NCBI GenBank assembly: GCA_017654855.1
Contig: CM030338.1
Span: 1,116,001 to 1,180,000, forward strand
Origin: Podospora anserina
Taxonomy: Eukaryota
Length of the DNA stretch: 64,000 bases
Reading direction: 5' to 3'
Shown: positions 1 to 64,000 of the stretch, in pieces
Numbering within the stretch: position 1 is the stretch's first letter
Layout: each line of letters opens with the position of its first letter
The notes under the pieces: generated by a model
Databases searched by the model: none
Seen by the model: the letters and a program-made list of their open reading frames with translations, nothing else
Told to the model about the DNA's origin: nothing
Position numbers and translations under genes: made by a program

Positions 1-3000
1 TAATGCAGGTACCATGAGATGCGCGCTTTTGATTCGATGTCTCTTTTCAACACTAATCCCAGGACCCTGCCAAAACAGAAGCGAGATCACAATTTCTGAG
101 CCAACGCCCACCGCCAGAAATTGTGATGAACGCCACAGCTAGGAAAAGATCTCTTTTCCTCTTGGGTCGCACTGCTCTCCGCGCCTGTTTCTTGCCGAGA
201 AGGCTTAATCTCGTGGAACGATCTCTTGGAAGCCGGGAATTTCATGCATCGTCCTTGTGCCCGGAGTTGAGTCCATCGCCTTGTCGTCGTCCGTTGTCGT
301 GGCTGTTCAATGGATCAGCAGTTTCAAGATGCTGCAGAGGGAAGATCTTGTGGTGATATTTCCACATCAATCCGGAGTCGGAGAGTCAGAAGAAGAGTCG
401 GAAGAAGGAGGATGACGTGAGGTTCTCAGTCATCAGAGGAAGGTTTGACAAGATCACCGTTCGTGCCTTGTTTTTCGTACCCGTTCAGCCGTTCCTGCCG
501 TTTACGCCGTTGCCAGATGCAAATTTGTGTTTTCGATATCTCTGGGCACGCACTGGACCAACAAGCCATCAACAGTCTCGGCCCGGCCATTGGAGCGTCA
601 TTTTGTGGTGTGCCAATTCTGGCGACATCGTTGCGGAACAGCCTTTCCTGATTTGCTCGCAGTTCAAGATTGGGACTCGGCCCTTTCGCCCAGTCAGAGC
701 CATCGAATCTCAAAATCCCCCATTTCTGTCATTACACCGCAAAAAAGCTTCATCGAGACAATCAAGACATCACCAAGCAATGCAACCCTCATCCTTGTCG
801 TCGACGAGCGGTCAAAGACACCTCGGCGGTCACGCATTTTCTCCCCACAAAAGGAGACAGCCGGGGTGCATCATGCATGAGCACGGCTGCCGATATATCT
901 ATCGTGGCGGCCGCTGGTGCAGATCACTGCACCGATCCCATTGCAGCTTGACCGACTCGATGTTGCTAGAGACACAGTCTCACCTCCACGGAGTGATTCG
1001 AGACTTGTTGCGCCTCGCAGACGACGATACCTGACGACCAGCTGAACTGGAGCAGAGCCAGTGGCTGAAAGGGACAGCACATGACACATTCCAGCATGCT
1101 TCCGGAGCCTTCATCTGGATCTTCTGGCCAACTCCCCTCCATGGATGTGGATATCAGTTGCAAAGACTTGGGGAAGCTCGTTGGCCCCCTCGATGGCGGA
1201 TCAAACTTGTCGGCCGAACTCATGCTTCGACCTCGTCTATCACTGAGTTTGTGCGACATACGGACCCCGGCATCATTAGGCTTTTTTCTTGTTGCTGTTT
1301 CGGCAGAGGTGCAAGTGCACTTCGTGTCATCGATTCTCTTTGGGCTTCTTATACAGTCATCAACTCACCTCAGGAGCGCTGACCTCAGTCCTTCAAGTGA
1401 AGATCAGGTGCCTTGGCACTCTGGAAGATGCAGAGAGCAATCTGTTCATAAAGCATTTTGGGCTCACAGTATTGACAACTATACAGTACGGCGTCACCGA
1501 GACTGACAGAGGGGCTTTCTGGGATAATTCACAGCAAACGAGGCGATGCAGACCAAATGGACGACCAACAGGAGCGATTGCGATCTGGACCGTATTCAGT
1601 GACCAGCGACAAGCTGTGTTCATCATCACGACACAGCAAAGCGGCAACGTCCGAGAAGGCTTTCCGGACCCGGTGTGGATTCACGGTGTGGCGGTGCTAA
1701 TGGCGGTCGGGCTTGCAAAAGGAAGATACCTAGGAGAGACCGGGGCCGGACCCGTTACTGGGTCGGAAGCGGCTCTTCGCCGGGGAGGGACAAGAATCAC
1801 GACTTGTGCACCAATGCGGGCAGCTGCATGTCCCACAAGTCAGCTGAATTTCTTGGGAGACCACAAGGCAGTTCGGCAGGCTGAAATCATCAACGAAACC
1901 GACCACTCACCATCCACCATCACCAAACCCTGCGGCATTTTATTGGGGCTCTTGTTCAACACAGCCTCGGCCTCATAAACCGGCCGCTTTTGGGCTGTGG
2001 CTGTCGGGTTCATACGGTTCAAATCCAAGGCGGATGAATTGGCTCATTGCACCGCCAGCGACGAATCACAGGAAGTGATCAGTGCTTCCTAGCTGCATCC
2101 CTCTCTCAAAGTCGCATCGCACTGCAGCGTCAGCACTATTTGACTAAGCAGCAGGAGACAGTCAATTGAGGACGTTTGGTTGTTGGGGGCCAAATTCAAA
2201 GTGTCCAAGTGGAACCGGGCAGGACTCAAAGGACTTGGAGACATCTCAGTGGTCCACGATCGGTATGATGCATTTGATGCTCTGTGATTGGATGCAAAGC
2301 GTGAAGGTCCGTGCAGCCGACGAGGCCTCTTGGCTTCCTGGGGGCCCAAAGACCGAATCAACGGTGCGGTCCTTGCCTGGGCCCTGCCGGAGCCCCAAAG
2401 CCCTACCGGACGAACAGGAAACAAACAGTGGGGCCCCGGCCGATGAGTCGTTGCAGCAGAGCGGCTGCGCATTCAGTGCGCAGCAGAATGGTGGGATGCA
2501 GGACAAACCAACGACATTTCTAGGCAGAAAAGCTCATCGACATTGCGACAAAACATGAATGGCGGCCGCCCTCTTGCTCGGGGAAGGGCGGTCGTCATTT
2601 CTCCACTGTATGCTGGGTATGTCTGATTGACATTGAAACTGGCATTATCATCAGTTGGCTGTAGCTTGGCTACGGGGAAAACTGCACAAGCATCGAGCGG
2701 TCGTACATGCATCTCGACGAGGCTGTGGCTATCCGCATCCTTGTCCTCACAGCATATTCTCCCTCTTCCCTCCCTTCCGCTGCATGCAGCCGGTGACGTC
2801 CACTTGGTGTCCTCAGTTCTAGGGTTCCATCGTCTGTCTTGTACATTTGGTATAAATGCCCCAGATGCCTGGCTTCCCCAGGGTGACCCCCATCCTATCC
2901 CCATAAGGCTGCTGGCTGCCTGCAGGTTTCCTTAGACGTTGAGCGCGGACCACACTTCAGCGACTTACACACCCACAGACGCCTCACTCCTACTTTCGCC

Positions 3001-3170
3001 GCATAACCTGACCACTCCCCCCTTCCCCGTCCTCCCCCTTCCCCTCCCCCTCCCCCGCAATTGGAGTCATCCTTTTTTACACCCGAGTGTCTTGAGATTG
3101 AGACCGACCCTCTTTCTTTTTCTCTTTCTCTTCCCTCTCGCCTTTCCATCTACATACTTGACCGGCACTG

Positions 3171-3262
3171 GTGAGTTGCTCCCCTCCATCATTGTCAATG
3201 CTGCTGCCCAAGTGTAATGAATAGCCTGGCTTGACCTCGACTGACCATCCATCATTCTGTAG
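3171..3262 (+). other. Probable 5' UTR intron of the C2H2 gene
   Basis: GTGAGT donor at 3171, CTGAC branch at 3241 and TAG acceptor ending 3262. It lies downstream of a CT-rich promoter tract and 91 nt before the ATG. Confidence 0.55.
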
Positions 3263-3353
3263 CTGTGTCGAGTATTGCATAGCTACTTGTCTAACTATAT
3301 AACATCCTTATCCTGGCGCTGGCAAGTCCTTGAAGCTATTCCGATCTTCTGGT

Positions 3354-5789
3354 ATGGCCTCCCAGATTAACGCCGCCGGCGTCGCCTCGACACCACCACA
3401 TGTCTGCTACCACTGCAAAAAGTCCTTCGCGCGCCACTGTGATCTCAACAAGCACGCAAAGTCCCACAGCAGACCATACAAGTGCCTGTACACAAACTGC
3501 AAGTATCACGAGCACGGCTGGCCAACCGCCAAGGAGCTGGAACGACATGTCAATGACAAGCACTCGCCATCTCCGAGAACCTTTGCGTGCCTGTACCAGC
3601 CATGCCCATACCGGTCAAAACGGGAATCGAACTGCAAACAACACATGGAGAAAGCCCACAAGTGGAAGTATGTGAGGAGCAAGTCAAACGGCAAGCGACT
3701 ACCGACCACAGGCCAGTCCGATATCGTCTACCGTCTGAAGACCGATGAAGCCACTCTTGGGGTCCGGAACTTTGGCCCAAGTCCCATCTCACCGCAGCCG
3801 CCATTAATACCACCACGTGGCCAGGATTTCGTTCTTTACGACGACGACCAGCAAGAAGATGCCTTTGGCGAGGAGGACGACGAGGCTTATTCTGGGTTCC
3901 AGGATCCGGAAGGATTCCAGTCTTACCTCCCATGGAACTCCCCAAATACTCGCGTCCGGCAAGCCGAGTCCGTGATCGATACCTGCAACGATACTCTCGA
4001 GAGGCCGCTGGGCTCAGAGTTCTACGGCAGCGGACTTCTGGATCCAAGACTTGCATCTTATCAAACGCCTCCAGGCTCGGAGTCTCATCGCACCCCTGAT
4101 ACGCCCTGCCTTGATATTGCGGCTGCGATCAAAGTCGAGTCTCCAACCGTCACAATGGACTTCTTTTCGCCACCAAAACGGAAATATGAGGCTGTCGATG
4201 GGTCATCGCAAGAGTCGAAGCCTACCACCAACGCAACCCGTGGAGCTTCAAATCCCAGAGCGCACCGCGCAACTTCCGGTCCAGCCAAGAGCACTCTCAA
4301 CCGCAGAGACAGCTTTGATGAAGACGGCCACCGCCCAACTAAGAAGGCAAGGCAAATGCCCGTGGAGGATTTCAGCGACACGAGCATGCCGGATATCTTT
4401 CGATTTGCCCACCCCACTATCTAGTATGTGTTGAGCTTCGGTCCCGCACGCAGAAAACGTCTGCTAACATCCTGTTTCAAAAGTGACAGAGACCAGAAGG
4501 AGACGTATTCCCCATGCCACACAGTTCACAGGGATATTTCCACTCTGGTGTGAGTAAGCCCATGTCCAGCATAGTCCCAGACTCCGTTAACACTGGTGGG
4601 TAGACGACATCTGAGCAGGCCGGCGCATCGTTTCAAGGTCACCGATCGGTTCATTTCATCCTTTGATCAAGACGAGAACTTTCGTCATCCGAGAGTTGGT
4701 GTTTGCCGTTGGTGCTGGTTGACATTTACGGACCGATCCGAATTCGCGGACCATGTCTCAAATCCGTGCGAAAAGGTCTCTAAAGGGAAGCGAGAGAAGT
4801 GGAGGGTTCTTTTGAACAGCTTCACTCCCCTGGTTGATCTGCCGGTCCATACACAGTCAACTTTCGACGTGGTTCGGGAAAGCGAGGAGGATGGTTGGGA
4901 TCGGCTGTCGAGAGGGCTGGAACAGTCGCCAGAGGTTGATGGTAGCACTTGTGCTCCGGAGACATCTCCGGCTTTGGTCTACCCAACCACTCATGGAGAA
5001 TTTGTCTCCATGACGGAACACCAAAGGCTCCTAAAGGAGCATCAAGCACTCCAGGAGAAGCATCGTCAACTACTTGGCCAGGTCACACAGGCCATGTACG
5101 CCCAGCAGGTCTGCGACAACGCCAGGACCCAGTCTCTTGATGCTCGGGACAACATGCTCCTCGCAGCCATGTCGCGAGAGGCTCACAAGGGGTCGGCCCT
5201 GGCTCATCAACAACGCAAACTTTCGGACCGGGACAATCTCGTGCAGCACATGGACTCTCAATCCACGGATGTTGACGTCCAGGGCTTTCTGGAAGAAGTC
5301 GAGAGCGCCCACAAGGGCCTGTCGAGGCAAGATTCTGGCTTGAGCACCACATCCCGCTCGACCATCCACCACGTCCCGCCAAGCCCACCGGTCAAGTCTC
5401 TCGACTACGTTGATGACGACCAGCAAAATGCGGCTCATGGCTCCGGCAGCCAAAACGCCAGGAAGCAGCCTACGTCTCATGCCGACTCGGGCTACGCAAC
5501 AGAAGGCAGACGCGGCAGCCTCGCCGAGCTGGGCCTGTCTACCGTTGCGGGGGTGGCCACGTCAGCAATGATGCATCACCCTCACCACTCCATGACGACG
5601 GCAACGACGACCGATGATACGTTTATGAAGGATATGTTTATGAGCACCGGTCATGAGGAGGAGCAGCATTCGCAAGAGCAGGCTCAGCATCATCTTCTTG
5701 ATACTAGCTTGACGGACCCTTTTCTTGACTATGGATTTCCTTCGGCGAGCCAGTTAGAGGCTGATTTGGAGTTTGGTTTTCCTATCTAA
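3354..5789 (+). CDS. C2H2 zinc-finger transcription factor, ACE1/SltA-type finger array at the N-terminus
   Basis: Exons 3354-4423, 4484-4549, 4604-5789. Introns 4424-4483 (GTATGT..GCTAAC..AAG) and 4550-4603 (GTGAGT..GTTAAC..TAG) join ORFs 3330..4424 and 4596..5789 in frame. Three fingers CYHC..HAKSH, CLYTNC..HVNDKH and CLYQPC..SKRESNCKQHMEKAH match the ACE1/SltA finger signature as I recall it. Confidence 0.85.
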
Positions 5790-6696
5790 AGTCATTTCCT
5801 TTTAGTATTTTCTTTTCATCCATCTAGAAACACATCTAGATTTGTGGGTTTTCTTTTTTTTTTCTTCTTTTTTTCTTTTTGGTTTATCTGGGCGGCTTTT
5901 CTGTCACTTTTGATAAACATTTGGGTAGCGATTAGCGGGTAGCGGGATCTCCTCTTTCTCTAGTCCGTCGGGTACGGTATTTCCTCTCTCTTAAAATCAC
6001 GGGTTTATGTGATATGGTTTATGGGTTGGTTGTCATGGGATATATGTACTTATGTAAGGACAGGGGGTGGCAAAGATGTCGGGGATTGGTATACATCAAG
6101 GCTCACAGCTACATATATCAAGGAACAATCCCCCCCAAAAACACGGCAACAAAACAGACATTGAGTGGTGTATAGATTCCCAACTCTGTTTCTTTTTGGT
6201 TTTGTATACGTTGGACAAGAGAGAGAGAGTTATGCATATCTTTGTCATACCGTACACTGCAGAATATGACGGATAGCTTAGTTTGACAAACTAACACAAG
6301 GAAATAAATAAACAAGATATCATCTGCCGAGTTTTCTTCCTGGCGGTCCTTCAGTTCAGAATGTCGAGTTTGAATTTATATCAATGTCTCATTGGTTAGA
6401 TGGGTGAATCCTTCCATAAGGCAACTTTTGCCAAGAGAGAATGGAGTTTACGGCAGGGGCAACCCCTGTCTGGTTCCGGCAGCGCCAAGACATGGGATTC
6501 AACCTCGCCTTGACTTGACGCGGCCGTGATCGTGCTTTGCGACAACTTCAACTTTTACTCAGTTTTGGTCATTTTTTGCGTTTATCGCCATACATTTGCC
6601 GTATTATTTGTTGCATACCATCATCAGTGATACACTAATCATGCCCTCCTAACCCTTTCTTGTTTATATATTCCCCCCCCCATCCCCCCCCGAAAA

Positions 6697-7962
6697 ATGA
6701 ACCTCACGATCCCCCGCCTAAACCTCCTCTTCCTCCTCGTCTGGCTCCTCCTCCTTTTCATCTCGTACCTCAACTCCTACGACGACCCCTCCTCCATCTT
6801 TTATTCCGAAACCGCATCCTACACCCCTCGGCACAGCAAACTCCTCTCTCACCAAGCCGATTTATACCTCGCCAACCCGCCCCCTAGACCTCCTCCCCCC
6901 TCCGACGAAAACGACAACAAATTCCTCTGCATCGGCATCCCCTCCATAAACCGCACCACCCAGTCCTTCCTCAAGCACACAATCGGCACCCTCCTCCTCC
7001 CCCTCTCCCCCGCCCAGCGTTCGTCGGTCCACTTGGTTGTCTTGCTAGCCGACCGTCCAGCGGAAAAACACAGCGCGTATGGGGAGGGGTGGTTGGAGAA
7101 GGTTGTTGATGAGGTTCTCATTTACGATGACCCGCCACCTTCTGAGGGGGGGGTATACAAAAAGGTGCCGTTTGAGCTTGTGGACGGCCGAGAAAGGGGG
7201 AAGACGAGGGTTGAAAACATGAGGTTGGATCACTCCCTGTTGGTGGAGACTTGCATGAACCAGGGGAGTGAGTATTTTGCCTTGGTGGAGGATGATGTTG
7301 TCGCTTCAGGGGATTGGCTGACCCGACTGAACAAAGGGTTGGGGTTTCTGGAGGGGAGGAAAGGGGAGGAAGAGTGGTTGTATCTGAGGTTGTTTCACTC
7401 GGAACTGTTGATGGGTTGGAATAGTGAGGAGTGGAGGACGTACCTCGGTTGGTCGTGCACAGTCTACGCGATTGTGCTCATCTCGTTTTTGGTGCTACGA
7501 TCAAAAAGGTGGTTGTGTTTTGGGAGGTTGGGGAGGCAGAACGCGGATGTGTTTCGGTATGCGACTGCGATGGTGTTTGGTCTTTGGCTGCCGGCGTTGA
7601 TTGCGCTGTGGTTTCTTTCTGGGAGGATTTCGACAAGTAGGATCAACCCTTTCTCTTGGACGTCGCACGGGGTGAGGGAGATGATGAACTATGGGTGTTG
7701 CGCGCAGGGGCTGGTGTTCCCTAGGAGGCAGCTCCCTGGGGTTCTTAAGCTAATGAGGTACCCACCTTATCGGTTTCCGGGGGATATGATACTGGAGGGG
7801 TACGCGGGGGATCACGGGCTCAGAAAGTGGGCGTTGGATCCGAGTGTGCTTCAGCATGTGGGCTTTACCGAGAGCTCGGCCGGGCCGAGGAGGGCGGAGG
7901 TGTGGAACTTTAGTTTTGAGAGGTTGACTCCAAAGACGACGGGTTGGGGGTGGGGAGGTTAG
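6697..7962 (+). CDS. PGAP4/TMEM246-like GT-A fold glycosyltransferase (membrane protein)
   Basis: Single-exon 421 aa ORF. It has an N-terminal TM segment, LCIGIPSINR, YFALVEDD (DxD-like), WLYLRLF, two internal TM helices, GCCAQGLVFP, a DM motif and PSVLQHVG. This is the same motif order as mammalian PGAP4 (recalled). Confidence 0.75.
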   Translation: MNLTIPRLNLLFLLVWLLLLFISYLNSYDDPSSIFYSETASYTPRHSKLLSHQADLYLANPPPRPPPPSDENDNKFLCIGIPSINRTTQSFLKHTIGTLLLPLSPAQRSSVHLVVLLADRPAEKHSAYGEGWLEKVVDEVLIYDDPPPSEGGVYKKVPFELVDGRERGKTRVENMRLDHSLLVETCMNQGSEYFALVEDDVVASGDWLTRLNKGLGFLEGRKGEEEWLYLRLFHSELLMGWNSEEWRTYLGWSCTVYAIVLISFLVLRSKRWLCFGRLGRQNADVFRYATAMVFGLWLPALIALWFLSGRISTSRINPFSWTSHGVREMMNYGCCAQGLVFPRRQLPGVLKLMRYPPYRFPGDMILEGYAGDHGLRKWALDPSVLQHVGFTESSAGPRRAEVWNFSFERLTPKTTGWGWGG

Positions 7963-8255
7963 GAGATTCTCTCTGCTTTGATCCGTCGGGGTTGGGTGTG
8001 GCGTTTGTGGGTGTGTTTTAGTACGACGTTAATGATCATAATATTTGGATACCTTACTACTGTTGCAAAGCATCGAACGTGCAAAGTGGGACGACGGTGA
8101 CAACAGTGACCACGGTGACGACGATGTGGTGGTCAACAAAAAGCCAACAATGGTGGCGGGACGATGCCGATGACAGCAGCCAACAGCGCGATTACACCTT
8201 AGATACCCCAGGTCTGCACCAGCTTTCAGCGAAGTAACTGACGTAGTCTATGTCA

Positions 8256-8385
8256 GGATCTCTAGCTCAGTGGTCAGTCAGTATCTGACTGCAACCGACT
8301 GGCCATCGGTTGCCAAAAAGAGAACATCCACCAGAGCTCTTCGCTTTAGGTAGTGGGTTCGAGTCCCTACTCCAAACCCTTTTTT
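8256..8385 (+). tRNA. tRNA-like element or pseudo-tRNA (anticodon GCA, Cys) with intron-like insert
   Basis: A-box TAGCTCAGTGG 8263-8273, TCTGA-CT-GCA-A 8284-8294, B-box GGTTCGAGTCC 8356-8366 and T6 terminator 8380-8385. The acceptor stem does not pair fully. Confidence 0.5.
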
Positions 8386-8697
8386 ACATTTATCTTTCCT
8401 GTTTTACTTTTCTTTGGCTGGCAGTGTTGCTCCTCTGCACCTGCGACCTGGGACAGGGAGATGAGATAAAATGGGCCAAGTACACACAGGTCCAACCAGG
8501 TATTAATGAAGCTAACCTCATGATGAATTTAATAGTATCCTATCTGTCGTTGTGAATCTTCTCTATAAGCTTTCGACTTGTCAACCTAATCTGAACAAAC
8601 CAGCAACCACTGATTTTCCCAACACCAGACACCTGTAACGCCACATGATGCTGCCGCCCACTGCAATGCTATTGAAAAACACAAAACCAAGCATCAA

Positions 8698-10929
8698 TCA
8701 CAGTCTAATCCTCCCCTGCCCACCACCGCTGCTGCTACTCCCATCACCACCGCCACCAAACCACCTCCTGATATCTCCTCCACCCTTGCCACTACCGCCC
8801 CCGTTATCATCCCCACCCATCCACTTTGGTTTCTTGATCCCCTCCCCAAACCCCTTGAACCAATCGGGTGTGTCAAACGTGTCAATCGTGTTCTTCATCC
8901 TATGCCCCAGCGCCTCGAAGAAGTTTTCGTCATCTCCGTCATTGCTCAGCGTCACCTGCCCCCTGTCCCTCCCTACCCGGCGAGCAGAAGTATTGGCCTG
9001 ATGTCTACTCCCACCACCTCCCGAAGTAGGAGAGGTAGCAAAAGGCGTAGTCGGCGCCCTCGCCGAGCTACCAGTCGACGACCTCGGGATCGACAAAATT
9101 GGCCCACCCCTCCTGCCGCCACCACCATTCGTCGATGAGCCCAGCTCTGCCCTCCTGTTATTCCTCACCGACGCCGAAGTCCCATTCAGCTCCCTCTCAA
9201 TCAGATCCCTCCCTTCCCTCCAAGAGCCCGTACCATAAAACCTCTCCTCCTCCCCCTCTCCATCATCTTCATCCTCCCCACCCATGCCAAACGCAGCCCC
9301 AAACCCAAACATGGTCTGCACTTTGCCGTACAGCCCAAACAAGGTCGCAAAAACAGGCAACAGAATAAACGCCGGGAACAGATAGTTGAACCACTCCCCC
9401 AGCGGCGTCAAATCAATCAGCTTGCCCAAAAACCCATAAAACACCGTGTCCTTGTAGAGCGCGCTCCCCAAAAACGTCATAAAGTTGTAACTCAACGGCA
9501 CGCTCAACCTCGCCACCTGGCTGGCATACCAGAACGCGCTCTCCGGCGCCGTGTTCCTCTTGACCAACGCCCTCCCCCTCCAGACCTTGACCTCCGTAAT
9601 CGAAATCAACGCCGCGGCACACATGTACAGCAGCCAAAACGCCGCGATCGCCTGCCCCGCCAACCCAACCTGTCCTCCGCTCTCTCCCAGAGGATCGTGA
9701 TGAATAACCGTATACCGAATCACCGACAGACTCGGAAACAAATCCTTGACCAACTCAGACCAAACAATGCAAACAGACGCCAACCCCAAAACCCCACCCA
9801 GCGCCATCCTCAAGTACGGCGCAACATGATAATGAAACAGGTATCTGGTGTAAGGAGTAAACAAGCTCGCCCTCTCCCACAAGCTCGTCGACCCCGCCGT
9901 TCTCGTCCCCTTCCCAAAATCCAACCTCTTGCTCCCCGCCGAGTCCAGAATCGCCTGCGTCCTCACCACCTCCTCCAACAGCCTATTCCACTCACTCCCA
10001 TACCTCGACCTCGCATGCCTCGCCCTGACCAAATCCCTCGTCAGCTCCGCCAGCCACTTCTCCGTAATCACATTCGGCAGCCCCCTCTCATTCCCCGTCC
10101 CCCTAACCGCCCGTCTAGCATTGCTCGGAGTCATCTGCGCCTCCAGACTGACCATATCAACCAACTCCTCAATCCAATCCCTAAACAACTCCGCGCTCCC
10201 CCCTTTACGCCGTCCCAACTCCCCAACCTGCAGTTCCAAATCCTCAAGCTCCATCTCCGCATCCTCCATCTTTTCGTATATCCTCGGCGCGTGGCACTGC
10301 AGCCTCCTCAACCTCCCACTCACATCAGCCGACCTAAACAGCCGCCTCGGTATCGACACCAACCCGTGACCCATGAGGTAGATGGCAAGAATCAAACCCC
10401 AGCAGTACGCCAGCGCCATGATCGTGCCCTTGAGACTGGCGTCGAACTTCCCGTAGGACCAGAGGACATAGACAAACCCCAACAGCCCTGACCCAAAGAC
10501 GACGGCATAGTACTGCGCGTTTGCGCGGAGGGAGTCGAGGACCTTGGCTTTCGGCTCGCGGAAGCCAGAGTCGGAGTACTCGGCCAGGATGGGGAGGATG
10601 AACCACGTGAGCGCAAAGGTGAGCCAGTAGGTGATTCGCCAGCCTACGCGGAGGGCGGCGGGTGGGAGCCAGATTCCTTTTGGGATGGGGGAAGAGGATG
10701 ATGAGTCGAGGGGGGAGGCGAGGTCGATTGGGACGAGGAGGCCGATGGAGGCGGGAAGGAAGAGGGCGAAGAAGACGGGGAGGAGGAGGTAGGCGGGGGT
10801 TGTGCGGAGGGGGAGGTAGTGGCGGAGGATGAGGAGGACTGTGATGGAGATGAGGAGGAGGGAGAGGAGGGAGAAGGTTTCGGAGAGGACGGGGGAGGGG
10901 GAGGGGGCTGCTGTCGAGGTCGTGATCAT
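8698..10929 (-). CDS. LMBR1-domain multi-pass membrane protein (LMBRD2-like)
   Basis: Long single ORF whose first ATG is at 10929 (MITTSTAA..). It has multiple TM segments, LLVPIDLAS, WRITYWLTFALTWFILP..EYSDSGF, MGHGLVSIPR and ARLSVPLSYNF motifs, and a Gly-rich tail. Confidence 0.85.
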   Translation of the reverse strand: MITTSTAAPSPSPVLSETFSLLSLLLISITVLLILRHYLPLRTTPAYLLLPVFFALFLPASIGLLVPIDLASPLDSSSSSPIPKGIWLPPAALRVGWRITYWLTFALTWFILPILAEYSDSGFREPKAKVLDSLRANAQYYAVVFGSGLLGFVYVLWSYGKFDASLKGTIMALAYCWGLILAIYLMGHGLVSIPRRLFRSADVSGRLRRLQCHAPRIYEKMEDAEMELEDLELQVGELGRRKGGSAELFRDWIEELVDMVSLEAQMTPSNARRAVRGTGNERGLPNVITEKWLAELTRDLVRARHARSRYGSEWNRLLEEVVRTQAILDSAGSKRLDFGKGTRTAGSTSLWERASLFTPYTRYLFHYHVAPYLRMALGGVLGLASVCIVWSELVKDLFPSLSVIRYTVIHHDPLGESGGQVGLAGQAIAAFWLLYMCAAALISITEVKVWRGRALVKRNTAPESAFWYASQVARLSVPLSYNFMTFLGSALYKDTVFYGFLGKLIDLTPLGEWFNYLFPAFILLPVFATLFGLYGKVQTMFGFGAAFGMGGEDEDDGEGEEERFYGTGSWREGRDLIERELNGTSASVRNNRRAELGSSTNGGGGRRGGPILSIPRSSTGSSARAPTTPFATSPTSGGGGSRHQANTSARRVGRDRGQVTLSNDGDDENFFEALGHRMKNTIDTFDTPDWFKGFGEGIKKPKWMGGDDNGGGSGKGGGDIRRWFGGGGDGSSSSGGGQGRIRL

Positions 10930-11220
10930 CGTGGGTGGTGGTGGAGGTGGGTGGGCATAGTCGATTTGTGGTGGTGGATCTGGTGAGTATCGAGTGTACC
11001 GCAGAGGTGAATGGCTGTGTCTGATAAACGCGCAATCTCGATATCGAAATTCGATGGTTGGGCAAGGCAAACTTTGGGTCGCCGTTGAAGGGTCCAAGGG
11101 CTGGCTGGGACCAGGACATGGACGATTATGTCACACCACCGCGGGAAGGCAGGGATTAGATAGCGGTTGGCCCACTGGGCAGCGTCTATCTTTAGCGCGC
11201 TTTAATTGGGGCGGCCGGCT

Positions 11221-11234
11221 GATAAGCTGATAAA
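11221..11234. promoter_or_regulatory. Tandem GATA sites (GATAAGCTGATAAA) in the divergent LMBR1/ALDH promoter
   Basis: Two HGATAR sites 2 nt apart. The same GATAAGCTGATAA string recurs at 18848. Confidence 0.45.
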
Positions 11235-11659
11235 CCCCTCAGCCGAGGGGGGCCGGGATATCGCCCGTTCTCGTTGCCCGTTACTAACCACAGAGCCAAC
11301 TCGACGACACCTCCAACTGTCGTGGTCTATAAGTCGTTGGAGAAATGTATTACCATTACTCTATGTTATGTAGCATTCCCAGATGATATGCAGGGTCACG
11401 GTGTTATCTGCAGCCATCTCAAAAGGGTAATAAAGTCCCCACGATCCAAGTAAGGCAAGTGGTTTGACACATTCGACCCAAGACAGGCAGATCCATCCGG
11501 ATCCGTGACGTTTCTCCATCCAACAGACAAGAACCTTTCCCCGTGTTCCACCCCGCCTTTGTGCCACGGCTTATCAGGTTGTCTACTTGCAGCAGCTTGC
11601 AGAAGGAGAGGAGGGGTCGTAAGTGAGTTGAGGCGAGGAAGGAAACAGAGATACATAAA

Positions 11660-13340
11660 ATGGCAGTGTTCTCATCGCCGAGGGTGCTGTGTGCCCCTTC
11701 CCGGACACCACCACTGTTGTCTCTCTCTTTGAGAAGCCACAAGCCCACCACTTTGAGACCACGATACTTTTCCTTGTCTACACATCTCAGAACCAAGATG
11801 GAGGTGGAACTCACAGCTCCCAACGGCAGGAAGTGGACTCAGCCATTGGGTCTCTTCATCAACAATGAGTTTGTCAAGAGCAGCAATGAGCAGAAGCTTG
11901 CTTCCATCAACCCCACGTGCGTCCGTTTTTCATGAGAGGTCACTCATTCCTGTTACTGATACCCACCGTAGAACCGAGGAGGAGATCTGCTCCGTCTACG
12001 CTGCCACATCTGATGACATCGACACAGCCGTAGCAGCAGCCCGCAAGGCCTTCAAGGACCCCTCATGGAAGTCTCTCAGTGGCACCGAGCGCGGTGCCCT
12101 CATGCTCAAGCTCGCCGACCTAGTCTCCCAACACGCCGAGACCCTCGCCACCATTGAGTGCCTCGACAACGGCAAACCATACACCACAGCCCTCGCTGAG
12201 AACGTCCCCGAAGTCGTCAATGTATTCCGATACTACGGCGGCTACGCCGATAAGAACTTTGGCCAAGTCATCGACGTCGGCCCCGCCAAATTCGCCTACA
12301 CCGTCAAGGAGCCCTTGGGTGTATGCGGCCAAATCATCCCCTGGAACTACCCCCTCGACATGGCCGCCTGGAAGCTCGGCCCAGCCCTCTGCTGCGGCAA
12401 CACCGTCGTCCTGAAGCTCGCCGAGCAAACCCCCCTCTCCATGCTCTACCTCGCCAAGCTCATCAAAGAAGCCGGCTTCCCTCCCGGCGTGGTCAACATC
12501 ATCAACGGCCACGGCCGCGAAGCCGGCGCCGCTCTCGTCCAACACCCCCAGGTCGACAAGATCGCTTTCACGGGCAGCACCGCCACCGGCAAGGAGATCA
12601 TGAAGATGGCCTCGGCCACCATGAAGAACATCACGCTCGAGACGGGCGGCAAGTCCCCTCTCATCGTCTTTGAGGACGCCGACCTCGACCTTGCCGCGAC
12701 GTGGTCCCACATCGGCATCATGAGCAACCAAGGTCAGATCTGCACCGCCACGTCCCGCATCCTCGTCCACGAGGGCATCTATGACAAGTTCACCGAGGCG
12801 TTCAGGGCCAAGATTCAAGAAATTTCGGTGCTGGGCGACCCCTTTGAAGAAACCACCTTTCAAGGACCCCAAGTCACGAAACAGCAATACGAGCGCGTTT
12901 TGTCATACATCGACATTGGCAAAGAAGAAGGTGCCACTGTTTTCCTCGGCGGTGAAGCTGCTCCTCAAAGGGGCAAGGGGTTCTTTATTGCTCCTACGGT
13001 GTTCACCAATGTGAAGCCGACGATGAGGATCTACCGCGAGGAGATCTTTGGTCCTTGCGTGGCGATTGCTTCGTTCAAGACGGAGGAGGAGGCGGTTGAG
13101 ATGGCTAATGATAGCACTTATGGGCTTGGGTCGGCGATTTTCACGAGGGACTTGAACAGGGCGCACAGGGTGGCGAGGGAGATCGAGGCGGGGATGGTGT
13201 GGATTAATAGCAGTAATGATTCTGATTTCAGGATCCCGTTTGGGGGGGTGAAGCAGAGTGGGATTGGGAGGGAGCTGGGGGAGGCGGGGTTGGCGCCGTA
13301 TTGTAATGTAAAGGCTATTCATGTGAATATGGCGGCGTAG
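11660..13340 (+). CDS. NAD-dependent aldehyde dehydrogenase (ALDH1/2-like); alternative start at 11798
   Basis: Exon 1 runs 11660 (or 11798)-11916, intron 11917-11971 (GTGCGT..CTGAT..TAG), exon 2 11972-13340. Motifs: IIPWNYP, FTGSTATG, LETGGKSP (catalytic Glu), NQGQICTA (catalytic Cys), EEIFGP and PFGGVKQSGIGRE. Confidence 0.95.
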
Positions 13341-14120
13341 AGGTAGAGGGGATGGGATGGTTGTGGTTATTTGCTGGCGATGAGCGCGAGCGTGGTGTAA
13401 CTACCTTGGGTTGAATGAATGAATATCTGAAGTGTCCCTCCCATGTTGGTGTTGAGGGATAAGCAATTGGTGTGAACAAAGTGTGTGAAAGGTTTGGCCA
13501 TGCTGTCAGTTGATCCCAGGCATTGAAGTTTTATGTGATTACAGGACATTTATGATTTATTATCTGTAGAGGCATCGGAAAACGAGTCGCTACACTTTCC
13601 CCATAACTCCAGAATTTGTTGGAGACTTGTTGGAGTTGATGCATGAAAAGAGATCGGCCCGACGTCATCCCCAGCGTTCCATGGTGCTGGGGTGAGCTTG
13701 ACCCCTGTCATACTGCCAAGCTCAGCTGAAAGCGGGCCGTGATTGGCTGGAGCCCAAGACAAGCAAAAACCCGGGGTTCCACCTCACGACTTTTGGGCCG
13801 GCCAGACTTTCTGGGTAGGGCCGTCATCCAGCACTGTCTCCACGTGTCGCATTCGACAATCCTCGAGATATCTATTCCCATTCCCGTCTTACAAAAGCAC
13901 TTGCATAGCCCTGTGTGTTTCTGCTCTGTCCGTCCTGTCACAGAGATCTTCTGACAGGTTCCACTGCTTTTGGCCTTACGCGCGCGCGCAGGCACCCGTC
14001 TCGAATCTTTCGTCCTCGCTGAGCTCTCCAAACTTCGAACCGCAGACCCCCCCTGTTCAGGCCCAACCACCACCATTTTCTCTAGGCTCGCACAATCGCA
14101 TCGTACATCCACACGCCCCA

Positions 14121-16025
14121 ATGGCGCCCCTGATCCCCTCGGCCGAGATCCGGCTCTCCTACCCTCTGTACGCCCTCGACTTCGACCCTCAAGATGCCAA
14201 CAGACTGGTCGTTGGTGGCGGAGGAGGGGCAGGCGGAACGGGAGTAGGAAACCAGATCAGCGTCCTCGACACGTCGACAAAGGAAGCCCTTCAGGTCGTC
14301 TCCGAAATCGAACTCAGTCGCGCGGAAGACAGCGTCAACACTATTGCCGTGGGCCCGCGCAAGAAGAATTCAGTTCCGGTGTATGCTGGCATCAACTCGA
14401 GCGAGGATGACATCAAGAAGGGGAAGAATGAACACTTTAGGGTATTCTCTGCCGATCTACCGTCAAAGACCAAGGCTGCTGCTGGAGGACCAAAGATCAC
14501 TGAGGTGTCGAGGTCTTCGTTCTTTACGACAAAAGATACCGAGGCTTATCAGAGGGTTTTGAGGATATCACAGCCGTACGAGGGGGTGAAGCAGATTGGA
14601 GCTGCCGCGACGGGTGTCTACCGGGCTGCGAAGGACCCGCAAATTGCCATCTTTGATATTCCCTCTGCGAGCGGAAGCAACACGGCGCCAAAGTTGAGGG
14701 GGAACCTGGAGTTGGTCAAGGAGGCGATGGACTTGGACATCATCCAGATCAGCGGCGACGGATACCAACTTGTCTACTGCGACGACTACGACATCCACAC
14801 GCTTGACATCAGCAACAAGGGTGACTCCAAAGACTTGCACACCGTCTGGACCATGCCACACGACGAGTCAATGGGTGCCAAAGCCCGGCCTTCCTTCAGG
14901 TCGATCCGTTACCTCACGCCCACCTTTGTCCTCTGCGTCGCCAACCTTCCCCAAGCAGGCGGTTCCGTCCTCCAGGGCTTCCGCCTCCCCAACCCAGCCG
15001 ACGTTGGCAAGGAGGGAAAAGAAGGAAAAGCCCGCCTCGCGCTCTCGGTTCACCTCCCCAAAAACGTCCGCCGCGGCACCGGTCTGGCGGTCCGCAACCT
15101 TTCCCCTCCCGCAAGCCCCTCCCAAGAACAGGGCGACGCCCAGTTTGTCATCGCCGTCACGGGACAGGATAGCTCCATCACCCTCTACACCCTTGAACAC
15201 CAGGCTCTCGCCGGTTTGACGCTGATTGCCAACTGCCACATCATCACCACCCTCAAAGAAGTCCACCCCGGTCCGATCTCTGGCCTGGCCTTTTCGACCT
15301 TTGTGCCCCCAGCATCGGGCTCAAAGGTGCCCGCTACGGTTAAGCTAGCGTCGATTGGCTCGCTGGGGAACACGTGCGTGGTTCACACCATCCCGCTCAA
15401 GAAGCTGCCCTCGTCTATTACGGTCTCTTCTAGTGTGAAGTCGCTCGTGCCAGCGAGGTATGTTGTCGCACTAAAGTCGCACGGCCCAGGACACAAGGGG
15501 TTCTTGTCGTTTATTGCCATCTCTGCCATTGTCATTGCTTTGTTGGCGCAGGCGCTGATGGAGATTAATGGCCTTGCGCCGCCGTATTTGGGGACGAAGA
15601 ATGTTGTTCCTGCGAGCTGGCAGGCGCCGTATATGAAGGGTTTGCGGGAGGAGCAGGGGAGGCTCAAAAAGGAAGGGGGGGGGCAGTTGGCGGATATTTT
15701 GGGGCAGCCTAGGGAGGGGGTACCGAGGGTGGTGATTAAGCAGCAGGGGGAGTGGGATTCGGCCATGGCGGAGGGGGCCGGGGCGGTGAAGATGGTGCTC
15801 AAGCAGGAGGAGGGGAGTGGGGAGGTGAAGATGGTGGAGGAGGAGAAGTTGGGGGAAGGGGAAAAGGGGAAAGAATGGGAGGAGCTGCCGGTGGAGCAGC
15901 AGGAGTTGTGGAAGAAGGCGCTCAAGAAGGCGGGGCATTGGGGGGAGGATGTAGGGGAGGCGGTCTTTAAGGGGGTGTTGTTTGGGGAGATTGGGGGGTT
16001 GGTGGGGGCTTTTGTTAGGGGGTAG
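14121..16025 (+). CDS. SEC12: Sec12-like guanine nucleotide exchange factor for Sar1 (WD40 propeller plus TM)
   Basis: First ATG at 14121. N-terminal YPLYALDF..VVGGGGGAGGTGVGN is the Sec12 K-loop signature. A beta-rich body is followed by a single TM segment (FLSFIAISAIVIALLAQAL) near the C-terminus. Confidence 0.85.
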   Translation: MAPLIPSAEIRLSYPLYALDFDPQDANRLVVGGGGGAGGTGVGNQISVLDTSTKEALQVVSEIELSRAEDSVNTIAVGPRKKNSVPVYAGINSSEDDIKKGKNEHFRVFSADLPSKTKAAAGGPKITEVSRSSFFTTKDTEAYQRVLRISQPYEGVKQIGAAATGVYRAAKDPQIAIFDIPSASGSNTAPKLRGNLELVKEAMDLDIIQISGDGYQLVYCDDYDIHTLDISNKGDSKDLHTVWTMPHDESMGAKARPSFRSIRYLTPTFVLCVANLPQAGGSVLQGFRLPNPADVGKEGKEGKARLALSVHLPKNVRRGTGLAVRNLSPPASPSQEQGDAQFVIAVTGQDSSITLYTLEHQALAGLTLIANCHIITTLKEVHPGPISGLAFSTFVPPASGSKVPATVKLASIGSLGNTCVVHTIPLKKLPSSITVSSSVKSLVPARYVVALKSHGPGHKGFLSFIAISAIVIALLAQALMEINGLAPPYLGTKNVVPASWQAPYMKGLREEQGRLKKEGGGQLADILGQPREGVPRVVIKQQGEWDSAMAEGAGAVKMVLKQEEGSGEVKMVEEEKLGEGEKGKEWEELPVEQQELWKKALKKAGHWGEDVGEAVFKGVLFGEIGGLVGAFVRG

Positions 16026-16860
16026 GGACTTTGATGATTGATTTGCCTGGATGGGTAGAGAGCTGAGGAGGAAGTGGAGAGAGTGGGAGAGTGAGGTTGA
16101 GTATAGAGCAGACGATTGAAACACCGGAGCTGAAGATGAAGGGGGAAGAGCTGAGGAGTTATAACGGGAGGCTGAGATGAGTTCTAATGTTGGGAGCGGG
16201 ATCAATGCCTCGATGTATGTGATATGAAGAGAAGGCAAACAGTAGTGGTGATGGAAAAAGAGTATATTCAATACGGGTTTTTCTCTCTTCGTGGAATGGG
16301 CGATGCATATCCCGTCATCCGTAGTTGTTACATCGTCTTACCTGCTCTATTCACTACTTGCTCAACAAGCTCCTTCAAAGGTTCCTCGTATTCTTGTTCC
16401 TGTCAGCCTGGATGGCATGCTAGTGTATGATTGATGCACCTGACTTTTTGCTGATATCATCGTCAAGGTCGTTGTTTGGAAATTGAGCAAGTTCAAAATA
16501 GAATGCGAGTACGTGCTTTGGGATTTAACAGCATACCAAACCACGCAGGCTCATGTTGCTGTGATAGAGCGTGTGACATACAGTGAATCCTGTTCTTCTT
16601 GGTATCTGCCCCTTCCGGTATTCCCGCTCCATCATCGTGAAGCTTTGGCAGAGGCCCGAATGTAACAACTTGCACCCATAACAATTCCCATTGACAACGC
16701 CATAAAATGCCCAAACGCTACCCTGGTGACCCCTGCCCAAAGCAGTGCGCTTTGCAAATACCGCCATGCACGGCGTATACATCTCAATAAACCAGTCCTC
16801 CATAATCCTCTATCCATATTTCCACCTGTAGTTCATTCGTCCATAAAACCCACCCCCCTC

Positions 16861-18704
16861 TCAAACAAAAACATCCACCTCCACCACACCTCCAGCCCTC
16901 CTCAGATTATAAATCAGCAAGACAGCCTGGTCCCATTCCTCCGACGTGGTAATCATCCTCCTCCCATACGGCGTCTGTATCCACATGTGCGGTCTTCTAT
17001 ACTGCGCTTGCTCAAACGACGCCATCAGCCCGTCAAAGGCACCTTCTGATATTATCGAGTCGGTGTGCTTGAACTCAAAGGGAGTGTCGACCAGGTCGCT
17101 GCTATCGGCTCCATCTTTGACAAAGACGCGGTAGGTGAGCTTGGCGTTGGGCGGGATCTCAACCTCATATATATCCGGATCCTGAAGCCCGGCCAGGGCT
17201 TGGGCCCGCTTGCGTTTTTTGTTGATGGTCACCTCACTCACCAGAGAGGCAAAGAAAGACTGGCCGTTTCGCGGTGGAATTTCTGGCTCGGGTGGTGCTG
17301 TTTCGAGGACCTGGCGAATCGGGATAGGAGATGACTCTCCTGTAGGTGGAGAGGGGACCTGGGCTGAGCGCTGAGCTCTCTGCGCTGATACAGCGAGGTC
17401 GGCACTGTCCCACAAGGTCTGCATAGCAGGAGCCCGTTGGTCCGGGGGAGTGCACGGTCGCGAGGTGGTAGGAGTGGTATCAAACTGGCACTCTGTCTCC
17501 GGGGTGCTGACTTGTGGTTGATCAACCGAAGGTGTGGTTGTCCGCGATGTGTCGTCCCTCTTCCGGCGTGCGAGGCTATTTTGCTGAGTGATTCTGGATT
17601 TGAGGTTGTCCTGAACGCGGTAGACAAACATGGCGAAGTAGAACAGAAGGGTTGTCGAGTCCTCGGGCCAAAACAGAGTTCTGGTTCTGGCACTTGCATT
17701 CGCATTCCCAGCACCAAACCAACGTGCTCCCCAGCCTTCTTTCGCCAGTATCTGGTATGCCAGCTTCACCACAAACATCTTGGTGTGTGCGCCGTTAAGC
17801 CTTTTCTCGCACCTTATGCGTTGAATGACTTCGGCAAGTTGCTCGGCCTCAAGATACTGGTGCAGGTCCTTCTTCAAGTACTTGCCTTCACCCACGGGCA
17901 GCTCAAGCAGACTGTAGAGCTCTTCGTATTTCTGGTTTCGTCCTGGACCACCAGTTAGCATTTGGCAAAGGCAGAATTACAGGACGAAGTGGTAGACTTA
18001 CTGAGGGTGATGTATTCCCAAATTTTTGCAAGCTGGGTTTCCTCGTCCATGCGGCGCGGCAGCTTGACCATGCTGTTTGCTGCAGTGGTCGAATAGCGAA
18101 GGCCGTGAACCTGTTGAATAGAAATGACAGAAGAATCTTCCATATTCTCCCCATAGGATGTTGGGCTCATCTGATGGACATCTTCCGGCGCATCTGTAGG
18201 GGCATTAACATGCTGATCTTGATTTAGACCCGCCCAGTCGACCTCCGAGAGCTTCTGGAGTTCGGCCTGCCAGTCCGCATCCGTGGCCAGGTCCACGTGA
18301 GCGTCGCTGAGCAGGAACTCGAACTCTCCTGATACCGCAGCTCCGGTACTAGGAGGGTCATTATGAGGATATCGGGTGCTACTAACCACGAGGCCACCTG
18401 AAGTGTGTCCATCTTGGAGCGATAAAGGGGCACCAAGAGGATCAGGGACAACGGGCAAAGTGAGCTGAGAAACAGGCTCTTCTTGTACCCTTGGCAGAGT
18501 GATCTCGCATCGGGGCTCTGATGAAGTCGCCGGTGGTGACGACGAGGATGGCTGTAGTTGGATGGCGGGGTCCGAGGTGACTTCTTCGAATAAAAGTGAA
18601 GAGAGGTCCGTCTCGGGATCAAGGCCGTCGCCAAAAAGCGAATCCAAGTCGTTGTCGCTATCTCCAATGTCGGAGAGAGGTTGAGATTCAAATTTCTGGG
18701 CCAT
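16861..18704 (-). CDS. Hypothetical protein (about 594 aa)
   Basis: Exon 1 18704-18002, intron 18001-17943 (GTAAGT..GCTAAC..CAG), exon 2 17942-16861. Splicing joins ORFs 17955..18758 and 16861..17961 in frame. Acidic disordered N-terminus, helical middle and compact C-terminal domain. Confidence 0.75.
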
Positions 18705-18847
18705 TTTGACGAGTTTTGGCCGTTTGCTGCACGATGAGCGAAGCAGCTGGGAAAGCAAGCAGCAGTTGAATGAATATATTGACCTTCAACTTTGAGGACC
18801 AGTCGCGCTCCAGATCTTTCTTGCAAGCGCGTCCTCAATTAAGCTCC

Positions 18848-18861
18848 GATAAGCTGATAAG
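18848..18861. promoter_or_regulatory. Tandem GATA sites (GATAAGCTGATAAG)
   Basis: About 145 nt upstream of the ATG at 18704. Identical 13-mer core to the site at 11221. Confidence 0.45.
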
Positions 18862-21800
18862 AACCCTCGGTCCAGTCACCCTAACCCTTGTTTCCACCCC
18901 AACCGAGCAACTGATGGTTCCTTCCTTCCATTTTGATCAAGAGAAATGATTGTTGCACTGGTAATTTCCTGGGAATGTGAGGATCAAAACATTACTTTTC
19001 CAGACTCTTTGAAATATTCACTTGAAGGGTAACAAGACGGCACATCTGGCTATGAGACCGACATTGTTTACTTCCTCCCTACTTTTCTCCGCCACCATGC
19101 ATTGACATCTGCTATTTCGCATCTTGAAAATGATACAGAAACTCTGAGCTCGGGATACTACAGTTACGTTACCAGTGATTTTCACATCATTTGTCACCAA
19201 TTGCTTGCGATCTCGTTTCCGAGGGACGGCTCGACTTGCTCGGCACCAGAAACCACACCCTGTCTGCACGATGTTATTCCGTTTGAACACAGCCAATAGT
19301 GCCAGAGAAGTGAAACCGATGAGCGTTCCTCGGAAAATCTTTCTCATATTGCGATATTATATTCGGGCAGCCGAGATGAACCGCCAAAACTCATCTCGTT
19401 CTTTTGAATGTGTCTTCCCTCACCACACTGGCCACATTGGCTGCCGTTCAACTTGGTCGGCCGGTCAAGTTCACCGTTAAATCCAATAAATCCACAAGAT
19501 AAGCGAGCCGTTGGTTACCACCCTCGTTCTCCCCAGTCAAAAGTCCTTCAACTGACACGGTGACCGGACGATTTCCGGAAGCTGCCCAGGCCAGCCACAG
19601 AGCAGGTCACCTGCCATTGCTTCTTCGGCTACAACTTGACAAGCTAGGATGACCTATCACCATGAATAACCGGTGATGAGCTTCAACTGTCCAGTCACAC
19701 ACCCTCTCGGCGCCACGAATGGCCGTCCGCCTGACTCACCGACCTCTCTCAGCAGGGGACATCATGATTTGCTCAGAACCTTGTCAGGTCTCGCCCCAGA
19801 TTCGCCCTGCGTAGGCAGCATCTTGACCCCAGTACTTTGTGTTCTGTTCCAGCAGTGCTCATCGACATCTCCGTTGGTAGGCCGCGAGATGGCAAGATAG
19901 GCCAAGTGCTAGCCAGCATCCTTCCAACAGGATCACCCCGCCCGTCTCGATGGTGCCTCGGAATGGTGCCATTACCACAGAGATTCTTTTGTCCTACTGG
20001 ACACTGATAGAAGACACGGCATCTCGCATGTATCTCGCCCACAGCTTCCACACGCTATCTTCAACCTGCCCCTTCGCCGGCCAATCGTCCATTGAACGCT
20101 CGCTAGACATTCGCTGTAACTCGTCAAACTCGTCATTGTCATGAGTAAGGGCCGGATCTAGGTTACCTTGAACTTGCAGGACACATGCCAGCGGCATCTC
20201 TGCCACTGGTTGATGTTGAAAGCTGGAACGGTGAAGCCGTTCCCTCCCGCCCGCTCTGTCTGACAGTGGTCATGTAGTATTCCCACTCCCCCGGGGCCAC
20301 TAGTCTCGAGAGTATTGTAACTGGGCATGTCACTATCATGTACCGTGCCGTCAAGTATTAGACTGCTTGAGCTGGATGCCACGGAGGCCTGTCGTTTCTT
20401 TATGGACCGCCCCCCGAGTCTCAGCCCCCCCCACCCCGCAGGTATTTACGGAGTGTTGACCACACCTTCACTGGCGGCAGACTGGCCTCACAGAGAACGG
20501 GAGGCTGGACTAGAGGTCATATTCTTCGATACAAGCTCTGATTTGCTCTGGCGAATGGTCCATGAGCATGATTCCACAAATTTCCGCAGGCTTGCCTTCG
20601 CACGCCCCCCCCGCTGGAGTTGCTACCTTGACCCCAACTTCACGCACCTTTTCAGCGCACAGCAGTGTCAGTCTAACAAGGTAGTATACGGTTATCCGGG
20701 GTGTTGTATCCCAGACTAGGCCAGTAGGAAGTCGAGATTCTGAGCAAACGAAGCAGATTGATGGATCAGCGGAACGGCGCCTATCTGTAGAAAATCAAGC
20801 GCTCTTGGAAACGGTGACCAGAAGCACGCCAACGGTTCACCGGGCAGAACTCCGTCAACTCTTACGAGCGTCAGCGACCATCAACGAGCAGCTTGATGGG
20901 CATCATTTGCTGGTGATCATTGCGTAATATCAGAACGGATTACCTGCTGAGATTGAATCTTGCGCAAGTAACCAAGGCAAAAAGCGGAGTCTTAGTTGCT
21001 TGTCACGCACATCACGGTCAAGAAGACGATCAGTCTGACACACTTTGATGAGCGATAGTGATATCTGACAGCATCTCCGTTGCGACGGTATTCTTTATAC
21101 TTGCTGGTCAGGTATTGATTGTATCCAGCGTTTTTGTTGACACACCTGCGGCTCTGGCAGTACGTGACTCTGACCACCAGGAAGAGAATACATCTGGGAA
21201 CCTCCAGACAAGACTGGAATGCGGCTGTAAAACATCTTGTAGTATATCTGACAACAGGAATCCGAAGCTACTCTCGCAGCTTGTTTGCAACGGCCAGCAT
21301 GTGTCGATGACAACAACTTGGCTGAGCAGATCCAATCTGAGTGAAGCCATCATCAACACACGCGATTTGAGCACAGTCAGTCTCCCCCATTCCACCCTTG
21401 ACAGCAGTACAACAACAAAAGCATTGTCAATAATGGAACCAAGGTGTGAACAATAATTGTGCCACCGTATCTTCCCTCTTTCTATTTATGCTTCTACTTT
21501 TTCTGCTACAATCTCTCCTTGCTGCAATGATGAACACGCTTCCACACGGAACTGGTGGAGTTTCTCTACCTTCCCCAAGTATTTCTCTCAGCTTTTGCTC
21601 AAATGTGCACATCTGGGCATCAAAGAAACGACGACAACCATCCCGCTCGGGCCCAGGGAAAAACAATGAACCAAGCTAGCCACGTAGTCCTATTTTTTAT
21701 ACTCTAGTTTTTTCTTGCTACCTGCTATTTTTGCAGTTTGGTTATACTAGGTATCCCCGCTAGGAAAAGGTTGGATGGCGGAAGCGAGTTGTGATGCCGG

Positions 21801-22055
21801 ACGGGAAGGGCCGGTTTGGATGATATGGGGAGTTTTGGTTGGGATGTTCTGCTCGGGTGTTTATACGCTCTGTGAGGGGTCATGTTGATACCAGCAGATA
21901 CCCTTGAACACATGACCATATATGTCTATCAACAACGTTTGCCGCGCGGTCTATCAACCCACAGTCTACATCCCCCATCTACCGCCTCTAGTATCTACCT
22001 AGGTACCTTGCAACCAACCCCCCCTACAGCATCTACTCCAAAGAGAGAGAAGTAT

Positions 22056-23612
22056 CTACAACCTAAACAAATCATGCCCCACCCCCCTGACCCCAACATC
22101 AACCCTAAACAACGCCCCCCCATTGACCTTGCTCTCCTCCCCCTCAGCAGCACCGTCATCTCCAGCAGTAGTAATGAACAACTCCTCGCCCACAAACTCC
22201 ACACAGGTGATGTTTCTGGTAGGCAACCTCACCTCCCCAATCAACTTCCCCTCCGGGCTCAGCTTCAAAACGCGGGACTCGCCATAGACGGCATGCCAGA
22301 TGTTACCTTCAACATCAACCCTAAACCCGTCAGGTTCACCGCTCCCGACGTGCTGGTAAAAGATGCGTTTGTTGGAGAGGGTGACGACAGAAGAAGGGGA
22401 GGGGGAGGGGTCGTAATCCCAAGCCAGGACCTCGCGCGCGTTGGAGTGGGTAAAGTACATTGTCCTCTGGTCGGGGGACCAGCCGACAGAGTTTGGGATT
22501 GTGAGGGAGGTGAGGGCGAGTTGCGGGGGGGAGGTTTGGGTGAAGCGGAGGAGGGAGCCTAAAACTGGTTAGTGCTTGGGTGGAAAGAGAGTATGGGGGA
22601 AAGTAAGTAAGTGGAGAGACAAAACTAACTGCCCAACTAAAAATGGTAAGGTAAAGAAAGGGTATTGCCCCCTCAGGCGCCGGGACGGCTCGAGAGAGAG
22701 CCGCAGGAGGAAAACCACATGGCAAGGAACTTCCGAACCCGACCTGATGGGTTTAGTTTGAGCAGTTTGCTGTACATACATGCATTTCGCATATGCAGTA
22801 GTCAACGGCCCCGGCAGGCGGCGACTCCGAGCCGCTTGCCGCGAAGGGGGAGTGGGCAGGTTATTCCTCACTTGAGGAAGAACTATGACGACGGCTGCTG
22901 CTGCTGATGACGATGATGTGTCCATCCTGTCGTTTGTCCTCTTTCCCTGGTATTCTCTTCGGTTCCCCCATTCGATCGACGCGGCAACAACGTTGAAGTC
23001 TCCCCAACCCGGGTCTGCCACGTGTACGACCGACGCTTCATGTAACTGGTCCCAGGGTCCCTGCTTGGGGAGAGGGTTTGGGTAGGGGACCAGAACCGTC
23101 GTTGATGGACCAATTCAGGGGTATCATCATGGGGATGCCATTGGGGAAGTAAACGACAAAGCAAGAAAGCAATCAAGAAAAAAACCCTTACCCTCAGGCC
23201 GGAAATCCCCCTTCCCAAAATCAGTCATGCTCCCCATCCAGAACCTCCCCTGGGGATCGACCGCCCCGTCATTGCTCCTGATCCTATCCACGCCCTCCCC
23301 CTCCATCTTGGAGATGTACTCGTACTCCCCCGTCTTCCTATCCAGGACCGCGAGCCCCTGCTTGGCTCCAATTAGGATCTTGTCCTTGGGGTCGACGCCC
23401 GCAATGTCAGCGGTGACGGTGACGGGCTCGTCGAAAGAAAGGGTGACGAGATCGGCGGGGTCGTTGCTGGAGACGGTGTGAAGCTTCTTGTTCTTGATGT
23501 CGACGAAGCGGACGGTTTGGGTGGCGGGTTCATAGTAGGGTCCTTCGCCGAGGCCGCAGTGGAGGTTAAGGTAGGGGGTTTTTACCTCCCAGACTTGGAA
23601 TTCGGAGGACAT
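22056..23612 (-). CDS. SMP-30/gluconolactonase/regucalcin family protein
   Basis: Exon 1 23612-23192 (MSSEFQ..GLGEGPYY..RSNDGAVDPQGRFWMGSM), a 633-nt intron 23191-22559 (GTAAGG..ACTAAC..TAG), exon 2 22558-22056 (GSLLRF..IPNSVGWSPD..GEPDGFRVDVEGNIW..LFITTA). The junction is in frame. Confidence 0.92.
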
Positions 23613-26600
23613 TGCGGCGGTGGGGGGTGTGAGATATGGTTTTTTTTGTAAGGTGAGGTGAGTTTGAGAATGTGAGGCAATCACCGACAGCTGAATGAGC
23701 TATGGTGGAGTCGTTCGCTGGCGGAGTATACTCACGACGTCACCACTAGCCCTGAGAGTGTGTAAAGTAGGTAGCTGTGAAAGGATGGCAACCACAACAC
23801 ACACTGGGTTGGAAAGGGTGTGTCTGATCCCGAATGTGAGGTTCAATGGTCGACAAAGCCCTCACTTCAGCGATTACCGAGAAGCAAGATACAGCAGTTG
23901 AGACAACGTGGGCCGCGGGTAAAAAGGACAATAACCAAACGATTGGAGCATATGTGTCAATTGGTAAAATATATACCTCTCCCCCTCCTACGAGCCAAGT
24001 ATCACAGTCACATACAATCTCTATAGCCATCGACTTCTATCGTGGCCGTTGTTCCCGTCTGGCGGAGTCGGCGTGCCGGAGAGGTTCTCTCGGACGTGCA
24101 CCCGCCGTTGAAATGCTGCCGGAAGACGGCCCTCAGATCCGCTACGGCCCTCTCTGGCTGCAGAGACGAGCTCACAGCCGAGAAGGTCGAGGGAAAGACG
24201 GAAAGAGACGGGGAGGGGAGAAAATAGCCGAACAACAAGAAACAGAGCTTTTGTTTCCGATATGCAACTGAGGTACAGATAGGTAGAATAGGCGTGTGGT
24301 GCAGAGCCTCGATGGGTTTTGGGTAGCACAGGTGGCACGGGAACCGGGAACCGACAGCATGGATCACAACCTGGCGCGCCAGCCTTTTTTTCCTCCCGAA
24401 CTTCATCCCGATTCATCATTGAAGAAGCATGTTGTTGCTGCACACAGCACGGATTAGTAAAGGGGACTATTTACCCCTTGTAACACCTCAGTGGGAAAAT
24501 TGCCCGAGGGGGTGACGTTGAAGCCCGAGGTGATGCCCTATTTCTTGCGCAAGCAAGCAAGCTGATGCGACAAATGTGAGAGGGATAATAAAAAGAAAAG
24601 AAAAACGCAGGAGTTCCAACAGCCCGGTTGTTGCTATCAAATCTCTCATTCACATGATGAGACCGGTGAGAAGAAAAAGGATTTGTTGCGCAGTTGTCAT
24701 CATCGGTCCTGGATTGAAGTGGGTGGTGAGCCCCCATGCCCCCGTTGTCTCTTATCCCCCCCCGCGTGTGGGTGCGCCCAAAATCAACAAGATTGGGACC
24801 CAATGAGCAAATGGGTTTGGGCTGACGAGCAACGTGTCTGTCGAACTGAAATGAGATGGCGTGAAGCTGTGCTTCAGAGTTGTGTTTTCTGACAGTTGAG
24901 TGTCTCGGGTGGTCCCTTTTTTGTATGCTCGGTCAGGTTGATTAACCTAGGTGCCACTATCTAGAGGGCAAGCCGGGCAGTCCATGGTGTTGTGTCCTGC
25001 AGATAAAGTGCAAGCTGCAAGGCCGCAAGACACATGATCGACAGCTGCTGCAGGCTGGCCGCCCCTCGGTCCCAAAGAGGCATGCACCGTTACCAAAAAT
25101 GCTCCCCAAGAACTGGCCAGCTGCCCAACCAACAGGGAGCGGAGATGTGACAAGTCATCTAGGCTCATGTATCGTGAGCTGGCAGCGCAGAAGGATGCCG
25201 GCAAAGTGGGTTGTAGAAGAGCATCATGGTCTTCGGCGCTTAAGCTTCGCACAGACGCTGCGGTTGCGCTGCCTTTTTTCACCGTCTCTTTCGGAAGAAT
25301 GGCAATTGCCGTATCCCGTTTTAGGAAGCCGGAGATTTGAGACGTGTTTTCGTTGAACACAACGTTGGTGTTGCATCAATGAGGAAGAGCGACGTTTTCG
25401 TGACCGGCCGTCCAATTTCCATCATCATCAGAAAGAAAAGAGGCACAACACAACCCCGCAAAATTATTAGTGTTGCAAGGTCCCGGTCCCCACGCGCTTC
25501 TCTGCATGCCATCTGCACATCTTCTCGACGACCAGAAGCGATATTTCATCAGGCCAACGATAATGCTCGGCTGCCAGCCGAATGTATTTTCGACAACCCT
25601 CATCTCCCGCCCTGTTTCTGCTGGCCTGATGACGATGGCGATCCACCTCACAGACGGGAGCGGCTGACGATGACCACGGTCCTGACGGGAATGTCTCAAA
25701 TAATCTCATCAGCTTGTGAGACACCTCTTCGTCTTCCTGAAGCAGGATTATCTTGAACTGAGACCTCTCCCATCGACTTCACACAGTACGTAATGCCACC
25801 ACCCATCATCATGAAAATGTCTCATTGCACTTCCGATATTATTCCTCAGTCACCAGTGTTCTTTCTTTCCACGGTTACCACCGGTTAGAACACACGCCTG
25901 ACGTGTTCTTCCAATCCTACATTTCGTCACGTCACATCTACGAGGTGGGTGTGAGATTGCCAATCTTGGAGCCGACGTCGAAGTCTTCCAGGGCCCATGC
26001 CGTGGTGACCTGTTGCCTTCACCAGTCTCGGTTCGCCTCAGGGAGCAAGCACATCTACGGTACTTCATGGCGTCGTGGTAATCAATGTGGCCAACAAATG
26101 TCGCGATGGAGAAGTCTCCGGCAACCATCATCAATGGTACCAGTACCCGCCCCGTGTTGGGGCGGCCAACCTACCCTTTCACTACCTCGATGGCCTTTAA
26201 CCCTTGTGAGGCTAGTGGGAGGTGATCAGGGACAGGGCAAATCTGCACGACAGACGAAGCGAGACCGGATATGCATGCCCTATTCCGCAAGCAGGCATAG
26301 CACTGACGTCGATGCAGCACTCTCCCACCCACCGGCCGCATGGGAAGGTCGCAGAAACCGTCGTTAGAAGCCTCACAAGAAAAACGAACATGACGATGGC
26401 ATCGCCGCCGGTTTGCTGGCATTGTCCAGCCCTAAGAAGACGAACCGGGATTCTTACTCGCCCTGCCTCGGCCTCATGGGATTTCTGCGCGTGCGTTGTG
26501 GGCTGCATTTCTGCAGGAAAGCCCAAGGTCTCTGGCACCAGTAAAACTCAGAATTGCTCAGGCATCAATGCGAGATGCAGGAGTTTCTGGATGGGGGAGC

Positions 26601-27357
26601 AGAGTCTTCGCTGACGTCCTGCATGCCCAGTCTTCAGGGGTCTCGAGGATGGCTTGCAGTATACACACATGCTTAAGAGTCTGTTGTATACCTATCGAAC
26701 CGGTCAACTCGGTCCCTATATAGCCAGTGTGTTCGGTAGGTTCGGTACCAGGCCAGCATGTATAAAGAGCCGGCAGGACCTGCTACCAGAGGATTTGGTT
26801 GTCGCGTGTCAACCGTGTCAACCCAGTTGGAGAAAAGACTGGCCTGACGTTGGAAGCATTGGAAAAGTTCCGACTGTGCCGCCCGCCTCATGCCCAATGG
26901 CTTGGGTGCTTGACTTCCAATCATCTGAAGTTCCCTGGAGATTGACAAGATGGCGTCGATCGTCGACGTTCGCAGGAAGATTTGCTCGCCTTGACAAAGC
27001 TCTGCTCTGCCACACCGGGATATTTATCAAAAAGATTACCGGTGATGCTGGCAGCAATAGATCTGAGCGGGGCTTGGCGAACCACCCAATGATGCAACCC
27101 ACTTGGCGGGGAAATTCCCCAATGGTTCTTGTCGTAATAATAAACAGCATGTGCAATTTTTATTTTTTTTAATATTTCGCGCCTTTCCCGCCGGCCACCT
27201 GGTCCTGAACTGTTGAATGTGAATGTGTGCCCGAATGGATCTCCCGTGTCAGTCATGACATGACAACATCGCGAACATGCTGGAAAGGTCTTTCTGTAAA
27301 ACTATAGCGCCACGGGGCCACGGGGGCCGCGAGGTCGTCTGTGAGTATGAGCTGGCA

Positions 27358-27395
27358 GGTGGACATGGTGGACATGGTGGACATGGTGGACATGG
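27358..27395. repeat. Minisatellite (GGTGGACAT)x4
   Basis: Four perfect 9-bp units read directly from the sequence. Confidence 0.9.
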
Positions 27396-27819
27396 CAGAT
27401 GAGAATCCAGTCAGGACCCGCATCGGACCAAGATCCGGTACCACGCTGCAACGACGACAAGGGCAAGCTGTCTCCATGATGGACAGCGCTGGCTGGCGGC
27501 GGTGACAGCAAGAACCAAGCTAGGGCGGTGACGTTTCCAGACATACTTGGGGGGAGCTACGGGGCCTAGCGCAATGGCCGTTCCGCCTTCCGCGAGAAGA
27601 AGATGGTCTGGCGGGAAGGCGCTATTCCCAATTGTGCCCGTCATCGCCAGCGTCCCTACCCTTTTCACTCCGCATTCAAGAGAATTGGGTTCACTAGTTT
27701 GCGCAAATAAAGTGGACACCTCGCGGTGAGCATTTCATCCATGACAGGACCAGGAGCATTCACCGTTTTCCATTCATCACATGGTAGTAGTGCATCAATC
27801 AAAACGGTCTCTCCCGCGG

Positions 27820-27840
27820 CACACACACACACACACACAC
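27820..27840. repeat. (CA)10 microsatellite
   Basis: Read directly from the sequence. Confidence 0.9.
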
Positions 27841-30764
27841 CTTCCAATCCTTCCACCGAGCTTCCAGAAACGCTTTTTGTTGCTTTCCAGCTTGGCCGTC
27901 CAAGCTCTCCGGGCTGTCCTTGTCTTCACTCTCCAGCAGATGCCCGAAAGGGAAGACCTCACCGCACTGGAGCCAGCACAGTACGCTACATACGGACAAG
28001 TCCGCAAACGAGACATTGCAAGCCGCCACTCGGCGCACCTTTTTACTGAACGCCTGAACCGGCATCACGAGCCTAACGGCGAACTCCCCGGAAGTCCGTT
28101 TTCTTGATTTTTGATTGTCGATTCCGGGGTGCCGGTCAGCTTCCAATCGCATGCTCAGCTTCGTATTACGCCTGTAATTACTAACAGGCCGTTTCATTAC
28201 ACGCAGGACACAGGAACAGACAGAAGAAAACGTTTCCCTCCCGAGCTCCCCCAGACATGATAATTCAGCGGATATCCGTCTCGGGGCTATTCTGGGGTCT
28301 CATTTCACAGCGGTGATGGACCTAGTGTAAATGGCATCAGAGGGATCCGACCCGCTGCGCCTGCGCCTTCGAATGACGGGCATCTCGGCTCCGCTAGCCA
28401 AGTTGCGCTCCCGCCCGCTGCGCCTAAACTCGCTCAGTATCCAGTGTCCACGCTTGCCAGCTCACTCACTTCCCGTCAGCTTCTGACCAAAGACCTCGAT
28501 CACGATGTGGGCATTGGCCACTTTTCTATACAAGCCCGAGCTCCAACATGTCACACACTAGTTGCATGATGAAGAAAAGCACACGCCATATCAAGCACGG
28601 CTTTATATACCCATCTCACCACCATCAGCAGACCCTCATGCCTTAGCCACTAACAACTGAGTCTTACCACACACACCCTTAGGAGCTTGGTCTCCTTCCT
28701 GCGGTCAGTGAGGCCATTTGAGAGACAGTCACAGTACTAGCAGCAGTTAAGCGCCAGATGTGCAGGTTGTCGACCCAACCGCAGACGGTGAGCATCTGAG
28801 GATCTGCCAGAGGTCTCAGAACCAGCATCGTGGCGGGCTTGGTCAGTGGGTGATCTCGCCGCCATGTGTTGACTAGTTAGCACTTATACCCACGCAGACT
28901 GCTCCTCCTGCCATCTTGGGCATAACAAAGAGCTTCCTACCGGGGAGAATCTGCACACTTTTCAAACGACCACCGCTTCATCGGATTGCTCGTCAAGGTC
29001 CAAACTGGACGTTCTCTGGCCCACATTATGGCGCGCTTTATAGCTGCCAAGAATTGAAGAAAAAAACGTTGGCTCAGAACGGAAACCGCTTTGGAACTAG
29101 CCCTGGAGGAGTGGATTACAGGGCTTATACTGCCGCTCATGCGAGCCACCCATCCAGCTGCTCGGGGCCAGTTCCTCGGGTCGCTAGGGGTGCGGGAGTC
29201 ACGCAAGTAAGTGTAAGAGTGTCTTGCTTGTCTTCCCGCCCGCGTTGAAGACCGTTGCCAGCGCCCATCATTTCTTTTTGCCTCGTTCAACATGAAGAAA
29301 GAAAGAGACGAGAAAGACTGTCCGGCAGCCAACCATTCCAGAAGGAGTCGTTGTCGAAGCCCCGTTGTGGCCCTAGCAGACGGGCAAGCATTTACGCATT
29401 CTGCAGTTCCACGCCCCCTCCCGGGCTTCCATGGCCAGTGGTAACTGGACCCCCGGTACCTGTCCAGGGCACTACTGACACCTCCACTGCCCAAAGGACC
29501 CAACTGCTCGTTCGTGCTGAAGTCAAGGGTCAGCATCCTAGCTCATACACTACCTACTAGGTACACTGGTACCTACACTGTTCCTTGACCGATAAGAGGG
29601 GGAGTGGGTAAGAAAACGACATGGGCCTTACACCTGGGGGTTTAAAGGTTGGTGCATGGCAACCGCAAGAGCCTGCTATCTTTGTCATTTCCAACCTGGA
29701 CGCTCTCAATATCTTCTTGTCCCAAGTCTTCAACCTTTGGTCTCGGGACAGTAACGGAAAAGTGGCCCCGAAAGAGTACGCTGAGACGGGGCTTTGATAT
29801 CAGTAACACTATTGCCGCCGTTCGGAAGACACGATAACTACTGGGCTGCTCTCTCAGTCCACTCCCCCGAGCTCCTCGATACCCACCACAGAGACACCAC
29901 AGGTCCCCTCTCCGTCGTAAAATTGCGAGGCAACGACGGGAAGGCCTTGGCTGTGCTGTGGGATTGTCCATTCAGACGACAAATCACCTTAGCGCAAACT
30001 CTGGGGTCCCTCACTTCGACCACTCAACTGCGAAGAGCATCCGTACGGAGGAGATAATAAGTGGTGGCTCGCCCCGCTGCACCTCCAAGGTCACCCGCAG
30101 CCCGTTCTGCTTGAATCGTATGTGTGTCTCTGCATTCGCTACCTGATATACTCGGCAAAGATCCCATCTCATCCCGTACTCCACGACGGCTGTACCCTTT
30201 CCTGTCCGAGGTATCCTGCAGCGTGGCTTCCATCAAACCTGGTGCTGGCACGCAACCGCCTGACGCAGGCCAACGCATAGAGGAAGTCGTGGGCCTTTGA
30301 ACACGCACTTGCATCTACCTTGGCGTCATTGCTCCGCTGCCGCTCTCCAGTACGGCCCAGTGTCGTCCTACAGCTCCGCCAGCAGAGGACGTGGTTCGGA
30401 ATCCGCTCTCTCAGCGCCTTACACACCTTGTGTGACATAAAGGGACATCGTCAGAGCACCTCCCGGGACCCCAAACCTTCCATCCTCGACAGTGGAACAG
30501 CCGGCTTATAGCTGTTTCAAACACGAATCCGTCAGTCTGGCGATCACGGCGCCGATTCACCAGCGGTGGGCCCAAGAACCAGCACCCCGCTGGTCTGGTG
30601 CGGACACCTCGCTGCTGTTCACGACAGCCGCCCAGGACCACCGAAGGAGGGGAGCCCAAGGTACTGGCCTTGACCAAGAACTGGTCCTCCCGGTGCCCGA
30701 CAGCAGTTACAGGCGTCAATGTCACGGTCTTCAAGGCCCCAAAAGCGAAGGGGAACAGACCTCG

Positions 30765-32621
30765 ATGTCGCAGGGGGGGCCAGCACCTCCCCCTTCTTCT
30801 AGTCCTTCTTCGCAATCGCCAGCGACAGACACCAACACCTCTCCACAACACCGACAACAACATCTCGGTCAACAAGATGCTCCCAGAACACAGTCGTCCC
30901 ATAACCCCAGCGGAGCAACGGTAGTCGAAGGAAACGAAAGAGGCTGGCAGCCAGGAAACCGACCCTCTGGCGTACACAACATCCTTAATCCAGCAGGCTC
31001 ACAACCTGCTCCTGCCGAAGGCAGCCCCCAACCAACAATGGGGCCAACTCCTCAATATGGGACAACACAGGGCTCGCCTTCACGTCCTTATACCATCCCA
31101 GGACAGAGTGGGGCTTCCACACCAAGGGCAACTCACGCGCAGACACATCCGACAGCATCTCCGGCCGGTGGTTCCTCTTCGGCCGAGAGGGGCTCACCTT
31201 CATCTGTCCATCCCTATCCTTTTACTGCGAGACGGATACTAACCCCAAAGTCCCCGAGAGTTGCAAGCCTTAGCAGGGCTGCTCTGCGAACAGTCGAACC
31301 CCAGCTCGCAAATTTACCGGCCCCTACTCCGAGAACTTCGTCTCAGACAAATGACCTTTCCATGCTCGTCGGTCCTCCGTTGGGAGCTCCGTCGCCATAC
31401 CCCGGCTCCCACGCCCCCACGCGGCCGACCTCTGGGCTTTCTCGATCACTCTCACAACCCAGTCTGAGCCACGGCCACCCAATGGCACACCCCCGTGAAC
31501 TAGCACACCCAGCTCCCCTCAAACGTGAATACAGCGGGCAGCCAGTCTTTCCAGGCTCACCATATGGGACACCGACCATGTCAAGCAGGGGACTGCCGGC
31601 ATCCAATCCTCATGGTGATGGGCGATGGGGGCCAGGGCCCATGGGCACACTTCCGCCAGCAGGTTCAGCAACTCGAAGCTTGCAGATTTCGGAAGGCCAG
31701 ACTCTATTAACAATCACACCGAGGCATGGAGAGGAGATTGTGGTTCCGGTGGACGTTCACCAAGCGTCGAAGCAGGCGGATGAGAAGAGACAACGAAACG
31801 CGGGGGCTTCAGCGAGATTCAGACAGCGCAAGAAGGAGAGGGAGAGAGAACAGCAACAGGGGCTACAAAAGTTGGAGTCGAGAAACCGGGAGTTGGAAAG
31901 GAAGGCGGATGAGCTGGAGAAGCGGTGCCAGGAGCTACAAATTGAGCGTGACCACTACAGAAATGACCGAAATCGTCTGCGAGATATCGTTGCCCGAACG
32001 GCTGGTATCAGCGAGTGGGCGGAAGGACCGCCGAGCCCGTCTACGTCAAGAGTCCCAGCACCCTATCCAACGGCAGGAGATAGCAGGTCACATACACCAC
32101 ACCAACAGCCGATGCCAGTATCGCACGCGCACTCACAGTCACACTCTCACCCATACCCTCACCCTCACCCTGCTGTTCACCCTCTTCAACATCCCCACCC
32201 GCATCCTCATGTGCGCCCGAGCGCCTACGGGGAACCATCTATGCTCGAGCCGCCTCTGAGAAGGCGAAGAACAGATTCCGAACCTCAGATGCCCACATCA
32301 TCCTTTGCCCTGTCCACACCGACTACCCTGCCACCCATCGCTGGTGCTTCTGCGTTTGGAATCCCACCGTCTCCCCATATTACACCACCCCCGGGACCTT
32401 CACGACTACCCCCTCTTCGATTCGAGCCCCAGCCGGGAGGAACTTCCTCGACGACACCATCACCTGCCCCCAGCGGCCCTCCCTCTCGGCCACCGACGCT
32501 TCCCCCGTCCCTCCCCCCTCAACCGATCACACCATACCTGCCTCAATACCACCGAAAGAGCTCGTACGAAACCGCCGGTTGGGCTACCGGGCCACGACCT
32601 TCTGAGGGAGGGCCGAGGTGA
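30765..32621 (+). CDS. bZIP transcription factor
   Basis: First ATG at 30765 in ORF 30492..32621. Basic region DEKRQRNAGASARFRQRKKERE is followed by a heptad leucine zipper, with Pro/Ser/His-rich flanks. Confidence 0.88.
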   Translation: MSQGGPAPPPSSSPSSQSPATDTNTSPQHRQQHLGQQDAPRTQSSHNPSGATVVEGNERGWQPGNRPSGVHNILNPAGSQPAPAEGSPQPTMGPTPQYGTTQGSPSRPYTIPGQSGASTPRATHAQTHPTASPAGGSSSAERGSPSSVHPYPFTARRILTPKSPRVASLSRAALRTVEPQLANLPAPTPRTSSQTNDLSMLVGPPLGAPSPYPGSHAPTRPTSGLSRSLSQPSLSHGHPMAHPRELAHPAPLKREYSGQPVFPGSPYGTPTMSSRGLPASNPHGDGRWGPGPMGTLPPAGSATRSLQISEGQTLLTITPRHGEEIVVPVDVHQASKQADEKRQRNAGASARFRQRKKEREREQQQGLQKLESRNRELERKADELEKRCQELQIERDHYRNDRNRLRDIVARTAGISEWAEGPPSPSTSRVPAPYPTAGDSRSHTPHQQPMPVSHAHSQSHSHPYPHPHPAVHPLQHPHPHPHVRPSAYGEPSMLEPPLRRRRTDSEPQMPTSSFALSTPTTLPPIAGASAFGIPPSPHITPPPGPSRLPPLRFEPQPGGTSSTTPSPAPSGPPSRPPTLPPSLPPQPITPYLPQYHRKSSYETAGWATGPRPSEGGPR

Positions 32622-35600
32622 ATAACGCATACGACAGAACATACTACACATATCGAATCATTTACACCCAATACCCTATAATACCCCCTTCCACCACATA
32701 CATTTCCTTTGTTTTTATTGGGCATCATACTAGAGGATCAAAACAAATTGCCACGGGCGACCAGGGCGAGGCCAGACGGACCACAGTTTCTTGTTTAGGG
32801 CGGGAGGAGAAAGAAAATTCAAAAGATGTTTTTGGCTTTATTTTTCTAACTGTCGTTTGTTTCTTTTGTCTTTTTGGTAGCATTTTGGAAGCGCGGGGTT
32901 TCTTGATGGGTTCTTTTTGGGTTTTGGGTTTTCTATTATCAAACTTGTTGTAATACCCACCGCACAGCATATAGCATTCCTTTTTTTCTGTCTGTATAAA
33001 TTTTTTTTTGTTGAATATCAAGTTTCTAATCATCATAACACCACCACCTGCACATATTCAGCCTTTTGTTCAGTTATGTACAATCCTTTTTTTGGGGGGG
33101 GGTTTTTTTCTGTTTTTTACATATATTCGCGGAGAGAGGAGGTACGGTGGGAGGAGGAATAATTGTCTTTTTGGGCTACTATGCCAATGAAAGCTTAGCT
33201 GGGGAGGATTGGGTGGGTTTTCTCTTTTTTGGACACACGGGCGTTGGATTAGGAAAAGTTGGAGCAGCAGTAGAAAGTGTGCGTGTGTTCCTGCAAGAAG
33301 TTTCACCGATTGGACAATGTTTTCTCCTTGGTTTCTTGCCTCTGATTTGTCTGCTTTAATTTTGACAAGTTCGGTTCAAAGAGGAGGAGGCTGGGAGGAG
33401 GCTGGGAGGGGAAGAGCAAGGTTTCAGGGGGGAGCAGCCGGCGAGCATATTCAATACCAAGATTGTTTTTATCATTGTTGTTCAAGTTCTATTCGTTGGA
33501 TACCCGACAGGATACAAAGTCAACAGACGGCCGAGGTGGGAGGTTGGGCGGGGGCTACAGGCAGCGGTAGAATGCAAACTGCATGTGTATATGTATGTTT
33601 ACATACTGCATGCCTGTCTGTGAGGGGGAGGAGGCTGGAGCTGTATCCAATGGGGATATATAATAGGGTAGTAGCACGCGGCCAGCGCGAAGCTGTGGTT
33701 TGCTGTTCGGCCGTGATCTCTCAAAGCAGCAGCTGCAAGATAGAGCTTTGAGAAGCAAAGCTACTGTTACAGTACATGTACATATATTTGGTACATTGCA
33801 CACATTATTGTATATCTAGTTGCAACCGCCAAAAAGTAAATCAAGAATGTCCAAAGGATCAGAACAGCCACAAAGCTAGTTACATGCCTAATTAGGTAGG
33901 ATCAAAGTGCGGAAATAATAAAACGTCAAGGTTGACCGGTGGTCTACACATCAAACTGTGGCTTAAGAGTTGTTGTTGTCCATGCATTCGGATGCCAGAT
34001 GATAAAATCCCCGATTACCGCGCTTAAATGATTCGACATAGGCGCCGTTTTATACCCCCCTTCCCCCCACCACACCCACCTTCACACGAATCCAACGTGC
34101 ATGTTTTGGGCGAGCGCGGGTGATGGAGGGTGGTGTTGCAGTTTCGCCAGGCTGCAGAAAGTGCAGAAAAAAAATGTAGGTATTGTATGTGTGAGTATGA
34201 ATTGTGCTGCTGCTGCTGCTGCAACACCAGAGTTACGTTGCCTTTTCACCCATCCACAGACACACACAAACTGCTGAGCCGCAGCCTCTTTCTGCTGCAA
34301 CATATGCAAGAAGGCTTGCCTCGCCTTGTCAAACCGTTGTTCCCCCCATCCCCCCGATTTACCCTTTTCAGCATCATGGTGTGTTCCAACACACACCTAT
34401 GTGACACCCCACCCCCGCCTTGGGCCTCCAGCATAACACCTCCTCCTCCAAAAGATGGTGTGTAAGAAACCGTCTGGTCGGGCGAGGTGAGGAAGGGAAG
34501 ACCGGGCAAAACAAGGTTGGGGTGTACAGTACTACTAATCCTGGGTGATCCATGAGATGGTGGCTACCGGTCAACACACCCATCACCGGTCACCACCCAT
34601 TCCTTCCTTCCTTCCCCCCACCACCGCCGCCGCCTCGCAGAAAGCTAGGTCTCGAACAAGACGACCCTGTGGCGCATTGTGTTGTTCCAGAGTTTCTTGG
34701 CTCGTCTTGTTCACAATCTCATCATTTTCCCACTCGCCGCGTCTGACGATAGTTTTTTGCCATTGGCCGTGTATAAGCGACCGCAGCAAATAAACCATTT
34801 GCATGAAATGAAGGTATTCCATTCGTCACAACCTCCTTGTCACGCCATCATTGATACGAACCGCTTGTACTCGGTTGCTACCGGGCTCAGTAAGAAATCC
34901 GCCGGTTTCTGTAGCGATATGCCCTCTCGCCATTGAATACCTCCACTCCACCGCATCTCGTCGGTTAGTTGCATGGCATAACGGCACATGGCGAGTTAGA
35001 TATTCGACAGGCTGGGCTAATTGGAACAAGAGAAACGGCTGGCTTTTTGGTCGTGTCGGTCGAATCAGAGACGAAAGGATGCAATATCCTTTTTGAGCCA
35101 GTTGAAACTCACTCGCGAGAAATCAACCGTGGGCGGGTCGACTCGTAGCGTCGATCCAACGTCCACAAGTGGAAGCGCTATTAGATTGTGGATACGACAG
35201 TGATAGGAAGAAGCAAGAACATCGACCAGTCAACCAAAAGAAGACGCCGTTGTGCATCTTGGCTGAGTCGAAGCTTGCGTATACTCTCCTTTTACAGGCG
35301 CGGAAAGCAAGGTGGTATTCCATTTCCGTCTCTGCAGGATCTCCATCTCACACCCATGTCTCATCTCGGTGTCTTCATCGTGGGGTTCTTCAGCGATGAA
35401 GAAAGTCACCCGACTCATCAAGGTTCCTAGCATGTGGATTGTTCCACCGTTTCGAGGTGCCATTGCTGAGGCGGTGTTGTTCGAAATGACATGATCTTGA
35501 CAAGCTGGGCGTCAGCCAACCGGGCTAAATTTTTGGCGGCTGCCAATCACGGTATGTCGAGATTTCAATATCCGAAACAGGCGCAAAAGTACGAGGGTGA

Positions 35601-37143
35601 GCCGGAATAGAGTGCCTTGTTACTTCGGAGCTTGTCATATCGGTGTAACACTCTCGAATTTGCGGTGGATGGTGGCGGTGACCGCTACCGAAGGTTGGAC
35701 ATTCTGTTTTATTCATTGTCACCTCAAGGTGTTGGTCATAAGTGATTGGGAAATGAGAGTACATCAGTCAGGAAGGTAGAGAGTAGACCGTGATCCTTGA
35801 GTGTTTTGCGTAAATGATAGCCGAGCATGTTTGACAGAATACTGGACTAAAAATCGATAGGTGCGCGGGATGATGGCTTGTGAGGGTTGCTCGCTACCTC
35901 AAGGCCGTCCGAGTATCGTCTGGGGCCTGTGGAAGTGTAGCAGTCCTTGTCTTTCTGTCCCAAACGTTGCAAAACAGTGCCGTACCGGCAAGTTCGATCT
36001 CGGTAAATCGGAGGCGACGTTGCAACGAAACCGGCAGTCTGCCCAAATTCAGTCGACATCGCGAGATAAACAGCGCGTTTTTGAGATTGCTGTTGACACC
36101 ATCGAAGACCGTTGTAACTCTTCGAATCTTGTCATTGTCCCTACCGACTTTTCCTCCTCGCACTGGAGAAACGGAGCGTGGTGCTTCTGCGGGTCCTCGT
36201 CCATGGAAGGAGAAGGTTGCCCTGGGCCTTCATCATATGACGAATTGGGCCAAGGAAGCCATAGAATAGCACCGAAAAAGAAAGAAAAATCGATTCACAA
36301 GTCTTTGGTTGTCATCTGGGGAGCGAGTCAGCGATGTAACATCACCATAGGATTACCGAGGTGTCCACCGCCAGATGATACTGGAGACGGTGAGAAGACT
36401 TACTCGGCGGGACAAGATAGCGGTGTGTACTGAAATGTATCGAACTGAACTGGCGTTGAAGCCCAATACAGTGCGGTGGTAAGCAGTGTGTCTGCACCCA
36501 ATGGTGTGGTTGAGGGAGGCACAGTCGTTGCTCCCTCACCCATGTTGGGGTTACATGATCCGACCTGTCGGGTTTGGGCTTGTACATGGGTCAGTCATGG
36601 CCACGGGACGTTGATCCGGATCGGTGGGACGATTCAGCGACCAAAGGGGGAATTGGAATTTAATGCAAAGGTTGTTTCAAGCAGTGAAAGTGGGAGCTGA
36701 GAAACGGTGATAAGATATCCTTGGCGATAGCAATGCAATGCAACAGCAACTGCCGAGCCCAAGTGGATTTCAACTGGCCTTGGAGGGCTGAGAGGGGGAT
36801 TGAGAAGGGGACATTGTGATAGCTTAGGGATGAAAAGAAGAAGAAGGGGACTGTGTAATAGAAGCTCGATGGGCAGCGCAATTTTTGAAACCCCATCTGA
36901 AGTCTTTGCACAAGATAGATGGATGAAAGGTTCAGTTGATAGTTGAAGATGGTGACGCTGATGAAGTGTGGGGGTTAGCCTTGTGCCACATGCAGGAGCA
37001 GGGATAAGCCACAGTTGAGCCGCTCCACTTTCTGACCTCACTCGAACCGTCCAAAGTTTATCGCTGCTAGCTATTGGGCCAAGAAATATCAACGAGGTCG
37101 TCAACCATCTGCCATTGTTGCGCCGGGGAAAAGGACAGCAATA

Positions 37144-38394
37144 ATGGCAGACTCACCACGCTCGCCCAAGAGGCGGCGTATTCTCGCCTCAATCAACCGC
37201 CCAGATCACGATGCCGGCAGCGATAGCGATGAATACGGCCCAAGACCAGCGGGCCAACCAAGCAAGACGCATCGCGATATGCCCCGCCATAAATCAACCC
37301 CTCCAGGCGAGGAACCACCAGACGCCAAAGATGAACCGCATCAGTCAGAGAAACAGGACGATCCTATGCCTACAGATGGCTCAAACCATACCCCAGAAGC
37401 AGACGGCAACTCTACGAAGCCGAAATCCACCAAATTCCGCTTCAAATCCAAGCCCTCCCGCTCCCGCCGAGATCGCGATAAAGACAGGGAGGAAAGGGAT
37501 CTCGACAGAGACAAACGCAGATCCAGCTCCAGAGACCGCACCTCCTCGCAATCCCACCGCCACCGTCACAGCTCCCGCTCCCCCTCCGACAAACACCGCC
37601 GCTCCTCCCACCGTCACCACCACCACCACCGCTCCTCCCGCCGCCGCCGGCCCCCCTCCCCCCAACAACCCGACCCCTTTGCCCCGGACCCTCTAGATCC
37701 AGAAACCGCCTTCCGCGAATCCCTCTTCGACGCCATGGCCGACGACGAAGGCGCCGCATACTGGGAAGCCATCTACGGCCAGCCAATCCACATTTATTCC
37801 AACCCCGAACATGTCAACCCCGCCACCGGCCACCTAGAAAAGATGACAGACGAGGAATACGCCGAGTATGTCCGTCAGAAGATGTGGGAGAAGACTCATG
37901 CTGGCCTGTTGGAAGAACGGGAGAAGCGCAAAAAGCAAAAAGAGGAACAGGCCAAGAAGGACGAAGAAAGAAGGAGGATAGAAAAAGAAATGGAGAGGAG
38001 TTTTATACGAGGGGAGGAGAGGCGGTTGAAACGGTCATGGAGGACGAGGTTTGAGAGGTATCTACAGAAATGGGAGGAGTGGGTTAAAGATGCTGCGCCG
38101 GGGGCGGAGAAGATTCCTTGGCCGATTGGAGTGGAGAGGGATGAGGAGGGGGGGTTTAGGGCGGGGGAGGTGAGGACCTTTTTTGTGAATGGGCTGGGGC
38201 TGGAGGAGACTGGGGAGAAGGAGTTTGTGGCTAGGTTGAAGGAGGAGAGGGTGAGGTGGCATCCGGATAAGATACAGCAGCGGTTGTTGGGGGGGTCGGG
38301 GACGGTGGATAAGGGGGTTATGAGGGATGTCACGGCGGTTTTTCAGGTTGTGGATGGGTTGTGGGGGGAGCTGAGGAGGAATATGGGGAAGTGA
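37144..38394 (+). CDS. NFKBIL1-like fungal protein with C-terminal J-domain-like WHPDK motif
   Basis: 416 aa single ORF with an RS/His-rich region, AFRESLFDAMADDEGAAYWEAIYGQPIH, MTDEEYAEYVRQKMWE, a coiled coil, IPWP and LKEERVRWHPDK. Confidence 0.75.
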   Translation: MADSPRSPKRRRILASINRPDHDAGSDSDEYGPRPAGQPSKTHRDMPRHKSTPPGEEPPDAKDEPHQSEKQDDPMPTDGSNHTPEADGNSTKPKSTKFRFKSKPSRSRRDRDKDREERDLDRDKRRSSSRDRTSSQSHRHRHSSRSPSDKHRRSSHRHHHHHRSSRRRRPPSPQQPDPFAPDPLDPETAFRESLFDAMADDEGAAYWEAIYGQPIHIYSNPEHVNPATGHLEKMTDEEYAEYVRQKMWEKTHAGLLEEREKRKKQKEEQAKKDEERRRIEKEMERSFIRGEERRLKRSWRTRFERYLQKWEEWVKDAAPGAEKIPWPIGVERDEEGGFRAGEVRTFFVNGLGLEETGEKEFVARLKEERVRWHPDKIQQRLLGGSGTVDKGVMRDVTAVFQVVDGLWGELRRNMGK

Positions 38395-38669
38395 CATTAT
38401 GTTATGGGATGGCGATAGGCGTTTTTGGGCTATTATACCGGTTATGAGGTGTTGAAGACTTAATGATCAAGGTTGCTAATGATACCATAGGGGTGTTAGA
38501 TTATGATAATAGAGATTAGGAGGTGCAGGAAGGTTTGGAAGTTGTGAGATTGTACCATCGAATTGATACTGTGTTAGTGTTAGACAGTGAGGAACGAGCA
38601 AAAAGCAGAAACGTGAGAGGCCATAGGATTCGTTGATAAAAAAGAAATAAAAACGAAAAAGGGCTAAAA

Positions 38670-38788
38670 ACATACAACACCAGGGATTCCCCAGTGGTCA
38701 CCCACCTGGGTACTGGTCTGGCCCTTGACAGGTTATCGAGGGGAGAACGGACGGGATCCCGAGTTTTCTGCCAGGTATGGTCGTATGT
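38670..38788 (-). rRNA. Dispersed 5S rRNA gene
   Basis: The minus strand reads ACATACGACCATACC..GGGATCCCGTCCG..GAATCCCTGGTGTTGTATGT (119 nt) with paired termini and a downstream T-run. An ACATAAG TATA-like element lies at about -25 to -30. Confidence 0.97.
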
Positions 38789-40090
38789 GATAGTTGTAGT
38801 TGATTTTGGAGCTTATGTAGCAAACAATGACTAATCATGGCATATATGCGCGCTTTGGACTTAAGGTGTATTAGCGGCAGGGCAAGTAACACATGCAGCT
38901 CTGCTCTAGTGTGAAGTGTTGGAAATACTTATCATGTCCGCTTATATCTTTGAGGAACTGTTGTTGACTACCTGTTATCTACTTTGAAAGGCATTCTCAC
39001 CAAGGTATCCTTCACTGCCATCCGTCTGTGTGTTTATCTTGCTTTTTCTTTTCTTCTGGTGATTTCAGCAGTACCTGCCTCTTGCCAAACGTCGAGGTTT
39101 CTGTAGGCAGGTATTCTACCTAACTTGACCTCGCTACCTCCTTCTGCTGTGACCTGTGGGAATGTCTACTCAGGTGCAGTGCAAGTAAACAAGCATAAAG
39201 CACCCGGACAACCCCACTAAATTTGCTGACAGTCCATGTCTCACCTCCTCTGTCTCTCCCCCCCCCCGGGTTCCGTATTTTTCCAGCTGTTTCTCATGTG
39301 TCAAATGTCTCCGATTTTCTTTATTCTCCGGTCCGGTGTCTGTGTGTTTGTTCTGTTGTGTTTGGGTTCGAGATTTTTTATGTATTATGCCGAATTCCAG
39401 AGGTACCCAACATAGGATTGTGGGAGCACATTCACAGGACACAACAGTCAACTGTGCTTATACCACCTAGCAATTGACGGGAGGCAGTTTGATTGCCTTG
39501 GTACTGTTGTGACATATACTGAGGGACGATCCCCTCGTAAATATATCAGGTTGAGAGGGAAACATTTGTCTGACTCTGTTTTGTTTCGTCTAACAACCGA
39601 GAGTCAATGACGTACAATAATCAGCTGTCTGCGGCCGCCCCAAGGGTTCTGAGATGCCCTGCATCATCCCTCATCTGGACTTCACATTTCATCTGATTCA
39701 AGCCGACGAAGCCGTGTGATTCAAGTGAAATCTGTATTTGGTATAAAAGACTAAAAATCATGGCACAGTTGTAACAAAAAACAACAAAAAAGTAACCCTA
39801 GTACCAGGATCCAGATTCACACAAAGAACCTTAAACCAAGTAAACCAGATATCACTGAACACAAAAAGAAATACCCGTCGATTAATTGCTCATGCTAGCA
39901 AACCCCTCATTCCCAGATCCCTCCAAATTTCCAAAGCGATCTTGTTGCTGTGTTCTGTCCAGCACCTGTCCATTATTGAAAACCTGCCAGCATTGAACCC
40001 CCCTCCCCTCCCCACCGCCCAAAACCCCAAAAGCATTAATGTTGTTACAGAAGGCTCCATCCATGTACACCGTAAGTCACTTTGACTGAT

Positions 40091-40603
40091 TTAAAAGTTG
40101 GCCAAGAGGGCGGCACCACCAAAGAGGGCACCCATGGCGACGGCGGCCGTCTGTTGAGGGCCGGCGTTGGTGGCAGAGCTGGAGGCAGACCCGGCAGCCT
40201 CGGTGGCGGAGCTGACACGGGAAGCGACGGTAGAGGTGTAGCCGGCCAGCTCCGAGGTGAGGGAATCTCTGTCGGCGCCGGTGGCAGTGGCGATGGCAGA
40301 GCTGAAGCTGGAGAGCACAGAGTCGGCGCTGGTGCTGATGGAGTTGAGCTCTGACTCGGCAGAGGTGCTCACCGACTCAAGGGCAGAGCTGACGACGGAG
40401 GAGACAGAGGCCGCGCTGGAAGCAATGGACGAGATAGCGGCGGTGTCTGTGGGGTCGATGCTGGTGGTGTCGACAACGGTGGTGGTGTCTTGGGCCTAAT
40501 GCCAGGTGTGTTAGCACTGCGTACATGATGCATAGGAGAAGCGTGGTCAGGCACATACAGCAACAAGGGCAGCAAAGCCGGCGAGGATAGGAGCGAAACG
40601 CAT
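40091..40603 (-). CDS. Small secreted Ser/Thr/Ala-rich GPI-anchored cell-wall protein (149 aa)
   Basis: Exon 1 40603-40559 (signal peptide MRFAPILAGFAALVA), intron 40558-40496 (GTATGT..GCTAAC..TAG), exon 2 40495-40091. The C-terminal SSSATNAG plus hydrophobic tail AAVAMGALFGGAALLANF fits a GPI signal. Confidence 0.88.
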
Positions 40604-41807
40604 GTTGGCGGTTGTGAAGGGTTGGTGATCAAAGTGTTGGTTAGGCTTTTTGCGAGGTAAAGCGACAAAAGACAACAACTCGACAGAACGAGGGATAGCA
40701 GGGTGAGGCAGACGGGTGAATTGTGGGATGGAAAGTCCTAGTGAGGTCAGATGCTCAGAGGACCTACTTATATGTGTCTCTCGCATGACCCGAGACGTAC
40801 GCGGCGTACCGTACATGCATCTCGATCGGCCGCCAGCCAGCTGCAGGTCCCTTTGTCATAGAGTTTGGGTTTGACCGAGCCTTTACCGATCAACCTTGGG
40901 ATGGAATGCGTGTGGGCTCGGTAACCCAGCAACCCGCCGCTACGTCTGTGGTGCGGCGATCCAGACCAGACACTGTCTTGGCCATTGGCACATGCAGGGC
41001 GCATCACTGTGCGCAATGGGGCGCTAGGGATACGCAAGCCCAGTGGCCGGACGGGCGTCCACCAGGTCCGTCGTGGGTAGCCCGTTGTACCGAATATCCA
41101 CCGTTGCTCTGCCGTGCGACCAAGGCGATGGGCCTGGATAGCTTGGACTGCCCTTGAGTAATGTCATCATTGCGGGGAGCTTTCGGTTTCAAGGTCCGTC
41201 ACCGGCCGTCTTTTCTTGTCCTGTCGTGGCTACGGGATGTGTGTCTCCCTGTCGGAGAATCCGCCTCCTTTTGCGGTGGCTGGCATCATGGAGCTGTACG
41301 CAATCCTAGCTTGGAAATGCAGGTGATGCTGAGATGGAAGATTCTCCTGAAATCTTGGTTCGGTAGTGCAGAGGTGCGGGTGATGTTCCCAGATTTCCCT
41401 GCTTTGTCGTCGTCGGCTCCGTCTTTGCTCCACCCATCTCCGGCAGCCTCAGCCGTGCCCCCCGGGAGGCAGGGGTCCCAACTTTATTTTGACCCCTCAT
41501 CCATCTCCACACCAGCTCGTCAACGTTTCCACCTTTGCCGTCAATTCCGTTCACTTCATCCATGATGTCACCGCGATGGTATCAAAGTTGGGGAGATATT
41601 AGTTCATATTTTTCTTCTTGAGAATTCGATCTGCTCTGCAGCCATCCAGCTCGTGTATGGCAACGCCTCAACAAAGTGGAAACGCAGGCAAGGGGTCATC
41701 GCACAGTCCATTGTGAGCCAATGAGTTGGAAAATTCCGGCTAGCTGCTGGCTGTGTAGCATAGACGCATGGCGGTGTTGCCTGTGCGGTCCGAGCTATTC
41801 ATCAAGC

Positions 41808-44355
41808 TCAGACTTCTCGGTATGGCGAAATGCCCTTCTTGAGTTCTTGAACAATCTCTGCCGCGGATTCCGGGCTGCTGGTCACAAAGTCGTACCTCTT
41901 GCTCTCGGTAGACTTGTACACCACGAGCTAGCGGTCAAAAGGGTTAGTTGGTGGCTCGCCAAACACAGGAGCTCCACACCTGGCCTCGTCACATACCTTG
42001 AAATTGGTCGGGTGCTTGCGTGAAACCTTGCAGCCCACCACATTGCTGAAGTGGATGGATGTCATCTTTGAATCGAGATCCCCGCTCTTGGTGCCAGAGG
42101 CTGGCATGATGTGGACATGCTCACTGTCAATGGCAAACAGCTTCTCTGACAGCAACCGCATCGGCTGCTTCCGCCAAACTGTGTACTTTCTGACCTGGGT
42201 GCTGAGTCCAAGCTCATCCTGCTTCAGGACCTCCTTTGCCAATGGATGGGTACCCAAAAGCTTGGATTTCTTCGCCTTGGTCCAGCTGGAGTTATCAGAA
42301 AACAGAACCGGCCTAGGTGACGAGCTGCTTGGCGAACCCGTCATGGTGAGCGGCCCGTCTGTGGCAAAGCGCCGACGGTACAGATCTAATTCTGTGATAT
42401 TGCCCAACGAAGCGACCGTTCGGTCAAGCATCACCACGGTGCCGGTATTCGGAACCTTCAACACATGATTGGCCTTGTCTAGCTGGCGTTTTCTACACGC
42501 CGTGTCCAGAACTTCGGCTAACCACGTTTCGGTGCTGACGTCGAGTGTGAGCATCTGCCCTGGTGCAGCATCTGACGAGTGAATGTGAATGCGAAGGAGC
42601 CTCTTCTCACCGCGGGACGCAGGTGCGGTAGGCTGGGTAGATTGAGGCACATCGGCGAACATGGTGCCTGCCTTGTATCCCGTGTTGAGGACGGGGTTCT
42701 CTCTAGGCGGCGCGGGAGCACCCAAGACGGCCTCGGGTCGGGGCGTGCCCTTGGGAGTAAGGTCCTTGTCCTCCTCTTCGCCGCCGGCTTCTTGCTCGAA
42801 CTGCGGTGTCACCCGCTGGTTCTCTTCAAATTCATCCTGTGAAGCTTGCGACAAAGCAAAAATGTCGTAGACTTTGGAAGCTGAACGGGCTCTTCCGGCC
42901 CTGTTGTTCGCTGTTGTGAATGAGGTGAGCTGCTTTTTGCGCTCCAAGGGTGGGAAGTCATCATCGACCTCGCCATCTTCCTCAACCATTCGTAAAGTCC
43001 ACCAGTTCACATTGAGCTTGTCGCTGGGAAGTGGTGGCTCCAGCTTTTCTTCGTTATATCGCCACAAGCTCAAACCAATTAGGTCGGCAACCGTTACGGC
43101 TCGGTCGCCGCCTTCTCCCTCATGAACCGTCCGCCGAATAAGAACCTCGAATGGTTTTGAGGGCTGCTTCGAAAATGGGGCATAAATGCGCAGCATGATG
43201 GGATTCGGGTCTCCCTGACCAGAAAGCGAGGCAAATCCATCGAACGGCAGGGTTGGCTTCGTCTTCTTGGCTTTCAGAGCTGCGGATAACAAACTCTTCG
43301 GCTGGATCATGCTGATGGGCCGAATTGTGCTCAACGGACGGGGTGGTGGTAGATCGCCCACCGGTAAGTGTAGAGGCAAGGGCATTGCCGACTTCCGTAT
43401 CGTCATCCTTCGCGTGAACTCCCTGGGTGGTGTGCCCACAACCTGTTCCCGAAGCGAAGCGTTCATAGGGTTCTTCACAGCCTCCAAAATGGATGCTGAG
43501 TCGATGCTCTCAATGAAAGCCAAAGACATATCCGAGGCATCAGAATCGGACTCCGCCTCTTCCTCGAGAAGTTCACTTCCCTGTCTCTTGATGCCCTCGG
43601 TGGGCTCGGTGAGCTTGACCGACAGCTTGGCGGCTCTAGCTGCCGCTTGTCGGGCGGCTTCCCTGTGCCTGTGATAACCTAATGACTCAAATTCATTCTC
43701 CGAAGAGACCTCACTACTCGTCACCGTGTCGCGTCTAGCCCGTTCTTTGACAGTTTCGAGAGCGGACTGCGAGCCTCTCCTTGGGACAGGGCGAGCAGGT
43801 GAAACGGTGGTCATCTGCCGTAGGTTGGATGATTGCAGAGGAGAGGATCCTGATCGGTTGCGCACAGGCATCTTCGCAAATTTTATCTGCTGAGCAGCAC
43901 GTTGATCAGGCTCATCATCGCTTTCATCGCTAAGATCGCTGCTGTCATCTTCCTCCATTTGCTCACGCCGGCGCCGCCGTTTCGTCGCTAGACTTGGCCC
44001 AAGTGTCTCCGGAACACCACCTGGAAACAAGCCATTTTCTTCGCCCTCATCTTCCAGCGTTAGTCCAGCCGCCTTGGGGGCCTGGAAATACTCGGAAGCA
44101 ATGGCCGTTGGAATCGGAGGCGAATGAGTCCTCTTGATGAGAGCGGGATTTGGGCGCCATCCTGCCGATTTGAAAGGTGCTGAATTGAGGAAGTTCTCGT
44201 TCAAAGTGAAAAGACGCTCGCCAACTCCATCAGCGATATCGTTCAAGTAGCTGGTTCGGAGTTGGTACAAGACCAAACTGAGAGTATGTCAGCTTAATTT
44301 GCAGGTAGAAACCTTTTGTATGAGGTACACACTCTTCGACTTGAATGACAGACAT
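41808..44355 (-). CDS. SIN1: TORC2 subunit Sin1/Avo1 (SAPK-interacting protein)
   Basis: Exons 44355-44333, 44277-41997, 41927-41808. Introns GTGTGT..GCTGAC..CAG and GTATGT..ACTAAC..TAG. N-terminus MSVIQVEDLVLYQLRTSYL, CRIM domain (TVADLIGLSLWRY..WTLRMVEEDGEVDDDFPPL) and C-terminal PH domain (YTVWRKQPM..KRYDF). Confidence 0.9.
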
Positions 44356-45025
44356 GTTGGTTGTGAGAAGGTCGTGGCAGGCGAGGCAGTGTTGGGTTTC
44401 ACTCTCCAGGCGTGACTTTGATGATTTCAGGTCGGCAACGAAGATTGATATACGCCCAGGTAGCAAGATAGATTAAAATATGAAGATATCCAGCGTGGTG
44501 GGGGAGGGGAGCAACGCAGGAAGCTGGCCGATTGGTGAAAGACGGTGAAACAAGCAGGTGATTAGGAGGTTCGCCCCGCCAAAGGTAGTGAATAGAGAAC
44601 CCGTCAGGATCAGATGAACACCCAAAATGAAAACGTATTTTCTAATCGCCGAGTATACTGCCAGAGCAACCGGTGACGATAAGAAGTCGAAGTGAGAAGT
44701 GACTGAGCAGTTGTCAGTTGGATGATGCTTGGTGAGGTGTATGGCCCGCTCACCCCCCAGGGTCCCAGATGCTTGGCGCATTTGTCACGGCGACAGAGAG
44801 CCCCACCGAAGCCGAAACAGGGATAATTGTGGTTTCTCAGTGATAGCAGACCGAGGTGCTGGAGGGGTTGCTTTGTAACAAGTTTATATAAGGTTGCTTT
44901 GCAAGAGTTTAATTACATACAATCATTTCGGCAGGAGATAAACCGCTTAGGAGGATACTTTGATTGATTGTCAGTCAAGAGAGACAACCGAGTCGTCGTT
45001 GCACTGTGGGTGGAGCTTGCCAAGG

Positions 45026-45037
45026 CTTATCGATAAG
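45026..45037. promoter_or_regulatory. Palindromic double-GATA element CTTATCGATAAG
   Basis: Perfect 12-bp palindrome about 110 nt upstream of the PRCC-like ATG, in the divergent SIN1/PRCC promoter. Confidence 0.5.
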
Positions 45038-45148
45038 GTAGCCGCGCCTCTGACGGTCGCAGAAGCAATCAACTGTTTGCCTCCTACAAACCCAAACCCC
45101 AAATTTCAATCATCGTCATCGGCACGCAAACGACATCATTTGATCAAT

Positions 45149-46333
45149 ATGGGCTTGGTGGACTACTCAGACTCGGATTCCGATGCCGAACTTCCACAAC
45201 CACAGGCACAGAAACCAGCGTCTGTCCCGGCAGCCAGCGCCGCAAACAATAAGAAGCCATTTCAGAAGCTTGTCGGAGGCTCAGGCAAGATCGTTGTCAA
45301 CTTACCGACCACGAGCGCGGCAGGCAAGACTGCCGACAATGACGGGCCACACGCGAAACGCGCCAAAACGACGACCGGCGGAAGTCGATTCGGCAATTTT
45401 GGCTCTTTCTTACCACCACCGAAGAAAACAACTGCCATCGCTGCATCATCCGATTCCTCATCCGATTCCTCTGCGAGGCAGCCAGGCTCAGCGCCGGCAC
45501 CAAGGGTGAACTTGAGGACAGGCGCGGAACCAGCTTTTGTAAGAGGAGGAGACGACGGCTATGGCGATAGCTCATCGACATCAGGAGGCGGTGGCCTCAA
45601 CCTCCCAGCTCCCAAAAAGAGCTCTGGTCCATCAATACCCGAGGGTCAGAAACCAGAATCGGAGGTCAAGCTGGTGGGGAAGCCGCTCATGTTCAAGCCG
45701 CTTTCAGTTGTGAGGAAGAAGACTGGACTGAACGCCAAAAAGAAGACGACAGCAACAGCGACAGTAGCGAAGACTGAGGTTCCAGCGCGGGTGTCGACAC
45801 CGACAGAAGCAGTGATCACAGACCCGCCAGTACCCCCGAGTCCGCAAAAGAAACATGTCTCCCTGTTCTCCGTCGACGACGACGAAGATGCTCCTCCACC
45901 TGTCCCCACGGCCACAACAACCACGGGCGCCTACGAGCCTTTATTCACAGTCCCAGAACCCTCTCCTACCTTACAACACGCACATGATGTCACAGCGCCT
46001 TACCCTGTAGAAACAACCCAACCTTCAAACCCGGTACCGGACGCGTTTGCCGGCCTTTCCAAGGCAGCCCGCCGTGAGCTTTTTGGTCGCTCGGACCAAG
46101 TACCGACCAACATGATAAACTTCAACATGGAAGCCGAATACAACTCCAACGAAGCCCTCAGACAGTCGGGTGAGCAGCAGGTTTACAATCCGATCAGATC
46201 GATTGCTCCAGGCAAGCACAGCTTGAGACAGGTGGTCAACATGGCCCAGAACAACCAGAGTGCCCTGGAGGATAGCTTTGCCAAAGGCAAGCAGAACAAA
46301 AGTGACGCTGCAGGGAGATATGGATGGAAGTGA
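45149..46333 (+). CDS. PRCC-like proline-rich protein (mitotic checkpoint/splicing-associated family)
   Basis: ATG at 45149 giving MGLVDYSDSDSD, with FLPPPK and KLVGKPLMFKPLSV. The C-terminal GKHSLRQVV..LEDSFAKGKQNKSDAAGRYGW is typical of the PRCC C-terminus. Confidence 0.85.
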   Translation: MGLVDYSDSDSDAELPQPQAQKPASVPAASAANNKKPFQKLVGGSGKIVVNLPTTSAAGKTADNDGPHAKRAKTTTGGSRFGNFGSFLPPPKKTTAIAASSDSSSDSSARQPGSAPAPRVNLRTGAEPAFVRGGDDGYGDSSSTSGGGGLNLPAPKKSSGPSIPEGQKPESEVKLVGKPLMFKPLSVVRKKTGLNAKKKTTATATVAKTEVPARVSTPTEAVITDPPVPPSPQKKHVSLFSVDDDEDAPPPVPTATTTTGAYEPLFTVPEPSPTLQHAHDVTAPYPVETTQPSNPVPDAFAGLSKAARRELFGRSDQVPTNMINFNMEAEYNSNEALRQSGEQQVYNPIRSIAPGKHSLRQVVNMAQNNQSALEDSFAKGKQNKSDAAGRYGWK

Positions 46334-47643
46334 TGCGGGGCAAGGGTGTCTCTGGCAGAGTCGATATTGTATACGGCATAGTTGTGGCCAACGAGCATTT
46401 GACAAGTCAAAGATTCGTCAAACCAACGAAACAATTACCATACCTCAATCGCTATTCTCCAATGACCATGAAGCATCTATACGATGCATGCTTTGGCGAA
46501 GTGGTCGGGTCGACATGCAGGGAAGGGGTTGCCGATGCAATGCAAGAACGTTGTTCAATTCAAGGATGATTGCATGCTCGCTGTTCTGTTTTGGGTTATT
46601 TGCAGAAACAATTCTCCTCGACATCTGTTGTGTAACTGTTCCTGACGTTATGGAAAGGCGAGATGAGCTATGATGGGATGTCAGCAAGATGGTTTGGAGG
46701 AAATGCCCGGAGTGCCTCGTTGCCGTTCTTTTTACAGAAGAGATGAGAGAGGGAATATTCTACGATTGGGTCTCGATTTCTAGAGCCAACAGTGACTGCT
46801 GCATGTGCAGATGGATGTCTGCATGCATAGGGGAGGTTGGATAAGAAGCTTGGACTGGACGCTAAAATATCTCTTGGGTCCCATCTCCCCGCATAAGGGG
46901 TGGGGTCACCGAAATAGACGCCAGCCAATCCCGGGGTTGGGCGTCTAATGCTGTCCAACGACATGCTTGGCTATTTTTGCACCCTGGGAGCGAAGAGGGT
47001 GTTAACCGCCCGACAGGGACCTTTGTTGTGGTGTTATCACATCATAATACCCTTGCTGCAGTAGGCGGATAGACGACGCTGTTAGTGCTGATGCAGGCAC
47101 TACTATGGAAGCCCTTAACTGGGCAGGATCACTTCTCACTTGTCGATTCATCACCACCATCACCATCACGCTGCATCTGACCCTCTTCTATCGTGGAAAG
47201 TTCCATCCCGTCGGGAAACCCTACAGCCGGAACCGTAAACAATGAAACACGGTATAGCTCATCTCTCATATGGTCGTCGTTTCGTTTCATGTTTCTTGTG
47301 ATGACTTTATTTTAGTTGATAATCACGGGTAGCCGCCGTGGACTGTCTTTTTTTATTTTTCTTGCCGTCTCTTCTCACCTCGCTCCTTTGGTTGCCCATC
47401 TCCTGTGTTGGAATAAGGCTGCGTTTGCTTACTTCCCATGCCGCATCTATTAATCGATCGGTATCAGATCTGAGGTGCTGTGAGAAATCCTGTTGACACT
47501 TTATTCTCCAATATATTCCTGAGGATCCTCTTCATTGAGCTGCTTCTCAGGATTCAACCTCGTCAGCCACCAACCTTTGAAGGAACAAGAGCCCGATCGA
47601 CAGACCGTCTTGCACCACACGCACATATGCAGACAAGCACACC

Positions 47644-49561
47644 ATGGCGCCTATCATGAGGAATCGGATCTCATCGCCTCTCGAGGCTGGCCCATCCATC
47701 GCCGACAGCCTACCGGTCTACGTCAACGAGGCCTTGGATTATGCGTCGAAGAGACTGGCTAAGAAGGGGGCCAACATTACACTGCTTGTTGTTCGCCGCG
47801 ACTACCAACTGCCGACATCCACCATTGTTACCTCTCCGACCTTTACGCCAGGCTCGCACGTCCTCAACACAGCAGCATTGCGGCCTACCCTGCCTCCTGT
47901 CTCGAGATTGGAAGCCCTCAAGCAGTTCGTCAAGCTCAACAACAGCACAACGAGTGACGGAAGTGTACGAGAGAGGATTGTCCATATTCATTTGGATCGG
48001 TTCAGCGATGGCACCGTATCACCTGCCTTCAGCGAGGCTTCTGCCATTTCCAGCTCCACCTACTCCTCGGTCGACTCGACCTTTACCAGCACCAGCACCA
48101 GCAGCAATCGGTTCCGATGGCCAGGTAGTCCATCTCATTATGGCGGCAGCAGCGTGCCCATGACACCTGCCACGCCTTTCACCGTAATGTCAGACAACAG
48201 TGTTGAGCATTCAAGTGTTGCACACCAGACCGGCATGAGGTTCATCCATGCTGAACCTTTGAGCCCCAAAGATGAGAGACTTTTGTCTCAGACAATTGAG
48301 AAGACATCCAAGAAGTTCAAGCTGGGGTATGTAGATCCTCAAGGTATCTTCGCCCGCAATCGCTAACCACCAGATCAGATCCGAATGGCTCTCCCGACCA
48401 GTCTCAGCCTCTTCCCTCTCCCTCCCTCCAGATCTCATCCGCCTCTCGCTCTCACAAAACCAGCCCCTCTTCACCTCATCCCACCTCAATCTCCTCTCAC
48501 TCGACTCCCTCTACACCTTCCGCACAGCCTTCCAAGCCTACGCCCGCACCCGCTCCTCCTACCGCCTGGAAGACGCCGTCGACGAGCTCCGCCGCCTCTA
48601 CCTCTCCAACGGCCGGCGTCCTCTACTCAAGAGCATCCTCCTCAACTCTTACCGATGGCTCGACCCCATCTGCGACCACTCCCTAAGCCAGGTCTGCCGC
48701 ATGTACGAGCGTGCCTACGGCGGCAACGTCATCAGAGACGACACTAAAGATGCCAGCGGCGCAGCATGGCCATTAGTAGCCGAAGACAAAGAAATTCTTT
48801 TCACGCTCAACTCCCCGACCGACTCGGAAACCGAAGATGATGATGATCTTGACGATGACGAAAAGTTTGACCTCAAGGCGATAGAAGCATGGTACCGCAC
48901 CACCTCCTTCCATCATCACCACCAACCACCACCACCACCGCCAAGAGAGCGAGAAAGGACAGTCCTCAGAATCGACCCCCTCCGCTCTCACCCTTCCAAT
49001 TCCCCGCATGATATCCTTTTGCCATCTCCCGTCCGTCCAGCTCCTGTCCCTATCCCGGAAGAAAGGAGGACAACAACACCTAAACTCTTCCCCGCCCCAC
49101 CAGGGAGAAACCCAGCGTTGTTGCAGTTGAAACTGCAAACCACCTTTGAGAAACGTCTCCCTTTGCCCCCAAGAGAGGAGGAAACTCACTCCCCCATCTC
49201 AGAAAAAGAAGAAGAAGAAGAAGAAGAAGAAGAGCACACCGCCCGTCCCCAAAGCGCGGTTAGATCGTTCCCTCCTCCTACCATTTTGACTACTGCCAAA
49301 CCGGGGAACGGCTCCGCTCCCCCATCAGCCCAGTGGTCAAAAACCAGTTTTTCCCTCAACGAAATCATGCTCTCACCCGACGGGTCAGGGTCAGGGTCAG
49401 GTGGGGTAGGTGATAACGAACCAGAAGAAAGGGAAAGAGTCGGACCTCTAACACCAAACGGCTACGACGACATCAGCCCCATCACCAGAGGAGAGTGGGG
49501 GTTTTTGTTCCCTGTCGTGGCGGAGAGGCAGAGGATGGTCAGGGTCGAGACTTGTACTTAG
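47644..49561 (+). CDS. Fungal hypothetical protein (probably conserved)
   Basis: Exon 1 47644-48326, intron 48327-48378 (GTATGT..GCTAAC..CAG), exon 2 48379-49561, in frame with ORF 48701..49561. Motifs LEDAVDELRRLYL and C-terminal GPLTPNGYDDISPITRGEWGFL. Confidence 0.8.
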
Positions 49562-50558
49562 GTGATAAACAACCGGGTTGGAGAGATGATTTAGTTTTTA
49601 TATACATATATATATTCACACCTACTTATTTACCCGCCCCGCCTGTCCGTATGACAGACAACAAAACATCATGCATTCTCCAACAGCACAAGGTGAATGA
49701 ATTTGGAGCTTATACATACCCACCCACCCGTCGTTTTCTATCTACACCACCAACCACCGCAAAACAACAGGGCAGTAAGTGGTACAGCGCAAGATATCTC
49801 TCACAAAACCTCCTCAATCTCTTAATCTATGGAAGTTAGGTATTCTGACCCCGAGTATCAGGAAAAACCCAAACCTAGAAAAAACCCCCTCTTAAACCCC
49901 AACCAACCCCTGTGGGATTCTTTGCTCTTTCCTGGTCTGGGTGGGTGGGTGTTTCTTCCCGCCGCCCCCCAAAATGCCCTTCAGTCACCACTAACCATGA
50001 AATAATAAACCCATTGTGTGAATACCTAAAACAAAACCTCGCTGGGCCTCTCAAACCAAAAGGTCTAGGAGAGAAAAGAGAATACATTGACAGAACCAAC
50101 GCCCCCACCAACCCAGAACCCAAAACCCAAAGACAGACCATAAGAAAAAGAGAACCGAGTTCATTCCCAATGCTCACCCCCTAGATGAGATGCCAGATTT
50201 AATTAACAAAACCCTCTTCCACCCTTTCTCCCCCCATCATGTGCAAGGCGTGAGCTCTTCTCCCTTAAAAAAACGCCATCGCTTTCACCAAACAAAAACA
50301 AAATTCTCGCAAGGAGCGCTGAATTCAAGTTGAGAGATCTTATTGATCATGTCCTTTCGTTTGGCCTCTTCTACGAGAAGGAAAAATGGCGTCTTTTCGC
50401 TGACGACGACTCTTCATCAAAAGAAGCCGCAAGGGAGAAAAAAAAAGTAATAATTATAATGAAAAGGTAAATCAATCCATCATAGAAAAAGGGGGGGGGC
50501 CTCAATTCGATGGTCGAGTTTCAACCCGGCGTGGGTCAGCGTGCGAATCCATCCATCT

Positions 50559-53500
50559 TCACTGCAAGTCCACATCCTGCAGTGCGGCGTTTGCCGCAAA
50601 GACGCCAAAGCTGTCGAGCTGCCCAGAGCAGATCGATGAGTTCTCCCAGTCTGCAAATAAGGCTTGGTCATCAGCCAGCCGTGTTGCTGGAGGCGATGCT
50701 GGATGAGTCACTGTAGTACATACCCGAGCCGTCTTCCTCAAGCTCCTCGACGACTGTAAGTCTCGTCACCGACTCCAAGATCACTGCGCTGGCTGTTAGC
50801 GTCTGATAAATTAAACAGGTCTCAGGCATCTCGGTGCTCACCCGTGCTAAGCTCGGTGAACTCTTGGCCCTGCTTGTCTTCAGCCGGGTTTTCGAGGTCG
50901 AAGTACTTCCTGCACTTGGTGATCACTCGCTGTAAGCTTGCGACAACATGCTGGGAGACATCGGCATTTCGGATAACATAGTTGTCGCGTAGGTAGTAGA
51001 GACACTGCAGACCAAGTGCCCTGGCAGTCTGGTTCATCCTTTCAGCCATACCCATGCCCTCATCTTCGTCCGAATCCTCCTCGGATATGATGTTCTCGGC
51101 TTGCACAGTATAGGTGCGGTGAGTGAAAAGCCTCTCTTGCAAGAACTGCTCGACTTCTGCCCCGACAGCCGGTTCATAATAGCCAAGCAAGCTGGGGGCC
51201 CATTCCACCAAGTTCTCAAGACCGATCAGATGGATATCTTCCTCGTTCTCTCCCGAACACTCTCTCGGACCATCAAATGCTATCCGCTGGAAATCCAAAA
51301 ACGCCTTGCCCTCTGCAGTCTGTAGGCTTTTACATTCCTGGGTCACATGGCGGATCAAGTCGTTGACCATCCCGAATCCGCTGGCGTAACGAAGAAAGAT
51401 CTGACCAGCCACCTTGAGATAGGGTGCGGATAGTGTGCCATGCGAAGTGCTGCCACTGATCCCCTGACGCAACGTCCTATAGATTGCTTCCTCCATCTGC
51501 AGACTCTGCTTCATCAGATTTGTGAGAATCGAGTGGGTGGCCTTTTCGTTCTGTCCAATCAGGATAAGTCGATCCACAAAGATATTGCACCCGTACTTGG
51601 GCCACTCCATCCACAGGACTTTGGCTTCCGCGTTGGTCATGGTGAGCGTCGAGCCCGAGTCAGCTTGTTGACGAGCATAACGGGTCCTATCGTGGGGCTC
51701 CGTTATCGGCACTCGTGCGAGCACGTAGTCCAGCAGAGCGAGGATGGCTTCGTAGGACGGCGTTCGAGTCTGTTGTCTCCGAGAGACTGCCCCGGCCATC
51801 CTGTAAATCTGTGGTGGCAAGTCGCCGAGGCCAGGATCGGCTGCTATAATCCACAGTAGTGACTCGAGGTGGCCGTGTCCAACGAAGCCCGCGAGTTCTT
51901 TAGGACCAAGCTGCACGAAAGCCAGCATGAAACCGAACACTTCAGGCCATGATCGAAGGTTGGTGTGGAAGTGAAGCCAGAGCTGGTTGATCAACGTCAG
52001 GATTGTCTCAATGTCCGTAGATCCGCCCTCGTCGGATGCGTCATCTTCGCCAACCTCTGTTCCTGGCCCATAATAGAACGAAGGGATTTGCTCCTTGACA
52101 GTCTGAATGGTTCGGAGCACTAGGTTGCCAACGCCTTGGCGAACATCAGGATCGACATTTCTCTGGAGCATCACCCTAAAAGTCTCCGGAGTCTCGTCAA
52201 AGTACTTGATGAGAAGGTGAGAGCAGCACCCGCAGCTCTGAACCAGGTTTTGAATGCGGGCAGCAAGTTCAGAGAAGTGAGGAGTGTCCTTGACGCGGGA
52301 CGCAACCTGATCCAAGTGCCCAATCGCCATCCACAGAGCCGTGGTCTCCAGGCTATGGCCATCGCTACACAGCGGCTGGATCGTCCTGAGGCGTATCAGA
52401 GCCGAGATCACAAACTGGATTTGGTATGGGTCAAACAAGCAATGCCTCCGGAGCAATAACGTGTTTTGCTCATGGATGGACCCCTCCAAGCGGTCTGGCA
52501 CCGGCACGCGAAGTGGCACCGAAAGCTTGGCTTGCTGAAGGTACTTTTGCTGACTTGCTGCCAGAGATGATGCTCGCTCGTAGAACAGCATGTAAGCGCT
52601 GTATTGCTTGTCGTACTGAACGCCGTTGGACTGATACTGTACCGAGTAATCCGGACCCCCGAAACAGGCATGTTCCAAGTTCGCTGGGTTCCAGGCCGTC
52701 ACTACATCGTCGTTGAATTCGATCCAAGTCGGCTGCTCGCTGCTGCTTGGGCGCTCGCGAGTATACGAGTAGTAGTGGCCCGATTCTGCTGTTCCAGAAT
52801 GAACCAAGACACCCACGAGCTCGAAGACGTCCTCGAATCCCTCACCCTCGGCCGAGGGGTTGCTGAGGTGATCAATCGTGTAGGGTCTCATATCGATCTT
52901 GTCCGGAAACTCAAAGTGCTGATTGATCTTGTTTCGTTGCATGGAGCGCAGGTTGAAGTCAAAGCGCTTCAAGTGGAAGATGAGGCTGTCTGGTATGTCT
53001 TTTAGGCAGGCCCTCTTTACGGCGTTGACATGACGGTCACAGGTTGAGCACTTGTACTTGTTGTCTCCTTCCATGACCTCACCCTTGACATAGGCCTCCA
53101 GGCTCTTAGCCAAAGAGTTGTTGCCTTTGACGTCGCATTGGATTGCCGAAAAGGGTTCCAGTCGTTCAGAGATGTGGGGACACTCTGTAGACCGGACTTG
53201 CTGCACAAGTTGGCCACCGTAAAACGAGCGGAACCGGGTCTTGTCCTCTGGTGTAGAGAACTGTCCTTCCCAGCGATCAAACAACAGGTTGTAGAACTCG
53301 TCCACATCCATTTGAACGCCAACATCAATCTGACTATCCTCATATGTCTTGATGCTGGCCACGCACTCCTCGGGGTTGCAGGAGCGCGCGATGCTGTCCT
53401 GCATTTGCGCAAAGACTTTCTGCGTCTGGACAAGAAGAGCCTGTGCATAGCGAGGATCCCTAACTTTAGCGCCCAGCATAAATCTTCGAAATTCGTGGTT

Positions 53501-56500
53501 CATGAACAGCTGTGTAAACAACGAATTGAAATAGCAGGTGTTTGAGAGATTTCGGAGGCCCTGGTAACCACAAGGTGCCCGTATAGCCTTTTCCCTCTCG
53601 AACTGCTGGGGTAATTCGTAGTGATATAAGTCTTCATCGCTACGGGGATGAAGAAGAACCAAATCATGCATGGCATCGAGAATCCCTTGCAGATCGCCCG
53701 GATGGGCATCAAGTGTTGCTAATATGATGCTCATCAGGTTGGCTCGGGTGTGGGGTGTAAGAATCGGCGGTCCAGACACATAGTCTCGTATCTCGTCCAT
53801 AGAATTGAAGAGGTGTTTCCAAAATAGATCCAGCCCCATCTCCGGCTCTGCTGGGAGGAGTTCCCTTCGCTGCGCGCCCGTGTAGCTGTTGATCAGGGCG
53901 TCCACCAGCCGAACAAGAAGACTGGCCACCTGATCGGTGACGTGGGGCTTGGTCACATCCTCGGTGGTGTCATATGCGGCCAACAGGTCAAACCACTGAC
54001 GCGACAGCTTTCCAACCTCGAGGAGCTCTGGCTGTGCGCTCCTCACTGCTCTGAAGAGGTCCAGACATAAGTTGAGCACCTCAATTGACCGATTCCTGAC
54101 TGCAGGTTCTACAAGCCCGCATACCAGTGGCCAGAACAGCTTCCTGAAAGCCGTAGCTCTGGTGCGGGCAGGATGACCCTCGAATGAGTCCTCCATCCCA
54201 CACTTTTGTCGGATGAGCGCGGCAGTTTTCTTGCTGACCGGCGAGCAAGGTTCATGAAGTAACATTCTCTCGATCAGAGGGGGAACTTCTGGTTTGGCGC
54301 AGAACGCAGCCATAAAGGCTTCGCTCAAACAACAAGCCTCAAGAATGCTCTGGAAGCATCTCCTCACATGAGCGGGCGGACACCCCGAGACCGCAGCGGC
54401 CAGATTTGTCAAGAGTCGTGATAGCAAGGCCTCGTCGAGGTACTGAGATGCTTCCTCTGGTAGCTCCGGTTCGGTTGAAAGAGACACAAACATGTCCAAA
54501 AGAGCCGTTTCCAACTCGGTCCGCAGCTCGTGGCTCGGGCACTGGGATGCCACATCATGTGAGATTGCGGGAACAACCAGCGACATGACCCGGGTCAGTG
54601 AGTCTGCATACATGCGAAGTGACTCGTGCGTATTCTCGCAACCTGCATCGAATTTCGCCACGTTCAGACGTTTACAACGGTCAGACAGGTACTCTCGAAG
54701 TGCGTACACGGCATAGAGCGACTTGAAGGATTGGCCCACGGGGAACAGATCTTGATAAGAAAGCGAAGGCGTGTCGATGGCCTTGAGTATGCCTTCGTCA
54801 GCAGGTAGCTTTACCAAGAAGACGTAGATCTACACGGTCGTGTTGGTTAGCAGTTATTCCACCGAGTTGGGTGACCGGCTCTTACCTCACGAGCCAACTT
54901 CTCCTCCAGAGACAAGTATCCCCAAAGCTCTTCAAAGTGCCCGAGGATTTCGACATCTACCGCAGATGCACCTGGTCGGGCTCTTGCCGACACAACTGTC
55001 TCGGAATCCTTCTTGACCAGGATGAGGCCGTTGTGAATCTGGAGATCTTCGAGAGACTTGCAGATCTGGTCTTCTGTGGGTACAAAGGGAGCTCCGCGGT
55101 AGTACATTCTGTAATTGTTGAACCCTGTTACTTGGCGGATACTAGCCAGAAGGGACGCTGTCGTGTTGAGCTTGCCAATGCTAAGTGGCTGAACGGGAGT
55201 CTGGGTGGTTTCGTCGAATGACTGGTACTTGAGCTCGGCCGACTCGCCCTCCACGTCTCGCGGCGGGTCTAGAATCAGAGATTGCAAATCCGGGGCACAG
55301 AAGGCAGGCTTTTCCTGATGAAGCCGATGAAACTCTCGCAGAACGCTCAGGGAACGCACAAAAATCAGGTCTTGCTCCTGCACCTCCTGATACGAGGGCA
55401 CGACATCCATAGCATCGGCATCATCACTAGCGATGCTGCTCTCTGCAAATGACTTGAGTCTTGAGGCAGCCCCTGACAGCTGCCGCAGACACCGCCGGAC
55501 AAGGCCCAGGTGCACCTTCCTGGCACGGTAATAAGAAAATGTTAGGATGGACTTGCTCTCGATGTAGACATCCCGAACAAGTGTGCGGATTGCATGTTTG
55601 GCGACGGTGCTGTTGGGTAACGCGGTCAGAACTATGTGCCACAAAAGTTCGATTCCCGCATGATCAACACTCTCTTCATCATCGAGCACAATGCTCCCGG
55701 GGTCATTGACCAGAGGCAACACTTTGGCACGGACGAAGTCGAGAGTGCCCTGGCAAAAGAACTCGGGCTCCAGGGTCGGAAGATAATCGGTGAAGCAGGT
55801 TGACGTGAACCGATTCTCAATTTGAGTCTGCTCCGATGCACTCAAGAGAAGCTCCCATGCGGCATCCCTGTCTTGTTGACAGGATGCTCCAGGCCCCACC
55901 AGGAGCTGCCATAGCTTGAGTCCCAGTTCCTTCGTTACGAGTCCGTTCTTGTGCCTAATGAGGGCTCCAAGAAGCTCTCTCCGCGGCAGGTTGTGGGCTC
56001 CACTGAGGACGGCGGGGAATCCTGCGGCATGAGCTGCCGGAATAGCAGCTTCAAGCTCCTCCACCAAGAGCCTCGGAAGGTCATTCTCCTGGGCCAGCAA
56101 TATGAAATTTTGTTGAATTTGATTCCGTGCCATAAGATGTAGTACCCATAAGCTTCCGATGGCTGACCAGGTTGGATGGGCAATATCATTCAAGCAGTCC
56201 ATGACGATGGCCCGCCGAATATCGATCGTGGGGCCGTGTCCGTGTGTTAAAAGCTCACGAAACTTCTTTATAGCAGCCTCCTGCAGGAGGGGATGAGCCA
56301 CTGGCGAGTGTGGGCCAAAACAGGATGATTCCTTGATTAGTCGCGTACACAGCTCGTAGGGAGGTGGGTCTGGAATCGTGCGGTGCTCGCGGGTCTTCTC
56401 CATGAGCTGCTGAAGAATACCCAGCAACAGCAGCCGCATCGGTTCTGTAAAGGAATCGGCAGGGACCGTGTTGAGCTTCTCGCAGAGATGTAGCAGCACG

Positions 56501-58528
56501 TCGTACGGTAACAGGTGCGTGTACCGAGTACACATGAGAATCAAGGCATCTGATATCCGGGTGTCTTGTGTGGTCGTGACAGTGTGCCACCAGGTGTCCG
56601 TATGCTCGTTGCTGTAAGTGCGTGATACCACGAGGAAGCCGATGATGTTATGACTTTCGGCTGCAATCTCTGGGTGGCATGTCGGCCCTAGAAGGTACTT
56701 AACCAAGCCAGTTTGAAGGAGGTACTCCCCGTAAAAACGCATCGTTGTCATGTTTGGCGTCTCTCCTTGCTCGTGATATTTCTTGTACATGCCGATCAAG
56801 TCGTTGCACATGTGATGGGCAGCCATGACGCGGAGTTGCATTTGGCCGGATTTGATAAGCCTGACAAAGATATTGAACTTCCAGAGGTGCGCTATGGCTT
56901 CAGGCAGGTGCGAGGTGGCAAGCATCGGGTGTGTTCGTCGGAAATTGGCAATGATCTCGTGAGGAACAACATCGTCGACGTGAAGAGCAATCTGGTAGAT
57001 TTCTGTGAGAGCCGCGAGGAGAGTGGCAGCATTTTCGGGCGAGAAGTGATTCGGTCCCTTGTCCACAAAGGTGGACAGAGATGTTGACATGTGAAGAAAG
57101 AAGTGGTAGCCGCGAGCAATGAGGGCTCTGGCACGCTGAGCCGCCTGCGGGCTATCGTGACTGTGCACGAAGAAACAGCGGCCCAGGACGGCCGTGGCGA
57201 GCGAGCTCAGATTGGTGACATGATCCGCAAGCTTCGGGTATTGGGGGATGAGCTCTACCTCCGCCTTGGCCAGGTTCAACACATGGGTGAGAGTGCCGCC
57301 CGGTGTTGTGTTGTAGCTCTGGAAGCAGCCAATGACCTGCTGCAGTTCGGTGTAAAACTCGTCCTCGGCGCGCTGATAATTCTCTTGTCCTCTTTTCCGT
57401 ACCAGTGCTGCAAGGGCGGATACATAGGCTGGCGTGATGGGCTCACGGAGCCGAATTCCTTGCTCGTCCGCCACGATCTTCTCGAAGTCATAAGCATCCT
57501 TCTTGACGAAGAAGGCGGTCAACTTGGCGAACCACTTGTAGAACTGAAAGATTTCGGCTCGAAATTCCTTTTGCGGCGGGTAAACACGGCCTACCATGAC
57601 GCAGACAATGTCAGGCAAGTTCAGCCACAGATCCAGATGTTGAAGGAACGATATCACAAATCTCTTGTGCGAGGAGTTCTCTGCAAAGACCAAATAGTCT
57701 TCAATGAACTCCTGGAGCTTTTGGGCTATTTGGATGTCTGGCAATGGTGTTTAGTACTTGACTTGAAGCCAACTGCTGTGGTTGGTAAGACTTACGGTTT
57801 GCAAAGTAGTTCGTGGCTTTGGTCACCGCATCCAGCCACGAATCATGGTCTTCGCGACAAGGGAAATTCAAAGTGGGATCTTGGTATGAATCGAAGCCGA
57901 TGGGGTCTTGCTCGTTTCCATCCAGAATGGCGATAGACCCACCATCCTCAAAATCATCGTCCTCATCTGGTGGTATCGCTATCACCTCAACTGGCGGACT
58001 GCTGTGTCCCGACGCCGACGACACCGGGGTATCCTGCGCAGCATCCTCCTGGGCCATGTCAAGCTCCGAATCCTCAATGCTCAGCTTGACGACATTGGTG
58101 GGCGAGGCAGGGGTGGCTGCCCTGAAGGATGGTGATAACGGGGAGTCTGGAGAAGCTCCGGGTAGACGCGAAGGAGTCCTCACGTTGATTGTGACGTGCC
58201 TAGATGTCAATGCTGAAGGAGGCTCGGCATCGAGGTCGAGGGGCTTCTGCTCGGGGGTGGTAGGTATTGTGGAAATGGTAGGGTCAGAGTCGACCTTCAT
58301 GGCCGAGTCACTCTTCAAAGCAGCTGCCGGGACCTCACCGGCAGCAGGCGAGGGCGGAGACGATATTATCGTATCTACCGACCGGCTTCGGGAAACACTG
58401 TTGAGAGAGGTACGGCGACGTTTCCGTGACGAGATATCGCTGTCGTCGAAGGGATTGGGGCGGGTCGAGCAGGGCTCAGAAGAGACGGCACGATCTCGCG
58501 AGTCTTCTGGTTGCAGAGCTCCAGCCAT
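50559..58528 (-). CDS. Large ubiquitin carboxyl-terminal hydrolase (USP/C19, USP34/USP24/USP9-like), about 2574 aa
   Basis: Exons 58528-57796, 57737-54886, 54829-50842, 50783-50724, 50650-50559, with canonical GT-AG introns all in frame. Cys box GLRNLSNTCYFNSL, QMDVDEF, and His box GVLVHSGTAESGHYYSY..WIEFND. Confidence 0.92.
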
Positions 58529-60398
58529 CTGGCTTGTGCAAAGTAAATACCTGGTAAAGCTGCTGCTTGGGCTCCACTACGGAGGGAGCTGCGCTCGAGG
58601 AGACCCGGCGGCAGCTGTTCAGGGCTTGACGTGTTAGCATGTGGTGGTTTGCTAGGTGGGGGCGGGCGGATTGCTCTATGTGTGCTATATGTGGTGGTGT
58701 TGGTGGTGGTGGGTGCACGGGCAATTAAGCAGCGGAAAAGAAAACCAGAGCTTCCAAAGAGCGGAAGCTCTGAGATGGCTTTGGTGGCGGTAAGCGAACG
58801 TGAGCAGGCCAGGGCAGATATGCCTTGAGCCAAGCAGAACCTTGTCCGAAGCTCAAACAATTCAGCAAAAAAGGGCTTGTTTGTCTGGCTTTCACGGCCA
58901 ACTTAACCGCGTTGCAGAAAAGCGTGACGCCTTTTTGGTGGTGCTGAAAAGTAGGTGTGGGGGAGGGGAGGTTGAGCTTTGGGGGAGGTCTGATGTAAGT
59001 GGTAAACGGGACCTGGACTGTGAAGCGACAAGCGAGCGGAAGACCCTCGGTGGAGAGCTGGCTAGGCTACAGGGCTAGCGCCGAACAGGCAGACAGGCGG
59101 GCTGGGACTGACGGAGCAGCAGAGCACCTAGCCAGCATGGAAAACTGAGCGCAAAGACAAGACGGAACTCACCTTGATTCCAGTCGGGACCTGACGAATG
59201 ATGATGATGGATGGCCGGAGTACATGTGTGAGGGAGAGAGAGCTATGGCCAGATGAACGGGAGCTGATCGGATGCTGTACTGGACAATCTGGATGATGCC
59301 GATGCTCGATGGATGAGGGATGGCGAGACTGGCCCGTGGGTACTCTTCCAGTCTTTCTTTTGCAAGAGTGAATCGAAGTTATCGGATGTGGGGCAGCGAA
59401 CCTACACTAAGCGGACCTGGGGGACAAGGCGGGGCAGGGTGGGGCAGACCTCTGTATTTAGTGACGGCTTCGAGAAAGATGCAGCCTTCTTTTTTCAGCT
59501 GTTCTTCAATTGGGATGCAGATCTATACCAGGCAGGTGAAACAGCTTCCATGTATGATTATTGTTGAGGGTTTGAGAGCAATGGGAGGCTGCTACGAGCT
59601 GCTCTTCTCTCAGCTGGTACTTGAGAAGCTAGGTAGCTTTCCGCGCCAAATGGAAGCATCCACAGCCCCGGCACTCCAGCTGTTTGTGCGTACGTCATCA
59701 ACTCCACGGTGCTGGAAGAACACCTAGCTACGGCTTTTTATCAACCATTCGTATCGAGGAGGTCAGTTATTATGCTGTGCTCGTTTATTTTATTTTTATT
59801 TCTTTTTTTGCCTTTTTGTCTTCGAGATCTTCAGCTGCCTATCTATTAAATCATTCCGACACGCACACGCGTACCTAGATACGTAGTATCTTGTAGGGTT
59901 GCATTCTGGAAGAGAAGGCTCGGGATCTTCTTTGTCAACAGCTGTCTTTCATCTTTGCTGCCCTGCCACTCATCCGTGCCCCATTCAAGTCCTTCTCGGA
60001 TCTTGCAGACGGGGGCTCAAATGACTACTTGACTGAGATTGACACATGCAAGAATCCGTTGAGGGAGTACCAAACCCAGCATGCAGCCCCTCTGTGAGAT
60101 GCTTCCGAGTTCAAGTGACAACCTGGAAGATATCTGCCAAGCAAATCAGCTTGAGAATTGTGGGCCGCCGCCGTTCGCTGACACCTGCTGGCTCGGCCCG
60201 GCTCGTTGGAACCAAAGTTTCATTCTGTCTCCGCCGCCGCCGCCGCCAAAAAAAAAAAGTAAACTCAATTCAGTACGCCAAGACATCGAAATACTGTAGA
60301 TGTACCTACTGCGTAAACCGAGAAACTCTGACTCCTCTTTTTTTTTTTTTTCCCAGTATCCCCTTCTGCAAGATACCAGTATCAAAGCCAACCAAACA

Positions 60399-61180
60399 AT
60401 GGAACGCAAAAGAATTGTCCACACGTTGGACACCCCATTTTCTGTCGTCGAGTGGTATGGAACGGCCCATGAGTTCTTTGTCACAACCCGACCCGTATGT
60501 TGACCGGTACCACCACAGGCCACAAATAAGTCAAGAAGACCAAGATGTAATTTTGGAGCTCCTCTGCCAGTGCGTTGTTTCTCTCGTACCCGTGACTCTA
60601 GATGTCTCATCTCAAGTCTCTGACTAACCTCGCCTTCAGTTTGCTTTCGCCTCTTGGGACTCATCGAAGATTATTTGTCACGCCATCAAAAGGCATGAGA
60701 GATCGAAAACGCAAGCGTGCCCAAGATGAAGACCCTGTTCCCCCAACTCCGGAGCTTGCTGGATACGTAGACGTGGGCCTGTCTCATATCTCCAGGACTC
60801 TCCAAACCATGTCTGGCAAGGACGCGAAGCCGTACAGCGTCGTCTTCGTGGCCCGGTCTGGTCAGTCGTCCGCGTTTCACTGCCATTTTCCCCAGATGGT
60901 TGCGCTCGCTTCTCGGTCTCAGCCGCCAGAAAAGGCTGTCAGGTTGGTTGGTATCTCCAAGGCATGTGAGGACAAACTGAGCGCAGCCCTGGGCATTCCT
61001 CGAGTTTCCAGCATAGCTCTGCGAGAAGATGCTCCGCAGGCCAAAGGTCTTGTGGACTTTGTGCGAGAGCACGTCAAGCCAGTTGAGGTTGCATGGCTCA
61101 AAGAGGCCCGAGCAGGCCAATATCTCGACACCAAAATCGACGCCGTGCCTACCAAGATAGGCGTCAAGAAGAAGGCTTGA
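60399..61180 (+). CDS. POP3: RNase P/MRP protein subunit Pop3-like (L7Ae fold)
   Basis: Exons 60399-60454, 60519-60569, 60640-61180 give MERKRIVHTLDTPFSVVEWPQISQEDQDVILELLCHLLSPLG..HFPQMVALAS..LSAALGIPRVSSIAL..V(A)WL. This pattern matches fungal Pop3 as recalled. Confidence 0.8.
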
Positions 61181-61426
61181 TCGGCCTGTGATATTTGACG
61201 CAAGAACAAACTGCAACAAGCTTGTTTTCTTTGCCTCCCAACTTATACTGGTCACTTGCAGCAAACCGAGCACAGTCATCTTGGGAGACAACATGTTGTC
61301 CTTCCACAGGCACTGTCTTGTTGGACTCTCGTCATTCATTAGGTCCGCGCTCCAGAGATAGCCTTCACCTATACTTTGGCCGGCTAGTTCGCAGGATTTG
61401 TTGCCACTACGGAAAAATAAATCAAT

Positions 61427-62629
61427 ATGGATGGCAGACCACCTACTGAGGGCCCCAACCAAGCCAAAAGTGCTGGAGCTTCTGATGCTCGACGTACCTC
61501 TGATGATCCTGACAAGCCTGACCCTGAGCTTTTGGCACTGATGAGGAACAGCGTGAGATATCTCACACTTACAGAGTCGCAGGATGACGACAACAATAGA
61601 AACCGGCCAACCGGGCACGAATCGCGCTCTCCTCCTTTACCCCCTCAACCAGAACCAACGCCCACGTCAACTGCCGCTCCTACTCCCTCCGGAACACCGG
61701 GCACCGCCAGTCTCCTTCCCCAGGTCCGCCGGTTCAAGACGTTTATGACGCAGGAAGAAATTGACGAACACAAGACAACAGCCCCAACCCACATCGCCGA
61801 CTTTCTACCACCACCAAACAATCATCCCGAAGATGATAACACTCCCAAATCACCCCATCCCACCACTCCTCCCGGGTCAGGCGGCATCAGCATCCCCGTG
61901 TGCCTCCCCTTTCGGCCAATCACTAAAAAGCTCGATGCGGTGGAGGAGCAGCAGAGCCAAGAGCCAAAGCAGGAGGCATCAACACCCGCCCCACACAAAC
62001 GAAACAAGAGTCACGGCGACCACATCGACTCCGCCATCCGCACCCGTCTCCCGGATTCTGCCTCTCCCAAGCCCAGGGCAAATTCCGAGGGGGTCTCCAT
62101 CCCGACTCCTACACGCCCCCCTCCCCCTCCACCGGTAGAAGCACAGCTCAGGTCCTCTGTTGGCACTATGGATACGGACAAGACCCCAAAGAAGGTGGTC
62201 AGTCCTAGTTTTAGGCGTTTGATGGAGAGGGAGCTTTCTTCTGGTGGTCCAAGTCTGACTCTAGCTGGTCCATCGAGTGCGGGTCCTTCTTCAGCTGGCG
62301 CAAGAGGGGCAAGGGGTACCGTGATCAAGGATCCGTCTGGGAGGATCTTTGATATCGAGTTTATGAGGAAAAAATGGCAGGATGCCGCGGTTGCGGAGAC
62401 GAAACAAGCTGCTGCTGGGGTGGAGAAGACGTTGATGGGGATCAGTGAGACATTGAAGAGCATTCGACTGGACCATGCTGATGAAAAGGACGAGAAGGTC
62501 AAGGTTCAGAAGGCTGATAAAGGCGAGGAGGAGGAGAAGAAGAAGAAAGATGATGGAGACGGTAAAGACGATGAGAAGAAATTACAAGGCCCCAAGGAGA
62601 AAGATGGTGGTGGTGATGCCACGGCATAG
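61427..62629 (+). CDS. Hypothetical low-complexity protein (400 aa)
   Basis: Long ATG-initiated ORF with a Pro/Thr-rich N-half and Lys/Glu/Asp-rich tail. It shows the same C-to-G compositional polarity as neighbouring genes. No recognisable domain. Confidence 0.65.
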   Translation: MDGRPPTEGPNQAKSAGASDARRTSDDPDKPDPELLALMRNSVRYLTLTESQDDDNNRNRPTGHESRSPPLPPQPEPTPTSTAAPTPSGTPGTASLLPQVRRFKTFMTQEEIDEHKTTAPTHIADFLPPPNNHPEDDNTPKSPHPTTPPGSGGISIPVCLPFRPITKKLDAVEEQQSQEPKQEASTPAPHKRNKSHGDHIDSAIRTRLPDSASPKPRANSEGVSIPTPTRPPPPPPVEAQLRSSVGTMDTDKTPKKVVSPSFRRLMERELSSGGPSLTLAGPSSAGPSSAGARGARGTVIKDPSGRIFDIEFMRKKWQDAAVAETKQAAAGVEKTLMGISETLKSIRLDHADEKDEKVKVQKADKGEEEEKKKKDDGDGKDDEKKLQGPKEKDGGGDATA

Positions 62630-62999
62630 GAAGGGTTAGGGTTGGAATCTGGCAGACAAAAAAAAAAGAGCGCTGAAAATAGACTTTTGATTTGACATGA
62701 CCGATTTTCCACCTCGACTCCATGTGGAACTCTGACGTGATGAGCTAATGGAAATGGCTGAGAGTGACGCCAAGTTACCAAACTTCCATATCTTCAGGTT
62801 GACTCTAGAGTCCAAAACGAGGCGTTGCCATCACCAGTTATCTGAGCAATATAAAAGTGACTCAATGCAGGGCACGAGACTAGGGCTCGTAAAACTTTGG
62901 TATCTATGCACAACTACGCATATGCCGCCCTCCCCAATGCAGAAAGCCAAAGCCAGACCAACCAGCCCACAACTCCATGCCGCAAAAGAACAACAAAAA

Positions 63000-64000
63000 T
63001 TAGAATCGGCTGATACCCCGTCCAAAGATCCAGGAGATTACCCAGTAAATCGGCACGAGCAACTTATTCCTCCACGACATCGCCTTGGTGAGATAGGCTC
63101 CCCTCCAAAGGACCCATGCCACCCACCCCTTGAGCTCATCGGCCTTGCTCTGGTGAATGGCCTTCCACCCACCCAGATACGTCATCGTCCCCCAATTCCT
63201 GAACTTGAACTCCTTCCCGTCCTGACCTGGTGAAATCCCCTTGTTCAGCTCCTTAGCCAGATACTGCGCCTCCTGAGCAGCAACCTGCGCCGTCTTTGGG
63301 AGGGGGTCATGCTCGATAAAACTGCAATCTCCAATGACGTACACCCCATCCAACGGCTTCTTCTCCAACTCATTTCCTTCCTCAGGCTTAGCATCAGCAT
63401 CCACGCTCAAAGCCCTCATATACCCATCCACCACCAACCCCCCACTCCTCTTGTCCCTAACCAACCTCCTCCTCTCCAGCACCTCCCCCGTCATCGGATT
63501 CTTACTCTTACTCACCACCACCTCCTTCTCAGCCAACTTTGCAATCAGAGGATTAGCCATCAACCCCGTACTCCAAACCACCATCCCGGCCCCAACCTCC
63601 CCCCCATTCTCCTCGACTTCCCTAATCTTGATCCGCACCGCCCCGTGCCGTCTCCCCAACTTCCCATCCGCAAGCCTGATCCTTTCCAGATGGTGCTCCG
63701 TCTTGACCTCGATCCCCTGCCTGGCAAAATGCCCCATCGCATAATCCGCCAAAGCCTTGTCAAACATCGGCAGCACCTTTGGCGCGACATCATAAACCGT
63801 GATTTTGACAAAGCGCATCAGCTCGGGGTACATCTTTCCCAAATCGTCACGGATAAAATCGTGGAGCTCAGCCGCCCATTCGATCCCCGTCGGACCGCCG
63901 CCCACAACGGCAAAGTGCAACAAAGCCCTCTTGTCATCATCGGTAAGAACATGCCCGTTGCTGTTGGGGCTGCTGCTGCTGGGGTAAGAGCACTGCTCAA
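63000..64000 (-). CDS. Type II (alternative) NADH:ubiquinone oxidoreductase, C-terminal part (gene runs off the window)
   Basis: The frame is open from the window edge. Motifs HFAVVGGGPTGIEWAAELHD, VVWSTG, VYVIGDC, LPKTAQVAAQEAQYLAK, WRGAYL and FGRGISRF. Confidence 0.93.
   Translation of the reverse strand, partial: EQCSYPSSSSPNSNGHVLTDDDKRALLHFAVVGGGPTGIEWAAELHDFIRDDLGKMYPELMRFVKITVYDVAPKVLPMFDKALADYAMGHFARQGIEVKTEHHLERIRLADGKLGRRHGAVRIKIREVEENGGEVGAGMVVWSTGLMANPLIAKLAEKEVVVSKSKNPMTGEVLERRRLVRDKRSGGLVVDGYMRALSVDADAKPEEGNELEKKPLDGVYVIGDCSFIEHDPLPKTAQVAAQEAQYLAKELNKGISPGQDGKEFKFRNWGTMTYLGGWKAIHQSKADELKGWVAWVLWRGAYLTKAMSWRNKLLVPIYWVISWIFGRGISRF

Follow-up and report, generated by a model that had tools for sequence, protein, structure and literature searches.

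The 64,000-nt window that we analyzed, by which we mean the whole stretch of Podospora anserina DNA under study, carries on its minus strand a two-exon gene for an SMP-30/gluconolactonase/LRE-like protein (Pfam SGL, PF08450) of the fungal sugar-lactonase family. The coding parts of the gene, the intron that separates them and the splice signals of this intron are as follows:

23192 to 23612, minus strand: coding part of exon 1, with the ATG at 23612-23610 and a match to positions 1-109 of the SGL profile (Pfam, E 1.5e-23)
22056 to 22558, minus strand: coding part of exon 2, including the stop codon at 22056-58, with a match to positions 115-245 of the SGL profile (Pfam, E 7.2e-32)
22559 to 23191, minus strand: 633-nt spliceosomal intron, GTAAGG ... 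CACTAAC ... TTTTAG, placed by sequence, RNA contigs and ortholog alignment
23186 to 23191, minus strand: distal (productive) 5' splice site GTAAGG with GAG before it, from sequence and RNA contigs
22568 to 22574, minus strand: branch-site motif CACTAAC, with CTAAC at 22572-22568, the sole CTRAY match in the intron
ending at 22559, minus strand: acceptor TTTTAG, from sequence

Since exon 1 comprises 140 codons and one further base, the intron is in phase 1; its site lies in the context ...F-x-P-E|G-S-L.... The SGL profile is continuous over the exon junction, leaving exon 1 at its position 109 and resuming in exon 2 at position 115. Splicing yields a product of 307 residues that is 99% identical to a public protein of the same length (P0004, source name Podospora comata), and the exon-2 part of the product shows 100% identity to a public model of 406 residues (P0003, source name Podospora anserina). 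E140 and G141, which flank the junction, do not vary in the protein alignment, and an insertion at PE|GS is found in none of 20 orthologs; it follows that no exon is missing, and the 99 extra residues of P0003 are an annotation artifact. These residues (23036-22740) lie inside the intron, and as an exon they have no counterpart in the 20 orthologs and no joints in the four RNA runs described below. The two-exon, 307-residue structure therefore corrects the public 406-residue gene model. Pfam detected no family in the 14 open frames flanking the gene (20321-27169).

With its GT and AG ends, a branch motif near the acceptor, removal from RNA and a resulting frame that matches the homologs, the intron is of the U2 (GT-AG) type. 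It is long, at about eight times the species mean: the available parts of PMC2441463 and PMC9801653 give a mean of 79 to 80 nt for Podospora anserina introns and a maximum of 2503 nt. A repeat or transposon origin was considered and rejected, as blastn against the 64-kb window returned the self-match and chance-level matches of at most 33 nt (E at least 0.003). The intron also contains an open frame of 181 codons (22569-23114), and a frame as long or longer occurred in 41 of 2000 shuffles; that it exceeds most shuffles counts against reading the intron as an ordinary one. We rejected a coding relic or hidden exon at this place, since the GC3 of the frame is unlike that of the exons (0.56 versus 0.80 and 0.71), no Pfam family was found in it, and its two matches among 1.84 billion representatives are both multi-stretch matches to repetitive, low-complexity proteins.

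The history of the intron site could be followed in related fungi. Searching metagenome contigs with the ortholog alignment gave 20 fungal loci, in which introns were placed by spliced alignment; in 19 of them a phase-1 intron follows P-E at the corresponding site, and one (L002) has none. Loci with identical junction translations and lengths were counted as copies (L004 of L003, L006 and L007 of L005, L009 of L008, and L018 of L016), leaving 14 distinct introns of 64, 66, 91, 130, 137, 147, 168, 176, 178, 203, 217, 234, 241 and 438 nt, the boundaries of the L016 intron being uncertain. Eleven of the 14 exceed 120 nt; long introns are thus frequent at this site, and the 633-nt intron is the most extreme of them. 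Such frequent length could mean that the site holds selected content, a point that weighs against the ordinary-intron reading. In a protein tree, a Chaetomidium protein is joined by L001, L003, L008 and L014 (support 99/97); L005, L011 and L017 cluster with proteins whose source names are Cercophora, Lasiosphaeria and Podospora didyma (95/88), and the protein of the window with those of P. comata, Triangularia, Apiosordaria and Cladorrhinum (99/96). Among proteins of the Podospora anserina species complex, Triangularia and Apiosordaria, identity is 84-99%. The four Chaetomiaceae-like proteins are nearly identical and have introns of 64, 66, 168 and 176 nt, which points to quick turnover in length. 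The 633-nt intron does not align with any of the 14; blastn returned words of 9 to 17 nt and one weak 33-nt match at 76% identity. Taken with the shared site in 19 of 20 loci, the lack of alignable sequence indicates that the position is ancient and that, over the range of these metagenomic orthologs, the content is not conserved; neither sequence nor structure was seen to be kept in them.

Logan contigs from four runs of four studies (X1, X3, X7 and X14) were aligned to 21900-23900. The four were drawn from 14 runs, among 23 in all, whose RNA nature had been presumed beforehand, and the spliced joints that we observed show that the contigs derive from RNA. Such contigs record presence, not proportions or strand; rare variants are dropped in assembly, and stretches that are free of contigs in some runs (e.g., 22838-23172 in X14) are without meaning. 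In X1, X7 and X14 (studies P1, P3 and P8), a contig joins 22557/8 to 23191/2 and skips exactly 633 nt, with GT..AG on the minus strand. This skip, present in three of the four runs and in three studies, is the main path in those runs. Contigs of the unspliced intron are shallower there, by word depth, than junction or exon contigs (29.8 versus 282.9 in X1 and 5.6 versus 106.2 in X7), and the same holds for a partial intron piece in X14 (3.3 versus 18.2). An earlier sequence-only reading of this DNA had proposed the 633-nt intron, and the exact skip in three runs, the continuity of the Pfam profile and the 20 orthologs without an insertion establish that it is real.

The fourth run presented another junction. 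In X3 (study P2), a 2497-nt contig with 0 mismatches connects 22557/8 with 22629/30 and so leaves out 71 nt; the skip has GT..AG ends on the gene strand, and the contig extends 255 nt or more to either side of it. The contig retains 22630-23191, reads on into exon 1 and continues upstream for 820 nt past 23900. Although the 71-nt skip was seen in one of four runs, it is in X3 the sole assembled form across the gene, with no branch at 23191. An intron contig of X14 begins exactly at 22629, which hints weakly at a branch in the same place. The first three of the following features derive from the X3 contig:

22624 to 22629, minus strand: proximal alternative 5' splice site GTTAGT with GCA before it, 71 nt from the acceptor
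22559 to 22629, minus strand: nested 71-nt intron that has its branch site and acceptor in common with the long intron
22630 to 23191, minus strand: 562 nt retained in the alternative isoform
23127 to 23129, minus strand: TGA that ends the frame of the retained form, 21 codons past exon 1
22774 to 22779, minus strand: GTATGT donor-like motif, present in the sequence, with no joint in the four runs

Together these features make up an alternative 5' splice site event whose isoform is unproductive: a second donor is joined to the same acceptor (in one of four runs), and a premature stop is present. Translated from the normal ATG, the retained form gives 161 residues instead of 307. A stop three codons before the junction means that no frame leads from the retained part, or from upstream of it, into the frame of exon 2. 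Moreover, splicing from the proximal donor uses up the sole branch site and acceptor, so that the transcript is beyond later rescue; it is a dead-end isoform with a premature stop. Because the orthologous introns do not align with this one, the proximal donor is not comparable across species. A nested arrangement may bring to mind the spliceosomal twin intron (stwintron), in which a splice signal of the outer intron is split by an intron inside it, so that splicing has to proceed in two successive steps. We rejected this classification, as the 71-nt intron has its branch site and acceptor in common with the long intron, and its removal precludes the outer splice rather than enabling it. The available part of PMC9801653 reports 758 Podospora anserina genes with alternative 5' splice sites, and the event seen in X3 may already figure in Table S2 of that study.

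The sequence-only reading had anticipated competition between a productive distal donor and an unproductive internal donor across this intron. That architecture is found in RNA, where two junctions exist, from the donors at 23191 and 22629 (the latter in one of four runs); the internal donor is GTTAGT at 22629 and not, as had been proposed, GTATGT at 22779. The GTATGT motif does lie at 22779-22774 on the minus strand, and the in-frame TGA at 23127-29 that was expected to end the retained frame is confirmed by sequence and translation, but none of the four runs has a contig joint at 22779. A poison extension from an internal acceptor fared similarly: the CAG ending at 22744 and the 23 codons from there to a TGA at 22673-75 are present in the sequence, and no contig in the four runs makes use of that acceptor.

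Considering these data, we propose, with a probability of roughly 0.68, that an ordinary U2-type intron has grown long at an ancient phase-1 position, and that competition between its distal and proximal donors gives rise to the unproductive isoform. In the normal event, the strong distal donor GAG|GTAAGG (23191) is joined with the help of CTAAC (22572) to TTTTAG (22559), which gives the 307-residue enzyme. The weaker donor GCA|GTTAGT (22629), whose 71 nt correspond to a typical fungal intron distance, would compete for the same acceptor. When the proximal donor wins, 562 nt stay in the mRNA, the branch site and acceptor are spent, and the retained frame stops 21 codons past exon 1, so that no enzyme can be made. 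Measured against the 5' splice donor consensus AG|GTAAGT, 7 of the 8 positions agree in the distal donor, 5 in the proximal donor and 6 in the unused GTATGT. The 633-nt pairing would usually win because its distal donor is strong; when this pairing is less efficient, the short intron would be defined instead and the message lost. The proximal donor is probably used because short introns are recognized more easily (intron definition), and the isoform would then be a by-product, or a simple route for down-tuning, with no dedicated structured RNA behind it.

A second scenario places the same two junctions under control. The choice between 23191, which gives the enzyme, and 22629, which gives a premature stop and a likely substrate of nonsense-mediated decay (NMD), may switch the lactonase off according to condition or stage. 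Trans-acting splicing factors, the rate of transcription or an upstream start site could exert this control, and no metabolite-sensing RNA would be needed. The difference between the runs is consistent with such regulation, X3 having a single contig with the 71-nt skip and X1, X7 and X14 the 633-nt skip, as are the X14 contig that starts at 22629 and the 820-nt upstream extension of the X3 contig. Both architecture and outcome match isoforms II to IV of the Neurospora crassa gene NCU01977, as far as these are described in the available part of PMC3597705. However, the shift comes from one run and from contigs that carry no proportions, and X1, although canonically spliced, likewise extends far upstream (969 nt). 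That the sole form in X3 is unproductive suggests a switch more than noise, though this is one run and rare variants are dropped in assembly. On balance, we consider regulated unproductive splicing possible but unlikely.

The remaining alternatives depend on what the intron itself contains. The sequence-only reading had described it as hairpin-dense and had listed five stems, all of which are present in the sequence:

22742 to 22891, no strand assigned: cluster of three stems (22860-83, 22812-41 and about 22776-99); over these 150 nt, folding z is -2.13 on the plus strand (6/200 shuffles) and -1.31 on the minus strand (21/200)
23046 to 23093, no strand assigned: 8-bp perfect stem CTGGTCCC/GGGACCAG with a 32-nt loop
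22686 to 22703, no strand assigned: 6-bp stem CGGCTC/GAGCCG with a 6-nt loop, from sequence

Their number and stability are those of chance. We folded the whole intron against 150 dinucleotide shuffles and expressed the minimum free energy (MFE) as a z score for each strand. The gene strand gave -201.9 versus -193.5 +/- 6.8 (z -1.24; 18 of 150 shuffles as stable) and the antisense strand z -1.40 (11 of 150), while smaller runs with 20 shuffles gave z -1.59 and -2.01. For the retained 562 nt, z was -0.14, and 63 of 150 shuffles folded equally well. Perfect stems with loops of 3 to 40 nt were as numerous as in the shuffles: 4 observed versus 4.12 expected at 6 bp or more, 1 versus 0.97 at 7 bp or more, and 1 versus 0.26 at 8 bp or more, a length reached in 35 of the 150 shuffles. 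When the sense strand was folded in 100-nt windows, z averaged -0.27 over the 22 windows, and the lowest value was -1.73. The description as hairpin-dense must accordingly be given up, and the short hairpins are the chance product of a sequence of such composition. One 100-nt window on the plus strand, 22792-22891, where the three stems cluster, reached z -3.1 and is weighed against the ordinary-intron reading; because the region was picked after a window scan, the folding of 22742-22891 is not significant. The 11-bp stem at 22812-41 contains one G.U pair on the plus strand; in the gene strand, the corresponding bases form an A.C mismatch.

It had further been proposed that the intron forms a structured, possibly ligand-sensing RNA, which would mask or present a splice site in the manner of a riboswitch. 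Competing 5' splice sites in the long intron of a metabolic gene are indeed what fungal TPP riboswitch introns have, and three short stems are clustered at 22742-22891. To our knowledge, TPP riboswitches are the only eukaryotic riboswitch class. Both strands of 21900-23900 were searched with Rfam cmscan at E up to 10, which detected no TPP aptamer (RF00059) and no other family beyond two chance-level matches, namely mir-320 at 16.5 bits (gathering threshold 55.5) and BLV_package at 14.8 bits (gathering threshold 70), the latter in exon 1; at the gathering threshold, 11 orthologous loci gave 0 matches. Splice-site-masking pairing was not found either. When the distal-donor region was paired with the intron's 3' part, the resulting duplexes were equaled by 41, 118 and 322 of 500 shuffles, with RNAduplex as a crude measure that allows large loops. 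The GTATGT motif, which had been regarded as sequestered, has a mean probability of being unpaired of 0.43 in the partition function of the pre-mRNA, the 58th percentile of intron windows, so that this supposedly masked donor is neither paired in the model nor used. Among 11 orthologous-position introns folded against shuffles, L014 reached z -4.41 and the other 10 ranged from -1.75 to +1.03, without a clear excess, and the conserved block amounts to one 8-mer. With chance-level folding of the intron and of its retained 562 nt, we regard a riboswitch-like RNA as extremely improbable and close to refuted. A broader version, in which a sensor that sequence does not yet reveal, in the 562 nt or in the upstream transcript, picks the distal or the proximal donor as an on/off device of a new class, riboswitch-like or factor-dependent, is very unlikely; if true, it would place a splicing switch on a sugar-lactone gene, in a layout parallel to that of the NCU01977 TPP intron.

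The intron might also host an independent RNA, such as a snoRNA, another intronic noncoding RNA or an antisense transcript from the plus strand. The slightly better folding of 22742-22891 on the plus strand than on the gene strand (z -2.13 versus -1.31) and the presence of intron sequence in RNA contigs would fit this idea. A box C/D snoRNA has a box C (RUGAUGA) and a box D (CUGA) 60 to 150 nt apart together with a terminal stem. In our scan for such an RNA, the intron offered a single ATGATGA (23130) and CTGA only at 23118 and 22676, i.e., 5 nt and 454 nt away, which does not give this spacing. Rfam at E up to 10 likewise returned no snoRNA or other family, and the intron contigs are shallower than the junction and exon contigs of the same run. 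We therefore hold a hosted RNA to be highly improbable.

Finally, part of the intron may have been kept for a reason that acts at the level of DNA, as a candidate intronic transcription-factor site of the E-box type (CACGTG) that regulates the gene. CACGTG is a word bound by bHLH factors. The site in question is:

23019 to 23024, no strand assigned: CACGTG palindrome, in the gene-strand context ACACGTGGCAGACC (23026-23013), the word being common to three Lasiosphaeriaceae-like introns

CACGTG occurs in 5 of 15 distinct introns (5 occurrences in 3123 nt). As background, the loci as a whole contain 16 copies over 75,817 nt, counting those within the introns, and the 64,000-nt window contains 7. 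All 8-mers that the intron cores of L005, L011 and L017 have in common fall in CCCACGTGGC. The 633-nt intron has CACGTGGC, and one such 8-mer was found in 64 of 2000 shuffled introns (p about 0.03); the presence of this word in three related introns counts against the ordinary-intron reading. In addition, ACACGTGGCAGACC has 11 of 11 bases in common with L005, no other CACGTG lies between about 1.6 kb upstream and 2.2 kb downstream of the start codon, and the loci that bear the word belong to two different well-supported clades. On the other hand, the word was spotted post hoc, and it is absent from the four Chaetomiaceae-like introns, from L013 and from five others. A position weight matrix built from the L005, L011 and L017 introns without regard to the window did not pick the site, and 49 of 300 shuffles scored as well; the longest word shared in a comparison against all 14 introns was also unremarkable (218 of 1000 shuffles). 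We thus take CACGTG as a weak lead for a DNA-level element and not as a finding, and its role as a regulatory site as improbable.

For the preferred reading, a long but ordinary intron with competing donors, the immediate gain is one more alternative 5' splice site, documented here and leading to a premature stop, in a species in which hundreds are known. Its importance is slight as matters stand. It would be greater if the near-complete shift of X3 to the unproductive isoform were reproducible and condition-dependent, in which case the gene would offer a compact fungal model of splice-site competition across a long intron.

Long introns have been met by other means elsewhere. In long yeast introns, internal pairing brings the donor and the branch site together, according to work cited in the available part of PMC3597705. 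The lactonase intron resembles them in its length, in a fungus in which the splicing machinery prefers short introns, and differs from them in that no helix between its 5' and 3' parts beats shuffled controls. A closer parallel in layout is the TPP riboswitch intron of NCU01977, a large intron for which the available part of PMC3597705 (Li and Breaker 2013) describes a productive distal donor (S1) and proximal donors (S2 to S4) that give stop-containing products. Both introns are large, lie between coding exons and combine a productive distal donor with one or more unproductive proximal donors and one shared 3' splice site. The likeness ends there. NCU01977 has a TPP aptamer and an alpha-alpha' pairing, whereas the lactonase intron has neither this aptamer nor any Rfam family, no significant long-range pairing and, unlike NCU01977, no conserved element near its distal donor; the host genes differ as well, a lactonase here and a thiamine-related gene there. 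The nearest counterparts may be the alternative 5' splice events of Podospora anserina itself, which, in the available part of PMC9801653, likewise have two donors, one acceptor and an early stop in the longer mRNA. Compared with these, the lactonase intron stands out in two respects: its length is about eight times the mean, and in one run its unproductive form is the sole assembled one.

Our data support a 307-residue product for the minus-strand, two-exon SMP-30/gluconolactonase (SGL) gene, and not the 406-residue public protein model P0003, whose source name is Podospora anserina. P0003 takes a 99-residue "exon" from an open frame within the 633-nt intron (22740-23036, minus strand). This "exon" was absent from all 20 orthologues with which it was compared, and none of its junctions was found among the assembled contigs of the four RNA sequencing runs.

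The intron furthermore contains a stop-free frame of 181 codons (22569-23114, minus strand), which exceeds 98% of shuffles in length and was equalled by 41 of 2000. Its GC3 is not coding-like, and the frame is without real protein relatives. A trinucleotide-rich stretch with runs of CAT, CGT and CAG lies at 22881-22921 and was passed over as a repeat during contig alignment.

Directly downstream of the stop codon of the SGL gene, all four RNA runs depart from the window at two sites: at 21946, where the window has G, the runs have C, and at 22018 the runs lack one base. Both discrepancies must stem from variation between strains or from a minor mistake in the assembly of the window. On the upstream side, the contigs of runs X1 and X3 extend past 23900 by 969 and 820 nt, respectively, while those of X7 and X14 end 7 and 22 nt past it. 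The sequence TATATA is found at 23975-23970, and the open frames of 23840-27169 yielded no Pfam families. The extension from 23900 to about 24870 could be a long alternative leader or a separate, overlapping transcript.

The position of the intron is shared widely, with a phase-1 intron after P-E of the SGL gene being present in 19 of the 20 metagenomic fungal orthologues. Most of the introns at this junction are unusually long, exceeding 120 nt in 11 of the 14 that are distinct, with a median of about 172 nt.

At the orthologous position in L014, a Chaetomiaceae-like locus, a 176-nt intron (2730-2905) folds well beyond its shuffles (z -4.41, 0 of 100), with a local hairpin, ATATCGT...ACGATAT, forming part of the fold. 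This intron may be an inserted palindromic element.

The palindrome CACGTG recurs in introns at the P-E position, as follows; for the L loci, positions are counted within the intron.

Window, 23019-23024: CACGTG palindrome in the SGL intron
L005 (Lasiosphaeriaceae-like locus), position 39: CACGTG, orthologous-position intron
L011 (Lasiosphaeriaceae-like locus), position 34: CACGTG, orthologous-position intron
L017 (Lasiosphaeriaceae-like locus), position 67: CACGTG, orthologous-position intron
L020 (metagenomic fungal locus), position 139: CACGTG, orthologous-position intron

A PWM test was not significant. The recurrence itself received modest support from shuffling (64 of 2000), and four of the five occurrences take the form CACGTGGC.
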